From Azoarcus sp. (GTDB lineage: Bacteria > Pseudomonadota > Gammaproteobacteria > Burkholderiales > Rhodocyclaceae), in contig JAISPJ010000013.1 of the NCBI GenBank assembly GCA_031274995.1, positions 86-64,085 on the forward strand: 64,000 bases of DNA, written 5' to 3'. Made by a program: the position numbers and the translations under genes. Shown one piece after another: positions 1 through 64,000 of this stretch (within the stretch, counting starts at the first letter, position 1; each line of letters opens with the position of its first letter). Below the pieces are notes generated by a model that was given only the letters and a program-made list of their open reading frames with translations, did no database searches and was not told the DNA's origin.

Positions 1-673
1 CGAGTTGATCCACCAGCACGCGGGCAGCGTAACAGACCGCTTCTTCGGGATCGACTGCGCCGTTGGTCTCGATATCGATAACCAGACGGTCAAGGTCGGT
101 GCGCTGCTCAACGCGCGCGCTTTCCACCTGATAGCTGACACGGCGCACCGGGCTGAATGAGGCGTCGAGCATGATACGGCCAATGGACTTGCTCTCGGAA
201 CCGAGCGGCCGGGCATTGCCTGGTACGTAACCACGGCCTTCTTCGACCTTGATCTGCATGTCCAGCCTGCCGCCCGGAGCCAGGTGCGCAATCACATGTT
301 CGGGGTTGACGATCTCGACATTTTGATTGGTTTCAATGTCGGCAGCCGTCACCGAGCCTTCTCCACTCTTGGAGAGGCGCAGGGTCGTTTCGCCCCGGTT
401 ATGGAGTTTGAACACGACGCCCTTCAGGTTGAGCAACAGGTCAACGATGTCTTCCCGCATGCCATCCAGGGTCGAATACTCGTGCAACACGCCTTCAATC
501 GACACTTCCGTCGCGGCATGTCCCGGCAGCGACGAAAGAAGGATACGGCGTAGCGCATTTCCAAGGGTATGGCCGAATCCTCGTTCGAACGGCTCCATCA
601 CCACCCTGGCCTGAACCTGGGAGATGCTCTGGACGTCAATGATGCGAGGTTTCAATAGCTCATTGCTTTGCAT
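1..673 (-). CDS. rpoA: RNA polymerase alpha subunit (3' end runs off the window)
   Basis: Not in the ORF track. Manual translation gives [15 protein letters not shown]...[24 protein letters not shown]...[18 protein letters not shown]; GAGGA RBS; lies downstream of rpsD. Confidence 0.97.
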
Positions 674-709
674 CAACATTTCCTCGAAACCAGTAACTCG
701 CCTCCCGCA

Positions 710-1339
710 TTAGCGGGAGTACAGTTCCACGACCAGACTTTCGTTGATCGTGGGCGGCAGTTCGTCACGCGCCGGATAGGCCTTGAAAGTGCCTTTTCCA
801 GCCTTGATGTCGACTTCTACCCAGGCAGGGAAGCCGCGCGACTCGTTGGCTTCGAGCGCGGCTTTCACCCGCAACGTGCCGCGCACGCCTTCGGTGAGCT
901 GAACGACATCCCCCGGACGTACCAGGCAGGACGGGATATTCACGCGCTTGCCATTGACCAGCACGCCGTTGTGGCGGACCACTTGGCGCGCTTCAGCGCG
1001 CGAACCCCCGAAGCCCATGCGGTAGGCCACGGAATCCAGGCGGCCTTCGAGCAGTTGCAGCAGGTTTTCGCCGGTCTGGCCACGGCGGCGGACCGCTTCG
1101 GCGTACACACGGCGGAACTGGCGCTCCAGGACGCCGTACAGACGGCGGATTTTTTGCTTTTCACGCAATTGTTCGCCATAGCCCGACAGGCGCTGGCCGG
1201 AACGCTGGCCATGCTGGCCAGGCGCGTAGGCGTGGTGCTCGATCGCACATTTGTTGGTGAAACATCTTTCTGCCTTCAAAAACAGCTTCTCGCCTTCGCG
1301 GCGGCACTGGCGGCATTTCGGGTCGAGGTTGCGGGCCAC
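710..1339 (-). CDS. rpsD: 30S ribosomal protein S4
   Basis: [22 protein letters not shown]...PGQHG...[14 protein letters not shown]...VVELYSR. Confidence 0.98.
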
Positions 1340-1357
1340 GGTTTACGCTCCTTGTCG

Positions 1358-1747
1358 TCAGATGCGCCGCTTCTTCGGCGGACGGCAACCGTTGTGCGGA
1401 ATGGGGGTGATGTCGGTGATGCTGGCGATGCGGATGCCCAAGGCATTGAGTGCCCGAATGGCAGATTCACGGCCCGGTCCCGGCCCCTTGATGCGCACTT
1501 CGAGATTCTTGATGCCGCAATCCTGGGCCACTTTGCCGGCGGCTTCGGCAGCCACCTGGGCGGCAAACGGGGTGCTCTTGCGCGAACCCTTGAAGCCAGC
1601 CCCGCCGGAAGTCGCCCATGACAGCGCGTTCCCCTGGCGATCAGTGATTGTGATGATCGTGTTGTTGAAACTGGCGTGAACATGCGCGATACCTTCCGCG
1701 ACGTTCTTTTTGATCTTTTTGCGAACCTTGGTTGTCGTCTTGGCCAT
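1358..1747 (-). CDS. rpsK: 30S ribosomal protein S11
   Basis: [16 protein letters not shown]...[14 protein letters not shown]...[13 protein letters not shown]. Confidence 0.98.
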
Positions 1748-1760
1748 AGGTCAATTCCTG

Positions 1761-2123
1761 TTATTTCTTGCCGGCGACTGCTTTGCGCGGCCCCTTGCGG
1801 GTGCGGGCATTCGTACGGGTACGCTGCCCGCGGACAGGCAGGCCACGGCGATGACGGACACCACGGTAGCAGCCCAGATCCATCAGGCGCTTGATGTTCA
1901 TGGTCACTTCACGGCGCAAATCGCCCTCTACCAAGAAACGACCTACTTCTTCGCGCAGCTTCTCCATGTCCGATTCGGTGAGATCCTTGACCTTGACCGA
2001 ACGTGTGACGCCCGCAGCGTCACAAATTCTCTGGGCGCGTGAACGACCAATCCCATAGATAGCAGTTAGCGCAATCTCGGTATGCTTGTGATTGGGGATA
2101 TTTACCCCAGCAATACGAGCCAT
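1761..2123 (-). CDS. rpsM: 30S ribosomal protein S13
   Basis: [10 protein letters not shown]...[28 protein letters not shown]. Confidence 0.98.
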
Positions 2124-2182
2124 CCGTGTACCTCGTAAGAAAAACGCGAAACGTTGTATTGTAGTTTAACCAAGCACAAAAA

Positions 2183-2296
2183 TCAACCCTGACGTTGTTT
2201 ATGGCGCGGATCGGTGCAGATGACCCTGACCACGCCCTTGCGGCGGATGATCTTGCAATGGCGGCAGAGCCGCTTGACGGAAGCTTGAACTCTCAT
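2183..2296 (-). CDS. rpmJ: 50S ribosomal protein L36 (Zn-binding form)
   Basis: Below the ORF-track length cutoff. Manual translation: [37 protein letters not shown]. Confidence 0.97.
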
Positions 2297-2331
2297 GATC
2301 TTTTGCTCCTGTTTCCTGAGTTCTTCTTTTG

Positions 2332-2550
2332 TCACTTTGTCCGGAACACGATCCGGCCCTTGGTGAGGTCGTAGGGAGTCAACTGGACGGTTACCTTGTC
2401 GCCCGGCAGGATGCGGATGTAGTGCATACGCATCTTTCCTGAAATGTGCCCGAGCACCATATGGCCGTTTTCGAGCTTGACCCGGAACATCGCGTTGGGG
2501 AGGTTTTCCGTGACCTCGCCCTGCATTTCGATTACGTCTTCTTTTGCCAT
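2332..2550 (-). CDS. infA: Translation initiation factor IF-1
   Basis: [30 protein letters not shown]...[25 protein letters not shown]. Confidence 0.98.
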
Positions 2551-2552
2551 CG

Positions 2553-3875
2553 TCATCGAACCGGGAAACCCGCCCCCTTGAAGTCCACCTTTTTCAGCAG
2601 ACTTTCATACTGGTGCGACAACACGTAATTCTGTACTTGATCCTTGAAGTCGAGCGCCACCACCACCACGATCAGGAGCGAGGTACCGCCGAAATAGAAC
2701 GGCACATGCCACTTCAGGATCAGAAACTCGGGCAGCAGGCAGACCAGCGTGATGTAGGTTGCTCCGGCCATGGTGAGGCGCATCAGCACTTTGTCGATAT
2801 AACGCGCTGTTTGTTCGCCCGGACGGATGCCGGGCACAAAGGCACCGCTCTTTTTGAGATTGTCCGCAGTATCGCGCGGGTTGAATACGAGCGCGGTGTA
2901 GAAGAAGCAGAAAAAGACGATTGCCAGCGCATACAGGATCACGTAGGCCGGTTCTCCGTGCGAGATCTTCGAGAGCGCCTTGCTCAACCAGGCCATGTTG
3001 TCCGAACGGCCGAACCATTGCCCGAACGAACCTGCGAAGAGGATGATGCTCGAAGCGAAGATCGGTGGAATGACCCCGGACATGTTGAGCTTGAGCGGCA
3101 AATGTGAACTTTGTCCGCCATAGACCCGGTTGCCGACCTGACGCTTGGCGTAGTTCACCAGAATCTTGCGTTGCCCGCGTTCGACAAAAACGACGAAGGC
3201 TGTCACCAGCACCACCAGCAGACAGATGAATAGCGCGGCCAGCGGGTGTATGGATTGATCGTGAACCAGTTTGGACAGGTTGGCGATGGCATTCGGCAGT
3301 CCCGCCACGATACCGGAGAAAATGATGAGTGAAATGCCGTTGCCCAGGCCGCGCTCGGTGATCTGCTCGCCGAGCCACATCAGGAACATCGTGCCGGTGA
3401 TGAGCGTGGCGACGGTCACAAAACGGAACACAAACCCCGGATCGAGCACTATGCCCTGGCTTTCCAGACCGATTGCCACGGCAATCCCCTGCGCGAAAGC
3501 CAGGAGCACGGTTCCGTAGCGCGTGTACTGCGTGATCTTGCGCCGCCCGGCCTCGCCTTCCTTCTTGATTGCCTCAAGTTGCGGAACGGCCACGGCCAGC
3601 AACTGCATGATGATCGAAGCCGAAATGTACGGCATGATCCCCAGGGTAAAAATCGATAAGCGCGACAGCGCTCCCCCGGAAAACAGGTTGAACATCCCAA
3701 GGATGCCGCCGCTATTGTCGTTGAAGAACCTTGTCAAGGCTTCCTGATTGATTCCAGGCACCGGCAGGTGCGCACCGAGCCGATACACGATGATCGCGCC
3801 GATCAGAAACAGCAGACGCCGCTTCAGATCGCCGAACTTCCCGGTGTTTCCTGCCGTAGCAGCAGACTTGGCCAC
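2553..3875 (-). CDS. secY: Preprotein translocase subunit SecY
   Basis: 440 aa multi-TM protein: [51 protein letters not shown]. Confidence 0.98.
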
Positions 3876-3909
3876 GATTTCGTCCTTTTGCCTTGTTCCT
3901 TGACTGACC

Positions 3910-4359
3910 TTATTCGGTTACCACGTCGGTTACCACGGAGCCGCCTGCCGCCTCGATTGCGGCGCGTGCGCCCTTGGTGGCCCCGACGCCGCGCAGGATG
4001 ACTTTCCTGGCGATCTCACCGGAAAGAATGACCTTGGCAGAGAGCGCGTTGCCTGGAATGATGCCCGCCTGCTTCAGCGTGAGAAGGTCAATTTCTTCCA
4101 CAGGCACGGCAGCCAGATCGGACAGGCGGACTTCGGCATTGCGGTCACGGGTCAACGATACGAAACCACGCTTCGGCAGGCGGCGTTGCAGCGGCATCTG
4201 GCCGCCTTCAAAACCGACCTTGTGGAAGCCGCCTGCGCGCGACTTCTGGCCCTTGTGGCCCCGGCCGCAAGTCTTGCCCAGACCGCTGCCGATGCCGCGA
4301 CCGACGCGCTTGGCGGCAGATTTCGAGCCTGCGGCCGGTGTGATGGTATTCAGGCGCAT
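3910..4359 (-). CDS. rplO: 50S ribosomal protein L15
   Basis: [24 protein letters not shown]...[17 protein letters not shown]. Confidence 0.98.
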
Positions 4360-4360
4360 G

Positions 4361-4546
4361 TCATTGGCCCTCGCACTTGAGCAGATAAGACACTTTGGTA
4401 ATCATGCCGCGTATGCGCGGGTTGTCCGGCAACTCGACGCTGTGATTGAGGCGGCGAAGCCCCAGGCCGCGCACCGTGGCGCGGTGGGATTCTTTGGTTC
4501 CGATCACGCTTCTGACCAGCGTGACCTTGATCTTCTTGTCGGACAT
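4361..4546 (-). CDS. rpmD: 50S ribosomal protein L30
   Basis: [11 protein letters not shown]...[16 protein letters not shown]; position in the spc operon. Confidence 0.97.
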
Positions 4547-4549
4547 CGC

Positions 4550-5077
4550 TTACCCCAGGATTTCTTCGACGCTCTTGCCGCGCTTGGCCGCGATCTCTGC
4601 CGGGGTATTGACTGCCAGCAGGCCGTTGAGCGTGGCGCGCACGACGTTGTACGGGTTGGTGGAACCGATGCACTTGCAGGTGATGTCGGTTACGCCCATG
4701 ACTTCAAACACCGCCCGCATCGGACCTCCCGCGATGATGCCGGTTCCGGCCGAGGCCGGTTGCATCAGCACGGAAGCCGCACCATGTTTACCGATTACGG
4801 TGTGGTGGATGGTTCCATTTTTGAGCGAGACTTTTTTCATCTTGCGGCGGGCTTCGTCCATCGCTTTCTGGACGGCCACCGGCACCTCACGGGATTTGCC
4901 CTTGCCCATCCCGATGCCGCCGTCGCCGTCGCCGACCACGGTGAGGGCGGCGAAACCGAGAATCCGCCCGCCCTTGACAACTTTGGTCACGCGATTGATC
5001 GAGACCATCTTTTCGCGCAGGCCGTCATCACGCTCCTCGGATGCTTGCTGCTTGCGCTGGTTTTGCTGTTTGGCCAT
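4550..5077 (-). CDS. rpsE: 30S ribosomal protein S5
   Basis: [25 protein letters not shown]...[13 protein letters not shown]. Confidence 0.98.
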
Positions 5078-5089
5078 TCGTAACCCCTT

Positions 5090-5443
5090 TTAGAACTTCA
5101 GACCGCCTTCGCGGGCGGCTTCAGCCAGTGTCCTGACTCGGCCGTGATAGAGGAAACCGGCACGGTCGAAGGACACGGTCTCGATTCCGGCGGCCTTCGC
5201 GCGCTCGGCAATCAGTTTGCCCACTTCTGCGGCAGCGGCTTTGTTTCCGCCATTGGGCATCCGTGCGTGCATGTCCGCTTCGAGCGTGGAAGCCGAGGCC
5301 AGTACCTTCGATCCGCAGCCGGAAATGATTTGTGCATAAATATGGCAATTCGACCGGAACACGGTCAGGCGCACGGCCTTCAACTCCGCGAGTTTTGCGC
5401 GGGTTTTGCGCGCGCGGCGAAGGCGGGATTCTTTTTTGTTCAT
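5090..5443 (-). CDS. rplR: 50S ribosomal protein L18
   Basis: [16 protein letters not shown]...[26 protein letters not shown]. Confidence 0.98.
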
Positions 5444-5454
5444 GGACGGCTGCC

Positions 5455-5988
5455 TTACTTCTTCTTGGTTTCCTTGATCACAACCTTTTCATCCGAATAA
5501 CGGATGCCCTTGCCTTTGTAAGGTTCGGGAGAGCGGTAAGCCCGCACTTCGGCTGCGACTTGACCGACCTGCTGCTTGTCGATCCCCTTGATGATGATTT
5601 CGGTCTGGGTCGGCGTTTCGGCCTTTACCCCGCTCGGCAACCGGTATTCGACCGGATGGGAGAAACCGAGGGAGAGATTGAGTTTGTCCCCTTGAGCCTG
5701 GGCGCGGTAGCCGACACCGACGAGAGCAAGTTTCCTCTCGAAGCCCTTGGTGACTCCTGTCACCATGTTGTTGACCACGGCGCGCGTGGTGCCGGAGAGC
5801 GCGTTGGCGTTCACCGCGCCCGCGCGGGGCTTGAACACCAGTGCGTCGCCTTCGCGCTCCACCGCGATCGAAGAATGCACCGCATGGTTCAATGTGCCAA
5901 GCGGCCCTTTGATCGAGAGGTCGCCCCCGGCGATCTTGACTTCGACGCCATTCGGAATGGCCACGGGATTCTTTCCTACGCGAGACAT
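5455..5988 (-). CDS. rplF: 50S ribosomal protein L6
   Basis: Start trimmed to [12 protein letters not shown] (GAGGAGG RBS); [19 protein letters not shown]. Confidence 0.98.
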
Positions 5989-5998
5989 GGAATCCTCC

Positions 5999-6394
5999 TC
6001 AGGCCACCAGGCAGATGATTTCGCCGCCAACGCGGCTGGCGCGCGCGGCGCGGTCGGTCATCACGCCCCTGGGGGTCGACACGATTGCCACTCCCAGCCC
6101 GTTCATGACCTTTGGCAGATCGTCGCTTCCCTTATAGACGCGCAGGCCGGGACGGCTGACCCGTTCGATGCGTTCGATCACCGGACGGTCGGCGTAATAC
6201 TTGAGCGCCACATCGAGTTCGGCTTTGCCGGCCGCTTCGCGGACGGTGTAAGCATCGATATAACCCTCATCCTGCAACACCTTGGCAATTGCCACCTTCA
6301 GTTTCGACGAGGGCATGCGCACGCTCGTTTTTCCGGCCTGCTGGCCGTTGCGGATACGTGTCAGCATATCGGCGATAGGATCGGACATACTCAT
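5999..6394 (-). CDS. rpsH: 30S ribosomal protein S8
   Basis: [16 protein letters not shown]...SRPGLRVY...[16 protein letters not shown]. Confidence 0.98.
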
Positions 6395-6406
6395 CTTTTA
6401 CTCTCC

Positions 6407-6712
6407 TTACCAACTCGCCTTGGTCATGCCAGGCACTTCGCCGTCGAAAGCGATTTCGCGCAACTTGTTGCGGCACAAGCCAAACTTGCGGAATACGCCG
6501 CGCGGGCGCCCGGTCAGTTTGCAGCGGTTACGCGCGCGGACGGGGCTTGCGTTGCGGGGCAATTCCTGCAAGGCCAGCCGCGCGGCCATACGCTGTTCAT
6601 CGGAGAGACTCGTATCCTTGATTTTCGCAACCAGCCCGGCGCGCTTGTCGGCGTACTTCGCCATGACCTTGCGGCGTTTCTCTTCGCGGTTGATTAAAGC
6701 CAGTTTCGCCAT
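6407..6712 (-). CDS. rpsN: 30S ribosomal protein S14 (101 aa form)
   Basis: [26 protein letters not shown]...GMTKASW. Confidence 0.98.
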
Positions 6713-6719
6713 ATCACCC

Positions 6720-7259
6720 TCAATTCTTGAACGGGAACCGGAACGCGCCCAAGAGCGCCTTGGCTTCCGAGTCGGTTTTGGCCGTTGTCGTGATGCTGAT
6801 ATTCATCCCGCGCAACACATCGATCTTGTCGTACTCGATCTCAGGAAAAATGATTTGTTCCTTGACACCGAGGTTGTAATTGCCGCGCCCGTCAAATCCC
6901 TTGGAAGCGATGCCACGAAAATCGCGCACGCGCGGCAGAGCCACTGTCACCAGGCGATCAAGGAATTCGTACATTTTGGGGCCGCGCAATGTCACCATGC
7001 AGCCTATCGGGTAGCCGTCACGGATCTTGAACCCGGCGATCGACTTCTTTGCCTTGGTGATGACCGGCTTTTGCCCGGCGATCTTCGTCATGTCCCCGAC
7101 CGCGAACTCAAGCACCTTCTTGTCGCCGACGGCTTCGCCGACACCCATGTTCAGGGTGATCTTTGTAATGCGCGGCACTTCCATGACGGACCTGTAGCCG
7201 AACCGTTTGAGCAGATCGGGAACTACCGTATCTTTATAAAACTGTTGCAAGCGAGCCAT
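6720..7259 (-). CDS. rplE: 50S ribosomal protein L5
   Basis: [16 protein letters not shown]...[17 protein letters not shown]...[10 protein letters not shown]. Confidence 0.98.
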
Positions 7260-7268
7260 TGCCACTCC

Positions 7269-7586
7269 TTACGCGTCCACCATCTCGCCGTTCGATTTGA
7301 AGAAACGCGCCTTTCTCCCGTCTTCAAGCACCTTCACCCCGACACGGTCGCCTTTCTGCGATGCGGGGTTGAACAGCGCGACGTTCGAGACGTGGATCGG
7401 CATTTCTTTCTCGACGATACCGCCTACTTCGCCCTTGAGCGGGTTCGGGCGCACGTGCTTCTTCACCCGGTTGACCCCCTCGACCAACAGGCGCTCATCG
7501 TCGACGCGACGAAGCACCATGCCGCGGCGGCCACGATCCTTGCCCGTGAGCACCACGACTTCATCACCTTTGCGGATTTTGTTCAT
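7269..7586 (-). CDS. rplX: 50S ribosomal protein L24
   Basis: [20 protein letters not shown]...[11 protein letters not shown]. Confidence 0.98.
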
Positions 7587-7597
7587 TCCAGAACCCC

Positions 7598-7966
7598 TCA
7601 GAGCACTTCCGGCGCCAACGAGACAATCTTCATGAACCGTTCAGAGCGCAATTCGCGCGTCACCGGCCCAAAGATGCGCGTGCCGATCGGCTCAAGCTTG
7701 CTGTTGAGCAACACGGCGGCGTTGTTGTCGAATTTGATGAGCGAGCCATCGGGACGGCGCACGCCCTTGGCCGTGCGAACCACGACGGCGCTGTAGATGT
7801 CACCTTTTTTGACCCGCCCCCGTGGCGCGGCATCCTTGACCGTGACCTTGATGATGTCCCCCACGGAGGCATAACGGCGTTTCGAGCCGCCAAGCACCTT
7901 GATGCACATCACCGAGCGTGCGCCGGTGTTGTCGGCCACATCGAGCCTGGACTGCATTTGAATCAT
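7598..7966 (-). CDS. rplN: 50S ribosomal protein L14
   Basis: [16 protein letters not shown]...[15 protein letters not shown]...SLAPEVL. Confidence 0.98.
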
Positions 7967-8066
7967 GAATTTATCCCCAACTTGCCCCGCTCCTGGAGCG
8001 GTCAGTATTGGAACCCGTCTGGGTCAATCAGCCCGGAGGAACCATCCCCGAAGCACGAAACCCTGC

Positions 8067-8094
8067 ATTCTAGCAACGCGCGGATGAATTGCAA
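8067..8094 (-). promoter_or_regulatory. Putative sigma70 promoter of the spc operon
   Basis: Minus strand TTGCAA (8094-8089), 16 nt, TAGAAT (8072-8067) with an extended TG, about 100 nt upstream of rplN. Confidence 0.55.
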
Positions 8095-8256
8095 GTCTTT
8101 CTTGAAAAAAGGTCCATAAAAGTTCACATGAGAGAAAGAATCAGGCTGTTCGCCCTGACTATGGCGAAGACTGGTAGCATTAAAAGAAAGCTGGGTCGAA
8201 GCTGGGCACATACCCATTAATGTTTGTATTTGCTTGGTATTATGGAGGTCTCTTTC

Positions 8257-8982
8257 ATGCTCCTGCCGCTCGAACGTTCTGTAGCCAAGAAATCAAAGCC
8301 TGACTACAAGGCCCTGCTTGCAGGCCAGCCCCTCTTCAGCGGCCTCTCATCTGAGGAAGTCGCGCGCATCACACAGAATGTGCGGGAGTTTCGGCCACAG
8401 AAAGGAGAAATTCTCTTCAACAAGGGAGACGAATGCAGGGGGATGCACATCCTTCTCTCCGGCTTGATAAAGCTGTTTTTCATTTCACCGCGCGGGCAAG
8501 AGAAGGTCGCGGAAATAATCCACCCCGGCCAGATGTTCGGGGAAGCCCTGATGTTCCTGGAACGGCCCTACATCGTTACCTCGCAGGCACTGGTGGATTC
8601 TTGGGTGCTCTATTTCCCGAAGAGCGCCATTTTCGATGAACTGGAACGCAGGCCCGAGTTGGCCCGGAAGATGCTCGCCAGCCTTTCCGTGCGGATGCAT
8701 CAGCTTATCAGCGACATTGAAGACTTTTCGTTGCACTCTGGCAAAAAGCGCGTCATCGGCTATCTATTGCGGGAAATCTCGGACGAATCGCTTCCCACTG
8801 AAAATTATGCCTGTACCATCCATTTCTCTGTCAGCAAGAACGTCATTGCATCCCACCTCAACATGACGCAGGAGCATTTTTCACGCATTCTGCATGAACT
8901 CATGAATCTTGGCCTGATCGTGGTGCATGGCCGGGAAATTCGTATTCCTGACATTCGCAGGTTGCAGCAGTACGAAGACTAG
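8257..8982 (+). CDS. Crp/Fnr-family transcriptional regulator (Dnr-like)
   Basis: cNMP-binding-fold N-terminus (ILFNKGD...FGEALMF), HTH IASHLNMTQEHFSRILHEL with ExxSR; no FNR-type Cys cluster; GGAGG RBS. Confidence 0.88.
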   Translation: MLLPLERSVAKKSKPDYKALLAGQPLFSGLSSEEVARITQNVREFRPQKGEILFNKGDECRGMHILLSGLIKLFFISPRGQEKVAEIIHPGQMFGEALMFLERPYIVTSQALVDSWVLYFPKSAIFDELERRPELARKMLASLSVRMHQLISDIEDFSLHSGKKRVIGYLLREISDESLPTENYACTIHFSVSKNVIASHLNMTQEHFSRILHELMNLGLIVVHGREIRIPDIRRLQQYED

Positions 8983-9100
8983 GGCCTGGGGCGCCGCGTC
9001 ATCGCTGAAGCCGCTGCCGATAGACTGGTATACAATTCAATTCAATCCCGATTTTAGCCGGGCGTTGCGCCGCTTTCCCGTTTCCGCCCCTGTCGCAGGC

Positions 9101-10090
9101 ATGAATACTGTTTCTTCCTCGTCCTCCCATCGCGCCTTGGAACTGGGCCGCCGTGTGCTCGAAATTGAGGCACAAGCGGTCGCCGCGCTTGCCGGACGGC
9201 TCGGGGAAACCTTTGGGCAAGCTGTCGATATGATTCTCCGGTGCCGGGGGCGGGTCATCGTCAGTGGTATTGGCAAATCCGGGCACATCGCGCGCAAATT
9301 CGCAGCCACCCTGGCGAGCACGGGAACTCCGGCTTACTTCGTGCATGCGGCGGAAGCCGCGCACGGCGACCTCGGAATGATTGCCGCAGAAGATATCGTG
9401 ATTGCGATCTCCAACTCGGGCGCGGGCGCGGAATTGCTTACCATCGTGCCGCAGGTCAAACGGCGCGGGGCGCGGCTTATCGCCATGACTGGCAACGCCG
9501 GTTCGCCGCTCGCGCGTGAAGCCGATGTTCATCTCGATGCCGGCGTCAGTGAAGAAGCCTGCCCGCTCAATCTTGTGCCCACCGCCAGCACGACTGCCGA
9601 ACTGGCTCTGTCGGACGCGGTTGCGGTGGCGCTGCTTGATGCGCGTGGTTTTGATATTAAAGATTTTGCGCGCTCGCATCCCGGCGGCAATCTTGGGCGG
9701 CGTCTGCTCACACACGTGCGCGATGTCATGCGCCCGTGCGAACGCACACCGGTCATAGCGAGCGACGCGCTCCTGATAGAGACGCTGCTCGTCATGACGC
9801 GCGGCGGCATGGGCATGGCGGTGGCGCAGGGAAACGACGGCAAACCGGAAGGCATTTTTACCGATGGCGATTTGCGCCGCGCCCTGGAAAACGGCATCGA
9901 CGTGCGTACTACGCGGCTTGCCGGGGTTATAACGAAAAACCCGCGCACTATCGGGCCGGACGCTCTTGCGGTAGAAGCCGCCGAGATGATGGAGCGGCTG
10001 CGCATCAGCCAATTGTTGGTCGTCAATGAGGCAGGGGCGCTCATGGGGGCGCTGAACACGCACGACCTTATGCAGGCGCGGGTCATCTGA
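9101..10090 (+). CDS. kdsD: Arabinose-5-phosphate isomerase, KpsF/GutQ family (SIS + 2 CBS)
   Basis: SGIGKSGHIARKFAATLASTGTP, HGDLGMI, PTASTTA, SHPGGNLGRRL, C-terminal CBS pair; next to lptC. Confidence 0.93.
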   Translation: MNTVSSSSSHRALELGRRVLEIEAQAVAALAGRLGETFGQAVDMILRCRGRVIVSGIGKSGHIARKFAATLASTGTPAYFVHAAEAAHGDLGMIAAEDIVIAISNSGAGAELLTIVPQVKRRGARLIAMTGNAGSPLAREADVHLDAGVSEEACPLNLVPTASTTAELALSDAVAVALLDARGFDIKDFARSHPGGNLGRRLLTHVRDVMRPCERTPVIASDALLIETLLVMTRGGMGMAVAQGNDGKPEGIFTDGDLRRALENGIDVRTTRLAGVITKNPRTIGPDALAVEAAEMMERLRISQLLVVNEAGALMGALNTHDLMQARVI

Positions 10091-10680
10091 TGCACGGATT
10101 TCTCAACCTCGTCTACCGATTTTACCCCTTGGCCATCGCGGGGCTGCTTGCTGCTTGGGCGATCTGGCTCGAACGCGCAATCCACGGCCACGAACCTGCC
10201 TTTGAGTCCGTCATTAACCAAACTCCTGATTTTGTCGCCGAGACGGTGCGCATTACGGGTTTTGCTGAAGACGGCAAATGGCGCTATACGCTGGATTCCC
10301 CGCGCATCACTCATCTGCCGGTCACTGACTCGGCCCGCATCGAACAACCAAGGTTGCAGCTCATCGGCCAAGGGCGGCATATGCGGGTCGACGCTGACCA
10401 TGGCGACATTGGCCCCAAGGGTGAGCAGATAGATTTTTCCGGAAACGTCAAAGTCGAACGCGAAGGCGCTCCCCTCGACCCGCCCATGCGGCTTTCCTCG
10501 GCGCAACTCACGGTCTGGCCGCAGGAGCAGCGAGCCGCCAGCAGCGTTCCCGTTCACCTCACCCAGGGGGAAATTCGCGCCGATGCCGACAATTTGGTGG
10601 CCGACAACGTATTCGGCATTATGAGACTGTCCGGGAAAGTCAAGATGCATCTCGTTGCCCGTCACCAGAGAAATCCATGA
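10090..10680 (+). CDS. lptC: LPS export protein LptC
   Basis: Single N-terminal TM, PDFVAE...beta-jellyroll-like body; located between kdsD and lptA. Confidence 0.85.
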   Translation: MHGFLNLVYRFYPLAIAGLLAAWAIWLERAIHGHEPAFESVINQTPDFVAETVRITGFAEDGKWRYTLDSPRITHLPVTDSARIEQPRLQLIGQGRHMRVDADHGDIGPKGEQIDFSGNVKVEREGAPLDPPMRLSSAQLTVWPQEQRAASSVPVHLTQGEIRADADNLVADNVFGIMRLSGKVKMHLVARHQRNP

Positions 10681-11237
10681 CGCGCGTTTCCCCCATTGCC
10701 CTTGCCGCTCTGTTGTTGGTTGCCGTGCCTGCCTGCGCCCAGCCGTCCGGCCGCGACCAGCCGGTCAACATCGACGCCGACAAAGTGGCTGTGGACGACC
10801 GCAATAAAGTTCACGTCTTTGAAGGCAACGTTGTACTGACCCAGGGGACGTTGACGATCAAGGGCGATAAAATCGTCATTACACAAAATGCTGCCGGTTT
10901 TTACAATGGCGTTGCCACTGCCGGAAGCGGTCGGCTGGTCGCTTTTCGTCAAAAACGCGCAAGTGACGGTGTCTGGATCGACGGCGAAGCCGAACGAATC
11001 GAATACAACAACCAGAGCGAACGTGCAAAACTTTTCAATCGTGCCCGGATTCAGAGCGCCGGCAATATGGTGCGGGGCCAGTACATCGAATACGATGTCA
11101 CCACCGAAAACTATTTCGTGACCGACGCGGCCGAGCGTTCCGGCGGGGGGGGAGTCCCCCCGGGGAACCGCGTTCACGTCACCATCCAGCCCAAGAACAA
11201 CAATAAAACCGATCCAGCGGCCATTGAGCCTCGCTGA
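10677..11237 (+). CDS. lptA: LPS transport periplasmic protein LptA
   Basis: Signal peptide, DQPVNIDAD...FEGNVVLTQGTLTIKGDKIVI...RVHVTIQP. Confidence 0.92.
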   Translation: MTRVSPIALAALLLVAVPACAQPSGRDQPVNIDADKVAVDDRNKVHVFEGNVVLTQGTLTIKGDKIVITQNAAGFYNGVATAGSGRLVAFRQKRASDGVWIDGEAERIEYNNQSERAKLFNRARIQSAGNMVRGQYIEYDVTTENYFVTDAAERSGGGGVPPGNRVHVTIQPKNNNKTDPAAIEPR

Positions 11238-11295
11238 AAAAGCGGCACAAAAGCGACTTGGGAAAAAAATTCTCACAATGAGCGGGAATTTTTCT

Positions 11296-11369
11296 TGTGC
11301 AACGCACAAAAAATTGTTGACATCCAGATTTTACTATATACAATACGCAAAACATGCTGCTATGCAGCA
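11296..11369 (+). promoter_or_regulatory. Phasin promoter flanked by two putative PhaR/PhbF operator palindromes
   Basis: TTGACA (11317-11322), N16, TACAAT (11339-11344); palindromes TGTGCAACGCACA (11296-11308) and TGCTGCTATGCAGCA (11355-11369) have the TGC-N3-GCA core. Confidence 0.6.
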
Positions 11370-11467
11370 ATACAACATGGCATATCGCCATCTTTCCCCC
11401 GACCCTGCAGTAGAGCAGTTCCTGTAGTTTCCTTCCATTTCCACGCCACTTCTATTCGGAGAATCCG

Positions 11468-12031
11468 ATGACTACATTTAATCCTGAGCAGTTTGCCGCC
11501 ACCAACAAGGCCAACGTCGAAACCCTGTTGAGCCTTACCAACAGCGCCTTTGCCAACGCAGAGCGTCTGGCTGCCCTCAACCTCAACACCGCCCGCTCTG
11601 TGCTCGAAGACAGCGTTTCCAACACCAAGGCTCTGCTGGGCACCAAGGACGTGCAGGAGTTGGTTTCCCTGCAAGCCTCGCTGATTCAGCCCCTGCTGGA
11701 AAAGTCTGTCGCCTATGCCCGCAGCGTTTATGAAATTGCCTCGCAGGGTCAGGAAGAACTGGCGAAAGTGCTTGAGACCCAGCTCGCCGAATTGAACAAG
11801 AACGTTTCCTCCGTGCTCGACAAGGCCGCCAAATCCGCCCCGGCGGGTTCCGACGTTGCCGTCGCCGCCGTCAAGTCGGCCATTGCCGCCGCCAACAGCG
11901 CCTACGACAATTTCTCCAAGGCCGTCAAGCAAGCGACCGAAATCGCCGAAGCCAACGTTGCCGCCGCTACCAATGCCACGGTCAAGGCTGTCACCACTAC
12001 ATCCAAGTCCGCCTCGAAGAAGTCCGCCTAA
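11468..12031 (+). CDS. phaP: Phasin (PHA-granule-associated protein)
   Basis: NPEQFAATNKANVETLLSL...ERLAALNLNTARS...AYARSVYEIAS...APAGSDVAVAAVKSAIAAANSAYD; Ala-rich, Cupriavidus PhaP1-like. Confidence 0.93.
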   Translation: MTTFNPEQFAATNKANVETLLSLTNSAFANAERLAALNLNTARSVLEDSVSNTKALLGTKDVQELVSLQASLIQPLLEKSVAYARSVYEIASQGQEELAKVLETQLAELNKNVSSVLDKAAKSAPAGSDVAVAAVKSAIAAANSAYDNFSKAVKQATEIAEANVAAATNATVKAVTTTSKSASKKSA

Positions 12032-12096
12032 GGAATTTTTCTTCTGCGGATGCCGCATGTTTTGATCTGACAGTCAAAAGCAGCGGCAAGGCCAGC

Positions 12097-12135
12097 AAAG
12101 AGCCGCATCCCGTATCAACGGGATGCGGCTCTTTT
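12097..12135. terminator. Bidirectional intrinsic terminator between phaP and mltA
   Basis: AAAGAGCCGCATCCCGT-ATCA-ACGGGATGCGGCTCTTTT perfect stem with A and T tracts, between convergent genes. Confidence 0.85.
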
Positions 12136-12192
12136 GCTTTGTTCTTGCGTGTTTCGCTCGCGTGGCGTGTTATGGAAGTTTGCGAACCGCCC

Positions 12193-13437
12193 CTACTGCT
12201 TTGGCCACAAAATCCACATTTTCCCCTGCTGGCGCATTTTCCCGGCCTGTTCGCCCGCTTCATCGCCGAAACCCCAGAAAAAATCGGCTCGTGCCGCGCC
12301 CTTGATTGCCCCGCCGGTGTCCTGCGCCATGACCAAGCGATTGAGCGGCCTGTCCGACTGCGGCCAGGTGGTGGAGAGAAATACCGGCGCACCAAGCGGG
12401 ACATGGGTTGGATCAACGGCAATGCTGCGTTCGGCGTGAAGCGGCACGCCCAGCGCCCCGGCCGGGCCTCCTTCTCCGGCAGGCAGTTCGCGGAAAAAGA
12501 CGAAACGCGGGTTGCTGTTGAGCAATTCATCGAGGCGGTGCGGGTTGCGGAGTGTCCATTGGCGAATGCCTTCCATCGAGGCTTGATGGGCGGCAAGTTC
12601 TCCGTGATCGGTGAGCCAGCGCCCGATGGAATGGTAGGGGTGGCCGTTGTGCTCGGCGAAGCCGACGCGCACCCGGTTTCCGTCTGGCAGTTCGACTTGT
12701 CCTGAACCTTGTACATGGAGGAAGAACAGATCTACCGGGTCGTTGGCCCACAACAGGACACGGGCGGGCAATTTGCCCTCGGCACGGCGCTTTTCCAGTT
12801 CCGCGCGCGTCCAGTAGGGAACGACTTTTTTGCCGGCCAGCCGTCCGCGCAGGTTCATTGACCTGAGTTCCGGGTAAGCCCTCACGAAGTCGGCGGTGAG
12901 CATGTCATCGGGCGGTGCGAGAATTGGCCGCGCTCCGGGCTGTTGCGTCCGGCTGCCGTGGATCAGCGGTTCGTAATAGCCTGTGACAAGCCCTTGCGTG
13001 CTGCCGTCTTTTGCGGTGGACTGCCGGGGGATGAAATGCTGTTCAAAGAACTGGCGTGCTTCTTGGTCAGACAACGTGCCGGGCAACGTGCCGGCGGCGG
13101 CGCATACCGCGGCCCAAACGGGTTTGCGGCCGATGGCGCGGCAGGATTCGCGGAATGCCGGCCAGGCTGCGCCCATATTGTCGCTGCCCCAGCCCGGCAA
13201 TTCGTTCCAGCGCGACTCGCGTCGGACGGAAGGGACACTGGCCGAAGCATCGGGAGGCGCAGGCGTGACGCAATCCGCGCAGACGCCCGGGGCTGTGCGG
13301 GAGGGGGCGGCAAGACTGCGGTCAGTTTTCGAAACATCCGCTTCAGGCGGTAATTGCGTACAACCGGCTAAAGCAACAGCGGTGGCCGCTACGATGGGTA
13401 CGAGGGAAATGAAACGATGAAGGGAAGGCGGGTTCAT
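12193..13437 (-). CDS. mltA: Membrane-bound lytic murein transglycosylase A
   Basis: Lipobox LAGC; GLVTGYYEP, DLFFLHVQGSG, NPRFVFF, VMAQDTGGAIKGAARADFFWG. Confidence 0.94.
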   Translation of the reverse strand: MNPPSLHRFISLVPIVAATAVALAGCTQLPPEADVSKTDRSLAAPSRTAPGVCADCVTPAPPDASASVPSVRRESRWNELPGWGSDNMGAAWPAFRESCRAIGRKPVWAAVCAAAGTLPGTLSDQEARQFFEQHFIPRQSTAKDGSTQGLVTGYYEPLIHGSRTQQPGARPILAPPDDMLTADFVRAYPELRSMNLRGRLAGKKVVPYWTRAELEKRRAEGKLPARVLLWANDPVDLFFLHVQGSGQVELPDGNRVRVGFAEHNGHPYHSIGRWLTDHGELAAHQASMEGIRQWTLRNPHRLDELLNSNPRFVFFRELPAGEGGPAGALGVPLHAERSIAVDPTHVPLGAPVFLSTTWPQSDRPLNRLVMAQDTGGAIKGAARADFFWGFGDEAGEQAGKMRQQGKMWILWPKQ

Positions 13438-13517
13438 GGCACAAAGAGTAAACTCAAGCGGATGAATTCGGTGCCCATTATACCGGCATGGCAACAAACA
13501 CCCGAAGGAGGCGGGTA

Positions 13518-14384
13518 ATGAGTACGAAAGAACTTGAAATCCTGCTTACGCGCACAGAGCGGGTATTGGCGCGGCTGGAGGCAGTATTGCCCGGACCGGT
13601 TTCTCCCCCCGGCTGGAATGCTGCCCACGCTTTTCTGTGGCGTCGCCATCATGGCGGCGCGCTCTTGCAGCCGGTCGTCACGCCTTCCGTCATCCGTCTG
13701 CGGGATCTGCAGAACATTGACGAGCAAAAAGAGCGTATTGATCGCAACACCCGGCAATTTCTTGCCAAGCGGCACGCCAATAACGTTTTGCTGACCGGCG
13801 CGCGCGGTTCGGGAAAATCTTCGCTCGTGAAGGCGTTGCTCGATGAATATGGCGGCAAGGGGCTGCGGATGATCGAGGTCGACAAGGATGACCTTGCCGA
13901 CCTGCCGGAAATCATGGAATTGGTAGCCGGCCGGCCCGAGCGGTTTATTGTCTTTTGTGATGATCTTTCCTTCGATGAAGGCGAAGTTGCCTACAAAACG
14001 CTCAAGAGTGCGCTGGATGGCTCGATTTCCGGGTTGGCCGACAATGTGCTGATCTACGCCACGTCCAACCGCCGCCATCTGATGCCGGAATACCACGACG
14101 ACAATAGGCCGGTACGCCACGCCGATGGCGAAATCCACCCCGGCGAGGCCGCAGAGGAAAAAATTTCGCTCTCGGATCGTTTCGGATTGTGGCTGTCTTT
14201 TTATCCGTTCGGACAGGATGAATACCTCGAGATCGCCGTCCACTGGCTGAAGGTTTTCGGCATCACCGGCGCACGCATCCAGGAAGCGCGGCAGGAGGCG
14301 CTGCAATGGGCGCTGTTGCGCGGTTCACGCTCGGGCCGGGTGGCTTGGCAGTTTGCGCGTGATTTTGCAGGCCGCATGGATTGA
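13518..14384 (+). CDS. AAA+ ATPase, DUF815 family
   Basis: NNVLLTGARGSGKSSLVKA (Walker A), FCDDLSF, LIYATSNRRHLMPE, EEKISLSDRFGLWLSF. Confidence 0.9.
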   Translation: MSTKELEILLTRTERVLARLEAVLPGPVSPPGWNAAHAFLWRRHHGGALLQPVVTPSVIRLRDLQNIDEQKERIDRNTRQFLAKRHANNVLLTGARGSGKSSLVKALLDEYGGKGLRMIEVDKDDLADLPEIMELVAGRPERFIVFCDDLSFDEGEVAYKTLKSALDGSISGLADNVLIYATSNRRHLMPEYHDDNRPVRHADGEIHPGEAAEEKISLSDRFGLWLSFYPFGQDEYLEIAVHWLKVFGITGARIQEARQEALQWALLRGSRSGRVAWQFARDFAGRMD

Positions 14385-15346
14385 ACGCAAGCTTGAGTCC
14401 AGAAACCATTGATGTTGCTGCCGGGATCATTGTCCGCGATGATGGCCGTTTCCTTCTCGGGCGGCGTGCGCAGGGGAGTTTTTATCCAGGCTACTGGGAG
14501 TTTCCCGGCGGCAAGGTCGAACCGGGAGAATCGCCCGCCGGGGCGCTCTCCCGCGAACTCGACGAGGAATTGGGTTTGCGGGTCGGGCGGCTTTATCCGT
14601 GGCTTGTGCGCACGCATGACTACGAACATGCCCGTGTCCGGTTGCACTTTTTTGAAGCCGCGCAATGGCAGGGCGAGATCTGCCCCCGCGTCCATGACGC
14701 GCTGGATTGGGCTTTGCCCGGCGATGCGCCCACGCCGATGTTGCCAGCCAATGGGCCTGTCCTCAAGGCGCTTGCCTTGCCGCGCCGGATAGGGATTACC
14801 CATGCCGCCGCGCTTGGCGCCGAAGCCCAGCTTGCTGCCCTCGATCATGCCTTGCAAGCGGGATTGCGCTTCGTCCTGATCCGGGAAAACGCCTTGCCTG
14901 CGGCAGAACGGCAGGCATTCACGAAGCAAGCCGTTCACCGTGCGCATATGGCAGGCGCACTGGCTGTCGTCAACGGTGAACCGGAGTTGGCACGTGAAAC
15001 CGGGGCCGACGGTCTTCACCTGACGGCTGCGCGATTAGTGAAGAGTAGCTCCCGCTCTCGCCCGGATTTTGCGTGGGTGGGGGCTTCCTGCCACAACCGC
15101 GCGGAACTCGAATTTGCCGCCATGCGGGGGCTCGACTATGCGCTTCTCGGCGCGGTGAAGGAGACGGCGACCCACCCTGGTGGTGAAACGTTGGGCTGGG
15201 AAGGTTTTGCGGCGCTGGTCTCGGGATTGCCGCTGCCGGTGTTCGCGCTGGGCGGGGTAGAGGATGGCGACATGGAAACCGCTCGCCTGTCTGGCGCACA
15301 TGGCATCGCGGCGATTCGGAGCGCGTGGAACGGCGCGGAAAATTAA
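14381..15346 (+). CDS. Nudix hydrolase (MutT-like) fused to a thiamine-phosphate-synthase-like domain
   Basis: Nudix box WEFPGGKVEPGESPAGALSRELDEELG, then TIM-barrel-like part: GADGLHL, GASCHNRAEL, KETATHPG, PVFALGG. Confidence 0.9.
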   Translation: MNASLSPETIDVAAGIIVRDDGRFLLGRRAQGSFYPGYWEFPGGKVEPGESPAGALSRELDEELGLRVGRLYPWLVRTHDYEHARVRLHFFEAAQWQGEICPRVHDALDWALPGDAPTPMLPANGPVLKALALPRRIGITHAAALGAEAQLAALDHALQAGLRFVLIRENALPAAERQAFTKQAVHRAHMAGALAVVNGEPELARETGADGLHLTAARLVKSSSRSRPDFAWVGASCHNRAELEFAAMRGLDYALLGAVKETATHPGGETLGWEGFAALVSGLPLPVFALGGVEDGDMETARLSGAHGIAAIRSAWNGAEN

Positions 15347-15350
15347 TCCG

Positions 15351-16745
15351 CTAGCGAAGCTGCCAGGGGATCATCAGGAGAATTTTCAGATCCCGTTCGT
15401 CTTGAAAGATATTATTGAAGCCCGTCCAGCTTGGCAGGTCGGAATTGTTGCTGTAGCGGGTATAGTGGAAGCTGATGCGGGTGTTTTTCAGGGAACCGTC
15501 TGGCACGGCGTAGGCAAGATCGGCCGACCAGGCTCTTTCCCGTAGCCGCCATTCCACGCCATGAACCCGGCCACCCCGGCCGCGCACGCCAGAGAAGCCG
15601 AGTGTGAAGCCGGAAACGCCCAAAAGATCATTCAGGGAACGGGACACGGCCAGAAAAACGGCGCTTTCCCTGTTGTGGTTCCAGTCGGAGCGGTTGTCCC
15701 ACCAAGGCTCATACGCGCCGTTCGCGCCGCCGTACCGGCCAATCAGGCGATAGGCAAAATAGCCCGCGTGTTGTGGTTGGCTGCCGGGTGCGCGGGTATG
15801 GAGAAACTCGGCCTTCATAACCCAGGGGGCCGGACGCCAGGCGGCGGCCAGATAGTGTTGATGGGCTACATGGCCGCCGTACTGGTTGTTGGGCGAGTCG
15901 GGCGCGTCGCGGTCGGCCATGCCGTATAGTTGATAGCTGAGATAAGTTTTTTCGTCCGGTGAAGTGTATTTGAACTTGAGATGGGCGCTTCGCAGGAACC
16001 CCTGTGATTTACCATAGGCGGCTTCCGCTGAGAATTCAGGCGTGAAACGGTACCGGGCGCCGGACGACCAGAGATAATCGACACGTGTCTCGCCGTCGTT
16101 CCTGCGGAAATGGTAGGGGTCGGAAAACCAGGGCGACTTGTACTGATCGGCCCAGGCGAAAGCGATGCTGAGCGGGCCGCTGTCCATGCCGGTTTCCAGC
16201 CCCCGGTAAGTGCCGGGCATGAGTGACCAGTTGACGCCGATCACACCGGGACCGGAGGGCTGAAAGTAACCCGCCTTGCCCCAGAATTGCCGATTACCCG
16301 AAGCCAGCCGCAATTTAAAATGGGCGCGATAGAGGGATGTCCCGCTTTTCGCGTCGCGCTTCGACCCGTCCGGTGACCAAGGATCTCTCCAGGGGAAGAA
16401 ACTTGTCTCGTGATCCGGGCTGGCGCTGTTGGCGAGGTCGATTGTGGAGAACAGCCCCATGTCGAAGCCCACGGCATCGCCGTAATAAGGCGTGCTGATG
16501 TCCACGCTGCCTTGCAGGGTCTGGTGATGAAGGTTGTCGCGGAAACGTTCCTCATTGACATCGTAACGTTTCCGGTGGCGGTTGAAATAGAAAAAATTTC
16601 CGGAAACCGCAGGTAGCAGACTTTCGGCGGATTCGGGAATGCTTTCCTGTGCCGTGGCAGGCGCGGTCTCATCTGAGGCCGGAATCGGCTGGATATGGAA
16701 AAAAAACAGGGTAAGAAAACAAAAGGCAATTTTTAAAAAAGGCAT
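15351..16745 (-). CDS. chiP: Chitoporin-like outer-membrane porin (ChiP/YbfM, OprD superfamily)
   Basis: Signal peptide MPFLKIAFCFLTLFFFHIQPIPAS; KAGYFQPSGPGVIGVNWSLMPGTYRG, EPWWDNRSDWNHNRESAVF and a C-terminus (HYTRYSNNSDLPSWTGFNNIFQDERDLK) that recall E. coli ChiP (WDNRSDFN...GNIFQDERDVK). Confidence 0.8.
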   Translation of the reverse strand: MPFLKIAFCFLTLFFFHIQPIPASDETAPATAQESIPESAESLLPAVSGNFFYFNRHRKRYDVNEERFRDNLHHQTLQGSVDISTPYYGDAVGFDMGLFSTIDLANSASPDHETSFFPWRDPWSPDGSKRDAKSGTSLYRAHFKLRLASGNRQFWGKAGYFQPSGPGVIGVNWSLMPGTYRGLETGMDSGPLSIAFAWADQYKSPWFSDPYHFRRNDGETRVDYLWSSGARYRFTPEFSAEAAYGKSQGFLRSAHLKFKYTSPDEKTYLSYQLYGMADRDAPDSPNNQYGGHVAHQHYLAAAWRPAPWVMKAEFLHTRAPGSQPQHAGYFAYRLIGRYGGANGAYEPWWDNRSDWNHNRESAVFLAVSRSLNDLLGVSGFTLGFSGVRGRGGRVHGVEWRLRERAWSADLAYAVPDGSLKNTRISFHYTRYSNNSDLPSWTGFNNIFQDERDLKILLMIPWQLR

Positions 16746-16750
16746 TTTGT

Positions 16751-18970
16751 TTATCCATGGTCTTTCCGGTTCATGTCGAACACATATTTCAGCAATTTCT
16801 CGCCCGCGATAGGCGGGCTGTAGAAATAGCCTTGGAAAATATGGCAACCAAGGCATTGAAGTACGTCGATCTGTTCCTGGTTTTCCACGTATTCGACGAT
16901 GATCTTTACGTTCAAGGAACGGCACAGATCAACAATGGTGCTGATGACTTCCACGCAGATATTGCTTGTGGCGACATCCTTGGAGAGTGCCCGGTCGATT
17001 TTCAGGATATCGATCGGAAAATGTTTGAGATAAACCAGCGAACTGTGCCCCATCCCGAAGTCATCCATCGAGATGATGAATCCCATGTCGTTGAGTTCCT
17101 TCAGAATCAGGTTCTGCGGGCTTTCCGGGTCGAGGGCGATGGATTCGGTGACCTCGATGCCGATCATGTAATTTTGCAGATTGTGGCGATCCAGGCAGGC
17201 CACCACTTTTTTCGCCAGTTTGCTGTCGCCGAGTTGCTGGATGGAAACGTTGACCGAAGTCTTGAAATGGTCATCGATGCCTGCTTCCCGCCAGCGCGCC
17301 CGTTCGGCGCAGGCTTCGTTCAGTACCCAGAGTCCGAGGGAGCGCATGAATTCACCGTCCTCGGAAATCGCCACCATGATCGGCGCGGGAATAGCCCCAT
17401 AAACCGGATGCTTCCAGCGCACCAGCGCCTCCGCACCGATGACCATGCCGGTTTCGTAATCGACCTGTGGCTGATATTCAAGATAAAGGCCGGTATTTGT
17501 TTTCAGCGCCCGTTCCAGATCATTCGCCAGGGCGCGGGCGAGCACACCGATTTCGTCGTTACGGTCGAGGCATTTCTTTCCGGAGGGGCCCACGACGTTG
17601 TTGCAGGCAATTTCCATGAGTGCCTGCATGGCCTTTTTCTGCCGCTCCGATTTTTCCCGGTCGGAAATGCGGACGAAAGGGGCGTAAATCAGGGTTCCAA
17701 GCGCAAGGTTGAACGCTTGCAGCAGGCTGCCCGAAATCGAGCCGGTGGAGAAATAACCACCCAGAATCGGTGGTGTCGTCCAACTGAGTTCCCGGGCAGG
17801 CAGAGGGACAAAACCGTAATACACCACCAGGTAACTGATTATCGTCATGACAATCGGAACGAACACGAAAGGCACGAGAAAAATGGGATTCAGAATGATG
17901 GGCAGGCCGAAGAGCAGGATTTCATTGATATTGAACATTCCAGGCACGAGGGAGATTTTTGCCAGACGTCGGCTGCCGTTGTTCTTGCTGGCGATGAGCA
18001 GCGCCGCGAGCAGGCAGACGGAAGTACCGGAACCGCCCATGAACACGAACATATCCAGAAAATTTTTGGTGACGATGTTGGGCGGCGGCAGATTTATTGC
18101 CAGCGCTTTCTGATTGGCTTGCTGCGCTGCTTCGAACAGTCCCGTAGTCAGAGGATCGAGTACGTTCGTGCCGTGGATGCCGAAGAACCAGAAAACATCG
18201 ACAAGAAAAACATAAAGGATGCTCGAATCCAGCGTGTGCCGAAGCTCCTCGAACTGGAAAGGGAAAAGGAGCGCGTCATGGACCGCCTGATGAATCGAAA
18301 TGTTGAATCCCGCCAGAAAAAGGAAATAAAAGGCGGCAAACAGAAAAACAGTCAGGATGCCCGGCAGAAGCAGGGAGAAAGCCTGCTGAATCGAGGCTTC
18401 CATGCCTTCTGAATAAATCAGCATGGACAGCCGTCGTATGTGCGCCAGCTTGAGGAAAATCCGGCTGGAGATGACGGCCACGAGGATGCTGACGAACAGC
18501 CCTTGCGCCCCCGTGTATTCCATGATTCCGTTTTCACCGCCTGTCGGCAGGATGACCATCAGGCAAGCCAGCGATGTCAGGGCGGCGATGAGCGGGCTGA
18601 CGGGATTGGCAATGTGCCATTGGTTGTTCAGGACGGCAAGATGGTAGCTCGTGCCTGCCAGCATCGGCACCGAGAGCATTCCGAAAGTGCCTTGCCAGAT
18701 AAGCCCGCCGAATTGCCTCCAGTTTTCCCCAAACACTTCTTTCATGAAGTCTTGGTAGCCGGGCAGGGGCAGGTGGTTGAAGAGAATGGCGAGTGCGCCT
18801 GCCGTAACCAGTGGCAGGCAGAACAGAAAACCGTTCCGAATGGCCTGCATCACCGGGTAATAGGCCCAATTCGGTACGGTCAGCGCGTAGAAACGGTTAG
18901 TTACCCACATGTGCATGGCAGCGTGCGAGTTCCTGTCAGGTGTCGTTTCCGCGCCTGGTTCTCCGTTCAT
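16751..18970 (-). CDS. PTS EIIC (lactose/cellobiose/chitobiose ChbC-CelB family) fused to an EAL c-di-GMP phosphodiesterase
   Basis: N-terminal half: AIRNGF..CLPL, FWFFGIHG, FVFMGGSG, PGMFNINE..FGLPIILNP, WTTPPILGG, LIYAPFVR. C-terminal half: EYQPQV, GAEALVRW, SVNVS, IEVTES, DDFGMGHSSL, LKIDR, IVEYVEN, FQGYFYSPP. Confidence 0.92.
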   Translation of the reverse strand: MNGEPGAETTPDRNSHAAMHMWVTNRFYALTVPNWAYYPVMQAIRNGFLFCLPLVTAGALAILFNHLPLPGYQDFMKEVFGENWRQFGGLIWQGTFGMLSVPMLAGTSYHLAVLNNQWHIANPVSPLIAALTSLACLMVILPTGGENGIMEYTGAQGLFVSILVAVISSRIFLKLAHIRRLSMLIYSEGMEASIQQAFSLLLPGILTVFLFAAFYFLFLAGFNISIHQAVHDALLFPFQFEELRHTLDSSILYVFLVDVFWFFGIHGTNVLDPLTTGLFEAAQQANQKALAINLPPPNIVTKNFLDMFVFMGGSGTSVCLLAALLIASKNNGSRRLAKISLVPGMFNINEILLFGLPIILNPIFLVPFVFVPIVMTIISYLVVYYGFVPLPARELSWTTPPILGGYFSTGSISGSLLQAFNLALGTLIYAPFVRISDREKSERQKKAMQALMEIACNNVVGPSGKKCLDRNDEIGVLARALANDLERALKTNTGLYLEYQPQVDYETGMVIGAEALVRWKHPVYGAIPAPIMVAISEDGEFMRSLGLWVLNEACAERARWREAGIDDHFKTSVNVSIQQLGDSKLAKKVVACLDRHNLQNYMIGIEVTESIALDPESPQNLILKELNDMGFIISMDDFGMGHSSLVYLKHFPIDILKIDRALSKDVATSNICVEVISTIVDLCRSLNVKIIVEYVENQEQIDVLQCLGCHIFQGYFYSPPIAGEKLLKYVFDMNRKDHG

Positions 18971-19130
18971 GGATACCTTCACCAAAGGGAATGTCCAATG
19001 GTCTGGATAAAATTCCCTGAGAGTTTCTACGAAGCGGGGATACTTGGACGTAAAAAAATACCCGTTTCAGTCCATGTCATGGAAGTATAAGAAAAACATG
19101 GCGGGTTTTCGGTACTTTTTGATGGCATAT

Positions 19131-19162
19131 AAAAAATGATGCCGCCACAAGGACGGCATCAT
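19131..19162 (-). terminator. Intrinsic terminator downstream of ETF-QO
   Basis: ATGATGCCGCC-ACAA-GGACGGCATCAT hairpin preceded by an A-run (U-tract on the minus strand). Confidence 0.6.
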
Positions 19163-19186
19163 TCATCGGTTCAACTGCTTGACCGG

Positions 19187-20833
19187 TTACATACCCTGAT
19201 AAATTGGCCCTTCACCGCCTTGGGGCGTGACCCATTCGATGTTCTGCGTCGGGTCTTTGATATCGCAGGTCTTGCAATGCAGGCAGTTCGAACTGTTGAT
19301 CTGGAGCCGTGGCCTGCCGTTTTCGCCGTCATTGACGATCTCATAGACTCCCGCCGGGCAGTAGCGTTGCTCGGGCGAGTCGTAGACTTCCAGGTTGATG
19401 GAAACGGCGGCTTCAGGGTTCTTGAGCTGTAAGTGGCAAGGCTGGTCTTCTTCGTGGTTGGTGTTGGAGAGGAAGACCGAGGACAGGCGGTCGAAAGTCA
19501 GTGCGCCATCGGGCTTGGGATAGTCGATCTTCTGGCATTCGGCGGCGGGTTTGAGCTTGTCGTGGTCGCTGTGGTTGTGCATCGTCCAGGGAGCCTTGCC
19601 GAAGAAGAGTTTTTGATCCATGCCAAAGAGCATGGAACCAACCCAGAAAGATTTCTTCATCATCGGCTTGAAGTTGCGCGTCTTGTGCAACTCGGTGTAA
19701 AGCCACGACTCTCGGAAAGCGATGGGGTAGGCAGTGAGAGTGTCGCGCTGGCGATTGGCAACGACGGCATCAAACGTGGCCCCGGCGACAAGTGTGCCGG
19801 ACTTGATGGCAGCGTGGTTGCCCTTGATGCGGGCGGCGTTGAGGAAGCCCGCGTTGTCGCCGATGAGCGCACCGCCGGGGAAGACCAGACGCGGCAGGCT
19901 CTGGATGTTGCCGGTGGCAATGGCGCGTGCGCCGTAAGCCAGACGTTTGCCCCCTTCCAGGAATTTGCGAATATCGGGGTGAGTCTTGTAACGCTGCATT
20001 TCCTCGAACGGCGACAGGAAGGGATTGGTGTAATTCAAGCCGACGACAAAACCTGTCTGGATGAGATTGTCATCGAGGTGGTACATGAATGAACCCCCGT
20101 AGACATCGTTGGTGAGCGGCCAGCCTGCGGTGTGAACGATGAGACCGGGATTGTGATAGGGGTTGCCGGGAACTTCCCATAGTTCCTTTATGCCGATGCC
20201 GAAGACTTGCGGGTCGGAGCCTTCGCGCAGGTTGTATCTGGCTTCGAGGCGTTTGGCGAGATGGCCCCGGCAACCTTCCGCGAAGAGGGTATATTTGGCG
20301 AGGAGTTCCATGCCGGGCTGGAAGTTTGGCCCGTGCGTGCCGTCGTGCAGTATGCCCATGTCGCCCGTGACAACGCCCTTGACCGCGCCGTTTTCGTCAT
20401 AGAGCACGTCTGCGCCCGCAAAACCCGGATAGACTTCTACGCCCAGCGCCTCGGCCTGTTCGCCCATCCATTTGACGATTTCGCCCATGCGGACGATGTA
20501 ATTTCCGTGATTGTCGAAACAGTCCGGCATGAGCGCGAGCGGAAAAGCATAAGATTTTGTTTCGGTGAGGTACAGGACGCGATCTTCCACTGCATGGGTT
20601 TTGATCGGTGCGCCGCGTTCCTTCCAGTCCGGGAAAAGTTCCTCAAGGGATTTGATATCAAGAACCGTGCCGGACAAAGTATGTGCGCCAATTTCAGCGC
20701 CTTTTTCGATAAGGCACACCGAAACGTCGTGATTGCGTTCGGCGGCAAGCTGCTTGATCCTGATGGCTGCTGCCAGGCCTGACGGGCCACCACCGACGAT
20801 CAAGACATCGAACTCCATCGATTCGCGTTCCAT
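19187..20833 (-). CDS. Electron-transfer flavoprotein:ubiquinone oxidoreductase
   Basis: FAD motif DVLIVGGGPSGLAAAI, LIEKGAEIGAHTLSG, 4Fe-4S ligands RYCPAGVYE...NCLHCKTCDIKDP. Confidence 0.96.
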   Translation of the reverse strand: MERESMEFDVLIVGGGPSGLAAAIRIKQLAAERNHDVSVCLIEKGAEIGAHTLSGTVLDIKSLEELFPDWKERGAPIKTHAVEDRVLYLTETKSYAFPLALMPDCFDNHGNYIVRMGEIVKWMGEQAEALGVEVYPGFAGADVLYDENGAVKGVVTGDMGILHDGTHGPNFQPGMELLAKYTLFAEGCRGHLAKRLEARYNLREGSDPQVFGIGIKELWEVPGNPYHNPGLIVHTAGWPLTNDVYGGSFMYHLDDNLIQTGFVVGLNYTNPFLSPFEEMQRYKTHPDIRKFLEGGKRLAYGARAIATGNIQSLPRLVFPGGALIGDNAGFLNAARIKGNHAAIKSGTLVAGATFDAVVANRQRDTLTAYPIAFRESWLYTELHKTRNFKPMMKKSFWVGSMLFGMDQKLFFGKAPWTMHNHSDHDKLKPAAECQKIDYPKPDGALTFDRLSSVFLSNTNHEEDQPCHLQLKNPEAAVSINLEVYDSPEQRYCPAGVYEIVNDGENGRPRLQINSSNCLHCKTCDIKDPTQNIEWVTPQGGEGPIYQGM

Positions 20834-21023
20834 CCTCTCCTCCTTCCGGGCTCCGTGCTGTTTTTTGCACGAAGCGGCGTTACATGATGGGGCGAGCCGT
20901 TCAGGTTTTGCGCGACTCGCGTTGTCCTGCTAAGGTACGGGCATAGTTTAATACGATAGCACCCGGTGGCTCTTCCTGCCTGACCAAAACAAAAAACAAA
21001 GATAAAAAGGTTTCCTTTTCGTC

Positions 21024-24000
21024 ATGTTCCTTCCAATTCTCCAGTTTCGCGGCGCACCCGCATTTTCCCGCCCCCGTCTTGAACGGATAGTCCGTAATCT
21101 TGCCCCGGGTGTACGGGGGCTTGCCGGCCTGACGGCGGAAGCCTGGTATTTCACCGAAATCAACGACATGCTTTCCGGCGAAGAACAGGCGCGGCTTTGT
21201 GAACTGCTGGATGCCCGTGTGCCGGACGGCGAGCTTCCTCCTGGTGTTTTGCGCTTGGTGACGCCCCGGCTCGGCACGATTTCGCCGTGGTCGTCGAAAG
21301 CCACGGACATCGCGCGCCAGTGCGGTTTTGACAAGGTGACGCGCATCGAGCGCGGCATCGCGTATTTCATCGACTCCGCCAACCCGCCCGTGGTCGCGCC
21401 CGCCGCGCTGCACGACCGCATGACCGAGTCGGTGCTGGCGGCATTCGATGAGGCGGCGGCGCTGTTCCATCACTACGCGCCCAAGTCGCTTGCCACGGTA
21501 AATATCATCCATGGCGGGCGAGTTGCGCTGGAAGCGGCCAACGCGGAACTGGGGCTGGCGCTCTCCGGCGACGAGGTGGATTATCTCCTCGAAAACTTCA
21601 TCCGCATGGGGCGTAATCCTACGGACGTGGAATTGACGATGTTCGCGCAGGCCAATTCCGAACATTGCCGCCACAAGATTTTCAATGCCGACTGGGTGAT
21701 CGACGCGCGTCCGATGGAGAAGTCGCTCTTCGCCATGATCCGTGACACCCACAAGGCGCATCCCGGCGGCACGGTGGTGGCTTACACGGACAATGCCTCG
21801 GTGATCGAAGGCGGTGAGGCCGGGCGGCTTTACCCGGATTCCGACGGCGTTTTCCGTTTTCATGCCGAAACGGCGCACATTCTCGCCAAGGTGGAGACAC
21901 ACAACCACCCGACCGCGATTTCGCCGTTCCCGGGCGCGTCGACCGGCGCGGGCGGGGAAATCCGCGACGAGGGCGCAACCGGGCGCGGTGCGCGGCCCAA
22001 GGCGGGGCTGGCCGGGTTTTCGGTTTCCAATCTCGCCATTCCCGGGTTCAATCAGCCGTGGGAAGAACCCTACGGCAAACCGGACCGCATCGCCTCGGCG
22101 CTCGACATCATGATCGATGGCCCGCTGGGCGCGGCGGCCTTCAACAATGAATTCGGAAGGCCGAATCTGGCCGGTTATTTCCGCGCTTTCGAGCAAATCG
22201 TTGCAGGCGAGGTGCGCGGCTATCACAAACCAATCATGATCGCGGGCGGTATCGGCAACATCCAGGCGCAACAGGCGGAAAAACCCATGTTCCCGTCGGG
22301 GACGCTGCTGATCCAGTTGGGCGGGCCGGGAATGCTGATCGGCCTGGGCGGCGGCGCGGCGTCGAGCATGGCCGCCGGAGCCAACACGGCCGACCTCGAT
22401 TTTGCCTCCGTGCAGCGCGGCAACCCCGAAATCCAGCGCCGCTGCCAGGAAGTGATCGACGCCTGCTGGCAGCGGGGGGATGCCAATCCCATTATTGCCA
22501 TTCACGACGTCGGCGCGGGTGGGCTTTCCAACGCCATGCCTGAACTCGCCGACCATGCCGGGCTGGGCGCGCGTTTTGAGCTGCGCGAAGTGAAAATCGA
22601 AGAACCCGGAATGAGTCCGCGCGAAATCTGGAGCAACGAGGCGCAGGAACGTTACGTGCTGGCGATTTCCCCGAAAAATCTCAATGTGTTCTCCTCGATC
22701 TGCGAGCGCGAGCGTTGCCCGTTTGCCGTGCTCGGCGCGGCCAGCCGCGACGGGCGTCTGATGGTGAATGACCGTCATTTCGGCAACACGCCGGTCGATA
22801 TGGAAATGAAAGTCCTGCTCGGCAAGCCCCCGAAAATGACCCGCAATGTCTCGCGCCGCGCGGTGCATCTGCCGCCCTTCGAAGTTACCGGGCTTGATCT
22901 GAATGAGGCGGCGCTGCGTGTGCTGCGCAATCCGGCGGTTGCCAGCAAACGCTTTCTCATCACGATCGGCGACCGCTCGGTCGGCGGGCTGACCGCGCGG
23001 GATCAGATGGTCGGGCCGTGGCAAGTGCCGGTGGCCGATGTCGCGGTCACCGCGATGGCGTTTTCCGGCATCCCGGGCGAAGCCTTCGCTATGGGCGAGC
23101 GCACGCCCTTGGCTTGCGTGAATGCGCCCGCTTCCGGGCGCATGGCGGTGGGAGAGGCCATCACCAACATCGCGGCTGCCGACATCGACTCGCTCACCAG
23201 GGTCAAACTCTCGGCCAACTGGATGGCGGCAGCCGGGCATCGAGGCGAAGACGCCAAACTCTTCGACACCGTGCAGGCCGTGTCCGAATTCTGCATCGCT
23301 GCCGGGCTGTCGATTCCAGTCGGCAAGGATTCGCTCTCGATGCGCACGGCCTGGAAAGAGGGCGAAGAAGACAAACAGGTCATCGCCCCGCTCTCGCTCA
23401 TCGTCACGGCCTTTGCGCCCGTGGCGGACATCCGCCGTACCCTGACCCCGCAACTTCAGTTCCCGGAAAATGAGGAAACCGAACTCATCCTCATCGACCT
23501 GGGCCGGGGCGCACATCGCTTGGGCGGCTCCGTGCTCACGCAGGTCTTTAATTCCGTCGGCGAACATGCGCCGGATATTGCCCCGCAGGATCTCGCCGCC
23601 TTCTTCGGCGCAATTCGCCGACTTTGCCGTGACGACCTGATTCTCGCTTACCACGACCGCAGCGACGGGGGACTGTTCGCCACCGTCTGCGAAATGGCTT
23701 TTGCCAGCCGCTGCGGCCTGTCACTGGTGCTTGACACCGTCTGCTACGACAATGCGATGAACGACGCCGATGGCCTCGACAAGAACCCGGAACTGCTCAA
23801 GGGCCGCTTCGACGACCGCCTGTTCGGAGCGCTCTTTGCCGAAGAACTCGGAGCCGTCGTGCAGATCCGCCGCCGTGACCGCTCGGCGGTCGGTGCCATC
23901 CTGAACGGCGCGGGGCTGGATTACCACTTCATCGGAGAGCCGAACGACAAGGACGAAATCCGTTTCCGCCGCAACGCCCGCCTGGTGCTTTCCGCGCCGC

Positions 24001-24956
24001 GTGTGGATTGGTTGCGCGTTTGGTCGGAAGTTGGCTATCAGATCGCCCGCCTGCGCGACGATACCGGATGCGTGCAGGAGGAATTCGACTCGCTCGCCGA
24101 TACCGACGACCCGGGACTCTCCGTAAGCCTCGCCTTCGATATCTATGAAGACGTTGCTGCTCCCTTCATCGCAATTGGCGCCCGCCCGAAGGTCGCCATC
24201 CTGCGTGAGCAGGGCGTCAACTCACAGTTTGAAATGGCGGCAGCGTTCACCCGCGCGGGCTTCGATGCCGTCGATGTGCACATGTCCGATTTGCAATCGG
24301 GCCGTCATGATCTCGCGCAATTCAGGGGGCTTGCCGCCTGCGGCGGTTTCTCCTACGGCGACGTGCTCGGCGCGGGGCAGGGCTGGGCGAAATCCATCCT
24401 CTTCAACCCGGCGCTGCGCGAACAATTTGAAGCCTTTTTTACCCGATCTGATACTTTTGCGCTGGGGGTCTGCAACGGATGCCAGATGATGGCGCACCTT
24501 GCTCCCATCATCCCCGGCGCAGAGAATTGGCCGCGCTTTTACCGCAACCGCAGCGAACAGTTCGAGGCCCGTTTCTCGATGGTGGAAGTGCTTGAAAATC
24601 CCTCCATCTTCCTTTCCGGCATGGCGGGCAGCCGTATGCCCATCGTCGTGAGCCACGGCGAGGGAAGGGCTGCTTTTCAGAATGAGGCCGCGCAGGCCGC
24701 CTCGCTGGTTGCAGTGCGCTATATCGGCAATCGGGGCGAACCGGCAAGGCTCTACCCCGCCAACCCCAACGGCTCCCCCGAAGGCGTTACCGGCTTCACC
24801 ACACCGGACGGGCGCTTCACCATCATGATGCCCCATCCCGAACGGTCCGCCCGCACGCTTCAAATGTCCTGGTCGCCTCGGTGGCTGCTTGAACAAAGCC
24901 CGGACGCTTCGCCGTGGTTGAGGATGTTCTGGAATGCGCGGAAGTGGGTGGGGTGA
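21024..24956 (+). CDS. purL: Phosphoribosylformylglycinamidine synthase (large, single-chain form)
   Basis: 1310 aa; [43 protein letters not shown], GATase GVCNGCQM and MMPHPER. Confidence 0.98.
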
Positions 24957-24994
24957 TGGGGTAGGATAGAAGCCTCGTTACACAGGTAAAAGAT

Positions 24995-25285
24995 ATGTTG
25001 CTGGATCAGATCCTTGTACAAAAAAACCAGATCGCCGCGTTGGGCAACCAATATGGTGCGCGGCGAATTCGTGTATTCGGATCGGTGGCGCGGGGAGAAG
25101 AGCGTCCCGACAGCGACGTGGATTTTCTGGTCGATTTTGATCGTGGCTACGATCTTTTTCGCCAACGCTTGCCTCTGACGAGGCAGTTATCTGAATTACT
25201 TGGGCGGCGTGTCGATCTGATTCCTGAACATGAACTGAACGAACATTTGCGTGAAAACGTTTTGCGGGAATCTGTGGAGATATGA
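24995..25285 (+). CDS. Minimal nucleotidyltransferase (MntA-like antitoxin)
   Basis: FGSVARGEERPDSDVDFLV = GS-x10-DxD; 96 aa; overlaps the following HEPN gene. Confidence 0.9.
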   Translation: MLLDQILVQKNQIAALGNQYGARRIRVFGSVARGEERPDSDVDFLVDFDRGYDLFRQRLPLTRQLSELLGRRVDLIPEHELNEHLRENVLRESVEI

Positions 25286-25653
25286 ACAAGCCCTGGCAGC
25301 CTTATGCCAAACATATTCTGGACGCTATTGCCAGAATCAGGCGTATTCAAATGCGCGGCGATATCACGCAAGACGATATTCTCTATGATGCTGCGTTACG
25401 TAATCTGCAAACGCTGTCTGAAGCCACGCAACTCCTGCCCCCGGAGGAAAAAGAGCGTTATTCTGAAATTCCGTGGCGAGACATCAGCGGTTTTCGCAAC
25501 ATCCTCGTACACAACTATCTGGGAACCATCGATCCCATAGCCGTTGTCGGCGTGATCGAACAGCATCTTGATCCGTTGGAAGTGTGCGTCCAGGATATGC
25601 TTGCGGGTGTGCGCCTTGTCGCTTCACAGGCATACAAACGAGGATTACCATAA
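25282..25653 (+). CDS. HEPN/DUF86 ribonuclease (HepT-like toxin)
   Basis: IPWRDISGFRNILVHNY contains Rx4HxY; paired with the MNT gene. Confidence 0.9.
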   Translation: MNKPWQPYAKHILDAIARIRRIQMRGDITQDDILYDAALRNLQTLSEATQLLPPEEKERYSEIPWRDISGFRNILVHNYLGTIDPIAVVGVIEQHLDPLEVCVQDMLAGVRLVASQAYKRGLP

Positions 25654-25686
25654 AATATCCGAATGGACTGATTCCAGGGGTCTGTC

Positions 25687-26193
25687 ATGAACGTTTCGTA
25701 TTACCAGTTGGCGGTGGAGGGGAACCTCCGTGTTTTGCACAATCTGTCGCACCTGCTCGACAAAGCGGCGGCGTTCTGCGTCGAACGCAAGATCGAGGAG
25801 CGTGCATTGCTTGATGCGCGGTTGTTCCCGGACATGTTTCCGCTGGTGCGCCAGGCACAGATCGTCAGCGACATGGCAAAAGGCTGCGCGGCGCGCCTGG
25901 CCGGACAGGAACCGCCGAGTTTCGAGAATAAGGAAACCAGTTTCGCTGAGTTGCAAAATCTTGTTGCCAGGACTGCCGCGTATTTGAAAACGGTCAAAGA
26001 AGCAGATTTTGTCGGCAGCGAGAATCGCGAGATTCTCCCGCCGCACCGGGATAAACCGATGCGCGGCGAAATCTTTCTGCTGTGCCACGCGTTACCGAAT
26101 ATTTATTTTCACATCACGACGGCCTACAACATTCTGCGCCATAACGGCGTGCCGGTCGGCAAGGCGGATTTTATCGGGCCGTTTCGGGATTGA
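25687..26193 (+). CDS. DUF1993 family protein
   Basis: LLDARLFPDMFPLVRQAQIVSD...LPNIYFHITTAYNILRHNGVPVGKADFIG. Confidence 0.88.
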   Translation: MNVSYYQLAVEGNLRVLHNLSHLLDKAAAFCVERKIEERALLDARLFPDMFPLVRQAQIVSDMAKGCAARLAGQEPPSFENKETSFAELQNLVARTAAYLKTVKEADFVGSENREILPPHRDKPMRGEIFLLCHALPNIYFHITTAYNILRHNGVPVGKADFIGPFRD

Positions 26194-26236
26194 TGGATTG
26201 GTAAAGTCAACATTCGTCGTGTTTCAGGAGTTTGTC

Positions 26237-26917
26237 ATGCGCAAATTTATCATTCTTGTTGCCCTGCTGCTGTCCGGGGCGGCTCATGCACTTTCTCTCG
26301 ATCAGATCACCAGCAGTGACGCGACCGCCGGCCTCAAGGAGGCTCTTACCCAGGGGGCAGGCAAGGCCGTTGATCTGCTCGGCAGGGAAAATGGTTTTCT
26401 TGGCAATCCCAGGGTGCGGATTCCCTTACCCGATAAACTGGACAGGGCGGGAAAAATGATGCGCTCCGTTGGGTTGGGCAAGCAGGTCGATGAGCTGGAA
26501 ACCACCCTCAACCGCGCAGCCGAGGCCGCCGTGCCCGAAGCGAAGAAGCTGCTGGTGGATTCGATCAAGAACATGTCCGTGCAGGATGCCAAAGGCATTC
26601 TTGCCGGTGGCAACACCTCCGGCACCGAATATTTCCGCCGAACCACGTCGGCTCCGCTCGGCGATAAATTTCGGCCCATCGTGCAGCAGGCGATCACCAA
26701 GGTGAAACTGGCCGAGCAGTACAACAAATTTGCGGGTAGCGCTGCCAGGTTCGGGCTTATCAGCAAAAATGACAGCAGCCTGGACAGCTATGTCACGAAC
26801 AAGGCGCTCGATGGTCTCTTTATGATGATAGCGGAAGAGGAGAAGGCAATCCGCGAGAATCCGCTTGGCGCGGCCGGCAGTTTGGCGCAGAAAGTATTTG
26901 GTGTGCTCCGCAACTAG
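26237..26917 (+). CDS. DUF4197 family exported protein
   Basis: Signal peptide; AGLKEALTQGA...GFLGN..VRIPLP...LNRAAEAA...YVTNKALDGLF..IAEEEKAIRENP. Confidence 0.9.
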   Translation: MRKFIILVALLLSGAAHALSLDQITSSDATAGLKEALTQGAGKAVDLLGRENGFLGNPRVRIPLPDKLDRAGKMMRSVGLGKQVDELETTLNRAAEAAVPEAKKLLVDSIKNMSVQDAKGILAGGNTSGTEYFRRTTSAPLGDKFRPIVQQAITKVKLAEQYNKFAGSAARFGLISKNDSSLDSYVTNKALDGLFMMIAEEEKAIRENPLGAAGSLAQKVFGVLRN

Positions 26918-26970
26918 GGCGTTTTTTGTTTGATCCCGTACAGCATGAAATGGAGAGAATTTTTCTGGAT

Positions 26971-27018
26971 TCCCGCTTCCCGCCCGGGAGCCTGTTGCTT
27001 TCGGCGCGGGAGGCGGGA
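26971..27018. terminator. GC-rich hairpin between convergent genes
   Basis: TCCCGCTTCCCGC (26971-26983) pairs with GCGGGAGGCGGGA (27006-27018); no clear U tract. Confidence 0.45.
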
Positions 27019-27060
27019 CAGGTGCCTGAGATCATTGCTCCGTCAATGGATGGCGCACGA

Positions 27061-27363
27061 TCAACGGTAACGGCGGTACCGGCCATCATTCCTGTACATC
27101 CCGTGGTGCCGCACATCATGGCGTGGCGGCGCGTACCCATGACGCACAACAACATGACGAGGCGGCTCGACGTAATATGTCTCCTGATAAACGACAGGCC
27201 GTGGCACGGATGCCGCGATAATGGCCGCCGGCAGTACCAGGGGTGCCAGCAGAATGTCGCGGATAATGTGTCCGTCGCTACGAGCCGAAGCGGGGGCGCT
27301 GAAGCAGACACTGACAACGACCAGGGCGGCCAGTGCAACGCGCGAGGTTTTACGAAATTCCAT
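27061..27363 (-). CDS. Small exported Pro/Arg/Tyr-rich hypothetical protein
   Basis: Signal peptide ending APASA; VYQETYYVEPPRHVVV...YRRYR; GGGAGA RBS. Confidence 0.7.
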   Translation of the reverse strand: MEFRKTSRVALAALVVVSVCFSAPASARSDGHIIRDILLAPLVLPAAIIAASVPRPVVYQETYYVEPPRHVVVRHGYAPPRHDVRHHGMYRNDGRYRRYR

Positions 27364-27665
27364 GATGTTCTCCCTTGTTGTGCCGGTTGGATTGTTTCGT
27401 TAACCAAGCGGCGGTTTTGAACATGGACACGACGATACCCATTCGCGTCGGCATAATCTTGTCTGGGCGGTAACAGTTTGTAAGCATTTGTAGTGTGCAA
27501 TGCCGCCTTGGGACTTGACCGGACAACCGGTCAGCGCGGCAGGCATGGATGCTGTTGCTGGTTTTTTTGCCGGAGGGGTGGTTCAAAGCAATAGAGCGAT
27601 CAACAAGATTTCCTGTCGGTCTTCATGGAATAATTACACCTTCTGCGTTCTGCTGTTTCCTCTTC

Positions 27666-28643
27666 ATGTTTATATCTCTGCCCGATTTTTCTTCGGCCCG
27701 CCTTGTCGTTGCGGGTGATGTCATGTTTGACCGCTACTGGCACGGCGCAACCACGCGCATTTCGCCTGAAGCGCCGGTGCCTGTCGTGAAGGTGGAGAAT
27801 GATGAATACCGGGCGGGCGGCGCGGGCAACGTGGCGCTCAACGCGGCCGCGATGGGCGCGGCGGTTAACCTCATCGGGTTGGTCGGGCAGGACGAAGCGG
27901 CGCGGCTCCTGGCCGAGAAACTCTCTGCGGGCGGCGTGCAATGTTGCCTGGTCGATGTGCCGGAACATCCGACGATCACCAAGCTGCGGGTTATCAGCCG
28001 CCACCAGCAACTCATCCGGCTCGATTTTGAGAACGATTTTGCCAGCGCGAAAGTACCAGGCATCGAAAACCGCTTCATGGCTCTGCTCGATGATGCCGAC
28101 GCAGTCGTATTTTCCGACTACGGCAAGGGGACGCTTGCCCAGGTGGCGGCGCTGATCGGTGCCGCGCGCGCGCGCGCGCTGCCGGTGGTGGTTGACCCCA
28201 AGGGTACAAATTTCTTTCGTTACCGCAATGCCTCGGTCATTACCCCGAACATGGGGGAGTTCGAAGCGATCGTCGGGTCATGCCCGGACGAGGCGACCGT
28301 GCGTGAGCGTGGCGAAGCCCTGCGCGAGCACCTCTCGCTGGAAGCATTGCTCATCACGCGCTCGGAGCGCGGTATGACCCTGTTGCAGAAAGGCCAGCCA
28401 CCGCTCGACCTTCCCGCCCATGCCCGCGATGTGTTTGATGTGACAGGCGCGGGTGACACCGTGGCGGCCATGCTCGGTGTCTGCATGGCCGGGGGGCTGG
28501 ACTTGCCTCACGCCACCTGGCTTGCCAATGCGGCCGCCGGAATCGTGGTCAGCAGGCTCGGAACCACTACCGTGAGCCGCGCTGAGCTGGCCGAAGCCTT
28601 GGCGCATTCTGATTACGGCTCAAAAACAGGAGATTTCCCATGA
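27666..28643 (+). CDS. rfaE1: D-glycero-beta-D-manno-heptose-7-phosphate kinase (stand-alone kinase domain of HldE)
   Basis: [41 protein letters not shown]; no adenylyltransferase domain follows. Confidence 0.92.
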
Positions 28644-29605
28644 TGATCGTCACCGGCGGGGCCGGCTTCATCGGCAGCAACCTTGTGCAGGGGTTGAACG
28701 CGAGAGGCATCAGCGACATCCTGGTTGTCGACGACCTCTCCGATGGCCGCAAGAGCCTGAATCTCTCCGACGCCAACATCCGCGACTATCTCGACAAGGA
28801 TGATTTCCTTGTCCGCGTGGAGAAGGGCGAGGCTTTCGGCAGCATCGAGGCGGTGTTCCATGAGGGAGCCTGTTCCACCACGACCGAGTGGGATGGCCGC
28901 TACATGATGAAGGTGAATTTTGAATACACCAAGACAATGCTCTCCTGGTGCGTGGCACGCAAGATACCGTTCATCTACGCCTCTTCGGCAGCAGTCTACG
29001 GCATGGGGCCGACCTTCCGCGAAGAACGGGAGTTTGAGAACCCGCTCAACGTATACGCCTATTCCAAGTTCCTGTTCGATTGTCACCTGCGCGCGCGAAT
29101 GCGGGGCATCTTCAGTCAGGTGGCCGGGTTGCGCTATTTCAACGTTTACGGCCCACGGGAGCAACACAAGGGAGCAATGGCGAGCGTGGCCTTCCATATG
29201 GACACACAGTTGCAGAACAGCGGGAGGTTGCGCCTCTTCGAGGGGTCGGACGGTTACGGGCCGGGCGAGCAGCGGCGCGATTTCATCCATGTCGATGACG
29301 TGGTGGCCGTTAACCTGTGGTTGCTCGATAACCCGCAGGTCTCCGGCATTTTCAACATCGGTACGGGGCGGGCGCAGAGCTTCAACGATGTCGCGCGCGC
29401 TGCGATCGACTGGTATCGGCAGCAGCGCGAAGACCACAGTTTTGGCGGCATTGACTATATTCCTTTCCCGGATCATCTCAGGGGCCGCTACCAGAGCTTC
29501 ACCGAGGCCGATCTTTCCGCATTGCGCGCGGCGGGCTTTGATCGCCCCTTCATGAATGCCGCCACGGGTGTGGCACGTTACCTCGACTGGCTGCATCGTG
29601 GCTGA
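28640..29605 (+). CDS. hldD: ADP-L-glycero-D-manno-heptose 6-epimerase
   Basis: [55 protein letters not shown]. Confidence 0.96.
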
Positions 29606-29617
29606 ATGCCTGAAACA

Positions 29618-30637
29618 ATGCGAAAAATCTTGATCGTGGGGCCGTCGTGGGTTGGCGACATGGTGATGGCGCAGAGTCTTTTCATGAGCCTGAAAGCCGA
29701 TGGCGAATGCGAAATAGACGTGCTCGCCCCGGCCTGGTCGCTGCCGATCCTTGCACGAATGCCGGAAGTGCGGCGCGGCGTCGTGATGCCGCTGGGGCAT
29801 GGCCAATTTGGCCTGGCCGCACGCTGGCGGCTGGGGAATGAACTCTCCCGCGAGGGGTACGACCAGTCCATCGTGCTGCCCAATTCATTCAAATCGGCCC
29901 TCGCGCCGTTTTTTGCCCGCATTCCACAACGCACCGGCTTTCGCGGAGAGATGCGCTGCGGCCTCATCAACGACATGCGCTTGCTCGACCGAGCCTTGCT
30001 GCCGATGACGGTACAGCGTTTCGTTGCCCTTGGCCAACGCGAGGCCATAGTCGCGCCCGTCTCTTTCCCCGTACCCAGACTCCATGCGAATCCCGCCAAT
30101 CAGACGGCACTGCGGGAACGCTTCAAACTCGATCCCGTACGTCCGGCCATCGTCTTCATGCCGGGCGCGGAATATGGCCCGGCCAAACAATGGCCACCTG
30201 CGCATTTTGCCAAACTGGCGCATCTGCTTGCAGCCCGCGGATTTCAAATATGGGTGCTGGGTTCGGAAAAAGACATCGCTGTCGCCTGTCTGATTGCCAA
30301 CGGCAACCCCTCTGTGCTTGACCTCGCCGGGCACACCAGCCTCGGCGATGTAGTCGATCTCGTTGCGCTTGCCCAGGTTGCCGTCTGCAATGATTCCGGC
30401 CTGATGCATGTTGCCGCCGCGCTCGATGTGCCGCTCATTGCCGTTTTCGGTTCCTCCAGCCCGGAACACACGCCGCCGCTTGCCCGACGGGCCGTCATCG
30501 AAACACTCCGGCTGGAGTGTGCGCCCTGCTTCGAGCGGCACTGCCCGCTTGGTCACACCCGCTGCCTGACCGGCATCGCCCCCGAAAAAGTGCTTGCGGC
30601 GCTGGAGCCCTTTATCGATGCGGCTTTGCTCTCCTGA
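29618..30637 (+). CDS. waaF: LPS heptosyltransferase II
   Basis: ILIVGPSWVGDMVMAQSL, LPNSFKSAL, PGAEYGPAKQWP, NDSGLMHVAAA. Confidence 0.95.
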   Translation: MRKILIVGPSWVGDMVMAQSLFMSLKADGECEIDVLAPAWSLPILARMPEVRRGVVMPLGHGQFGLAARWRLGNELSREGYDQSIVLPNSFKSALAPFFARIPQRTGFRGEMRCGLINDMRLLDRALLPMTVQRFVALGQREAIVAPVSFPVPRLHANPANQTALRERFKLDPVRPAIVFMPGAEYGPAKQWPPAHFAKLAHLLAARGFQIWVLGSEKDIAVACLIANGNPSVLDLAGHTSLGDVVDLVALAQVAVCNDSGLMHVAAALDVPLIAVFGSSSPEHTPPLARRAVIETLRLECAPCFERHCPLGHTRCLTGIAPEKVLAALEPFIDAALLS

Positions 30638-30642
30638 TTTTT

Positions 30643-31752
30643 ATGACAATGCGGATACTGCTGGTTAAAACCTCTTCGCTCGGCGATGTCATCCACACCC
30701 TGCCCGCAGTCACCGACGCGGCGCGGGCGCTTCCCGGCATTCGTTTCGATTGGGTCGTGGAAGAAGCCTTTGCCGAGATTCCCGCTTGGCATCCGGCGGT
30801 GGAACGGGTGATTCCGGTGGCGTTGCGACGCTGGCGGAAACATCCTTTTGCCAGTGCCACACGGATGGAATGGAAAGCCTTTCGTGCCGCTCTCGGTACG
30901 ACTTCTTACGATTTCGTGCTTGATGCGCAAGGCTTGATAAAAAGCGCCTGGCTTGCCGTCAAGGCGCATGCTCCCGTGCATGGACTTGGCTTCCGCTCGG
31001 CGCGTGAACCGCTGGCAAGCCTTGCCTATGCCCATCGCCATACCGTGCCTTGGGGGCGGCATGGCGTGCGCCGCGTGCGCGAACTTTTCGCTGCCTCGTT
31101 CGGCTACCCCCTGCCGGAAGACGCCGGAGGGGAAGACGACGGCGCAAGCCATGCCGATGCCTCCGCCTACGGGCTGGATCGCGCCCGTATTCCGGCGATT
31201 GCCGGGGTGGCGGATACGGCGGGCGATGCCCTGCGACTGGTTTTTCTGCACGGAACTACTTGGCCCGCCAAGCATTGGCCGGAAAATTACTGGCGCGAAC
31301 TTGCCCGCCTTGCCGTCAGAGCCGGTTGGGATATCCGGCTGCCATGGGGTTCTGGCGAGGAACATGAACGCGCCCAGCGCATCGCAAAAGGTATTGACAG
31401 GGTGCGTGTGCTGCCCAGACTGCCGCTCGCAGGACTGGTTGCCGAGTTGATCGCCGCGACCGCCTGTGTGGCCGTCGACACCGGGCTCGGCCACCTTGCC
31501 GCGGCCCTGGACGTTCCCGCACTGTCGCTCTTCGGCCCGACAAACCCCGCTTTGACCGGCGCGTGGGGCCACCGTCAGCGCCGCTTTGCCACGGATTTCC
31601 CCTGTGCGCCCTGCCTGCGGAAAACCTGCCCGCTTCGTTCTTCCGCAGCCGCTACCTTGGGTGCGCCTGCGCCGCCATTCGCCCTCGATGCTCCATGTTT
31701 CACGCGCGTAACGCCAGCGAGGGTGTGGGAAATATTAGGCTCAATGCGGTGA
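30643..31752 (+). CDS. waaC: LPS heptosyltransferase I
   Basis: MRILLVKTSSLGDVIHTLPAVTD, DAQGLIKSA, KHWPENYW, VDTGLGHLAAA. Confidence 0.95.
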   Translation: MTMRILLVKTSSLGDVIHTLPAVTDAARALPGIRFDWVVEEAFAEIPAWHPAVERVIPVALRRWRKHPFASATRMEWKAFRAALGTTSYDFVLDAQGLIKSAWLAVKAHAPVHGLGFRSAREPLASLAYAHRHTVPWGRHGVRRVRELFAASFGYPLPEDAGGEDDGASHADASAYGLDRARIPAIAGVADTAGDALRLVFLHGTTWPAKHWPENYWRELARLAVRAGWDIRLPWGSGEEHERAQRIAKGIDRVRVLPRLPLAGLVAELIAATACVAVDTGLGHLAAALDVPALSLFGPTNPALTGAWGHRQRRFATDFPCAPCLRKTCPLRSSAAATLGAPAPPFALDAPCFTRVTPARVWEILGSMR

Positions 31753-31761
31753 GCGTGGGTA

Positions 31762-32898
31762 ATGCAACTTGCCTTTTGCCTCTTCAAATACTTTCCCTAT
31801 GGCGGCCTGCAACGGGATTTTCTGCGCATTGCGCTTGCCTGCCAGAAGCGTGGACACAGCATCCGCGTGTATACGCTCGAATGGCAAGGCGAGGTGCCGC
31901 CAGGGTTCGAGGTGCGGTTCGTACCCGTGCGCACGTGGCGAAACCACAACCGTTGCAGCAAGTTCGGCGCATGGGTCGAAGCTGATCTCGCCCGTTGTCC
32001 CGTCGACCGTGTCATCGGTTTCAACAAGATGCCCGGCCTCGACGTGTGTTTTGCCGCTGATCCCTGTTTTGAGGAAAAAGCCCGCACCCTGCGCAATCCG
32101 CTTTACCGTCTGGGTGCCCGTTATCGCTGCTTTGCGGCTCTGGAGCGCATAGTATTTACGCCGGAGGCCCACACGGAGATTCTGACGATTTCCCCCGCGC
32201 AGCAGCCGTCTTTCGAGCGCCATTACGGAACGCCGCCAGAACGCTTCCATCTGTTGCCTCCCGGCATTTCAGCCGAGTGCCGCGCATCTGCCGATGCTCC
32301 GGCTATCCGCGCGGCGTTTCGCGCCGAATTCGGCCTGGGTGGCGATGATCTCCTGTTGCTGCTTATCGGTTCCGGTTTTAAGACCAAGGGACTTGACCGC
32401 TGCCTGAAGGCGCTGGCGGCTTTGCCCGAGGCATTGCGCAGGCGCACGCGGTTCTTCGTTGTCGGCAAGGATAAGCCGCACCCCTTCCGGCGGCAGGCGC
32501 ACTCGCTTGGCCTAGGCGAGCGGGTTGCCTTTCTGGGGGGGCGTGACGATGTTCCGCGCTTTCTGTTCGGAGCCGACCTGCTTATCCATCCCGCTTATAG
32601 CGAAAATACCGGAACCGTGCTGCTCGAAGCCCTTGTTGCCGGATTGCCGGTGTTGGTGACGGATGTCTGCGGCTATGCGCACTATATCGAGGAGGCCGGG
32701 GCAGGGCGCCTGATCGCCTCGCCTTTCGCGCAAGGTGCACTCGATGTCGCTCTTGCCGGGATGCTGGCCGATCCCGTGGCGCGGGCGCGCTGGTCAAGCA
32801 ATGCGCTTGCCTTTTCCGAACATGCCGATTTGTACAGCCTGCACGAGAAAGCCGTCGATTTCATTCTGAACATGAATACACACATCACCACAACATGA
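31762..32898 (+). CDS. waaG: LPS core glucosyltransferase (GT4)
   Basis: MQLAFCLFKYFPYGGLQRDF, GSGFKTKGLDR, HPAYSENTGTVLLEA. Confidence 0.92.
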   Translation: MQLAFCLFKYFPYGGLQRDFLRIALACQKRGHSIRVYTLEWQGEVPPGFEVRFVPVRTWRNHNRCSKFGAWVEADLARCPVDRVIGFNKMPGLDVCFAADPCFEEKARTLRNPLYRLGARYRCFAALERIVFTPEAHTEILTISPAQQPSFERHYGTPPERFHLLPPGISAECRASADAPAIRAAFRAEFGLGGDDLLLLLIGSGFKTKGLDRCLKALAALPEALRRRTRFFVVGKDKPHPFRRQAHSLGLGERVAFLGGRDDVPRFLFGADLLIHPAYSENTGTVLLEALVAGLPVLVTDVCGYAHYIEEAGAGRLIASPFAQGALDVALAGMLADPVARARWSSNALAFSEHADLYSLHEKAVDFILNMNTHITTT

Positions 32899-33728
32899 GT
32901 CAAGTCGTTCTACGTCCCCCTTTCGATGAGTTGTGGGCCGGGCGTGACCCCTTCGCCGAAGCCGAAGCCCTGCAAGGGCAGGTGTTGCGTGAGTTGGAAG
33001 GGCGGCGGACCCTGCGCACCGAGATCGGCGGGCGCGGTTATTTCGCCAAGATTCACCGCGGTGTCGGCTGGCGCGAAATCTTCAAAAACCTCGTCTGCCT
33101 GCGCCTGCCCGTGCTTGGCGCACGCAACGAATGGCAGGCTGTCGAGTATCTGGAGCAACTCGGCGTGGACACCATGCGCATGGTTGCGTTCGGCGAACGC
33201 GGCAAAAATCCGGCATACAGACATTCCTTCATCATCACGGAAGAACTTGCCCCTACCATCAGCCTGGAAGATTACTGTCTCGACTGGCCTCGCACGCAGC
33301 CCGAACCTGCGCTCAAACGCGCCCTCATTGCCCGTGTGGCGGAAATTGCGAGATTGATGCACGAAAACCGGATGAATCACCGGGATTTCTACCTGTGCCA
33401 CTTCCTGCTGCACACTGACCCGCCGCCCACGCCTGAAACGCTGCGGCTGTCGGTCATCGACCTGCACCGCGCCCAAATCCATGACCGGATGCCCGCGCCC
33501 CGCTGGCGGCACAAAGATTTAGCCGGACTGTATTTCTCGGCGCTCGAAATCGGGTTGACCCGCAGCGACCTGCTGCGTTTTCTCCGCGTTTATTTCAACG
33601 CGCCGCTGCGCGGCGTCCTGCGGGATCAGGCAAAACTCCTTGTTTGGCTCCAGCGCAAAGCGATGCGCCTGGCCGAACGTGACCGGCGCAAATCTGGCTG
33701 TACTCTCACAAAGAATGCCGCGCGATGA
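32895..33728 (+). CDS. waaP: LPS core heptose(I) kinase
   Basis: RELEGRRTLR, YFAKIHRGVGW, NHRDFYLCHFL, VIDLHRAQ, KDLAGLYFS. Confidence 0.94.
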   Translation: MSQVVLRPPFDELWAGRDPFAEAEALQGQVLRELEGRRTLRTEIGGRGYFAKIHRGVGWREIFKNLVCLRLPVLGARNEWQAVEYLEQLGVDTMRMVAFGERGKNPAYRHSFIITEELAPTISLEDYCLDWPRTQPEPALKRALIARVAEIARLMHENRMNHRDFYLCHFLLHTDPPPTPETLRLSVIDLHRAQIHDRMPAPRWRHKDLAGLYFSALEIGLTRSDLLRFLRVYFNAPLRGVLRDQAKLLVWLQRKAMRLAERDRRKSGCTLTKNAAR

Positions 33729-33752
33729 AATTAATTGGTGGCGTCTGCCGAT

Positions 33753-35216
33753 TCACGGCGCAGGTTGCAAAAGGCGTATGCCTGGAGCGGCCTGGGCATT
33801 GAGTTGAATGCCGAGAGAAGGCTGTTTCATCTCCGAATCGATCAACAGAGGATGTTCGACCGGATACGTGTAGCGGAGGACATCGTAAAAATTGCGAACA
33901 TTCTCCGCCATGATGAGCGCCTCGCCGCCGCGTACCGGCCCTGTCTTGAACTGAATAGCGTACTGAGGCTGCGCCAGCAGGGGCAGCACGGATTTCAGAT
34001 CCACCCATGTAGTATCGTTCTTGCCGAGCAGGCGTGCCAGCGCCCGGGCGTTATTGAGACCTCCCGGGCCGATGTTGTAAGCGGCGGTGGTCATCCACAT
34101 GCGATCGGGGGAAAGAACCTCGTTCGGAAGCTTTGCCTGCAACATGGAGAGATAACGCGCACCCCCGAGGATGGACTGTCTCGGGTCGAGACGATCTTCG
34201 ACGCCGAGCCGGTTGGCGGTATCGACGGTCAACATCATCATGCCGCGCACGCCTGTATAAGACGTTGCTTCAGGGTCCCAGTGTGATTCCTGGTAAGAAA
34301 CCGCCGCCAGATAACGCCAGTCGATGCCGGTTTTCTTCTCAGCCTCGTGGAAATGGGAAATGTAGCGTGGCAGGCGATTCTGGATGCGCTTGAGAAAAAC
34401 CGTGATGTCGTAATGGTCGAGGCGGCGAATATGGCCGAAATAATGATCCGCCGTGCTGGCGAGCAAGCCGTTTCCGGCTGACTCATTGAGAAAGTCAGAA
34501 ATTTTGCCTGTCAGCTCACCGTTGGCCTGTAGCGGTATCGCCCAAGATACCGTGCTCTTGAGCGGCAGATCGTAGGCGACGGCGAGCGTGGGTGCCAAAC
34601 GCTTGGCGAGCGCGTAATTCACCCTGTCGGTTGCCAGGAGGTCGATCCGGCCTGTCGCCGCCTGCATGAGTAAATTCTGGTCGTCACTATGCGGGGCAGG
34701 ATGAACGACTTCCAGCCCGGGGATACGCTGCTTGAGCGCTTCCATTGCCACGGCGAGTTTTGTGCCCTGCCGGACCGTAACGACCCGCCCGGCCAGATCG
34801 CGTTCACGCAGGATGGAACGGCGGCCAGTGCGGCCAACCAGTACGAAATCAACCTCGCGCAACCCTGCTGTCCAGGCCAGAGGCAAGTGGCTGTCGGGAG
34901 TCAGCCCGGCCGCCGCCAGATGCGCCTGACCATTGATGACAGCTTCAAGTGCGTGTGCCGTATCAGGATAAGGCACAAAACGCACCGGCACCCCCAGGCG
35001 CTGCCCGAGCGCGACCAGCAAGTCGTGCTCAAATCCCGCGTAAGTTCCCCGCTCATCCTCGCGGTAAGAGAGCGCATCGATACGTGTCGCCACCCGCAGC
35101 TCGCCCAGCTCGCGGAAATCTGCGATACGCGAGCGGGAAGGGCTGATGACGGCCATGACGATGGCCGCGATCAGGAACGCGGCGAAGCTGGTGTAGACAG
35201 TGTGGGAAAGACGCAA
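33753..35216 (-). CDS. mltF: Membrane-bound lytic murein transglycosylase F (SBP + SLT domains)
   Basis: N-terminal periplasmic-binding domain (ELRVATR...GFEHDL); SLT motifs YQESHWDP, GVRGMMMLT, AYNIG. Confidence 0.92.
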   Translation of the reverse strand: MRLSHTVYTSFAAFLIAAIVMAVISPSRSRIADFRELGELRVATRIDALSYREDERGTYAGFEHDLLVALGQRLGVPVRFVPYPDTAHALEAVINGQAHLAAAGLTPDSHLPLAWTAGLREVDFVLVGRTGRRSILRERDLAGRVVTVRQGTKLAVAMEALKQRIPGLEVVHPAPHSDDQNLLMQAATGRIDLLATDRVNYALAKRLAPTLAVAYDLPLKSTVSWAIPLQANGELTGKISDFLNESAGNGLLASTADHYFGHIRRLDHYDITVFLKRIQNRLPRYISHFHEAEKKTGIDWRYLAAVSYQESHWDPEATSYTGVRGMMMLTVDTANRLGVEDRLDPRQSILGGARYLSMLQAKLPNEVLSPDRMWMTTAAYNIGPGGLNNARALARLLGKNDTTWVDLKSVLPLLAQPQYAIQFKTGPVRGGEALIMAENVRNFYDVLRYTYPVEHPLLIDSEMKQPSLGIQLNAQAAPGIRLLQPAP

Positions 35217-35426
35217 TCGAGTATCCGAATGAGGAGGTTAAGGCGATTATGCCTGCCTTGGCGTTGGTGCGCGTACTGCATGGTGGCAAAACACACACAT
35301 AAGGTGGCTGGAAAGATACAGTCATCCGCTGCGGGATATTCCCCTGTAGAGACTCCATGCGCTACCGGAAAATCGCACACCGTCTACCTTTTTTCGTGAG
35401 GTTGCCTATAATTTCGCGCTTCGAGC

Positions 35427-35516
<90 letters not shown>

Positions 35517-35608
35517 ACCTTACAATAAAATCAATAGCTTATGTGATTTCATGTAAGCTATACCACTAAAAATTTTGTTGTGAAATCCCAACCCTCAGGG
35601 CGCTTTCC

Positions 35609-35737
35609 GGCGACTTTGGCCTTGGCCTCAACTACCGGGCCACGGAGAATCTCTTCCTCTCCACCGGCTACACCATGACCGTGCAGGACAAGTACCAAGG
35701 GTACTTGGTCAATGCGATGCTGGAATGGAGGTTTTAG
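35609..35737 (+). pseudogene. Remnant: C-terminal beta-strands of an autotransporter or outer-membrane barrel
   Basis: GDFGLGLNYRATENLFLSTGYTMTVQDKYQGYLVNAMLEWRF*; amphipathic strands with terminal Phe; in-frame TAA at 35567 and no start codon. Confidence 0.55.
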
Positions 35738-35954
35738 GGGAATTCAGGGAAGGCGTGAGCGGCAGCCAGCTTCTTTGCACGGGCAGCGTATCGTCTGTGT
35801 TTTTCTTTGGAGAGCGGGTATGTTATGTAGGTAATTCCGTATTTTGCCAGCCGACCTCAATTGTCACTTCGACAGGGTAATGGCAGTATGTCGAATTAGT
35901 TGGCGACATTGTTTTGGAATATTGAAACGACACGCGCTTGATGGAGAACAGGAT

Positions 35955-38453
35955 ATGGTGGATTTCGGTAGCTTGGTGGGTACCAAAAAAGACGTCGTGA
36001 TTTATGACCTGGAGGGCTTGTATGGTTCCCTGGACGTCAAAAGCACGCATACCGAACCACGGCCCGCCCAAAAAGAGGCCATGATCGAGTTGACCAGGCG
36101 CCAGGCTGAAAAGGACGTGGTATTGAAAATCAGCACCGGCGCTGGCAAGACCACGGTGGGCCTGCTCTACTTGCTCGGCCATATGAAGTTGTCCCGCGCT
36201 CAGGCCGTCTATCTCTGTCCAACGCTTCAGCTTGTCGAACAGGTGCTGGAGGAAGCCAGTCGGCTGGGTATTGCGGCCAACGGCTATCCCGGTGGAGAAA
36301 CTTATCCCGCGCCGGCCTGCATGCGCGGGGACGCCATCCTGGTCTGCACTTACGAAAAACTGTTCAACGCGAAAAGTACCTTCTTGCGTAATGACGTCAA
36401 TCTGGTGCCGTGCGCAATCGTCCTGGACGATGCCCATGCAGGCGCCGAAATCGTCCGCAAGCAATTCACGCTCCATATCCGTGACGCTGCCTGCACGGCG
36501 CTTCTCGAGATATTGGGTCCTGCCTGCCAAGCCTATAGCAAGCCAAAGTGGCTGGATATCGAGTCCGGCGACCCGATGGCTTCAATGGAGGTGCCGCATT
36601 GGATCTGGACCGACCATGTGGCAAAGATTCAGGAAGCCTTGCACGGTTTCGCGGACTCGAACGATTTTTGTTTTGTCTGGCCGTACCTCGCCGAGATTCT
36701 GCCTGTTTGCCGTTGTGTGCTGGGCGGTGGTGGCGCCGAAATTGCCCCGGAGGTGCTCCCCACCCATTCCGTCCGGCCCTTTGCGCAGGCCAGCCACCGG
36801 CTTTTCATGTCGGCCACACTTGCCGATGACTCGCTGCTTACCCGTGAATTCGGAACGTCGCCGGATGCCGCCGCCCAGCCGATCCTTCCGCCCTCGGATC
36901 GTGGCCTCGGTGAACGGATGATTCTGGCACCCTCGCTGGTTGAACCTGAACTCGACCGCAGTTATGCCATTGGGCTTTGCGCCGAACTTGCCAAAGCCCA
37001 CAACGTCGTGGTGCTGACCTCCAGCGGATTACTGGCGAAGGACTGGGTTGCGGCGGGGGCGCAGTATTTCGCCGGCGATTCTTTTGCCGAAGGCGTGCGG
37101 TGCCTTCGTAACCCGTCGTCAGGCCTCCGGTTTGCGGTGTTTGCGCAACGCTACGACGGTGTCGACCTGCCGGACGATGCGTGCCGGGTGTTGGTGATTG
37201 ATGGCATCCCATACGGCGAGAGCCTGATCGATAGGCAGGACCAGCAGATGACCTTGATTCCGGGGGGTGTCCGTAACCGGACTATCTTCCGTATCGAGCA
37301 AGGAATGGGGCGGGCAGTCCGGTCGCACGCGGATTTTGCGGTGGTGTTGCTCGTCGGCCAGGATTTGACGACTTACGTTGGCCGCCACGACGTGCTGCAG
37401 GCTATGACCAGCGATACCCGAAACCAGATCCATCTCTCCGTCACGCTTGCTGAATTGGTTCGCAAATCTCAGCCGGAACATCCTCAACAGGCGATACGGC
37501 AAGTGATCGGCCAATGCTTGGGCCGGGATGCAGGATGGAAGGATTTCTACAATCAGCGGGTTCGTGAGGTTGCCAAGAATGCGCCGACCATCAGTGAACC
37601 CCGCATCAGGTTGGCCTCAGAAGAGCGTGAGTCGTACCTCCTTGCGATGAACAATGGGGCAGCGGATGCCAAAGATCGTTTCCAGCGGGCGATTCGCTCA
37701 AGCGATTTGGCTGGCGAGGAATTGGGCATTTACCTGCAGCGTCTGGCACGGATTGCCTATCTCGCCGATCCGGCAGAAGGACTCGGGATTCAGCAAGGTG
37801 CCCGTAAGCACTCCTTGGCTGTCGCTATTGCGCCGGCAGTCCCTCGGAAGCCATCGACCCCCGGCGCCAAGACGGTTGCCGAGCGGTTCTGCGCCTGGTT
37901 TGGGAAATTTACGGCCGGCAACGCTGCGGTCATCGAGGCAAAAAGGATTGCCGACAGTCTGACACTCGCCGCCAAGCCCAAAGCCGTCGAAGCGGCGATT
38001 CAGGCCCTGGGTGAAGCGCTCGGGGCCGACTCGGGGCGGCCGGAGCGAGATTACGGCGTCGGACCTGACAATCTCTGGTTTTGGGGCAAGACAGCCTATG
38101 TCATCGAAGTGAAGAACGAGAATCAGGACTCACTTCATAAGTGCGATTCCGGGCAGATGCACGACAGCCTCCAGTGGGCGCGTGAGAATTTCCCGGAGTA
38201 CGCAGATCACCTGCAGCCCCTTGTCGTGGCGAAGGTCCACACCGTCGACAGGGTCGCGCATTATCCGCCGGGAACCCGTGTGTTGATGCAAGAGGGCTGC
38301 GACACAATCGGACTGGCGTTACATCAGGTCTGCCAAAAATTTGCCAAGCTCGGACCGGTTTTTTTGACGCCGGAACTGGTACTGGAGGAGATGGGCAAAT
38401 TCGGATTGCTGCCTGAGCAATTCATCGGGCGCCATACCAGGGGGATTGCTTGA
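35955..38453 (+). CDS. SF2 DinG-like helicase with C-terminal PD-(D/E)xK nuclease (Hna-like, putative anti-phage)
   Basis: Q motif PRPAQ, ISTGAGKT, LDDAH, MSAT, RYDGVDLP, EQGMGRAVRS; C-terminal GPDNLW...VIEVKN; single gene next to a tRNA. Confidence 0.8.
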   Translation: MVDFGSLVGTKKDVVIYDLEGLYGSLDVKSTHTEPRPAQKEAMIELTRRQAEKDVVLKISTGAGKTTVGLLYLLGHMKLSRAQAVYLCPTLQLVEQVLEEASRLGIAANGYPGGETYPAPACMRGDAILVCTYEKLFNAKSTFLRNDVNLVPCAIVLDDAHAGAEIVRKQFTLHIRDAACTALLEILGPACQAYSKPKWLDIESGDPMASMEVPHWIWTDHVAKIQEALHGFADSNDFCFVWPYLAEILPVCRCVLGGGGAEIAPEVLPTHSVRPFAQASHRLFMSATLADDSLLTREFGTSPDAAAQPILPPSDRGLGERMILAPSLVEPELDRSYAIGLCAELAKAHNVVVLTSSGLLAKDWVAAGAQYFAGDSFAEGVRCLRNPSSGLRFAVFAQRYDGVDLPDDACRVLVIDGIPYGESLIDRQDQQMTLIPGGVRNRTIFRIEQGMGRAVRSHADFAVVLLVGQDLTTYVGRHDVLQAMTSDTRNQIHLSVTLAELVRKSQPEHPQQAIRQVIGQCLGRDAGWKDFYNQRVREVAKNAPTISEPRIRLASEERESYLLAMNNGAADAKDRFQRAIRSSDLAGEELGIYLQRLARIAYLADPAEGLGIQQGARKHSLAVAIAPAVPRKPSTPGAKTVAERFCAWFGKFTAGNAAVIEAKRIADSLTLAAKPKAVEAAIQALGEALGADSGRPERDYGVGPDNLWFWGKTAYVIEVKNENQDSLHKCDSGQMHDSLQWARENFPEYADHLQPLVVAKVHTVDRVAHYPPGTRVLMQEGCDTIGLALHQVCQKFAKLGPVFLTPELVLEEMGKFGLLPEQFIGRHTRGIA

Positions 38454-38589
38454 TGCGTGACCCATCGCCGGCTACGGGGGGTGACTTGCGCCGGAACCGC
38501 ACCCTGCGGACCATAGTCGAATACCGAAGATGACACATGGGCGTATCCGCATCGTGTCTTATGTCAGGTCTGCGTGAAGAAGAAAGGCT

Positions 38590-38648
38590 ATTAACCCGGC
38601 AACATAATACCGTACAATCCGTGATGTAATTTACATTGCCGGGTTAAT
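38590..38648. repeat. 13-bp perfect inverted repeat with AT-rich 33-nt spacer
   Basis: ATTAACCCGGCAA (38590-38602) and TTGCCGGGTTAAT (38636-38648), between convergent genes. Confidence 0.75.
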
Positions 38649-39970
38649 TAATCCAGTCCTTCAATCGAAGGCGTGAGCACGATCCGGGTGTCTTTTTCGA
38701 TGAACCCCAGGAAAAACACCATTGCCGCTTCCGATACGGAGACACAGCCCGCCGTGGGGCTGTTGGTGGCGACATGCAGGAAAATCGCGGAACCCTTGCC
38801 GGGGACAATGGGCGCGGTGTTGTAATTGATTGCTGCCGCGTATTTGTATTGTTTTCCGTAATCTGCAAGCCGTTCGGCAGATGACCAATCGGCATCCGGC
38901 GCGTCCGCGTGTGCCCATTGGTTGTAGGACTTCGAGGCCGGGTCATCTACCCAGACATCGGTTGGGGAAATCTTCGTGTACGGCAGCAATGCGCCGGGAT
39001 CGGCAGCAACGCCGAAGGTACGCCCAAATGTGAACACTCCCGTTGGGGTTGCGCCGTCTCCTTCGCGCTTGTCTTTCCTGAAACCATTTTTCCCAAGCCA
39101 GCCGTCCGTGCTGAACCGCAGACTCCAAACGCCATCGGCCTTGGTGTAGGCACGCAGCAACGCCCGGTTTTTCTTTTCCTCCGTCCCGTCGGCTTCGGTC
39201 ACGACGATCATCCGCGCTGCGCCGCTTGCGTGTTTCTCCAGGGTTTGCCGCATGGGGTCCCCGGCCGGGGCAGGGGTGCGCACCGGAAAATCGAAAAAAG
39301 TCGCCGGATGCGGTTCATTCTTCAGGTGGTAATGCCACCATTCTTCCCTTAGCCGCCTGAATCCATGCGCTTCCATCGCCTCGCGCAGAATGGCGCGATT
39401 CCCGGCCTGCGCCGGAGTAATCCCCAATGCGTCGTGATGCGAGATTTTTCCGAAGAGATCGAAGGGGGAACCCATATCGACCTCCTGCCCGCTTTTCAGG
39501 TCGATCAGGGTCAAATCCAGCACGCTGGCGCGCGAATGCCCGGATCGTCCGGCAATGTATCCATCCTTGAATAACATCGCTTTGTCCACATCAGGATAGA
39601 ACCGCGCTTTCATTTGTATGTCGTTTATGTCTTCCGCCCACCGGACGAAGTGCCGCACGGCCCGTTCCGGCCGGTAAGCATCGAAAATCTTCAATCCGAA
39701 ACTCTTTTTCCGCAAATCGCCGCTCACCGCCTTGAGCGCCGCAGCGGCCTCCACGCTCAAAATGGCCTGTGGCGCTTCGTACCCATCGGCCTGCGTCCCC
39801 ATGAAATTATTCGTGCCGAAGTAACGGATGTCGAGCGCCGCCTCCGGTATCACGTCCCGCACGAACACGAAGCCCTTTGGCGGATAAGCCGCATCATCCG
39901 CCCGTGCGCCCCCTCCATAGAGGCAAAGCGACAAAAGAAACGTTGAAATGAGGGGATTTATGGGATTCAT
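38648..39970 (-). CDS. Exported fusion: VanX/DdpX-type (M15D) D-Ala-D-Ala peptidase + YkuD-type L,D-transpeptidase
   Basis: Signal peptide; M15D motifs FDAYRP, SGHSRASVLD, EEWWHY; second domain KREGDGATPTG...SAIFLHV...TAGCVSV. Confidence 0.88.
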   Translation of the reverse strand: MNPINPLISTFLLSLCLYGGGARADDAAYPPKGFVFVRDVIPEAALDIRYFGTNNFMGTQADGYEAPQAILSVEAAAALKAVSGDLRKKSFGLKIFDAYRPERAVRHFVRWAEDINDIQMKARFYPDVDKAMLFKDGYIAGRSGHSRASVLDLTLIDLKSGQEVDMGSPFDLFGKISHHDALGITPAQAGNRAILREAMEAHGFRRLREEWWHYHLKNEPHPATFFDFPVRTPAPAGDPMRQTLEKHASGAARMIVVTEADGTEEKKNRALLRAYTKADGVWSLRFSTDGWLGKNGFRKDKREGDGATPTGVFTFGRTFGVAADPGALLPYTKISPTDVWVDDPASKSYNQWAHADAPDADWSSAERLADYGKQYKYAAAINYNTAPIVPGKGSAIFLHVATNSPTAGCVSVSEAAMVFFLGFIEKDTRIVLTPSIEGLD

Positions 39971-40327
39971 TTATAATATTATTTCGCCCCTCGACTTTTT
40001 ATAAGCATACTGCAGCCCGAAACCAGTATAGCCAATCTCTCCGACGTTGATGAAATCCGTGCTGTTTATTGCTGACCGAAAGCCGAGAGCGTTCTCAAAT
40101 CTGTCTTTTTCATGCGGAAAGTATAATATATGTTGTCTGTTTTTAGGCTTGGTTAATAAAACCGGGCAGTACGGGATGAACAAGACGCTGAAGAAGGTAG
40201 AAATGAAACTCTGGTAGTTTCGCAGGTTAAAGTGTAGGACAGAGTCCACGCCGCCACTTCGTGGATTCGCGGGCACTTGCCTGTACGAAGCACGGCGTCA
40301 ACGGTAGCAAAGGTATATGCAGATCAC

Positions 40328-40382
40328 GCCTAACATTCAACCCGGACGCGCTAAAGCGCGCCGGTTAATTTAGCCGTTAAAC
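40328..40382 (+). mobile_element. Degenerate integron attC-like site
   Basis: GCCTAAC (R'') ATTCAACCCGGACGCGC-TAAA-GCGCGCCGGTTAAT (L''/L' stem with extrahelical bases) TTAGCC GTTAAAC (R'); the usual 5-nt R''-L'' spacer is missing. Confidence 0.62.
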
Positions 40383-40399
40383 CTGACAAGGAGTCATCA

Positions 40400-40618
40400 A
40401 TGCCAACCATGGTTCTGAGAAATACGGAAAATGCTGACACGGGCTTCCTCTTAATCGCCGGAAATGAGGCATTGTCGGAAGGCGAACAGCAACGAGACGT
40501 TGTCTTTATGAGGTTGCCCCTTCCCTTCACTTCTCCTTTGGCTGATTTTGTCGGCGAACATAAGCATGCCGAGTTTTCTGCGCTGCTCAGAAGCTCGCCG
40601 GAGGGCACTTCGCCATGA
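40400..40618 (+). CDS. Hypothetical 72-aa protein directly after the attC-like site
   Basis: AAGGAG RBS 6 nt before ATG; stop overlaps the RNase start (ATGA); no recognised motif. Confidence 0.45.
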   Translation: MPTMVLRNTENADTGFLLIAGNEALSEGEQQRDVVFMRLPLPFTSPLADFVGEHKHAEFSALLRSSPEGTSP

Positions 40619-41154
40619 TCCCGCTGACTTCCAGTCGTCTCATAACGGTCGCCCTCCTGGTTTTCAGCCTGTTTGCCCTGTCAACATGTGAGGAAAAACA
40701 GACGAAAGACCCGGCGCCACAGCAATCAGTCACAACGGTTCCCGCACAAGAGGAGACGGTTCCCGCACAAGAGGAGACGGTTCCCACAGAAGAGGAGACG
40801 GTTCTTGCGCAAGAGGAGACGGTTCCTGCGCAAGAAACAGTTCTGCAGGAAGGAACAGTTTACGCGCAGCAGCTCCCGCACGAGGCCCAACAAACACTGG
40901 TACTGATTTATCAAAACGGCCCTTTCCCCTATGATCGTGACGGCATCATATTCGGCAATCGCGAAAAACTGCTGCCGATGGAACGGAACGGCTATTACCG
41001 TGAATATACCGTGCCAACGCCTGGCGCCAAGGATCGCGGTGCCCGCCGTATCGTGTGTGGCGGCGAGAAACCATCGGATCCCGACCGTTGCTACTACACC
41101 GCTGACCATTACCTAAGCTTCCAATTCATCCTCGATGAAACCACTAAGCCTTGA
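40615..41154 (+). CDS. Secreted guanyl-specific ribonuclease (RNase Sa/N1/T1, barnase-like) with N-terminal repeat stalk
   Basis: Signal peptide; GPFPYDRDGIIFGNREKLLP, YYREYTV, RGARRIVCGG, YYTADHY. Confidence 0.9.
   Translation: MIPLTSSRLITVALLVFSLFALSTCEEKQTKDPAPQQSVTTVPAQEETVPAQEETVPTEEETVLAQEETVPAQETVLQEGTVYAQQLPHEAQQTLVLIYQNGPFPYDRDGIIFGNREKLLPMERNGYYREYTVPTPGAKDRGARRIVCGGEKPSDPDRCYYTADHYLSFQFILDETTKP
40735..40869 (+). repeat. In-frame 21-bp tandem repeat (TVPAQEE)n
   Basis: ACGGTTCCCGCACAAGAGGAG twice exact, twice diverged, then shortened 18-nt units. Confidence 0.92.
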
Positions 41155-41551
41155 CGATCTCGACCGAGCCGGCATCCATCCTCTCAAGGAGCCCGAAGCT
41201 CTCGCCGACTTGATCCAGGCTTGTGAAACTTCATCGCTGCATTACTTTGCCATCGATATTGCCGATGTCCTCAACAAAGCTCAACTGCTCGAACGGTTTG
41301 CCGAAACGCTGAAGTTTCCCGATTATTTTGGGCGCAACTGGGATGCGCTCTACGACGTGCTATGCGACCGGGAGTGGTTCGGCAACAGCGGTATCGTGCT
41401 TCACTTGAAACACACAGGTTCTTTTGAAAAACTCGCTGCCGACGATTGGCTTGCCCTGTGCGCGACTCTCGAAGAGGCTATCGACTACTGGCGCTGCTTG
41501 AACCTGCCGTTCTGGGTATTCGTCGATCACATACGCTGCCAATTCGATTAA
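41135..41551 (+). CDS. Barstar-family RNase inhibitor
   Basis: LKFPDYFGRNWDALYDVL; overlaps the RNase 3' end. Confidence 0.9.
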   Translation: MKPLSLDDLDRAGIHPLKEPEALADLIQACETSSLHYFAIDIADVLNKAQLLERFAETLKFPDYFGRNWDALYDVLCDREWFGNSGIVLHLKHTGSFEKLAADDWLALCATLEEAIDYWRCLNLPFWVFVDHIRCQFD

Positions 41552-41680
41552 GGAGGCGCTGATTTACAAGTTTTTTGCTGAATCGACGATGGTGGCAGTT
41601 GTTTTTTCGGAATGAGCCCGAGCAAGGGCCGAAGCGTTGCCGTCAGGGGTGAATCGGGTTTTTCCCGTGCAAGCAAAGCA

Positions 41681-41707
41681 GAAATGGGGGCGAAAGCCCC
41701 CGTTTTC
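41681..41707. terminator. Bidirectional terminator between barstar and mazF
   Basis: GAAATGGGGGC-GAAA-GCCCCCGTTTTC hairpin. Confidence 0.7.
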
Positions 41708-41712
41708 GTTTG

Positions 41713-42060
41713 TCATTCAAACAGGATGGCCTCGATTCTGGCCAAGGCTTCATCAACGATGTACTGCGGCACAGCTTCCTTGAGGCGCACATTCCGCGCC
41801 CGCCAATCCAGCGACTTCAACTGATGGCAATGCACAGCGCCTTGGGTGTCGGTGCCAGCTCCCATTAGCGTGACTACAGTCCCGTAGGTGCGGACCGCAG
41901 CGGCAGCCCCTTGCGAAATTGGGCAAATCATTGCCAGCCCTTGCTGGTTGAAGACCTTGCCGCTCAGGACGAGGCCGAAGTGCGGGCCTTTCATCTCCCG
42001 ACCGGAGGACGGGTCGAAATCGAGATGCACGATGTCTCCACGGTTCGGCAGGTACGCCAT
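41713..42060 (-). CDS. PemK/MazF-family endoribonuclease toxin
   Basis: PNRGDIVHLDFDPSSGREMKGPHFGLVLS...ICPIS...HQLKSLDWRAR. Confidence 0.92.
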   Translation of the reverse strand: MAYLPNRGDIVHLDFDPSSGREMKGPHFGLVLSGKVFNQQGLAMICPISQGAAAAVRTYGTVVTLMGAGTDTQGAVHCHQLKSLDWRARNVRLKEAVPQYIVDEALARIEAILFE

Positions 42061-42305
42061 CAGCCGTTCTCCAGCCCAACCGAAGGCATTTCGTCCCAGC
42101 CTTCAACACGCGGTAGCCCTTGCGGCATTTCTGCCATCAAGTCGGCCAGCTTATAGCGCGGGCGAGTCGGCGCCTCCACGGTCATCTTTTTGCCTATGAG
42201 ATGAAGCTCTACCTGGGAGCCTTCGGTCAGGCTATTCTGGTCAGTAAACACTTTGGGCACCGTCATTACGAGCGAGCCACCGGCTTTGCGCAGGGTTTGA
42301 AGCAT
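42060..42305 (-). CDS. AbrB/MazE-family antitoxin
   Basis: MLQTLRKAGGSLVMTVP...RYKLADLMAEM; GGAGG RBS; promoter TTGAAT-N17-TAGAAT at 42362-42334. Confidence 0.92.
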   Translation of the reverse strand: MLQTLRKAGGSLVMTVPKVFTDQNSLTEGSQVELHLIGKKMTVEAPTRPRYKLADLMAEMPQGLPRVEGWDEMPSVGLENG

Positions 42306-42420
42306 ATTGAGCCTCCTATCAGCGATTAGTCCTATTCTAGTATAACTCGTTGTTTTATTCAAGTAGGACATTTACTGTGCTAGACTTGCTGCCTTCACTG
42401 TTCTCACAACAGGCGCTCCC

Positions 42421-43557
42421 ATGTCCGGCAATACTTTTGGTACGTTATTTTGCGTGACTTCCTTTGGTGAATCTCATGGCCCGGCCATTGGCTGCGTGGT
42501 CGACGGTTGCCCGCCGGGATTACCGCTCACAGCGACGGACATCCAGGCCGACCTCGACCGCCGCAAGCCTGGAACCTCGCGCCATGTCACCCAACGCCGT
42601 GAGCCGGACGAGGTGGAAATTCTCTCCGGGGTTTTTGAGGGGCTGACGACGGGCACGCCTGTTGCCATGCTGATTCGCAATCAGGATCAGCGGTCAAAAG
42701 ATTACAGTGACATTGCCGGCCTGTTTCGCCCAGGACACGCCGATTACGCTCACTGGCAGAAGTACGGTGTGCGCGATTACCGTGGCGGTGGGCGAAGTTC
42801 GGCACGCGAGACGGCGGTGCGGGTGGCGGCGGGCGCTATTGCGCGCAAATGGCTGGCCGAAAAATTTGGTATTCAGATCCGTGGCTATCTGGCCCAGCTT
42901 GGAGAGATTCCCATTCCCTTCGAGTCTTGGGATGCCATCGCGGGCAGCCCTTTCTTTGCGCCCAACGTCTCGCTTCAGCCCAAACTCGAAGCGACCATGG
43001 ACGACCTGCGCCGCGCGGGGGATTCCATCGGTGCGCGCATCAACGTGGTGGCCGGCGGCGTGCCGGTGGGATGGGGGGAACCGGTGTTCGACCGGCTGGA
43101 CGCCGACATCGCTTACGCGATGATGGGCATCAACGCGGTGAAGGGAGTCGAGATCGGCGCGGGTTTTGCGTCGGTGAGCCAGCGCGGTTCGGAACACGGT
43201 GATGAGATTACGCACGAGGGTTTTTTGTCGAACAACGCGGGTGGCGTGCTTGGCGGCGTGTCGTCGGGGCAGGACATCGTGGTGAGCATGGCGGTGAAAC
43301 CGGCTTCCAGCATCCGCCGCGAAAAGCGCACGATCAACCTTGCCGGTGAAGCGGTGACGGTGAGTACCGAAGGCCGTCATGACCCCTGTGTGGGCATCCG
43401 CGCCATTCCCGTGGCCGAAGCCATGCTGGCCCTGGTGCTGATCGATCACGCTTTGCGCCATCGCGCCCAGTGCGGCGACGTGCGCACGTCCACGCCAAAA
43501 GTCGCGGCGCTGGCTCCGCAAGGACGTGCGCAACCACCTTCGCCCAGGAAGGGCTGA
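42421..43557 (+). CDS. aroC: Chorismate synthase
   Basis: [35 protein letters not shown]. Confidence 0.98.
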
Positions 43558-43566
43558 ACGCGGAAA

Positions 43567-44367
43567 ATGAGCATGAAAGTGAGAGGAATAGCCGCATTAC
43601 TATCGGTTTTCTTTCTGTTGTCCGTTTGTTCGGATAGCGATGGCCAGCCTTTGCCGGAAAATGCCAAAACTGCCGATTCGAATGCGAAAAGCATGACAGA
43701 AAAGTCGAAAGGAGTGCTGCCGGATACTTCAGGCGACTATGTTCAGTTTACAGTTACCGGATACAGCGGGGGTACATATCGGCTTGAGGGCAATAAAGCC
43801 AACAAATGCGCAGGCATAGTAACGCTCAAAGGTTCTGCCAGGATGTTGTCCTTGAACCTTTACGATGAGGCATCCCGCACGGAGGTCGGTCTTGTCGGAC
43901 TCCTTGACCTGGCGGTTTTATCGGAACAGGTCGTTCCGGTGACTCCGTTGACAATGAATGCTGTCAAATTCAATACGCCCCCCAAAAAGATGACAATTGT
44001 GGATGATTGGCAAGATCATTTTATGAGCATGTCACATCCGCTTTTTTACGGCAATCCGGATACCATGGAGTCTGCCGCCAGCCGTTGGTTCATCAGTAGC
44101 GAAAAACTTCCCAAAAGGCGTCTGCGCATCCGGGGCAATGTGACGTTCCAGGCTGCCAACAATCCCTTGGTCCAATCGGGAAATCATGACGCCACGCTTG
44201 TCCGGTCTGTTCTGGAGGAGGCGGGCAAACACCCGGGCCGAAGACCGCCATACAACGCACAACTGGCCGGCACCAGTGAGATAACCGTTCGCGGGGATTT
44301 TGATATTACTGTCGTCGACACGAGCGAAGCGTTGGAATATCTGGAAAACCGGCTGAAAAAGCAGTAA
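43567..44367 (+). CDS. Hypothetical exported or lipoprotein-like protein
   Basis: 266 aa; hydrophobic N-terminus ending LSVC; lower GC than flanks; no recognised domain. Confidence 0.7.
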   Translation: MSMKVRGIAALLSVFFLLSVCSDSDGQPLPENAKTADSNAKSMTEKSKGVLPDTSGDYVQFTVTGYSGGTYRLEGNKANKCAGIVTLKGSARMLSLNLYDEASRTEVGLVGLLDLAVLSEQVVPVTPLTMNAVKFNTPPKKMTIVDDWQDHFMSMSHPLFYGNPDTMESAASRWFISSEKLPKRRLRIRGNVTFQAANNPLVQSGNHDATLVRSVLEEAGKHPGRRPPYNAQLAGTSEITVRGDFDITVVDTSEALEYLENRLKKQ

Positions 44368-44457
44368 CGGGAATTTCGCCGGGTTATCTCGATACCGATG
44401 CCGCTTCGCTCCACACGGCGCTTTTCGGCTACCCATGCGGATGGCCGTGTGAAATAA

Positions 44458-44501
44458 TTGACACCTCGTTTTGAGTCATTCCGGCCTGAAGGCCGGGGAT
44501 T
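44458..44501 (-). repeat. Palindromic element resembling an IS200/IS605 end or REP
   Basis: Minus strand AATCCCCGGCCTTCAGGCCGGAATG...GTGTCAA; 23 of 25 nt identical to 59601-59625. Confidence 0.55.
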
Positions 44502-44539
44502 GCGCTCGATGCGTTTCCAAAAGATTGTTGGAACACTTG

Positions 44540-45949
44540 ATGAACGCCAGGACACTGTACGAAAAACTGTGGTCGGAGCACCTTGTCCGCGAAGAGCCGG
44601 ACGGCACGGCGCTGATTTACATCGACCGCCATCTGATCCATGAGGTCACCAGCCCGCAAGCCTTTGAGGGACTAAAACTCGCAGGCCGCAAGCCTTGGCG
44701 CGTATCAAGCATCGTGGCGACGGCCGATCACAATACGCCGACCGACCATTGGGAAGAAGGTATCCGTGATCCGGTTTCCCGCCTGCAGGTGGAAACGCTG
44801 GACGCCAATATCCTTGAGACCGGCGCGTTGGCCTATTTTCCGTTCAAGGATGCGCGTCAGGGCATCGTGCATGTGATCGGTCCGGAGAACGGCGCGGTGC
44901 TGCCGGGCATGACGGTTGTCTGCGGCGATTCGCACACGTCCACGCACGGCGCATTCGCGGCAATGGCGCACGGCATCGGTACTTCCGAAGTCGAGCACGT
45001 GCTGGCGACGCAATGCCTGGTGCAGAAAAAATCGAAAACCATGCTGATCCGGGTCGAAGGCCGTCTGGGCAAGGGCGTGACCGCCAAGGATGTGGCGCTT
45101 GCCATTATCGGCAGAATCGGCACGGCTGGCGGTACGGGTTACGCGATGGAATTCGGCGGCTCCGCCATTCGCTCTCTTTCGATGGAAGGGCGGATGACCC
45201 TTTGCAACATGGCCATCGAAGCCGGGGCGCGGTTGGGGTTGGTGGCTGTCGACGGTGTGACGATCAACTACCTGAAGGATCGCCTCTTTTCGCCACGCGG
45301 CGAGGATTGGGACAAGGCGGTGACAGTCTGGCGCACCCTGCATTCGGATGAAGGCGCCGCATTCGACTGTACCGTGGAGCTGGACGCGGAAAAAATCCTG
45401 CCCCAGGTGACATGGGGCACGTCACCGGAAATGGTCGTGTCCGTGACCGCTACGGTTCCCGATCCCCGAAAAGAACCGGACGCGGTAAAACGCGAAGGCA
45501 TGGAGCGCGCGTTGCAGTACATGGGCCTGCAAGCGGGCATGCCTGTCCGGTCGATCAAAATCGACAAGGTTTTCATCGGTTCCTGCACCAATTCCCGCAT
45601 CGAAGATTTGCGTCAGGCGGCAGCGGTGCTGAAAGGCCGACGGAAAGCGGAGAACGTCAAACTTGCGCTGGTCGTGCCGGGGTCGGGGCCGGTCAAGTGT
45701 CAGGCGGAGGCGGAAGGGCTGGATAAAATCTTCATCGCTGCCGGTTTCGAGTGGCGCGAACCGGGATGTTCGATGTGCCTTGCCATGAATGCCGACCGCC
45801 TGGAGCCGGGCGAACGCTGCGCTTCCACGTCGAACCGCAATTTCGAGGGGCGGCAGGGGCCGGGGGGCCGTACTCATCTGGTGAGCCCGGCAATGGCGGC
45901 AGCGGCGGCCATAGCCGGGTATTTCGCCGATGTGCGGGACATTCTTTGA
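44540..45949 (+). CDS. leuC: 3-isopropylmalate dehydratase large subunit
   Basis: [55 protein letters not shown]. Confidence 0.98.
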
Positions 45950-45964
45950 ACACAGGGAACCAGA

Positions 45965-46105
45965 ATGAAAAAGGGAATACTGTTTTGCGTCGTTTTTCTG
46001 ACGGCTTTTGTTATCGTTTCCGGCTTGTCGGCCTGCAATACCGTGCAAGGTGTCGGCAAGGACATCCAGGCAGGCGGCAAAGCGATCGAGAAGTCAGCGA
46101 AATGA
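45965..46105 (+). CDS. Entericidin A/B-family lipoprotein
   Basis: Manual translation MKKGILFCVVFLTAFVIVSGLSACNTVQGVGKDIQAGGKAIEKSAK*; lipobox LSAC and the CNTVxGxGKDI signature. Confidence 0.92.
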   Translation: MKKGILFCVVFLTAFVIVSGLSACNTVQGVGKDIQAGGKAIEKSAK

Positions 46106-46139
46106 GGCAATGACCTTGGAAAAACAAGCATAAGCGCGT

Positions 46140-46781
46140 ATGGATAAGTTCGCTACCTTTACGGGCCTCGTTGCCCCGCTGGATCGCAACAATGTCGATA
46201 CGGACGCGATCATTCCCAAGCAATTCCTGAAATCCATCAAACGATCCGGGTTCGGCCCGAACGCGTTTGATGAATGGCGCTACCTGGATCAGGGCGAGCC
46301 GGGCATGGACAACAGCCGTCGCCCTTTGAATCCCGGTTTCGTGCTCAACCAGGAGCGTTACCGGGGGGCGTCTGTTTTGCTCTCCCGCGCCAATTTCGGC
46401 TGCGGCTCCAGCCGCGAGCACGCGCCTTGGGCGCTGGCGGACTTTGGTTTCAAGGCGATTCTGGCCGAGTCGTTCGCCGATATATTTTTCAATAACTGCT
46501 TCAAGAACGGATTATTGCCTCTGACATTGCCCAAGGCAGAAATCGACGCGCTTTTCGGCCTTACCGAGTATATGCCGGGTTTCTCGCTGACCGTAAATCT
46601 GGCGATGCAGACGATTACCCGGCCCGATGGTATTGTGATTCCATTTCAGGTGGATGCGTTTCGCAAGGAGTGCCTGCTCAACGGTTGGGACGACATCGGC
46701 CTGACGCTGCGTCATGCCGATGAAATCCGCGCGTTCGAGGAACGCCGCAGGCGGGAATTGCCGTGGCTGTTTTCGGCCTGA
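46140..46781 (+). CDS. leuD: 3-isopropylmalate dehydratase small subunit
   Basis: [38 protein letters not shown]. Confidence 0.98.
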
Positions 46782-46795
46782 CACAAGGATATGCC

Positions 46796-47869
46796 ATGAC
46801 AAGAAAAATCTGCGTTCTCCCCGGCGATGGCATTGGCCCCGAAATTGCGGAGCAAGCCGTGCGTGTGCTGGAAGCCCTGAATCTCGGCTTTGAGATGGAA
46901 ACTGCGCTCTTGGGCGGCGCGGCCGTCGACGCGACCGGCGACCCGTACCCGGAAGCCACCCAAAAACTCGCGGTCGAGGCCGATGCCGTTCTGCTCGGCG
47001 CGGTGGGCGGCCCGAAATGGGACACATTGCCCCGCGAGCAGCGCCCGGAACGTGGCCTTCTCGGCATCCGCAAGCATTTGAATCTGTTTGCCAACCTGCG
47101 GCCAGCCGTGCTTTACCCGGAACTGGCGAATGCGTCCACCCTGAAACCGGAAGTTGTTTCCGGTTTGGATATTCTGATCGTGCGTGAACTGACAGGGGAT
47201 ATTTATTTCGGGCAGCCGCGCGGTATCGAAAATCGTAATGGTGAGCGTTTTGGTTTCAATACCATGCATTATTCAGAATCCGAAATTCGCCGTATTGGCC
47301 GTGTCGCATTCGGGGCGGCCCGCAAGCGCGATAAAAAAGTGTGTTCCGTCGACAAGATGAATGTGCTGGAAACGACGCAGCTCTGGCGCGATGTCATGAA
47401 TGAACTCGCGCCGGAGTATCCTGATGTGACGCTGTCCCATATGCTGGTGGACAACGCGGCCATGCAACTCGTGCGTGCGCCACGGCAATTTGACGTTATT
47501 GTGACCGGCAACATGTTCGGCGATATCCTCTCCGATGAAGCCTCCATGCTGACAGGTTCTATCGGCATGCTGCCTTCGGCGTCACTGGACGAAAACAACA
47601 AAGGGCTTTACGAACCGTCGCACGGCTCAGCTCCAGATATAGCCGGGCAGGGCGTAGCCAATCCCTTGGCGACCATTCTTTCCGCTGCCATGATGCTGCG
47701 CTATTCTTTTAATCTGGCGGATCAGGCGGAAATGGTAGAAAATGCGGTCAAAAAAGTGCTGGCCCAAGGATTGCGCACAAGCGATATTTACGAGCCGGGA
47801 ATGATCCGTGCCGGTACAAAGCAAATGGGCGATGCGGTGTTGGCCGAACTCGAAAAACGGGAAAGATGA
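46796..47869 (+). CDS. leuB: 3-isopropylmalate dehydrogenase
   Basis: [47 protein letters not shown]. Confidence 0.98.
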
Positions 47870-48007
47870 TATGCCTAAAAATGTACACTATTTGCCAAAA
47901 GATAAAGATTTTTTGGCGTGAATCACACCACATTGTTTTGTGTGATTTTTATGTAATATTTCGTCCCGCAAGGGTGTAGATATTTGGAAATCGTTTGAGG
48001 GATGGTT

Positions 48008-49141
48008 ATGAAAAGAGTGGGTCTGGTTGGTTGGCGCGGAATGGTGGGTTCCGTACTCATGCAGCGGATGGGGGAAGAAAATGATTTCGCCCTGTTTGAA
48101 CCCGTTTATTTTTCGACCTCCAATGCGGGCGGGCAAGCGCCTGTTTTCGGTGGCAGGGAGGCCGTTCAGCCTCTACAGGACGCGGCCAATATCGACACGC
48201 TCAAGGCATGCGACATCGTTGTGACCTGCCAGGGCGGCGATTACACGAAGGAAGTGTTTCCGAAGTTGCGCAGCGCAGGCTGGCAAGGGCACTGGATCGA
48301 TGCTGCCTCGTCGCTCAGGATGAATGACGACGCAGTCATCGTCCTCGACCCGGTTAATCTGGATGCCATCAAAGATGCGCTCGTGAAAGGCGGCAAGAAC
48401 TGGATTGGCGGAAATTGCACGGTATCACTGATGTTGATGGGACTGGGTGGGCTATTCCGGCACGATCTCGTCGAATGGGTCTCGTCGATGACCTACCAGG
48501 CCGCTTCCGGCGCGGGGGCGCAAAACATGCGCGAACTCCTCTCGCAGATGGGCGCGCTTCACGCATCGGTGGCCGACCTGCTGGCCGATCCGGTTTCGGC
48601 CATTCTCGACATCGACCGCAAGGTGGCCGAAACCATGCGCTCCCCGGCATTTCCGGCCAAAAACTTTCGCGGTGTGCCGCTGGCGGGCAGCCTCATTCCG
48701 TGGATCGACGTGTTGGCCGAGCACGGACAGTCGAAGGAAGAATGGAAAGGTGGCGTGGAGTGCAACAAGATACTCGGCAGGCCGCCATTCCGCTCGGCGG
48801 GCAGTATCCCGGTCGATGGGCTGTGTGTGCGCATCGGATCCATGCGCTGCCATTCGCAGGGGTTGACCATCAAACTGAAAAGGGATGTGCCGCTCGACGA
48901 GATCTCCGGGATCATCGCGTCAAGCAACGAATGGGTGAAGGTTGTTCCCAATGAACGAGAGGTTTCCGAGCGTGAACTTACTCCCGCCGCAGTAACGGGA
49001 ACGCTTTCCATCCCTGTCGGTCGATTTCACAAGCTGGCGATGGGGCCGGAATATCTAGGGGCGTTTACCGTTGGCGACCAGTTGTTGTGGGGCGCAGCCG
49101 AGCCGTTGCGGCGCATGTTGCGTATTTTGCTTGAGCAATGA
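48008..49141 (+). CDS. asd: Aspartate-semialdehyde dehydrogenase
   Basis: [47 protein letters not shown]. Confidence 0.98.
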
Positions 49142-49310
49142 ATGCGGATGATTCAGCGGATGATTCAGTCTTTTGAGCGACTCGAATGGTTGCTGCAAAT
49201 ATCTCGAATCAATGGTAAATTTGTAACCCCGGTTTGTAACTCCAGTTCCATGATATATCATCCTTTGGTTGTTTGAGTTTGATGAAGGGAAGCAGGATTT
49301 GAGGATGGCG

Positions 49311-52300
49311 ATGAAACAGATTATTAGGGCGTCCCTGATCGCAGCAGCGGTCTCTTTTTTACCGTTTGGCACGCAGGCCGCCGGGCTGGGCCAGCTTACC
49401 GTCCAAAGCAAGCTGGGTGAGCCGCTGAGTGCCGAAATCCAGATCAATGCGACCCAGCAGGAGCTACAGTCATTGTCGGCCCGCATTGCGCCATCCGATG
49501 TGTTCCTGCAGGCGAATATCCCTTACGCCAGTTTCGTGCCCAACGTTAGGGTCGCGGTTGAAAACAGGGGCGACCGTTCCGTGCTGAAACTCAGCAGCAA
49601 CGTCCCGGTCAACGAAGCTGTTGCCAGTCTGGTCGTCCAATTGAACTGGGACGATGGTCGCGTGTCCCGAACCTATAACATCTTGCTCGATCCGGCCGAT
49701 CTGGTCATTCGTCCGCCTGCTCCTGTCGAGCCGACGGTAGTTGTCCAGCCCGCGCCGCCCCCGCCTGTGGTCGAGAGTCAGCCGTCTCCTCAGCCGCCTC
49801 CGCCTCCGGCTGAGATTTCACCCTCCCTGGCACAGGATTCGACATCGGCTCCGGCATTGGACCAAGGGGATGAACCGGTACTTTTATCCCCCCAGGATCG
49901 TTCTGAACGGGAACCCGCTGTCGTGGAAGACGTGGTTGCCACGCCGCCCGAAAGCGAAAGGCCGTCTGTCGCGCCTGAAAGGGTCACGCCAATACCGGCG
50001 CCGGTGCCGGTTCCCGCGCCAACTTATTCGGCAACACCGAGAGACGATTACGCCGTCAAGAAAGACGATTACGCCGTCAAGTACGGTGATACCCTGGGAG
50101 CCATTGCCAGCCGCCACATGCCTGTGGATGCGACGCTCGACCAGATGATGATGGCCTTGTACCGCGCCAATCCGGCGGCATTTATCAACAACAACATCAA
50201 CCGGCTCAGATCCGGGGTCATTCTCAAGATACCGTCTGCAGATGAGGTACAGAGTAGTGGCCATGCCGAGGCGCGCAGGGAAGTGCGTGTCCACGCGCGC
50301 GAATTCAACGCCTGGCGCGAACAACTGGCTCAAGATGTTGTTGCCCGTCCCGCAAGGCCGGTGGAAGAAAGCACTGGAAGCACACGCACCATCGATACAG
50401 TTCCGCCGCCTGCCGAACAGGATCGTGACAAGGTGGTGATTGGTTCGCGTGCCTCCGGTCAGGCGGGCGACGCCACCCGTATGCGGGAACTGCAAGAAAA
50501 TCTTGCTGCGACACAGAGTTCGCTGAAAGAGAGCGAAGAAAAAGTCCGGGAGCTCATGGAAATCACCAAGAGCCAGGAAAAACTTCTCGACGCGAGAAGT
50601 CAGCAAATTGCCGGGTTGCAGCAAAAACCGCAGCAAACATCTGTTCCCGCGCCATCCGAGCAGCCTCCTGCGGTGCCTGTTGTGGCCGAAGCTCCTGAGC
50701 AGTCCCCCGCTCCTCCTCCTGTAGCCGAAGAAGAGCCAGTAGCTCCCGAACAAGTCGCGCCGGATACTGCTGTGGCAGGGGCCGAGAGCGCACAGGGGGC
50801 CGCATCCCAGGAGTCGTCCACCGGAATACCGGTGGATTACGATCTTCAGGATGATAAAGATCCGCTGATAGAGTTGGTGACCAATTTGCGGTTTTTGGGA
50901 GCCATCGCGCTGGTCATCGCGGCTCTGGCCATTTTCTTCGGCATCCGTTCCTGGCGGAACAGGCGTTCCGATATCGGGTTGGACACCCTCTCCCAGGATG
51001 CGACGAGCATGTTCCCGAATGAGGCCACTTCGATCTTTGGAGACAATGGTGGCCAAAGTGTGGATACTTCCGCCAGTAGCGTCATCCATACCGATTTCAG
51101 CCAGACCGGCTTGTCGATCGATACAAACGAAGGGGTCGATCCGGTGGCCGAGGCCGACGTTTACATGGCGTATGGTCGTGACAGCCAGGCCGAAGAAATC
51201 CTTAACGACGCGCTCAAGGCTGATCCGAAGCGTGGGGCGATCTACGTCAAGCTGCTCGAAATCTATGCCCAAAGACAGGATCTGATGCAGTTTGAAGCCA
51301 CGGCTTCCGAGTTGTTTTCCCGCACGCAGGGGCAAGGCAGAGATTGGGAAAAGGCGGCACAGATGGGCCGTCGGCTCGATCCCTCCAATCCGCTCTACTC
51401 CGGCGGTTCGTCCGGGCAAGAAAGCAGCAGGGCCTCGATATTGCCGGAGTTGGAGCAACCCTCCATGCCGATGATGGATACGCACTCAGGTCCGGCCTCT
51501 GTCGGTTCCGTCCCGTCTCTGTCCAGTCTGGATTTTGGAACTTCGACGCCAACGAACGGACTTGCAGCGAAGGCCGGACAACTGAAAGATACCGTGGCAA
51601 CGCAGGGTCGGATGGACGATATGCTGTCGTCGCGGATAGTTGCCGACGCGACTCCGGGCGTGCAGCCTCAACCTCCTGCCCAGTCTGGAAAACGTCCCGG
51701 ATCCATAGCAGTTGACACCACGAAGGTCGATTTCCAGTTTGAGCCGCCTGAAACCACGCCGAAGGCTGCGGGCAGCGTCGATTTCGATCTTGGCAAATCC
51801 CGGTCGGCTTCCGAGACGGGTAAGCAGCCCATTTCCGTTACCGTGTCCAGGAAATCGTCTCCCGCTCAGGGTACTACTTCCAGGAAAGCCGGTAGCAGTA
51901 CGGCTTTGCCCAGGGCCGCAAGCGAGCTGGCCGAACCATTGAATTTCGATTTGCCCGCGCAAGGGCAGAAAGCTTCTGGCGATATGACCAAGACCGTTGT
52001 GTTGCCATCCGTGCAGGGTGGCAATGCGCATGACGATGGTGTAACACTGGATCTCGAAAAAACCGGTTTTGATCCGGGTGCGCTCGATTTCGATCTCGAT
52101 CTCGATCTCGATCTCAAGCCGGACGCTGCTGACGGCACGGTTTCCAAATCTCCCAAGGCCAAAGGCAGGCAGTCGTCCGTGCCTGCCGACAATCAAATCG
52201 ATGTGGTTGACGAAGGAGAAATCGATACCAGGCTTGAATTGGCGATGGCCTACAGGGATATGGGCGATAACGAAGGGGCACTGGAACTGCTTCGCCAGGT

Positions 52301-52364
52301 CGTCGCTGAAGGCAATGCCGCACAAAGGGCAGAGGCCAAGGCTTTGATCGCCAATCTGAGTTGA
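49311..52364 (+). CDS. fimV: FimV/HubP polar landmark protein (LysM, TM, TPR)
   Basis: AAGLGQLTVQSKLGEPL, LysM YAVKYGDTLGAIA...ANPAAFINNNINRL, DPVAEADVYMAYGR, TRLELAMAYRDMGD. Confidence 0.93.
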   Translation: MKQIIRASLIAAAVSFLPFGTQAAGLGQLTVQSKLGEPLSAEIQINATQQELQSLSARIAPSDVFLQANIPYASFVPNVRVAVENRGDRSVLKLSSNVPVNEAVASLVVQLNWDDGRVSRTYNILLDPADLVIRPPAPVEPTVVVQPAPPPPVVESQPSPQPPPPPAEISPSLAQDSTSAPALDQGDEPVLLSPQDRSEREPAVVEDVVATPPESERPSVAPERVTPIPAPVPVPAPTYSATPRDDYAVKKDDYAVKYGDTLGAIASRHMPVDATLDQMMMALYRANPAAFINNNINRLRSGVILKIPSADEVQSSGHAEARREVRVHAREFNAWREQLAQDVVARPARPVEESTGSTRTIDTVPPPAEQDRDKVVIGSRASGQAGDATRMRELQENLAATQSSLKESEEKVRELMEITKSQEKLLDARSQQIAGLQQKPQQTSVPAPSEQPPAVPVVAEAPEQSPAPPPVAEEEPVAPEQVAPDTAVAGAESAQGAASQESSTGIPVDYDLQDDKDPLIELVTNLRFLGAIALVIAALAIFFGIRSWRNRRSDIGLDTLSQDATSMFPNEATSIFGDNGGQSVDTSASSVIHTDFSQTGLSIDTNEGVDPVAEADVYMAYGRDSQAEEILNDALKADPKRGAIYVKLLEIYAQRQDLMQFEATASELFSRTQGQGRDWEKAAQMGRRLDPSNPLYSGGSSGQESSRASILPELEQPSMPMMDTHSGPASVGSVPSLSSLDFGTSTPTNGLAAKAGQLKDTVATQGRMDDMLSSRIVADATPGVQPQPPAQSGKRPGSIAVDTTKVDFQFEPPETTPKAAGSVDFDLGKSRSASETGKQPISVTVSRKSSPAQGTTSRKAGSSTALPRAASELAEPLNFDLPAQGQKASGDMTKTVVLPSVQGGNAHDDGVTLDLEKTGFDPGALDFDLDLDLDLKPDAADGTVSKSPKAKGRQSSVPADNQIDVVDEGEIDTRLELAMAYRDMGDNEGALELLRQVVAEGNAAQRAEAKALIANLS

Positions 52365-52417
52365 ACCGGCTTTTCTTGCCTGCCGCCGCCGGACTTGTCC
52401 TGCGGTGGCATTTCTTT

Positions 52418-53026
52418 ATGCATGCAGGATCGATTCTTTTCCTGTGGGTGGCTGCGGTTCTCCTCGTGCAGCAGGCTGAAAGCTGGAGCCTTGCCGTGTT
52501 ATCCGCCGCGAGCCTGACCGTGGCGCTTGGTTGCGCGCGCATTCAGTGTATGCGGCTGCTTGCCAGGATTCGCGTTCTCCTGCTGGCAATCTTGGTATTG
52601 TTCGCTTGGTTTACGCCGGGAGAGGCGGTTCTTGTGGATTGGCCGCGTGCGGGTCCCAGCCGTGAAGGCTTGTTTCTTGCGCTCACGCATGGCGGACGTC
52701 TGGTGGCGCTGGTGTGCTGGGTGGCGATCCTGCTCGGGCGCATGTCGGCGGATCGTCTCGTGAGCGGCCTTTATGCGCTGGTTCGCCCGTGCAGGGTATT
52801 CGGGCTGCCAACGGAGCGTATCGCCTTGCGCCTGCTTCTCGTACTGCGCCACGCCAGCGCTGCGTGTCATGGCGAACAGCCCCGGCGGGATTGGAAAACG
52901 TGGCTAAATCTGCCTGCCGCTACCGCCCTTGATGCCGTGCAATTGAAACGTGAGCGCCTGGGCGTCAGGGACATTGTCCTGCCGCTCGGGGTATACCTCC
53001 TCATGGTATTTTGGTGGTTGCGGTGA
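52418..53026 (+). CDS. CbiQ/ECF transporter T-component-like membrane protein
   Basis: Hydrophobic; RIRVLLLAILVLFAWFTPGE, ERIALRLLLVLRH; fimV-truA position typical of Rhodocyclales. Confidence 0.7.
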   Translation: MHAGSILFLWVAAVLLVQQAESWSLAVLSAASLTVALGCARIQCMRLLARIRVLLLAILVLFAWFTPGEAVLVDWPRAGPSREGLFLALTHGGRLVALVCWVAILLGRMSADRLVSGLYALVRPCRVFGLPTERIALRLLLVLRHASAACHGEQPRRDWKTWLNLPAATALDAVQLKRERLGVRDIVLPLGVYLLMVFWWLR

Positions 53027-53817
53027 GAATTGCGCTTGGCATCGAATACGCAGGCAACGCCTTCGAGGGTTGGCAGAGCCAGCCTCATGGCCGCACGGTA
53101 CAGGATGCCGTTGAGCGTGCGCTCGGAATCATCGCCGGTGAATCCGTCAGGCTGCACGCCGCCGGGCGTACCGATACCGGTGTGCATGCCACAGCCCAGG
53201 TCGCGCATTTCGATACCGGCGCGCGTCGCCCCGCGACAGCCTGGGTTCGGGGAACCAATAACGGGTTGCCAGCAGGCGTGGCGGTACGCTGGGCAGTGGA
53301 AGTCGACGAGGGTTTTCACGCGCGCTATCTTGCCTGTGAGCGTAGTTACCGCTACCTGCTCCATGACGCGCCGGTGAGGCCGGCAGTATTGGCCGGGCGG
53401 GTGGGTTGGTTTCATCTGCCGCTCGACGTGGAAAGAATGGCTATTGCTGCCGCGCAACTGGTTGGCGAGCATGATTTTTCCTCCTTCCGTGCTGCGCCCT
53501 GTCAGGCCAAAACACCTGTGCGGATCATGCACGAGGCACGAGTGGCGCGCGAAGGCGGCATTGTCGCGTTCGACTTCAGGGCCAATGGCTTTTTGCATCA
53601 CATGGTGCGTAATCTCGTCGGTGCGCTGGTGAGCGTCGGCAAAGGCGAACGGTTGCCGCAATGGATCGGTGAACTGCTGGTGTGCCGCGAGCGGGCGCGG
53701 GGCGCACCGACTTTCGCACCGGACGGGCTTTACTTTTGCGGGGTGTCATACCCTCCGCGCTGGTCGTTGCCGGAAGGTGGGCGTATCATGACAAGACCTT
53801 ATTTTGTCATGGCTTGA
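53023..53817 (+). CDS. truA: tRNA pseudouridine(38-40) synthase
   Basis: IEYAGNAFEGWQSQ, AGRTDTGVHA, FHARY, FLHHMVRNLVG. Confidence 0.97.
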   Translation: MRIALGIEYAGNAFEGWQSQPHGRTVQDAVERALGIIAGESVRLHAAGRTDTGVHATAQVAHFDTGARRPATAWVRGTNNGLPAGVAVRWAVEVDEGFHARYLACERSYRYLLHDAPVRPAVLAGRVGWFHLPLDVERMAIAAAQLVGEHDFSSFRAAPCQAKTPVRIMHEARVAREGGIVAFDFRANGFLHHMVRNLVGALVSVGKGERLPQWIGELLVCRERARGAPTFAPDGLYFCGVSYPPRWSLPEGGRIMTRPYFVMA

Positions 53818-53820
53818 ACG

Positions 53821-54465
53821 TTGCGTACCCGGATCAAAATTTGTGGTCTTACCCGGCCACAGGATGTCATCGCGGCAGCCGAGGCCGGGGCCGACGCGGT
53901 TGGCTTCGTGTTTTATCCGGCCAGCCCGCGCAATGTCACGTTCGGCCTGGCTGCTGAATTGGCGGCGCTGCTACCGCCTTTTGTTACGGCAGTGGGGCTG
54001 TTCGTCAATCCGCAGGCTGAATTTGTGGCCGAGGCGTTGCGCAGCGTCTCCCTGCAATGGCTTCAGTTCCACGGCGACGAGAGCGATGCCCAATGCGCGG
54101 CTTTATCCGTCATCCCCGGCACGGGTAAAAGTTTGCCCTGGATCAAAGCGGTTCGGATGCGTCCTGGAGTTGATCTGTTAGAATCCTCCGCCTCTCATCC
54201 CGGCGCACGCGGTTTGCTGCTTGATGCCTTCGCCGAGGGGTATGGAGGCAGCGGCAGGATGTTCGACTGGTCATTGATCCCCCCGGGGGCAGGGCGTCTG
54301 CTGGTACTTTCGGGAGGACTCGACCCTGGTAACGTGGGCGAAGCCATCCGAAGGCTGCGTCCTTGGGCGGTTGATGTGTCGAGTGGGGTGGAAGTGGCAA
54401 AGGGAATCAAGGACGCGGCGAAAATCGCCGCGTTCGTCGCAGGAGTTCGCAACGCCGATGGCTAA
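53821..54465 (+). CDS. trpF: Phosphoribosylanthranilate isomerase
   Basis: [43 protein letters not shown]. Confidence 0.97.
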
Positions 54466-55672
54466 TGTGCAGCAACAATATTCGTATCCTGACGCGCGGG
54501 GGTATTTCGGCCCATATGGCGGCGTTTTTGTTGCCGAGACGCTGATTCCCGCGCTGGAAGAATTGCGCGGGGCCTTCGAGACATACCGCAATGATGCGGC
54601 CTTCCTGGCCGAGTTTGAAAATGAACTCAAGCATTATGCCGGGCGGCCAAGCCCGATCTGCCATGCCCGTCGGCTTTCCGAGAAACTGGGTGGGGCGCAG
54701 ATTCTCCTGAAGCGCGAAGACCTCAATCACACGGGTGCGCACAAGGTCAACAACTGTATCGGGCAGGCGCTCTTGGCCAGGCGCATGGGCAAGCCCCGAG
54801 TTATTGCCGAAACCGGCGCGGGGCAGCATGGCGTCGCGACGGCCACCGTGGCGGCCCGCCACGGCTTCGAATGTGTTGTCTACATGGGCACCGAAGACAT
54901 GGCGCGGCAGGCTGCCAATGTCTATCGCATGAAACTCCTGGGGGCGACCGTGGTTCCGGTGGCATCCGGCTCCAGGACGCTCAAGGATGCGCTCAACGAA
55001 GCCATGCGTGATTGGGTGACGAACGTTTCCAATACTTTCTACATCCTCGGCACAGTGGCCGGACCGCATCCTTATCCGATGATGGTGCGCGATTTTCAGA
55101 CGGTGATCGGCAAGGAGTGCCTGACACAGATGCCGGAAGCCTTCGGGCGCCAGCCGGACATGGTCATTGCCTGCGTAGGGGGCGGTTCCAATGCGATAGG
55201 AATTTTTTATCCCTACATTCCCTGCGAGAACGTGCGTCTGGTCGGGGTCGAGGCAGCCGGTGAGGGGATCGGGACGGGACGTCACTCCGCGCCGCTCACG
55301 GCCAATGCGAAGGCCGGAGTTTTGCATGGCAACCGCACTTGTCTGATGCAGGACGAGAACGGGCAAGTCATCGAAACCCATTCTATTTCTGCCGGACTCG
55401 ATTATCCGGGCGTGGGGCCGGAGCATGCGTGGCTGAAGGATAGCGGCCGCGCCGAATACGTCGCCGTGACCGATACCGAAGCGCTCGATGCGTTCCACGC
55501 GCTTTGCCATTTCGAGGGGATCATTCCCGCACTGGAATCTTCGCACGCCTTGGCGCAGGCCATGAAGGTTGCGCCTACGTTGCCCCGTGACAGGCTCCTG
55601 CTGGTTTGCCTTTCCGGGCGCGGCGACAAAGACATGCATACTGTGGCCGAGCGTTCAGGCATCCAGTTTTGA
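54458..55672 (+). CDS. trpB: Tryptophan synthase beta chain
   Basis: [41 protein letters not shown]. Confidence 0.98.
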
Positions 55673-55696
55673 ATTTCTCGCGCACATCAGGGTTTT

Positions 55697-56512
55697 ATGT
55701 CCAGGATACAAACCACTTTTCAGCGATTGCAGATTGAAGGCCGCAAGGCGCTGATTCCTTTTATTGTCGCGGGCGACCCCGACGGCGAGCTGACCGTGCC
55801 GTTGATGCGCTCGCTCGTCGCGGGCGGGGCCGACATCATCGAGCTGGGTGTACCGTTTTCCGACCCGATGGCCGATGGCCCGGTCATCCAGCGTGCCTCG
55901 GAACGGGCATTGACCAAGGGCATGAGCCTTGCCCGCGTGCTCGACATCGTCCGCGCTTTCCGCACGGAAGATGTGGTAACGCCGGTTGTGCTGATGGGGT
56001 ACGCCAATCCCGTCGAGGCGATGGGTGTTGCCATTTTTCCCGACGCAGCCAGGAAGGCGGGCGTCGATGGCGTGCTGGTGGTTGATTATCCTCCCGAGGA
56101 ATGCGTGGCGTTTACCGCGAGCATACGTGCCGCCGGGCTTGACCAGATTTTTCTGCTTGCGCCGAATTCTTCCGGGCAACGTTTCCATGATATTGCCCAG
56201 GCGAGCAGCGGCTTTCTCTATTACGTCTCTTTCAAGGGCGTGACCGGCGCCTCACATCTCGATTTCGACGAAATCGCCCGCCGCATTCCACTCATCCGCA
56301 CTGCGGCGGGGATGCCGGTGGGAGTTGGATTCGGTATCCGTGACGCTGAAATTGCGAAAAAAATTGGCGCGGTAGCCGATGCAGTGGTGATTGGCAGCCG
56401 CATCGTCGAAGAAATCGAAACAAGCCCGCGTGAACAGGCTTGTGCCAAGGTTGAAACATTCGTGCGCGAAATTCGCGTAAAGCTCGATGAACTCGCTGGA
56501 GCACGCTCATGA
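55697..56512 (+). CDS. trpA: Tryptophan synthase alpha chain
   Basis: [39 protein letters not shown]. Confidence 0.98.
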
Positions 56513-57381
56513 GCTGGCTACAAAAAATACTCCCTCCCCGGATCAAGCGCGACGAAAGCGCCGTGCGTAACAAGTCGATCCCGGAAGGGCTGTGGAACAA
56601 ATGCCCGGCCTGTGAGGCGGTGCTTTATTACTCCGACCTTGAAAGCAACCTGCACGTTTGCCCCAAATGCGGGTATCACCTGCGTATCGGTGCGCGCGCG
56701 TGGCTCGATTTGCTGCTTGACCCCGAAGAGCGCCTTGAAGTTGCCGGTGAAGTGGCTTCCGTCGATTCGCTCAAGTTCAAGGATTCTCGCAAATACACAG
56801 AACGCTTGTCGGCAGCCGCGAAAGAGACGAACGAAACTGACGCGCTGCTGGTTATGCAGGGTACGGTGCTCGGCGTGCCGTTGGTCGTGTCCTGTTTTGA
56901 GTTTAATTTCCTCGGGGGCTCGATGGGATCAGTGGTGGGCGAGCGTTTCGTGCGGGGTGTCCGTGTTGCGCTCGATCAATGCCTGCCTTTCATCTGCATC
57001 ACGGCTTCCGGTGGGGCGAGGATGCAGGAAGGTTTGTTCTCGCTGATGCAGATGGCCAAGACCACGGCGGCAATCACCCAACTCAGCCGACGCGGGCTGC
57101 CGTTCATCACCGTGCTCACGGATCCGACGATGGGTGGAGTGTCGGCGAGTTTTGCCTTCATGGGCGATGTGGTGATTGCCGAACCCGGTGCGCTGATCGG
57201 TTTCGCCGGCCCACGGGTGATCGAGCAGACCGTGCGCGAAAAGCTGCCGGAAGGTTTCCAGCGTTCTGAGTTTCTGCTTGAAAAAGGCGCAATCGACATG
57301 ATCGTCGACCGTCGGCAGTTGCGCGAATGCCTGGCTGAACTCCTTAATCTTCTCAACCGGCAACCCCCTGTTTATGCCTGA
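56509..57381 (+). CDS. accD: Acetyl-CoA carboxylase carboxyltransferase beta subunit
   Basis: Zn finger WNKCPAC...CPKC; [32 protein letters not shown]. Confidence 0.98.
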
Positions 57382-58705
57382 TTCGTGTGGTCAGGGATTG
57401 CCGGTGACGCTGGCCGGTTGGCTCGAACTGCTCGAAGTGCGGCACGGCGCATCCATTTGCCTCGGTCTCGCACGAGTCTCAAAAGTGCGCGCCGCGCTTG
57501 TCTCCGATTCCAATGCGGTGGTCATTGCCGTAAGTGGCACAAACGGCAAAGGATCGACCTGCGCCATGCTCGAAGCCATCCTGCGTGCCGAAGGCTATCG
57601 CGTCGGTTGTTACACTTCGCCCCATCTGTTGCGCTACAACGAGCGTGTGCGTATCGACGGTGCCGAGGCCAGTGATGAGGTGCTGGCGGCTGCGTTTGCC
57701 GATGTTGAAGCAGTGCGCGGTGATGTGCCGCTGACTTATTTTGAGCATGGCACGCTGGCGGCCTGGAAGGTGTTCTGCGCGGCGCGGCTCGATACCATCA
57801 TCCTTGAAGTCGGACTGGGCGGACGGCTTGATGCGGTCAACGCCATCGACGCCGATTGCGCCATCGTCTCCGGGGTCGCGATGGATCACATGAATTTTCT
57901 CGGCAATACGCGCGAGGCCATCGGTTTCGAGAAAGCGGGCATTTTCCGCGCCGGATGCCCGGCGATCTGTGGTGACCGGGACCCACCGAAAAGCCTTGTC
58001 GAACACGCGCAGGCGATTGGCGCAGAACTTTGGGTTTCAGGGCGCGATTTTGGTTTTGACGCCAAACGTTGCCAATGGAGTTATTGGCGCAACGAAACGC
58101 CATCGTCCATGCGCCGTGGAAATGTCGTGACGAGGCGCAGCGGACTGGCTTATCCATCCTTGCGTGGCTCAGTCCAGCTTTTCAATGCGGCCTCGGTGAT
58201 AACTGCGCTTGATGTCTTGCAGGCACGCATCCCGGTATCCATGCTGGCGGTCCGGCAGGGTTTGATGCAGGTCGAACTGCCGGGACGCTTCCAGGTGTTG
58301 CCGGGGCGGCCACAGGTAGTGCTCGATGTGGCCCATAATCCACAAGCAGCGGACGTGTTGGCCGAAAATCTTGGTGCGCTCGGGTTTGTCCCCGAAACCT
58401 GGGCGGTATTCGGCATGCTTGCCGACAAGGACGTGGAAGGCGTGGTGGCGCGCATGAACACGCGCGTCGACCATTGGTTGCCCTGTACCTTGTCCGGTTT
58501 TAGGGGGCTCGATGTCGGGGCGCTGATCGAGCGCCTGTGTGCGGCAGGGGTGGAAAAGAGCAAAATCGCAGAAGGCTTTGCAACGCCTGCCGCCGCGTTT
58601 GCGCGAGCGCGGGAATGTGCGGCGGTCGATGATAGAATCGTAGTGTTTGGTTCTTTCCTGACTGTGACTGATGTATTGGCGGCAATTCAAGGCCACCGCC
58701 GCTGA
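57374..58705 (+). CDS. folC: Dihydrofolate/folylpolyglutamate synthase
   Basis: [38 protein letters not shown]. Confidence 0.97.
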
Positions 58706-58733
58706 TGCGTGAGGCACTAATGGGGGTTTCAAT

Positions 58734-59489
58734 GTGAGCGATCCGATCGATTTCATGGTAAGCGATACTGAACTGGAAATAAAAAAACGAGCGCGCCGTC
58801 GTCTTGTGGGGGCGGCAGTTTTGGCTTTGTTGGCGGTGATCGTGTTGCCGCTGGCGTTGAGGGACCGGGATGAGCCGCGTGTCGTGTCCGATATGCATGT
58901 TTTCATTCCCGAACACGGTGACGGCGGATTCAAATCGCATCGGGCCATGCCCGAAGACGATCCCGAGTCCGCCAGTGTCGTCATTGAGCCGGATGCAGCT
59001 TCGGGCGTACCCGGATTTCCTGTTGATAACGCGCCTTCCTTTTTGTCGGAGCCATCTTCTTCTCCACAGCGCGCCTTGATGCCACCGGAACAACACGCGC
59101 CGAATCCGCCTGCTGCACGGTTGCCGGAAGAATCCCGGCAAAAGGACAGTCCGCCCCGCCCGGGCGCTTCCGAAAAACAGGAGGCCACACGGGCGTTAGC
59201 CTTGCTCAATGGCAAATCTCCTGTAAAAGAAGCGGATGAAGGCAAAAAAACGGGTAAAGAAGCAATCAAGACGCAAGACCGGGTCTTCATTCAGGTCGGG
59301 GCCTTTGGTAACGCAGACAGAGCTGCCAGGCAGGCAAAAGAACTGAACGATCAGGGCTTTGCCGCCTACGCTGAAAAAGCAGGCAGGGTGACACGGGTTC
59401 GCATCGGTCCGTTGTCCCGGAGCGAGGGTGAGCAGGTTATGGCCCGCCTGAAGGCTCAGAGCCATAAAGCGGTGCTATCGTCGCATTGA
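58734..59489 (+). CDS. dedD: SPOR-domain cell division protein (DedD-like)
   Basis: KKRARRRLVGA + TM; C-terminal SPOR FIQVGAFGN...RVRIGP; folC-dedD-cvpA-purF synteny. Confidence 0.88.
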   Translation: MSDPIDFMVSDTELEIKKRARRRLVGAAVLALLAVIVLPLALRDRDEPRVVSDMHVFIPEHGDGGFKSHRAMPEDDPESASVVIEPDAASGVPGFPVDNAPSFLSEPSSSPQRALMPPEQHAPNPPAARLPEESRQKDSPPRPGASEKQEATRALALLNGKSPVKEADEGKKTGKEAIKTQDRVFIQVGAFGNADRAARQAKELNDQGFAAYAEKAGRVTRVRIGPLSRSEGEQVMARLKAQSHKAVLSSH

Positions 59490-59528
59490 GTAGAGTGTGT
59501 TGATCGTTGAACACGTGTCGAACGCAAC

Positions 59529-59625
59529 CCTCGCCATTCATGGCGAGGTCAGGGGGGGGAACGTTTATGGAACCGAAGTCTCCCCCGGACCGTATCGGGG
59601 AATCCCCGGCCTTCAGGTCGGAGTG
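59529..59625. repeat. Compound palindromic element with two TTCA-loop hairpins (IS200/IS605-end-like)
   Basis: CCTCGCCA-TTCA-TGGCGAGG (59529-59548); G7...TCTCCCCC stem (59552-59586); CCGGCC-TTCA-GGTCGG within 59601-59625. Confidence 0.55.
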
Positions 59626-59639
59626 GCCCCATTCCAGCG

Positions 59640-60170
59640 ATGACAGTTTTTGACTACGTGTTTCTGTCCGTTCTTGCGTTGTCGGCCACGCTGGGATTGT
59701 GGCGTGGGCTGGTGAGCGAGATTCTGGGGCTGCTGGCCTGGGTGCTGGCTCTGGTTGTGGCTGGGCGCTACGTTGATGTTGCGGCGCTCCAGTTTGAAAA
59801 CATGTTTGGCGATTCGCGCCTGCGGGTGGTGGCAGCGTTCGCGTTGATTTTTTTTGCCGTATTGTTGTTGGCGTCGCTGGTAAAATTTTTGTTGCGAAAA
59901 TTGCTGCGCGCAGCGGGATTAGGCGCGATAGACAGGTTTTTCGGAGCCGTGTTCGGGGCCGTCCGCGGTTTTGTGATTGCTTTGGTCGTGGTCTGGATCG
60001 GTGGTCTGGTCGGCATGTCGCGCGAGTCGTGGTGGGAACAGGCGCTATTCGCGCCGCCGTTGGAAAATGTGGTTAATGTGGCCAAGTCGTGGTTGCCGGG
60101 CGTTGATTCGGTGATTGATAGTATTCATTTGAGTTACCCCGGCAGCAAAACCGGGGATTCCTCGATATAG
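59640..60170 (+). CDS. cvpA: CvpA family membrane protein
   Basis: MTVFDYVFL...GLWRGLVSE...[18 protein letters not shown]; upstream of purF. Confidence 0.95.
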
Positions 60171-60186
60171 AACAAGGTGGTGTTGC

Positions 60187-61725
60187 ATGTGCGGGATTCT
60201 CGGAGTCGTAGCGACTTCTCCGGTCAACCAGTTGCTCTATGACGGGTTGCTGGTGTTACAACATCGTGGGCAGGATGCGGCGGGCATCGCCACTGCGGAG
60301 AACGATCGCTTTTTCATGCACAAGGGGCCGGGGCTGGTGCGCGATGCCTTTCGCACCCGCAACATGCGTTACCTTGCCGGAAACTGGGGGATTGGGCACG
60401 TGCGTTATCCCACGGCAGGTTCGGCGCTCAACGTCGCCGAGGCTCAGCCCTTCTACGTCAATTCGCCTTTCGGGCTGCTCTTGGCGCATAACGGAAATCT
60501 GACCAATTCGGAAGCGCTCAAGCGCGAGATGTTTCTTTCCGACCGCCGCCACATCAACACCAATTCTGATTCCGAAGTGCTGCTCAATGTGTTGGCGCAT
60601 GAACTGGAAGACGCGGCCAGCGGCCCCAGGCTCGACGAGGCGGCGATATTCCGTGCCGTGGCGGGCGTGCATCGGCGTTGCCGGGGCGCTTATGCGGCCG
60701 TGGCGATGATTGCGGGTTACGGGCTGCTTGCTTTCCGTGATCCATATGGCATTCGTCCTCTGGTGGTTGGCAAGAATGAATTGCCCAACGGCAAGACCGA
60801 ATGGCTGGTGGCCTCCGAATCTGTCGCGCTCGACACCCTGGGATTCAAACTCTTGCGCGACCTCGCGCCGGGCGAGGCGGTGTTGATCGATACGGAAGGC
60901 AATTTCCACAGCCGCGAGTGCGCAACAAAAACCATGAATGCGCCATGCATATTCGAGTACGTCTATCTTGCGAGACCCGATTCCATCATGGATGGCGTGT
61001 CGGTATACGAAGCGCGCCTGAAGATGGGCGAATTTCTCGCGGAAAAAATGAAATGCACCATGCCGCATGTGGGAATCGATGTCGTCATCCCGATTCCTGA
61101 TTCAAGCCGTCCTTCGGCACAGGAAATGGCTCTGCGGCTGGGGTTGCCGTACCGCGAGGGCTTTGTCAAGAACCGTTACATCGGGCGAACCTTCATCATG
61201 CCGGGGCAGTCCACGCGCAAGAAATCCGTGCGTCAGAAGCTCAACACGATTCCCCAGGAGTTCAAGGGCAAGAGTGTTCTGCTGGTCGACGATTCCATCG
61301 TGCGCGGCACGACCAGCAAGGAAATCATCAATATGGCGCGCGAAGCGGGCGCGGCCAGGGTATATATAGCTTCCGCCGCGCCGCCGGTGCGTCACCCGAA
61401 TGTTTACGGCATCGACATGCCGACGCGCAGCGAACTCATTGCCAATGAACGCGACGAAACCGGGATTTGCCGGGAGATTGGCGCGGATGGCCTGCTCTAC
61501 CAGAGCCTCGATGATCTCAAGGCATCTGTGAGCGGGATCAACCCCGCGATTCAGTCTTTCGAGACATCTTGTTTTGATGGCTGCTACATCACCGGCGACA
61601 TTACTGCTGAATATCTTTCCGGGGTCGAGAACCAGTCTGGCGGCAATGATTTCAGCGTAGCGGCCGAGACGGGAGAAGGCGGAAGCCAGCTCGACCTCAA
61701 CCTGATCGACCAGGAAGAACGCTGA
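60187..61725 (+). CDS. purF: Amidophosphoribosyltransferase
   Basis: [33 protein letters not shown]. Confidence 0.98.
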
Positions 61726-61742
61726 AGTTTCGATCAGGCCAT

Positions 61743-62180
61743 CTACGCGGGGTTTGTGGAACGACCGAAAACCGGAATACCTGCAAGGGTTGCTGCCTTC
61801 GCCAAATCGGCATCGAGCGTTGCCAGTGAATAGCTCGTGCGCAAGGCAAGTTCCAGATAGGCCGCATCGTACACAGACAGCTTGTACCGGCGAGCGAGGT
61901 TCAGGGTGTCGCCGAGCGCACGTCCAGCCGTAGTCGGATCGGTCACGATGTCAAGCCGCCCCAAAAGAACAACAAAGCGTTGTGAGTCTGCTTCAGTCAC
62001 AATGTTCTTGGCTTCAAGTTTGGCAATGACGTTACCCACTTCCAGCGGCCAAAGCGAAGGCACCAGGGCTTGTGATTCTTTTAGTGCCTTTAAAACCGCG
62101 CTTGCATACTCCACGCCTGCCGGATTGGTGTCAGGCATCAACCAGAGCAATGCCACGGAGGCATCCAGGACGAAACTCAC
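61743..62180 (-). CDS. PIN-domain VapC-like toxin
   Basis: FVLDASVALLW, WPLEVGN, LSVYDAAYLELA, ATLDADL. Confidence 0.92.
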   Translation of the reverse strand: MSFVLDASVALLWLMPDTNPAGVEYASAVLKALKESQALVPSLWPLEVGNVIAKLEAKNIVTEADSQRFVVLLGRLDIVTDPTTAGRALGDTLNLARRYKLSVYDAAYLELALRTSYSLATLDADLAKAATLAGIPVFGRSTNPA

Positions 62181-62422
62181 GACCGCCCTTCGTTGATGAG
62201 CGCCTTGATATTGACGCTGCTCACTGGTTTGCGGGTTTGCATGAAAGCCAGCATTTCGTCGACGGCTACCATAGCATCCGGGTGCCTGTTTTCTTCTGCT
62301 GGCACCAGGTTGGCCACGGCTTCGCCTCGCAGGGTGATGGTATAGCGGTTACCGGCACGAACGCCGCGCAGTAGCTCTGGTAGCTTCGTCTTGGCTTCAT
62401 ATGATCCAACTGCGATGTTCAT
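62177..62422 (-). CDS. Phd/YefM-family antitoxin
   Basis: VGSYEAKTKLPELL...YTITLRGEAVANLVP...ALINEGR; overlaps the toxin start. Confidence 0.92.
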   Translation of the reverse strand: MNIAVGSYEAKTKLPELLRGVRAGNRYTITLRGEAVANLVPAEENRHPDAMVAVDEMLAFMQTRKPVSSVNIKALINEGRS

Positions 62423-62440
62423 GGGTTTCTCCTGCGGAGG

Positions 62441-62465
62441 ATATAGACCAGTATATAGACCGGTC
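62441..62465. promoter_or_regulatory. Putative toxin-antitoxin autoregulatory operator
   Basis: ATATAGACC repeated at 62441 and 62453 plus a GACCGGTC palindrome, upstream of the antitoxin. Confidence 0.45.
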
Positions 62466-62555
62466 GTAATCTAATCAAGTAGAAGACACTCCAGCGAACG
62501 TACTTGTGCCGTAAACCGCGCTGATCGTCGATGGACTGAACGGGCCTTGGTCCAT

Positions 62556-64000
62556 TCATGGCGCGTCGTGGCGCAAAAAGGAGGCGTTCGGCAGCACTGC
62601 CTGTTCTGGCGCATAATCGCCGCCAGTGCCCGGGTGCCGGATCAGGCGCGGGCGCAGGAAGATGACCAGTTCGCTGCGCCGGATGCTGTTTTCGCGCCTC
62701 GTGAATAATTCGCCGAGCAGTGGAATTGCGCCGAGCAACGGAATGCGGCTCGTGTCGGTATCGAGCTTGTCTTCCATGAGACCGCCGAGGACGGCGATTT
62801 CGCCGTCGGCAAGCCGGAGCACGGATTCCATTTCGCGAGTGCGGATTTGCGGCACGCGGTTCGGGATGCTGCCGAGCGATGGGTTGGGGTCGTCCTTGAA
62901 GCCCGAGATGCTGGAAATGGTGGGGCGGACGCCGAGGATGATCGCGCCGTCGCGCCCGATTTGCGGGGTGATTGCCATGACCAGCCCGACGGATACCGAT
63001 TGTGGCTTGGTGGTGGCGGTGATTTTTTCGCGGTCGCTGTTGCCGTATTCGGTGACGGAGGCATCGACGAGAAAGTAGACGACCTCTTCGACCACTTTGA
63101 GTATTGCCGTCTGGTTGTTGAGCACGGAAAGCTTGGGGCTGGAGAGTACTTTGACCGTTCCGAAAGTTTCCAGCCAGTCCAGGCGCACGTCGAGTTGGTT
63201 CGAGAGGTAGGAAACGGAGGGTTGCATGCTACCGCTTGCGCCTTGTGAATTTACTCTGATGAACGGTATGCCGGGCCGGTTCCAGTCGATGCCCTGGCGA
63301 TAGCCGTCAGCGAGCGTGACCTCGGCAATCGTGGCTTCGATCATGACTTGCCGCTGTGCCGCGCCTTGTACGAGTTCGATGAACTCCGCCACTTTTTGAT
63401 GCTGGCTGGCGTTGGCGAGTACCATCAAAGTACCGGTTTCGCGGTTGCTGATAACGGCGGCGGATTCTTCGGATCCCGTGCCGCTTTCACAGGAAACCTC
63501 GACGCCCGATCCGTTGGGTTTGAGGCGGCGTGCAGTTTCGCAACGCGGTTTTTGGATACTGCGCCCGTGTTCCTTGAGCAATGCGCGGAGATTGTTTTCG
63601 AGCGTCTCCCAGAAGTGATTCGTTGCCTTGGCGCTGATCTGGGTGAGCGAGGCATTTCCGGCGCTGCCGCTGCTGCTGCCCTTGGCGTCCACGGCGCTGC
63701 TGCTGGTGGCGATTTGCGTGCTGGTGGCGATTGTGCCGTTCATGTCGCGCGCGAGGTTGACGTAGTCGATGCGATAAGCGCGCAGAAATGGCGTGTCAGG
63801 CATGACTGTCAGGTGTTTGCCATCGAATTCGCAGCGCAGGTCGGCCTGGTCGCAAAGGCGCTCGATCAATTCAGGCAGCGGGCGATTGAAAACGCTCAGG
63901 CTGACAAGCCTCTCTGCGCCGGGGCGCAGTTCAAGTCCGATCCGCTGGTCACGCGCAAGGGCCGTGAGCACTTGATCGACCGGGGCCAGATGGACATCGA
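62556..64000 (-). CDS. Secretin, MshL/GspD type (N-terminus outside the window)
   Basis: YRIDYVNL...FWETLENNL; QVMIEATIAEVTL, SSPKLSVLNNQTAILKV, VPQIRTREMESVLRL, IPLLGELF, SELVIFLRP. Confidence 0.88.
   Translation of the reverse strand, partial: DVHLAPVDQVLTALARDQRIGLELRPGAERLVSLSVFNRPLPELIERLCDQADLRCEFDGKHLTVMPDTPFLRAYRIDYVNLARDMNGTIATSTQIATSSSAVDAKGSSSGSAGNASLTQISAKATNHFWETLENNLRALLKEHGRSIQKPRCETARRLKPNGSGVEVSCESGTGSEESAAVISNRETGTLMVLANASQHQKVAEFIELVQGAAQRQVMIEATIAEVTLADGYRQGIDWNRPGIPFIRVNSQGASGSMQPSVSYLSNQLDVRLDWLETFGTVKVLSSPKLSVLNNQTAILKVVEEVVYFLVDASVTEYGNSDREKITATTKPQSVSVGLVMAITPQIGRDGAIILGVRPTISSISGFKDDPNPSLGSIPNRVPQIRTREMESVLRLADGEIAVLGGLMEDKLDTDTSRIPLLGAIPLLGELFTRRENSIRRSELVIFLRPRLIRHPGTGGDYAPEQAVLPNASFLRHDAP

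Follow-up and report, generated by a model that had tools for sequence, protein, structure and literature searches.

In Vibrio, chitin sensing relies on ChiP, a trimeric OmpC-like porin, and on a sensor composed of a periplasmic chitin-binding protein and the ChiS histidine kinase, which activates chitin catabolism. A transporter-like receptor is known from the UhpABC glucose-6-phosphate sensor, in which UhpC, an MFS protein, signals via a separate kinase. ChiS is also mentioned in a study of the monomeric ChiPs, which show weak binding and are less selective (PMC13578368). In the PTS of the Lac family, EIIA and EIIB are always present; the EIIC, an elevator transporter, forms a homodimer and isomerises 100-1000 fold faster under the action of phospho-EIIB (PMC13543919). 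The PTS is linked to c-di-GMP in V. cholerae through the phosphorylation state of the soluble EIIA(Glc), which binds PdeS (PMC8846402). According to the same review, PTS_EIIC is seldom found in c-di-GMP enzymes; it describes the domain as a phospho-receiver and cites no study of it (PMC8846402), in keeping with the original prediction that the EIIC-EAL architecture is catalogued and has no functional description. Here we analysed a window of 64,000 nucleotides in which a gene encoding such a fusion is followed by a porin gene.

Results

The two genes are carried by the same strand in the order EIIC-EAL then porin, and the reading frames and start sites confirm the 5-nt distance originally proposed (Table 1). 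The minus-strand open reading frame over the fusion (16751..18985) starts at a TTG and encodes 744 amino acids; the ATG at 18970, which is the end that had been given for the locus, is favoured as the start of the 739-residue product by a GAAGG ribosome-binding site and by an N-terminus, MNGEPGAE, common to homologues. The terminator-like hairpin that follows the upstream gene suggests that the module is a separate transcription unit. No consensus match to a sigma-70 promoter was found in the leader of about 160 nt. An Rfam scan of positions 14800-19600, which span the leader and the locus, found no family at E up to 1, and hence no match to a riboswitch (for c-di-GMP, for example) or to a known small RNA of the ChiX/ChiZ kind in the leader. 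A ChiQ homologue, sought in the window's genome by a test which, like the Rfam scan at the locus, is not sensitive, was not found. The local GC content is lower than that of the genome (0.545 vs 0.584); recent horizontal transfer was rejected as the reason since the two genes do not differ from their neighbours in GC3 (0.68 against 0.67-0.76), and the dip thus reflects amino-acid composition.

Table 1. Positions of the features of the EIIC-EAL/porin locus in the window
Feature	Positions	Strand	Details
Terminator-like hairpin	19134..19164	minus	13-bp stem then a run of T; follows the ETF-ubiquinone oxidoreductase gene that lies upstream
Leader (upstream untranslated region)	18971..19133	minus	must hold the module promoter
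EIIC-EAL fusion gene	16751..18970	minus	739 aa plus stop, ATG start at 18970
Lac-family PTS EIIC domain	17636..18838	minus	aa 45-445; aligns to B. cereus ChbC (3QNQ)
GIHG motif	18170-18181	minus	aa 264-267
NINE motif	17921-17932	minus	aa 347-350
Linker	17489..17665	minus	aa 436-494, between the last EIIC membrane helix and EAL
EAL domain	16796..17524	minus	aa 483-725
Intergenic spacer	16746..16750	minus	5 nt, acaaa, between the EIIC-EAL stop and the porin start
Porin gene, OprD-fold, ChiP-like	15351..16745	minus	464 aa, ATG 16745, N-terminal signal-peptide-like sequence

Profile searches and motif positions agree with the original prediction of a ChbC/CelB-family EIIC that keeps GIHG and NINE and is fused to an EAL domain. 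The fusion matches PTS_EIIC (PF02378, Pfam) at 4.6e-27, with 95.4 bits against a cut-off of 30.7, and is scored at 280.8 bits by TIGR00410, the Lac/cellobiose IIC subfamily model of NCBIfam (cut-off 236). The EIIC domain matches B. cereus ChbC 3QNQ with an E value of 8e-66 and is 30% identical to E. coli ChbC. The His of the GIHG motif (H266) and the Glu of the NINE motif (E350) align with ChbC H250 and E334, to which Cao and colleagues reportedly assigned a sugar-site role in 2011. Among 54 fusion sequences, E350 never varies, and the conservation of H266 is 90% or more.

In the tree, the nearest unfused EIICs and E. coli ChbC form one clade (support 100/100). All of these unfused EIICs adjoin ChbB, nearly all adjoin ChbA too, and often ChbF or ChbG is present; their chb-type operons contain ChbF, a GH4 enzyme, four of the loci also have ChbG, which deacetylates chitobiose, and GH1 is found in none. 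When the neighbours of about 60 fusion loci were scanned with the same queries, no fusion was found beside ChbA, ChbB, ChbF or ChbG. The ligand of the EIIC domain would most likely be a chito-oligosaccharide and possibly another beta-1,4 sugar. The same architecture and logic could serve cellobiose or cellodextrins, mannobiose or lichenan fragments: Lac-family EIICs take cellobiose and lactose as well as chitobiose, the NCBIfam model that fits best is a generic one for cellobiose/lactose IIC, the record names of relatives are styled as termite-gut and millipede-gut genomes, and cellobiose and cellodextrins are abundant in the guts of lignocellulose-feeding arthropods. This different ligand is rather unlikely, however, given the chb-type company of the nearest unfused EIICs and the porin residues described below.

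The EAL domain covers nearly the whole Pfam profile (PF00563, 2.3e-59 and 201 bits, from position 2 to the last, 236) and matches PDB 8ARV at 5.7e-48. All the catalytic motifs named originally were found: EAL (514-516), SVN (572-574), EVTE (606-609), DDFG (636-639), KIDR (657-660) and QGY (713-715). Residues E514, R518, E537, N574, E606, E609, D636, D637, K657, E693 and Q713, which we take to be the catalytic and metal-binding residues of characterised enzymes, do not vary among 54 members of the family. In loop 6, where G(T/A)GYSS is the usual form, the fusion has the unusual variant GMGHSS, which may affect activity. These intact catalytic residues fit a predicted c-di-GMP phosphodiesterase. 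In an AF2 model of the fusion (pLDDT 84.5), the last membrane helix extends into the cytoplasm (helix 412-456) and is followed by a loop with a conserved GPSGKKCLDR and by a helix (473-491) that leads into the EAL domain. Other GGDEF-EAL proteins are encoded in the same genome, indicating that a c-di-GMP network exists for the module to feed.

The lack of EIIA, EIIB, chitinase, hexosaminidase and nag genes, first noticed in the 64 kb, extends to the whole genome of the window (2.11 Mb, 96.8% completeness) and, for EIIB, GH18 and NagA, to 22 genus genomes. Lactose-type EIIA (PF02255) gave 0 matches in the window's genome, and lactose-type EIIB (PF02302) was found in 0 of the 22 genus genomes, which are metagenome-assembled and could miss genes, and which all agree. 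Neither ChbA nor ChbB was detected in the window's genome by tblastn; the same queries detect both beside the unfused EIICs, so the search method is able to find them. GH18 chitinase was found in 0/22 genus genomes, as was NagA above the cut-off; in the window's genome there was no GH20, GH1 or GH3 and no NagB, NagE, NagC, ChbF or ChbG, and no ChbR was found for its EIIC-EAL system. The fusion is thus without the cognate EIIA and EIIB that the Lac family requires and is predicted to be unable to work as a phosphorylation-coupled transporter.

EIICs can nevertheless carry out slow facilitated diffusion. The protein might therefore still be a carrier that does not phosphorylate its sugar, the EAL domain reporting flux or gating uptake by binding c-di-GMP, and the pair being mainly a nutrient route. 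Its sugar site retains the His and Glu of true transporters, and a porin with an inner-membrane carrier is the arrangement of an uptake operon. This account is quite improbable: NagA, NagB, ChbF, ChbG, GH1, GH3, GH18 and GH20 are not found in the genome (NagA and GH18 genus-wide), leaving no route of sugar use, transport without phospho-EIIB slows by a factor of 100-1000 (PMC13543919), and the invariant catalytic residues fit an enzyme better than a mere binding domain. Because the genus is devoid of the partner proteins and enzymes for such sugars, the pair would sense chitin fragments rather than eat them, and we regard sensing as its most likely role in this small gut-type betaproteobacterium.

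The porin matches OprD in Pfam (2.3e-11), and its best solved relatives are SmChiP (2e-73) and EcChiP (about 1e-69), to which it is about 34% identical, whereas Occ/OprD porins reach only 6e-3; it clusters with solved chitoporins and not with amino-acid OprD/Occ porins, as expected of the ChiP/YbfM-like porin originally proposed. All 6/6 residues that hydrogen-bond chitohexaose in EcChiP (R18, E78, S133, R295, D316 and N417) are kept in it, and across 14 module porins they are kept save for one S-to-A change. Of the four aromatic stacking residues of EcChiP, W310 is retained, F takes the place of W16 and L that of F134, and the alignment of W92 is uncertain in the window porin. On these comparisons we predict a monomeric chitoporin with the OprD fold. 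The case for a different ligand gains something here, since the only NCBIfam match, ChiP NF047822, scores 327.7 bits, below the equivalog cut-off of 750, and since monomeric ChiPs, with their weak and less selective binding, could admit another beta-linked oligosaccharide (PMC13578368). Against it, four of the six conserved hydrogen-bonding residues contact N-acetyl groups. The window porin also has a longer acidic N-terminal extension than EcChiP and SmChiP; it was rejected as a module-specific motif, being common to non-module homologues. Likewise, a porin subfamily confined to the module was rejected, as homologues with 45-49% identity are found by themselves or in different contexts.

The porin gene lies directly downstream of EIIC-EAL in 12 of 13 close loci; one close relative (L001/L002, 77% identity) has no porin. 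In the sister clade, 3 Desulfovibrio loci also carry the pair and three Desulfovibrionaceae members have the fusion without the porin. A survey of 21 other species of the genus found both genes adjacent in 15, neither in 5 and, in 1, an EIIC-EAL gene cut at a contig end. A stop/start overlap (ATGA) is present at the gene junction in 6/14 related loci, and the two genes are predicted to be translationally coupled. Shared synteny was rejected: flanking genes differ between loci, and the ETF-QO/PurL flank is common only to the closest locus (L005). Fusions without ChiP, from Synergistaceae, Sporomusa, other Desulfovibrio and other betaproteobacteria, have no common downstream partner, and their neighbours are mutually unrelated.

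The tree gives the pairing a single evolutionary origin, and loci that retain it therefore do not count as independent replicates. On this ground the porin could be an unrelated or general channel inherited beside a phosphodiesterase since one ancestral event, the adjacency having no meaning; related porins are found without the fusion, and a few fusions of the clade have no porin. We consider this very improbable because the pair persists in two phyla, at protein identities as low as about 40% and with changing flanks, the stop and start codons overlap, presence in the genus is all-or-none, and the porin and EIIC families indicate the same sugar class. The neighbourhood analysis thus upholds a conserved pairing.

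Discussion

Taken together, the conserved pairing, the chitoporin-like porin and the lack of cognate EIIA and EIIB support computationally the original reading, in which EIIC is a receptor and the porin delivers its ligand. With moderate confidence in the mechanism as a whole, we propose that the gene pair is a two-gene import-and-sense unit for chito-oligosaccharides. The ChiP-type outer-membrane channel would admit to the periplasm chito-oligosaccharides that other gut microbes produce or that are shed by chitinous material of the host or of fungi. In the inner membrane, the orphan Lac-family EIIC would use its retained transporter pocket to bind the sugar, with (GlcNAc)2-3 as the likeliest ligand. 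Without EIIB the sugar would be neither phosphorylated nor cycled faster, and binding would mainly shift the elevator-type transport domain. As the EAL domain hangs from the last EIIC helix via a conserved helical linker, this shift in the EIIC homodimer could rearrange the two cytoplasmic EAL domains and change their activity. The resulting change in cellular c-di-GMP would act on a c-di-GMP-controlled behaviour, for example attachment or motility. We infer the ligand, the coupling via elevator movement, the dependence of the phosphodiesterase on sugar and its sign (activation or inhibition), and the output further downstream.

The ligands of sensor domains are not known for most c-di-GMP enzymes. 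Here the structure of a homologue of the sensor has been solved and its sugar pocket is known; together with an outer-membrane channel of known specificity this makes the ligand hypothesis unusually concrete and directly testable. If the proposal is true, the fold of a PTS permease can be turned into a receptor that needs no phosphorelay, which would correct the view of PTS_EIIC as a phospho-receiver, and a second-messenger pathway can have a two-membrane import-and-sense design. It also suggests an ecological role, as gut symbionts unable to digest chitin might detect its fragments as a cue of place or host. A broader and speculative reading, which we hold to be possible only tentatively, is that non-chitinolytic arthropod-gut symbionts (the small-genome Rhodocyclaceae genus and some Desulfovibrio) exchange the ChiP and EIIC-EAL cassette horizontally and eavesdrop on chitin breakdown products from the chitinous gut lining or peritrophic matrix of the host or from fungal food to set attachment through c-di-GMP; in mechanism, it would be the first example of an elevator-type transport domain that, freed from the phosphorelay, directly gates a fused second-messenger enzyme by its position.

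Among described systems, the ChbBCA chitobiose PTS shares with the fusion the Lac-family EIIC fold, the conserved GIHG His and NINE Glu, and the chb-type nearest unfused relatives. By contrast, the fusion has no EIIA in the window's genome, no EIIB in the 22 genus genomes and no ChbF, ChbG or ChbR, and it carries a C-terminal EAL domain. EcChiP and SmChiP (PDB 7VTZ-7VU3; PMC13578368) are the best structural relatives of the porin by sequence, with their contact residues kept in it; unlike them, the window porin is predicted to be co-transcribed with a signalling enzyme and not to belong to a catabolic regulon. As in Vibrio chitin sensing, an outer-membrane chitoporin would deliver oligomers to an inner-membrane sensor, but the sensor of the module is a transporter fold, and its output would be c-di-GMP hydrolysis and not catabolism. 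The V. cholerae EIIA(Glc)-PdeS system likewise couples sugar availability to an EAL phosphodiesterase; the EIIC of this clade has no phosphorelay partner, so the phospho-receiver description given in the review does not fit it. Finally, UhpC resembles the proposed receptor in keeping a transporter fold for ligand binding and signalling rather than feeding, whereas the module uses an EIIC of the elevator type and joins the output enzyme to it covalently.

Organization of the module

The ATG at 18970 of the minus-strand reading frame of the EIIC-EAL fusion has a GAAGG ribosome-binding site and opens an N-terminus (MNGEPGAE...) common to homologues, so that the fusion protein is 739 aa long and the coordinates originally predicted for its gene are correct. 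The porin gene starts 5 nt past the stop codon of the fusion, with no terminator-like site in the junction, and the gene downstream of the porin is convergent. Given these features and the hairpin found upstream, the two genes look like a bicistronic unit of their own. An Rfam search of the module region gave no family match.

Features of the module and motifs of the fusion protein
Feature	Position	Strand	Description
Terminator-like hairpin	19164-19134	minus	13-bp stem, T run; 3' of the upstream ETF-ubiquinone oxidoreductase gene
EIIC-EAL fusion ORF	18985 to 16751	minus	
Porin ORF	16745 to 15351	minus	464 aa; N-terminus resembling a signal peptide
GIHG motif	residues 264-267 of fusion		
NINE motif	residues 347-350 of fusion		

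The porin is related to chitoporins

The porin belongs to the OprD family (Pfam, 2.3e-11), and the sole NCBIfam model that it matches, that of the enterobacterial chitoporin ChiP, gives 327.7 bits where 750 are required for an equivalog. Among solved structures, it matched ChiP of S. marcescens (2e-73) and of E. coli (EcChiP, about 1e-69, 34% identity) whereas Occ/OprD channels were matched at only 6e-3. The contacts of EcChiP with chitohexaose are known from ChiP structures, and four of six hydrogen-bonding residues bind N-acetyl groups (PMC13578368). The window porin retains all six (R18, E78, S133, R295, D316 and N417), as do, save one S-to-A change, all 14 module-linked porins. EcChiP W310 is kept as well, W16 is replaced by F, and F134 by L or I. 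Judged by the structure-match scores and the kept contact residues, the porin is a distant member of ChiP that does not group with amino-acid OprD porins, in agreement with the original prediction.

The EIIC domain keeps the sugar site without PTS partners

The fusion carries a PTS_EIIC domain (Pfam, 4.6e-27), and its N-terminal part falls into the lactose/cellobiose IIC subfamily of NCBIfam (280.8 bits for a cut-off of 236). Its closest solved relative is the chitobiose EIIC ChbC of B. cereus (3QNQ, 8e-66), whose H250 and E334 align with the GIHG and NINE motifs. Cao et al. 2011 reportedly located these two ChbC residues at the sugar hydroxyl that receives the phosphate. Among 54 fusion proteins, with identity down to 41%, E350 is invariant and H266 at least 90% conserved.

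In the EIIC-domain tree, the nearest unfused EIICs and E. coli ChbC make up a single clade (support 100/100). As a positive control, all of these unfused EIICs adjoin ChbB and nearly all also ChbA, many adjoin GH4 ChbF and four the chitobiose deacetylase ChbG. The search was thus capable of detecting ChbA and ChbB, and neither was found within 6 kb in any of about 60 fusion loci. A different beta-1,4 sugar, for instance a cellodextrin, may be the ligand; the chb-type ancestry of the EIIC and the conserved N-acetyl contacts of the porin are arguments, not proof, against it.

The window's genome (96.8% complete) contains no lactose-type EIIA or EIIB, no GH18 or GH20, no homologue of NagA, NagB, NagE, NagC, ChbA, ChbB, ChbF or ChbG, and none of BglA (GH1) or BglX (GH3). 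Sugar-PTS EII components were not found in it either, and a single HPr-like gene is present (C33:35108-35344). The lack of EIIA/EIIB, chitinase, hexosaminidase and nag genes, at first noticed within the window, therefore extends to the genome. Furthermore, EIIB, GH18 and NagA are missing from all 22 genus genomes, which are metagenome-assembled (1.7-3.2 Mb for the genus representatives), a result that answers the objection of one incomplete assembly.

The window's genome measures 2.11 Mb at its 96.8% completeness, within the 1.7-3.2 Mb of its genus relatives. A small genome devoid of NagA, GH1, GH3 (BglX-type), GH18, GH20 and EII would fit a reduced host-associated lifestyle.

In Lac-family PTS, EIIA and EIIB are always present, and the EIIC transport step is 100-1000 fold faster with phospho-EIIB (PMC13543919). 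The fusion may still work as a slow sugar carrier whose EAL domain is a flux reporter or a gate, but any catabolic route that a nutritional carrier would feed is missing. Since the EIIC of the fusion keeps its pocket but has neither a phosphoryl donor nor a catabolic pathway to serve, a receptor is the best reading of it.

The EAL domain is predicted to be active

The EAL domain is full-length (Pfam, 2.3e-59). Residues E514, R518, E537, N574, E606, E609, D636, D637, K657, E693 and Q713, which correspond to key residues of EAL enzymes, are invariant in the 54 fusion proteins and fit a predicted active phosphodiesterase. The sequence of loop 6 is GMGHSS, a variant specific to the family. In an AlphaFold2 model of the fusion (pLDDT 84.5, pTM 0.75), the last membrane helix is prolonged as a single long helix (412-456), followed by a loop with a conserved GPSGKKCLDR and by a helix (473-491) leading into the EAL domain. 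Arg and Lys abound in the stretch past the last membrane helix, and members of this EIIC superfamily cross the membrane with ten helices (PMC13543919), which together suggest that the EAL domain is cytoplasmic. The same genome encodes further GGDEF-EAL proteins, one with RIGGDEF, and hence possesses a c-di-GMP network.

Conservation and origin of the pair

The pairing proved to be conserved, as predicted. The porin gene lies directly downstream and on the same strand in 12 of 13 public loci encoding an EIIC-EAL at least 57% identical, the exception being L001/L002 (77% identity). Three Desulfovibrio loci (L015, L016 and L021) also carry the pair, with 40-43% identity for the EIIC and 44-47% for the porin. 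In 6/14 loci, the stop codon of the fusion and the start codon of the porin share an ATGA. Both genes occur in 15 of the 21 other species representatives of the genus, adjacent in 13 and split over contigs in genomes G311 and G314; both are missing from five, and in the remaining one a contig end truncates the EIIC-EAL. The porin was not found in 15 other genera of the family nor in 24 other families sampled, and among 300 other genomes of the order only 3 encode a full-length fusion. Flanking genes are common with the window in the closest locus only, so that fusion and porin are each other's only constant neighbour.

In the EIIC-domain tree, the Rhodocyclaceae fusions (14 rows) and a clade of Desulfovibrionaceae fusions (7 rows) are sister groups (support 98/91), and the ChiP pairing is limited to this joint clade. 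On this tree, the pairing has one origin, followed by a phylum crossing and by retention, and is not an independently repeated invention. EIIC-EAL and porin distances are correlated (r = 0.91), which shared descent would yield as well. The adjacency may also be inherited and functionless; however, the stop/start codon overlaps, the all-or-none presence, the maintenance across two phyla and the concordance of the porin and EIIC families all speak against it.

Several loci show other arrangements. In L001 (8998-13400), genes for type VI secretion (PAAR, Hcp), together with unknown ones, lie downstream of the EIIC-EAL in place of the porin. Within the sister clade, two deltaproteobacterial loci (L004:8265-9203 and L018:3667-4599) have at this place the gene of a conserved protein, about 310 aa long and without Pfam match. 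The EIICs of the Spirochaetota loci L060 and L061 branch from within the clade of fusions, and their match to the query ends at about residue 524; truncation of a fusion, or a different C-terminal domain, may account for this. In Sporomusa ovata (L023:6001-9299), the EIIC-EAL gene is followed by that of a GGDEF-type protein (RYGGEEF motif), and this transporter-fold phosphodiesterase may have a cyclase as partner in place of the porin.

ChiP-like porins also occur apart from the fusion. One of them, with 46% identity to the window porin, is encoded in L093 (5315-13291), about 440 nt downstream of the gene for a GAF-HD-GYP protein, HD-GYP being the other class of c-di-GMP phosphodiesterase. The 5 kb beyond the porin gene hold genes for a Ras-like GTPase and a GGDEF protein. 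The arrangement may connect the porin subfamily with c-di-GMP signalling a second time and independently, or may be a coincidence. In an uncultured deltaproteobacterium (L092:4927-8437), a ChiP-like porin lies 19 nt behind a secreted 684-aa protein without Pfam match, and the same assembly has an EIIC-EAL without porin on a separate record (L004).

A model for the module

In the most likely mechanism, chito-oligosaccharides would enter through ChiP, and short ones would be bound by the EIIC dimer at its periplasmic face. As the EAL domain would be tied to the elevator-type transport domain via the extended last helix and the conserved linker, movement of the transport domain could alter the EAL dimer and so either activate or inhibit the phosphodiesterase. 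The sugar would be supplied by other organisms. The record names of relatives are of termite-gut style, and some bear the prefix EPI_MAG, which appears to designate the millipede Epibolus pulchripes; from these relatives, a gut-type habitat is inferred for the window's organism. GH18 chitinases are plentiful in the gut community of E. pulchripes, and a clade of Rhodocyclaceae specific to termites has diversified in step with its hosts (PMC10281810).

Our literature search found no functional study of PTS_EIIC-EAL and no paper on chitoporin/c-di-GMP signalling. The architecture has been catalogued as rare and termed a phospho-receiver (PMC8846402), a reading contradicted for this fusion clade by the lack of EIIB. 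We rate the module as a putative ligand-sensing c-di-GMP phosphodiesterase, with a repurposed transporter as sensor and a dedicated outer-membrane channel serving it.

Porins of this subfamily (window 16677-16745; proteins P0229, P0196, P0221 and P0237) are extended behind the signal peptide by about 25 residues, acidic and rich in Pro and Ala (SDETAPATAQE... in the window porin), which are absent from EcChiP. Vibrio ChiP possesses an N-terminal plug, and it is conceivable that the acidic extension plays a plug-like role.
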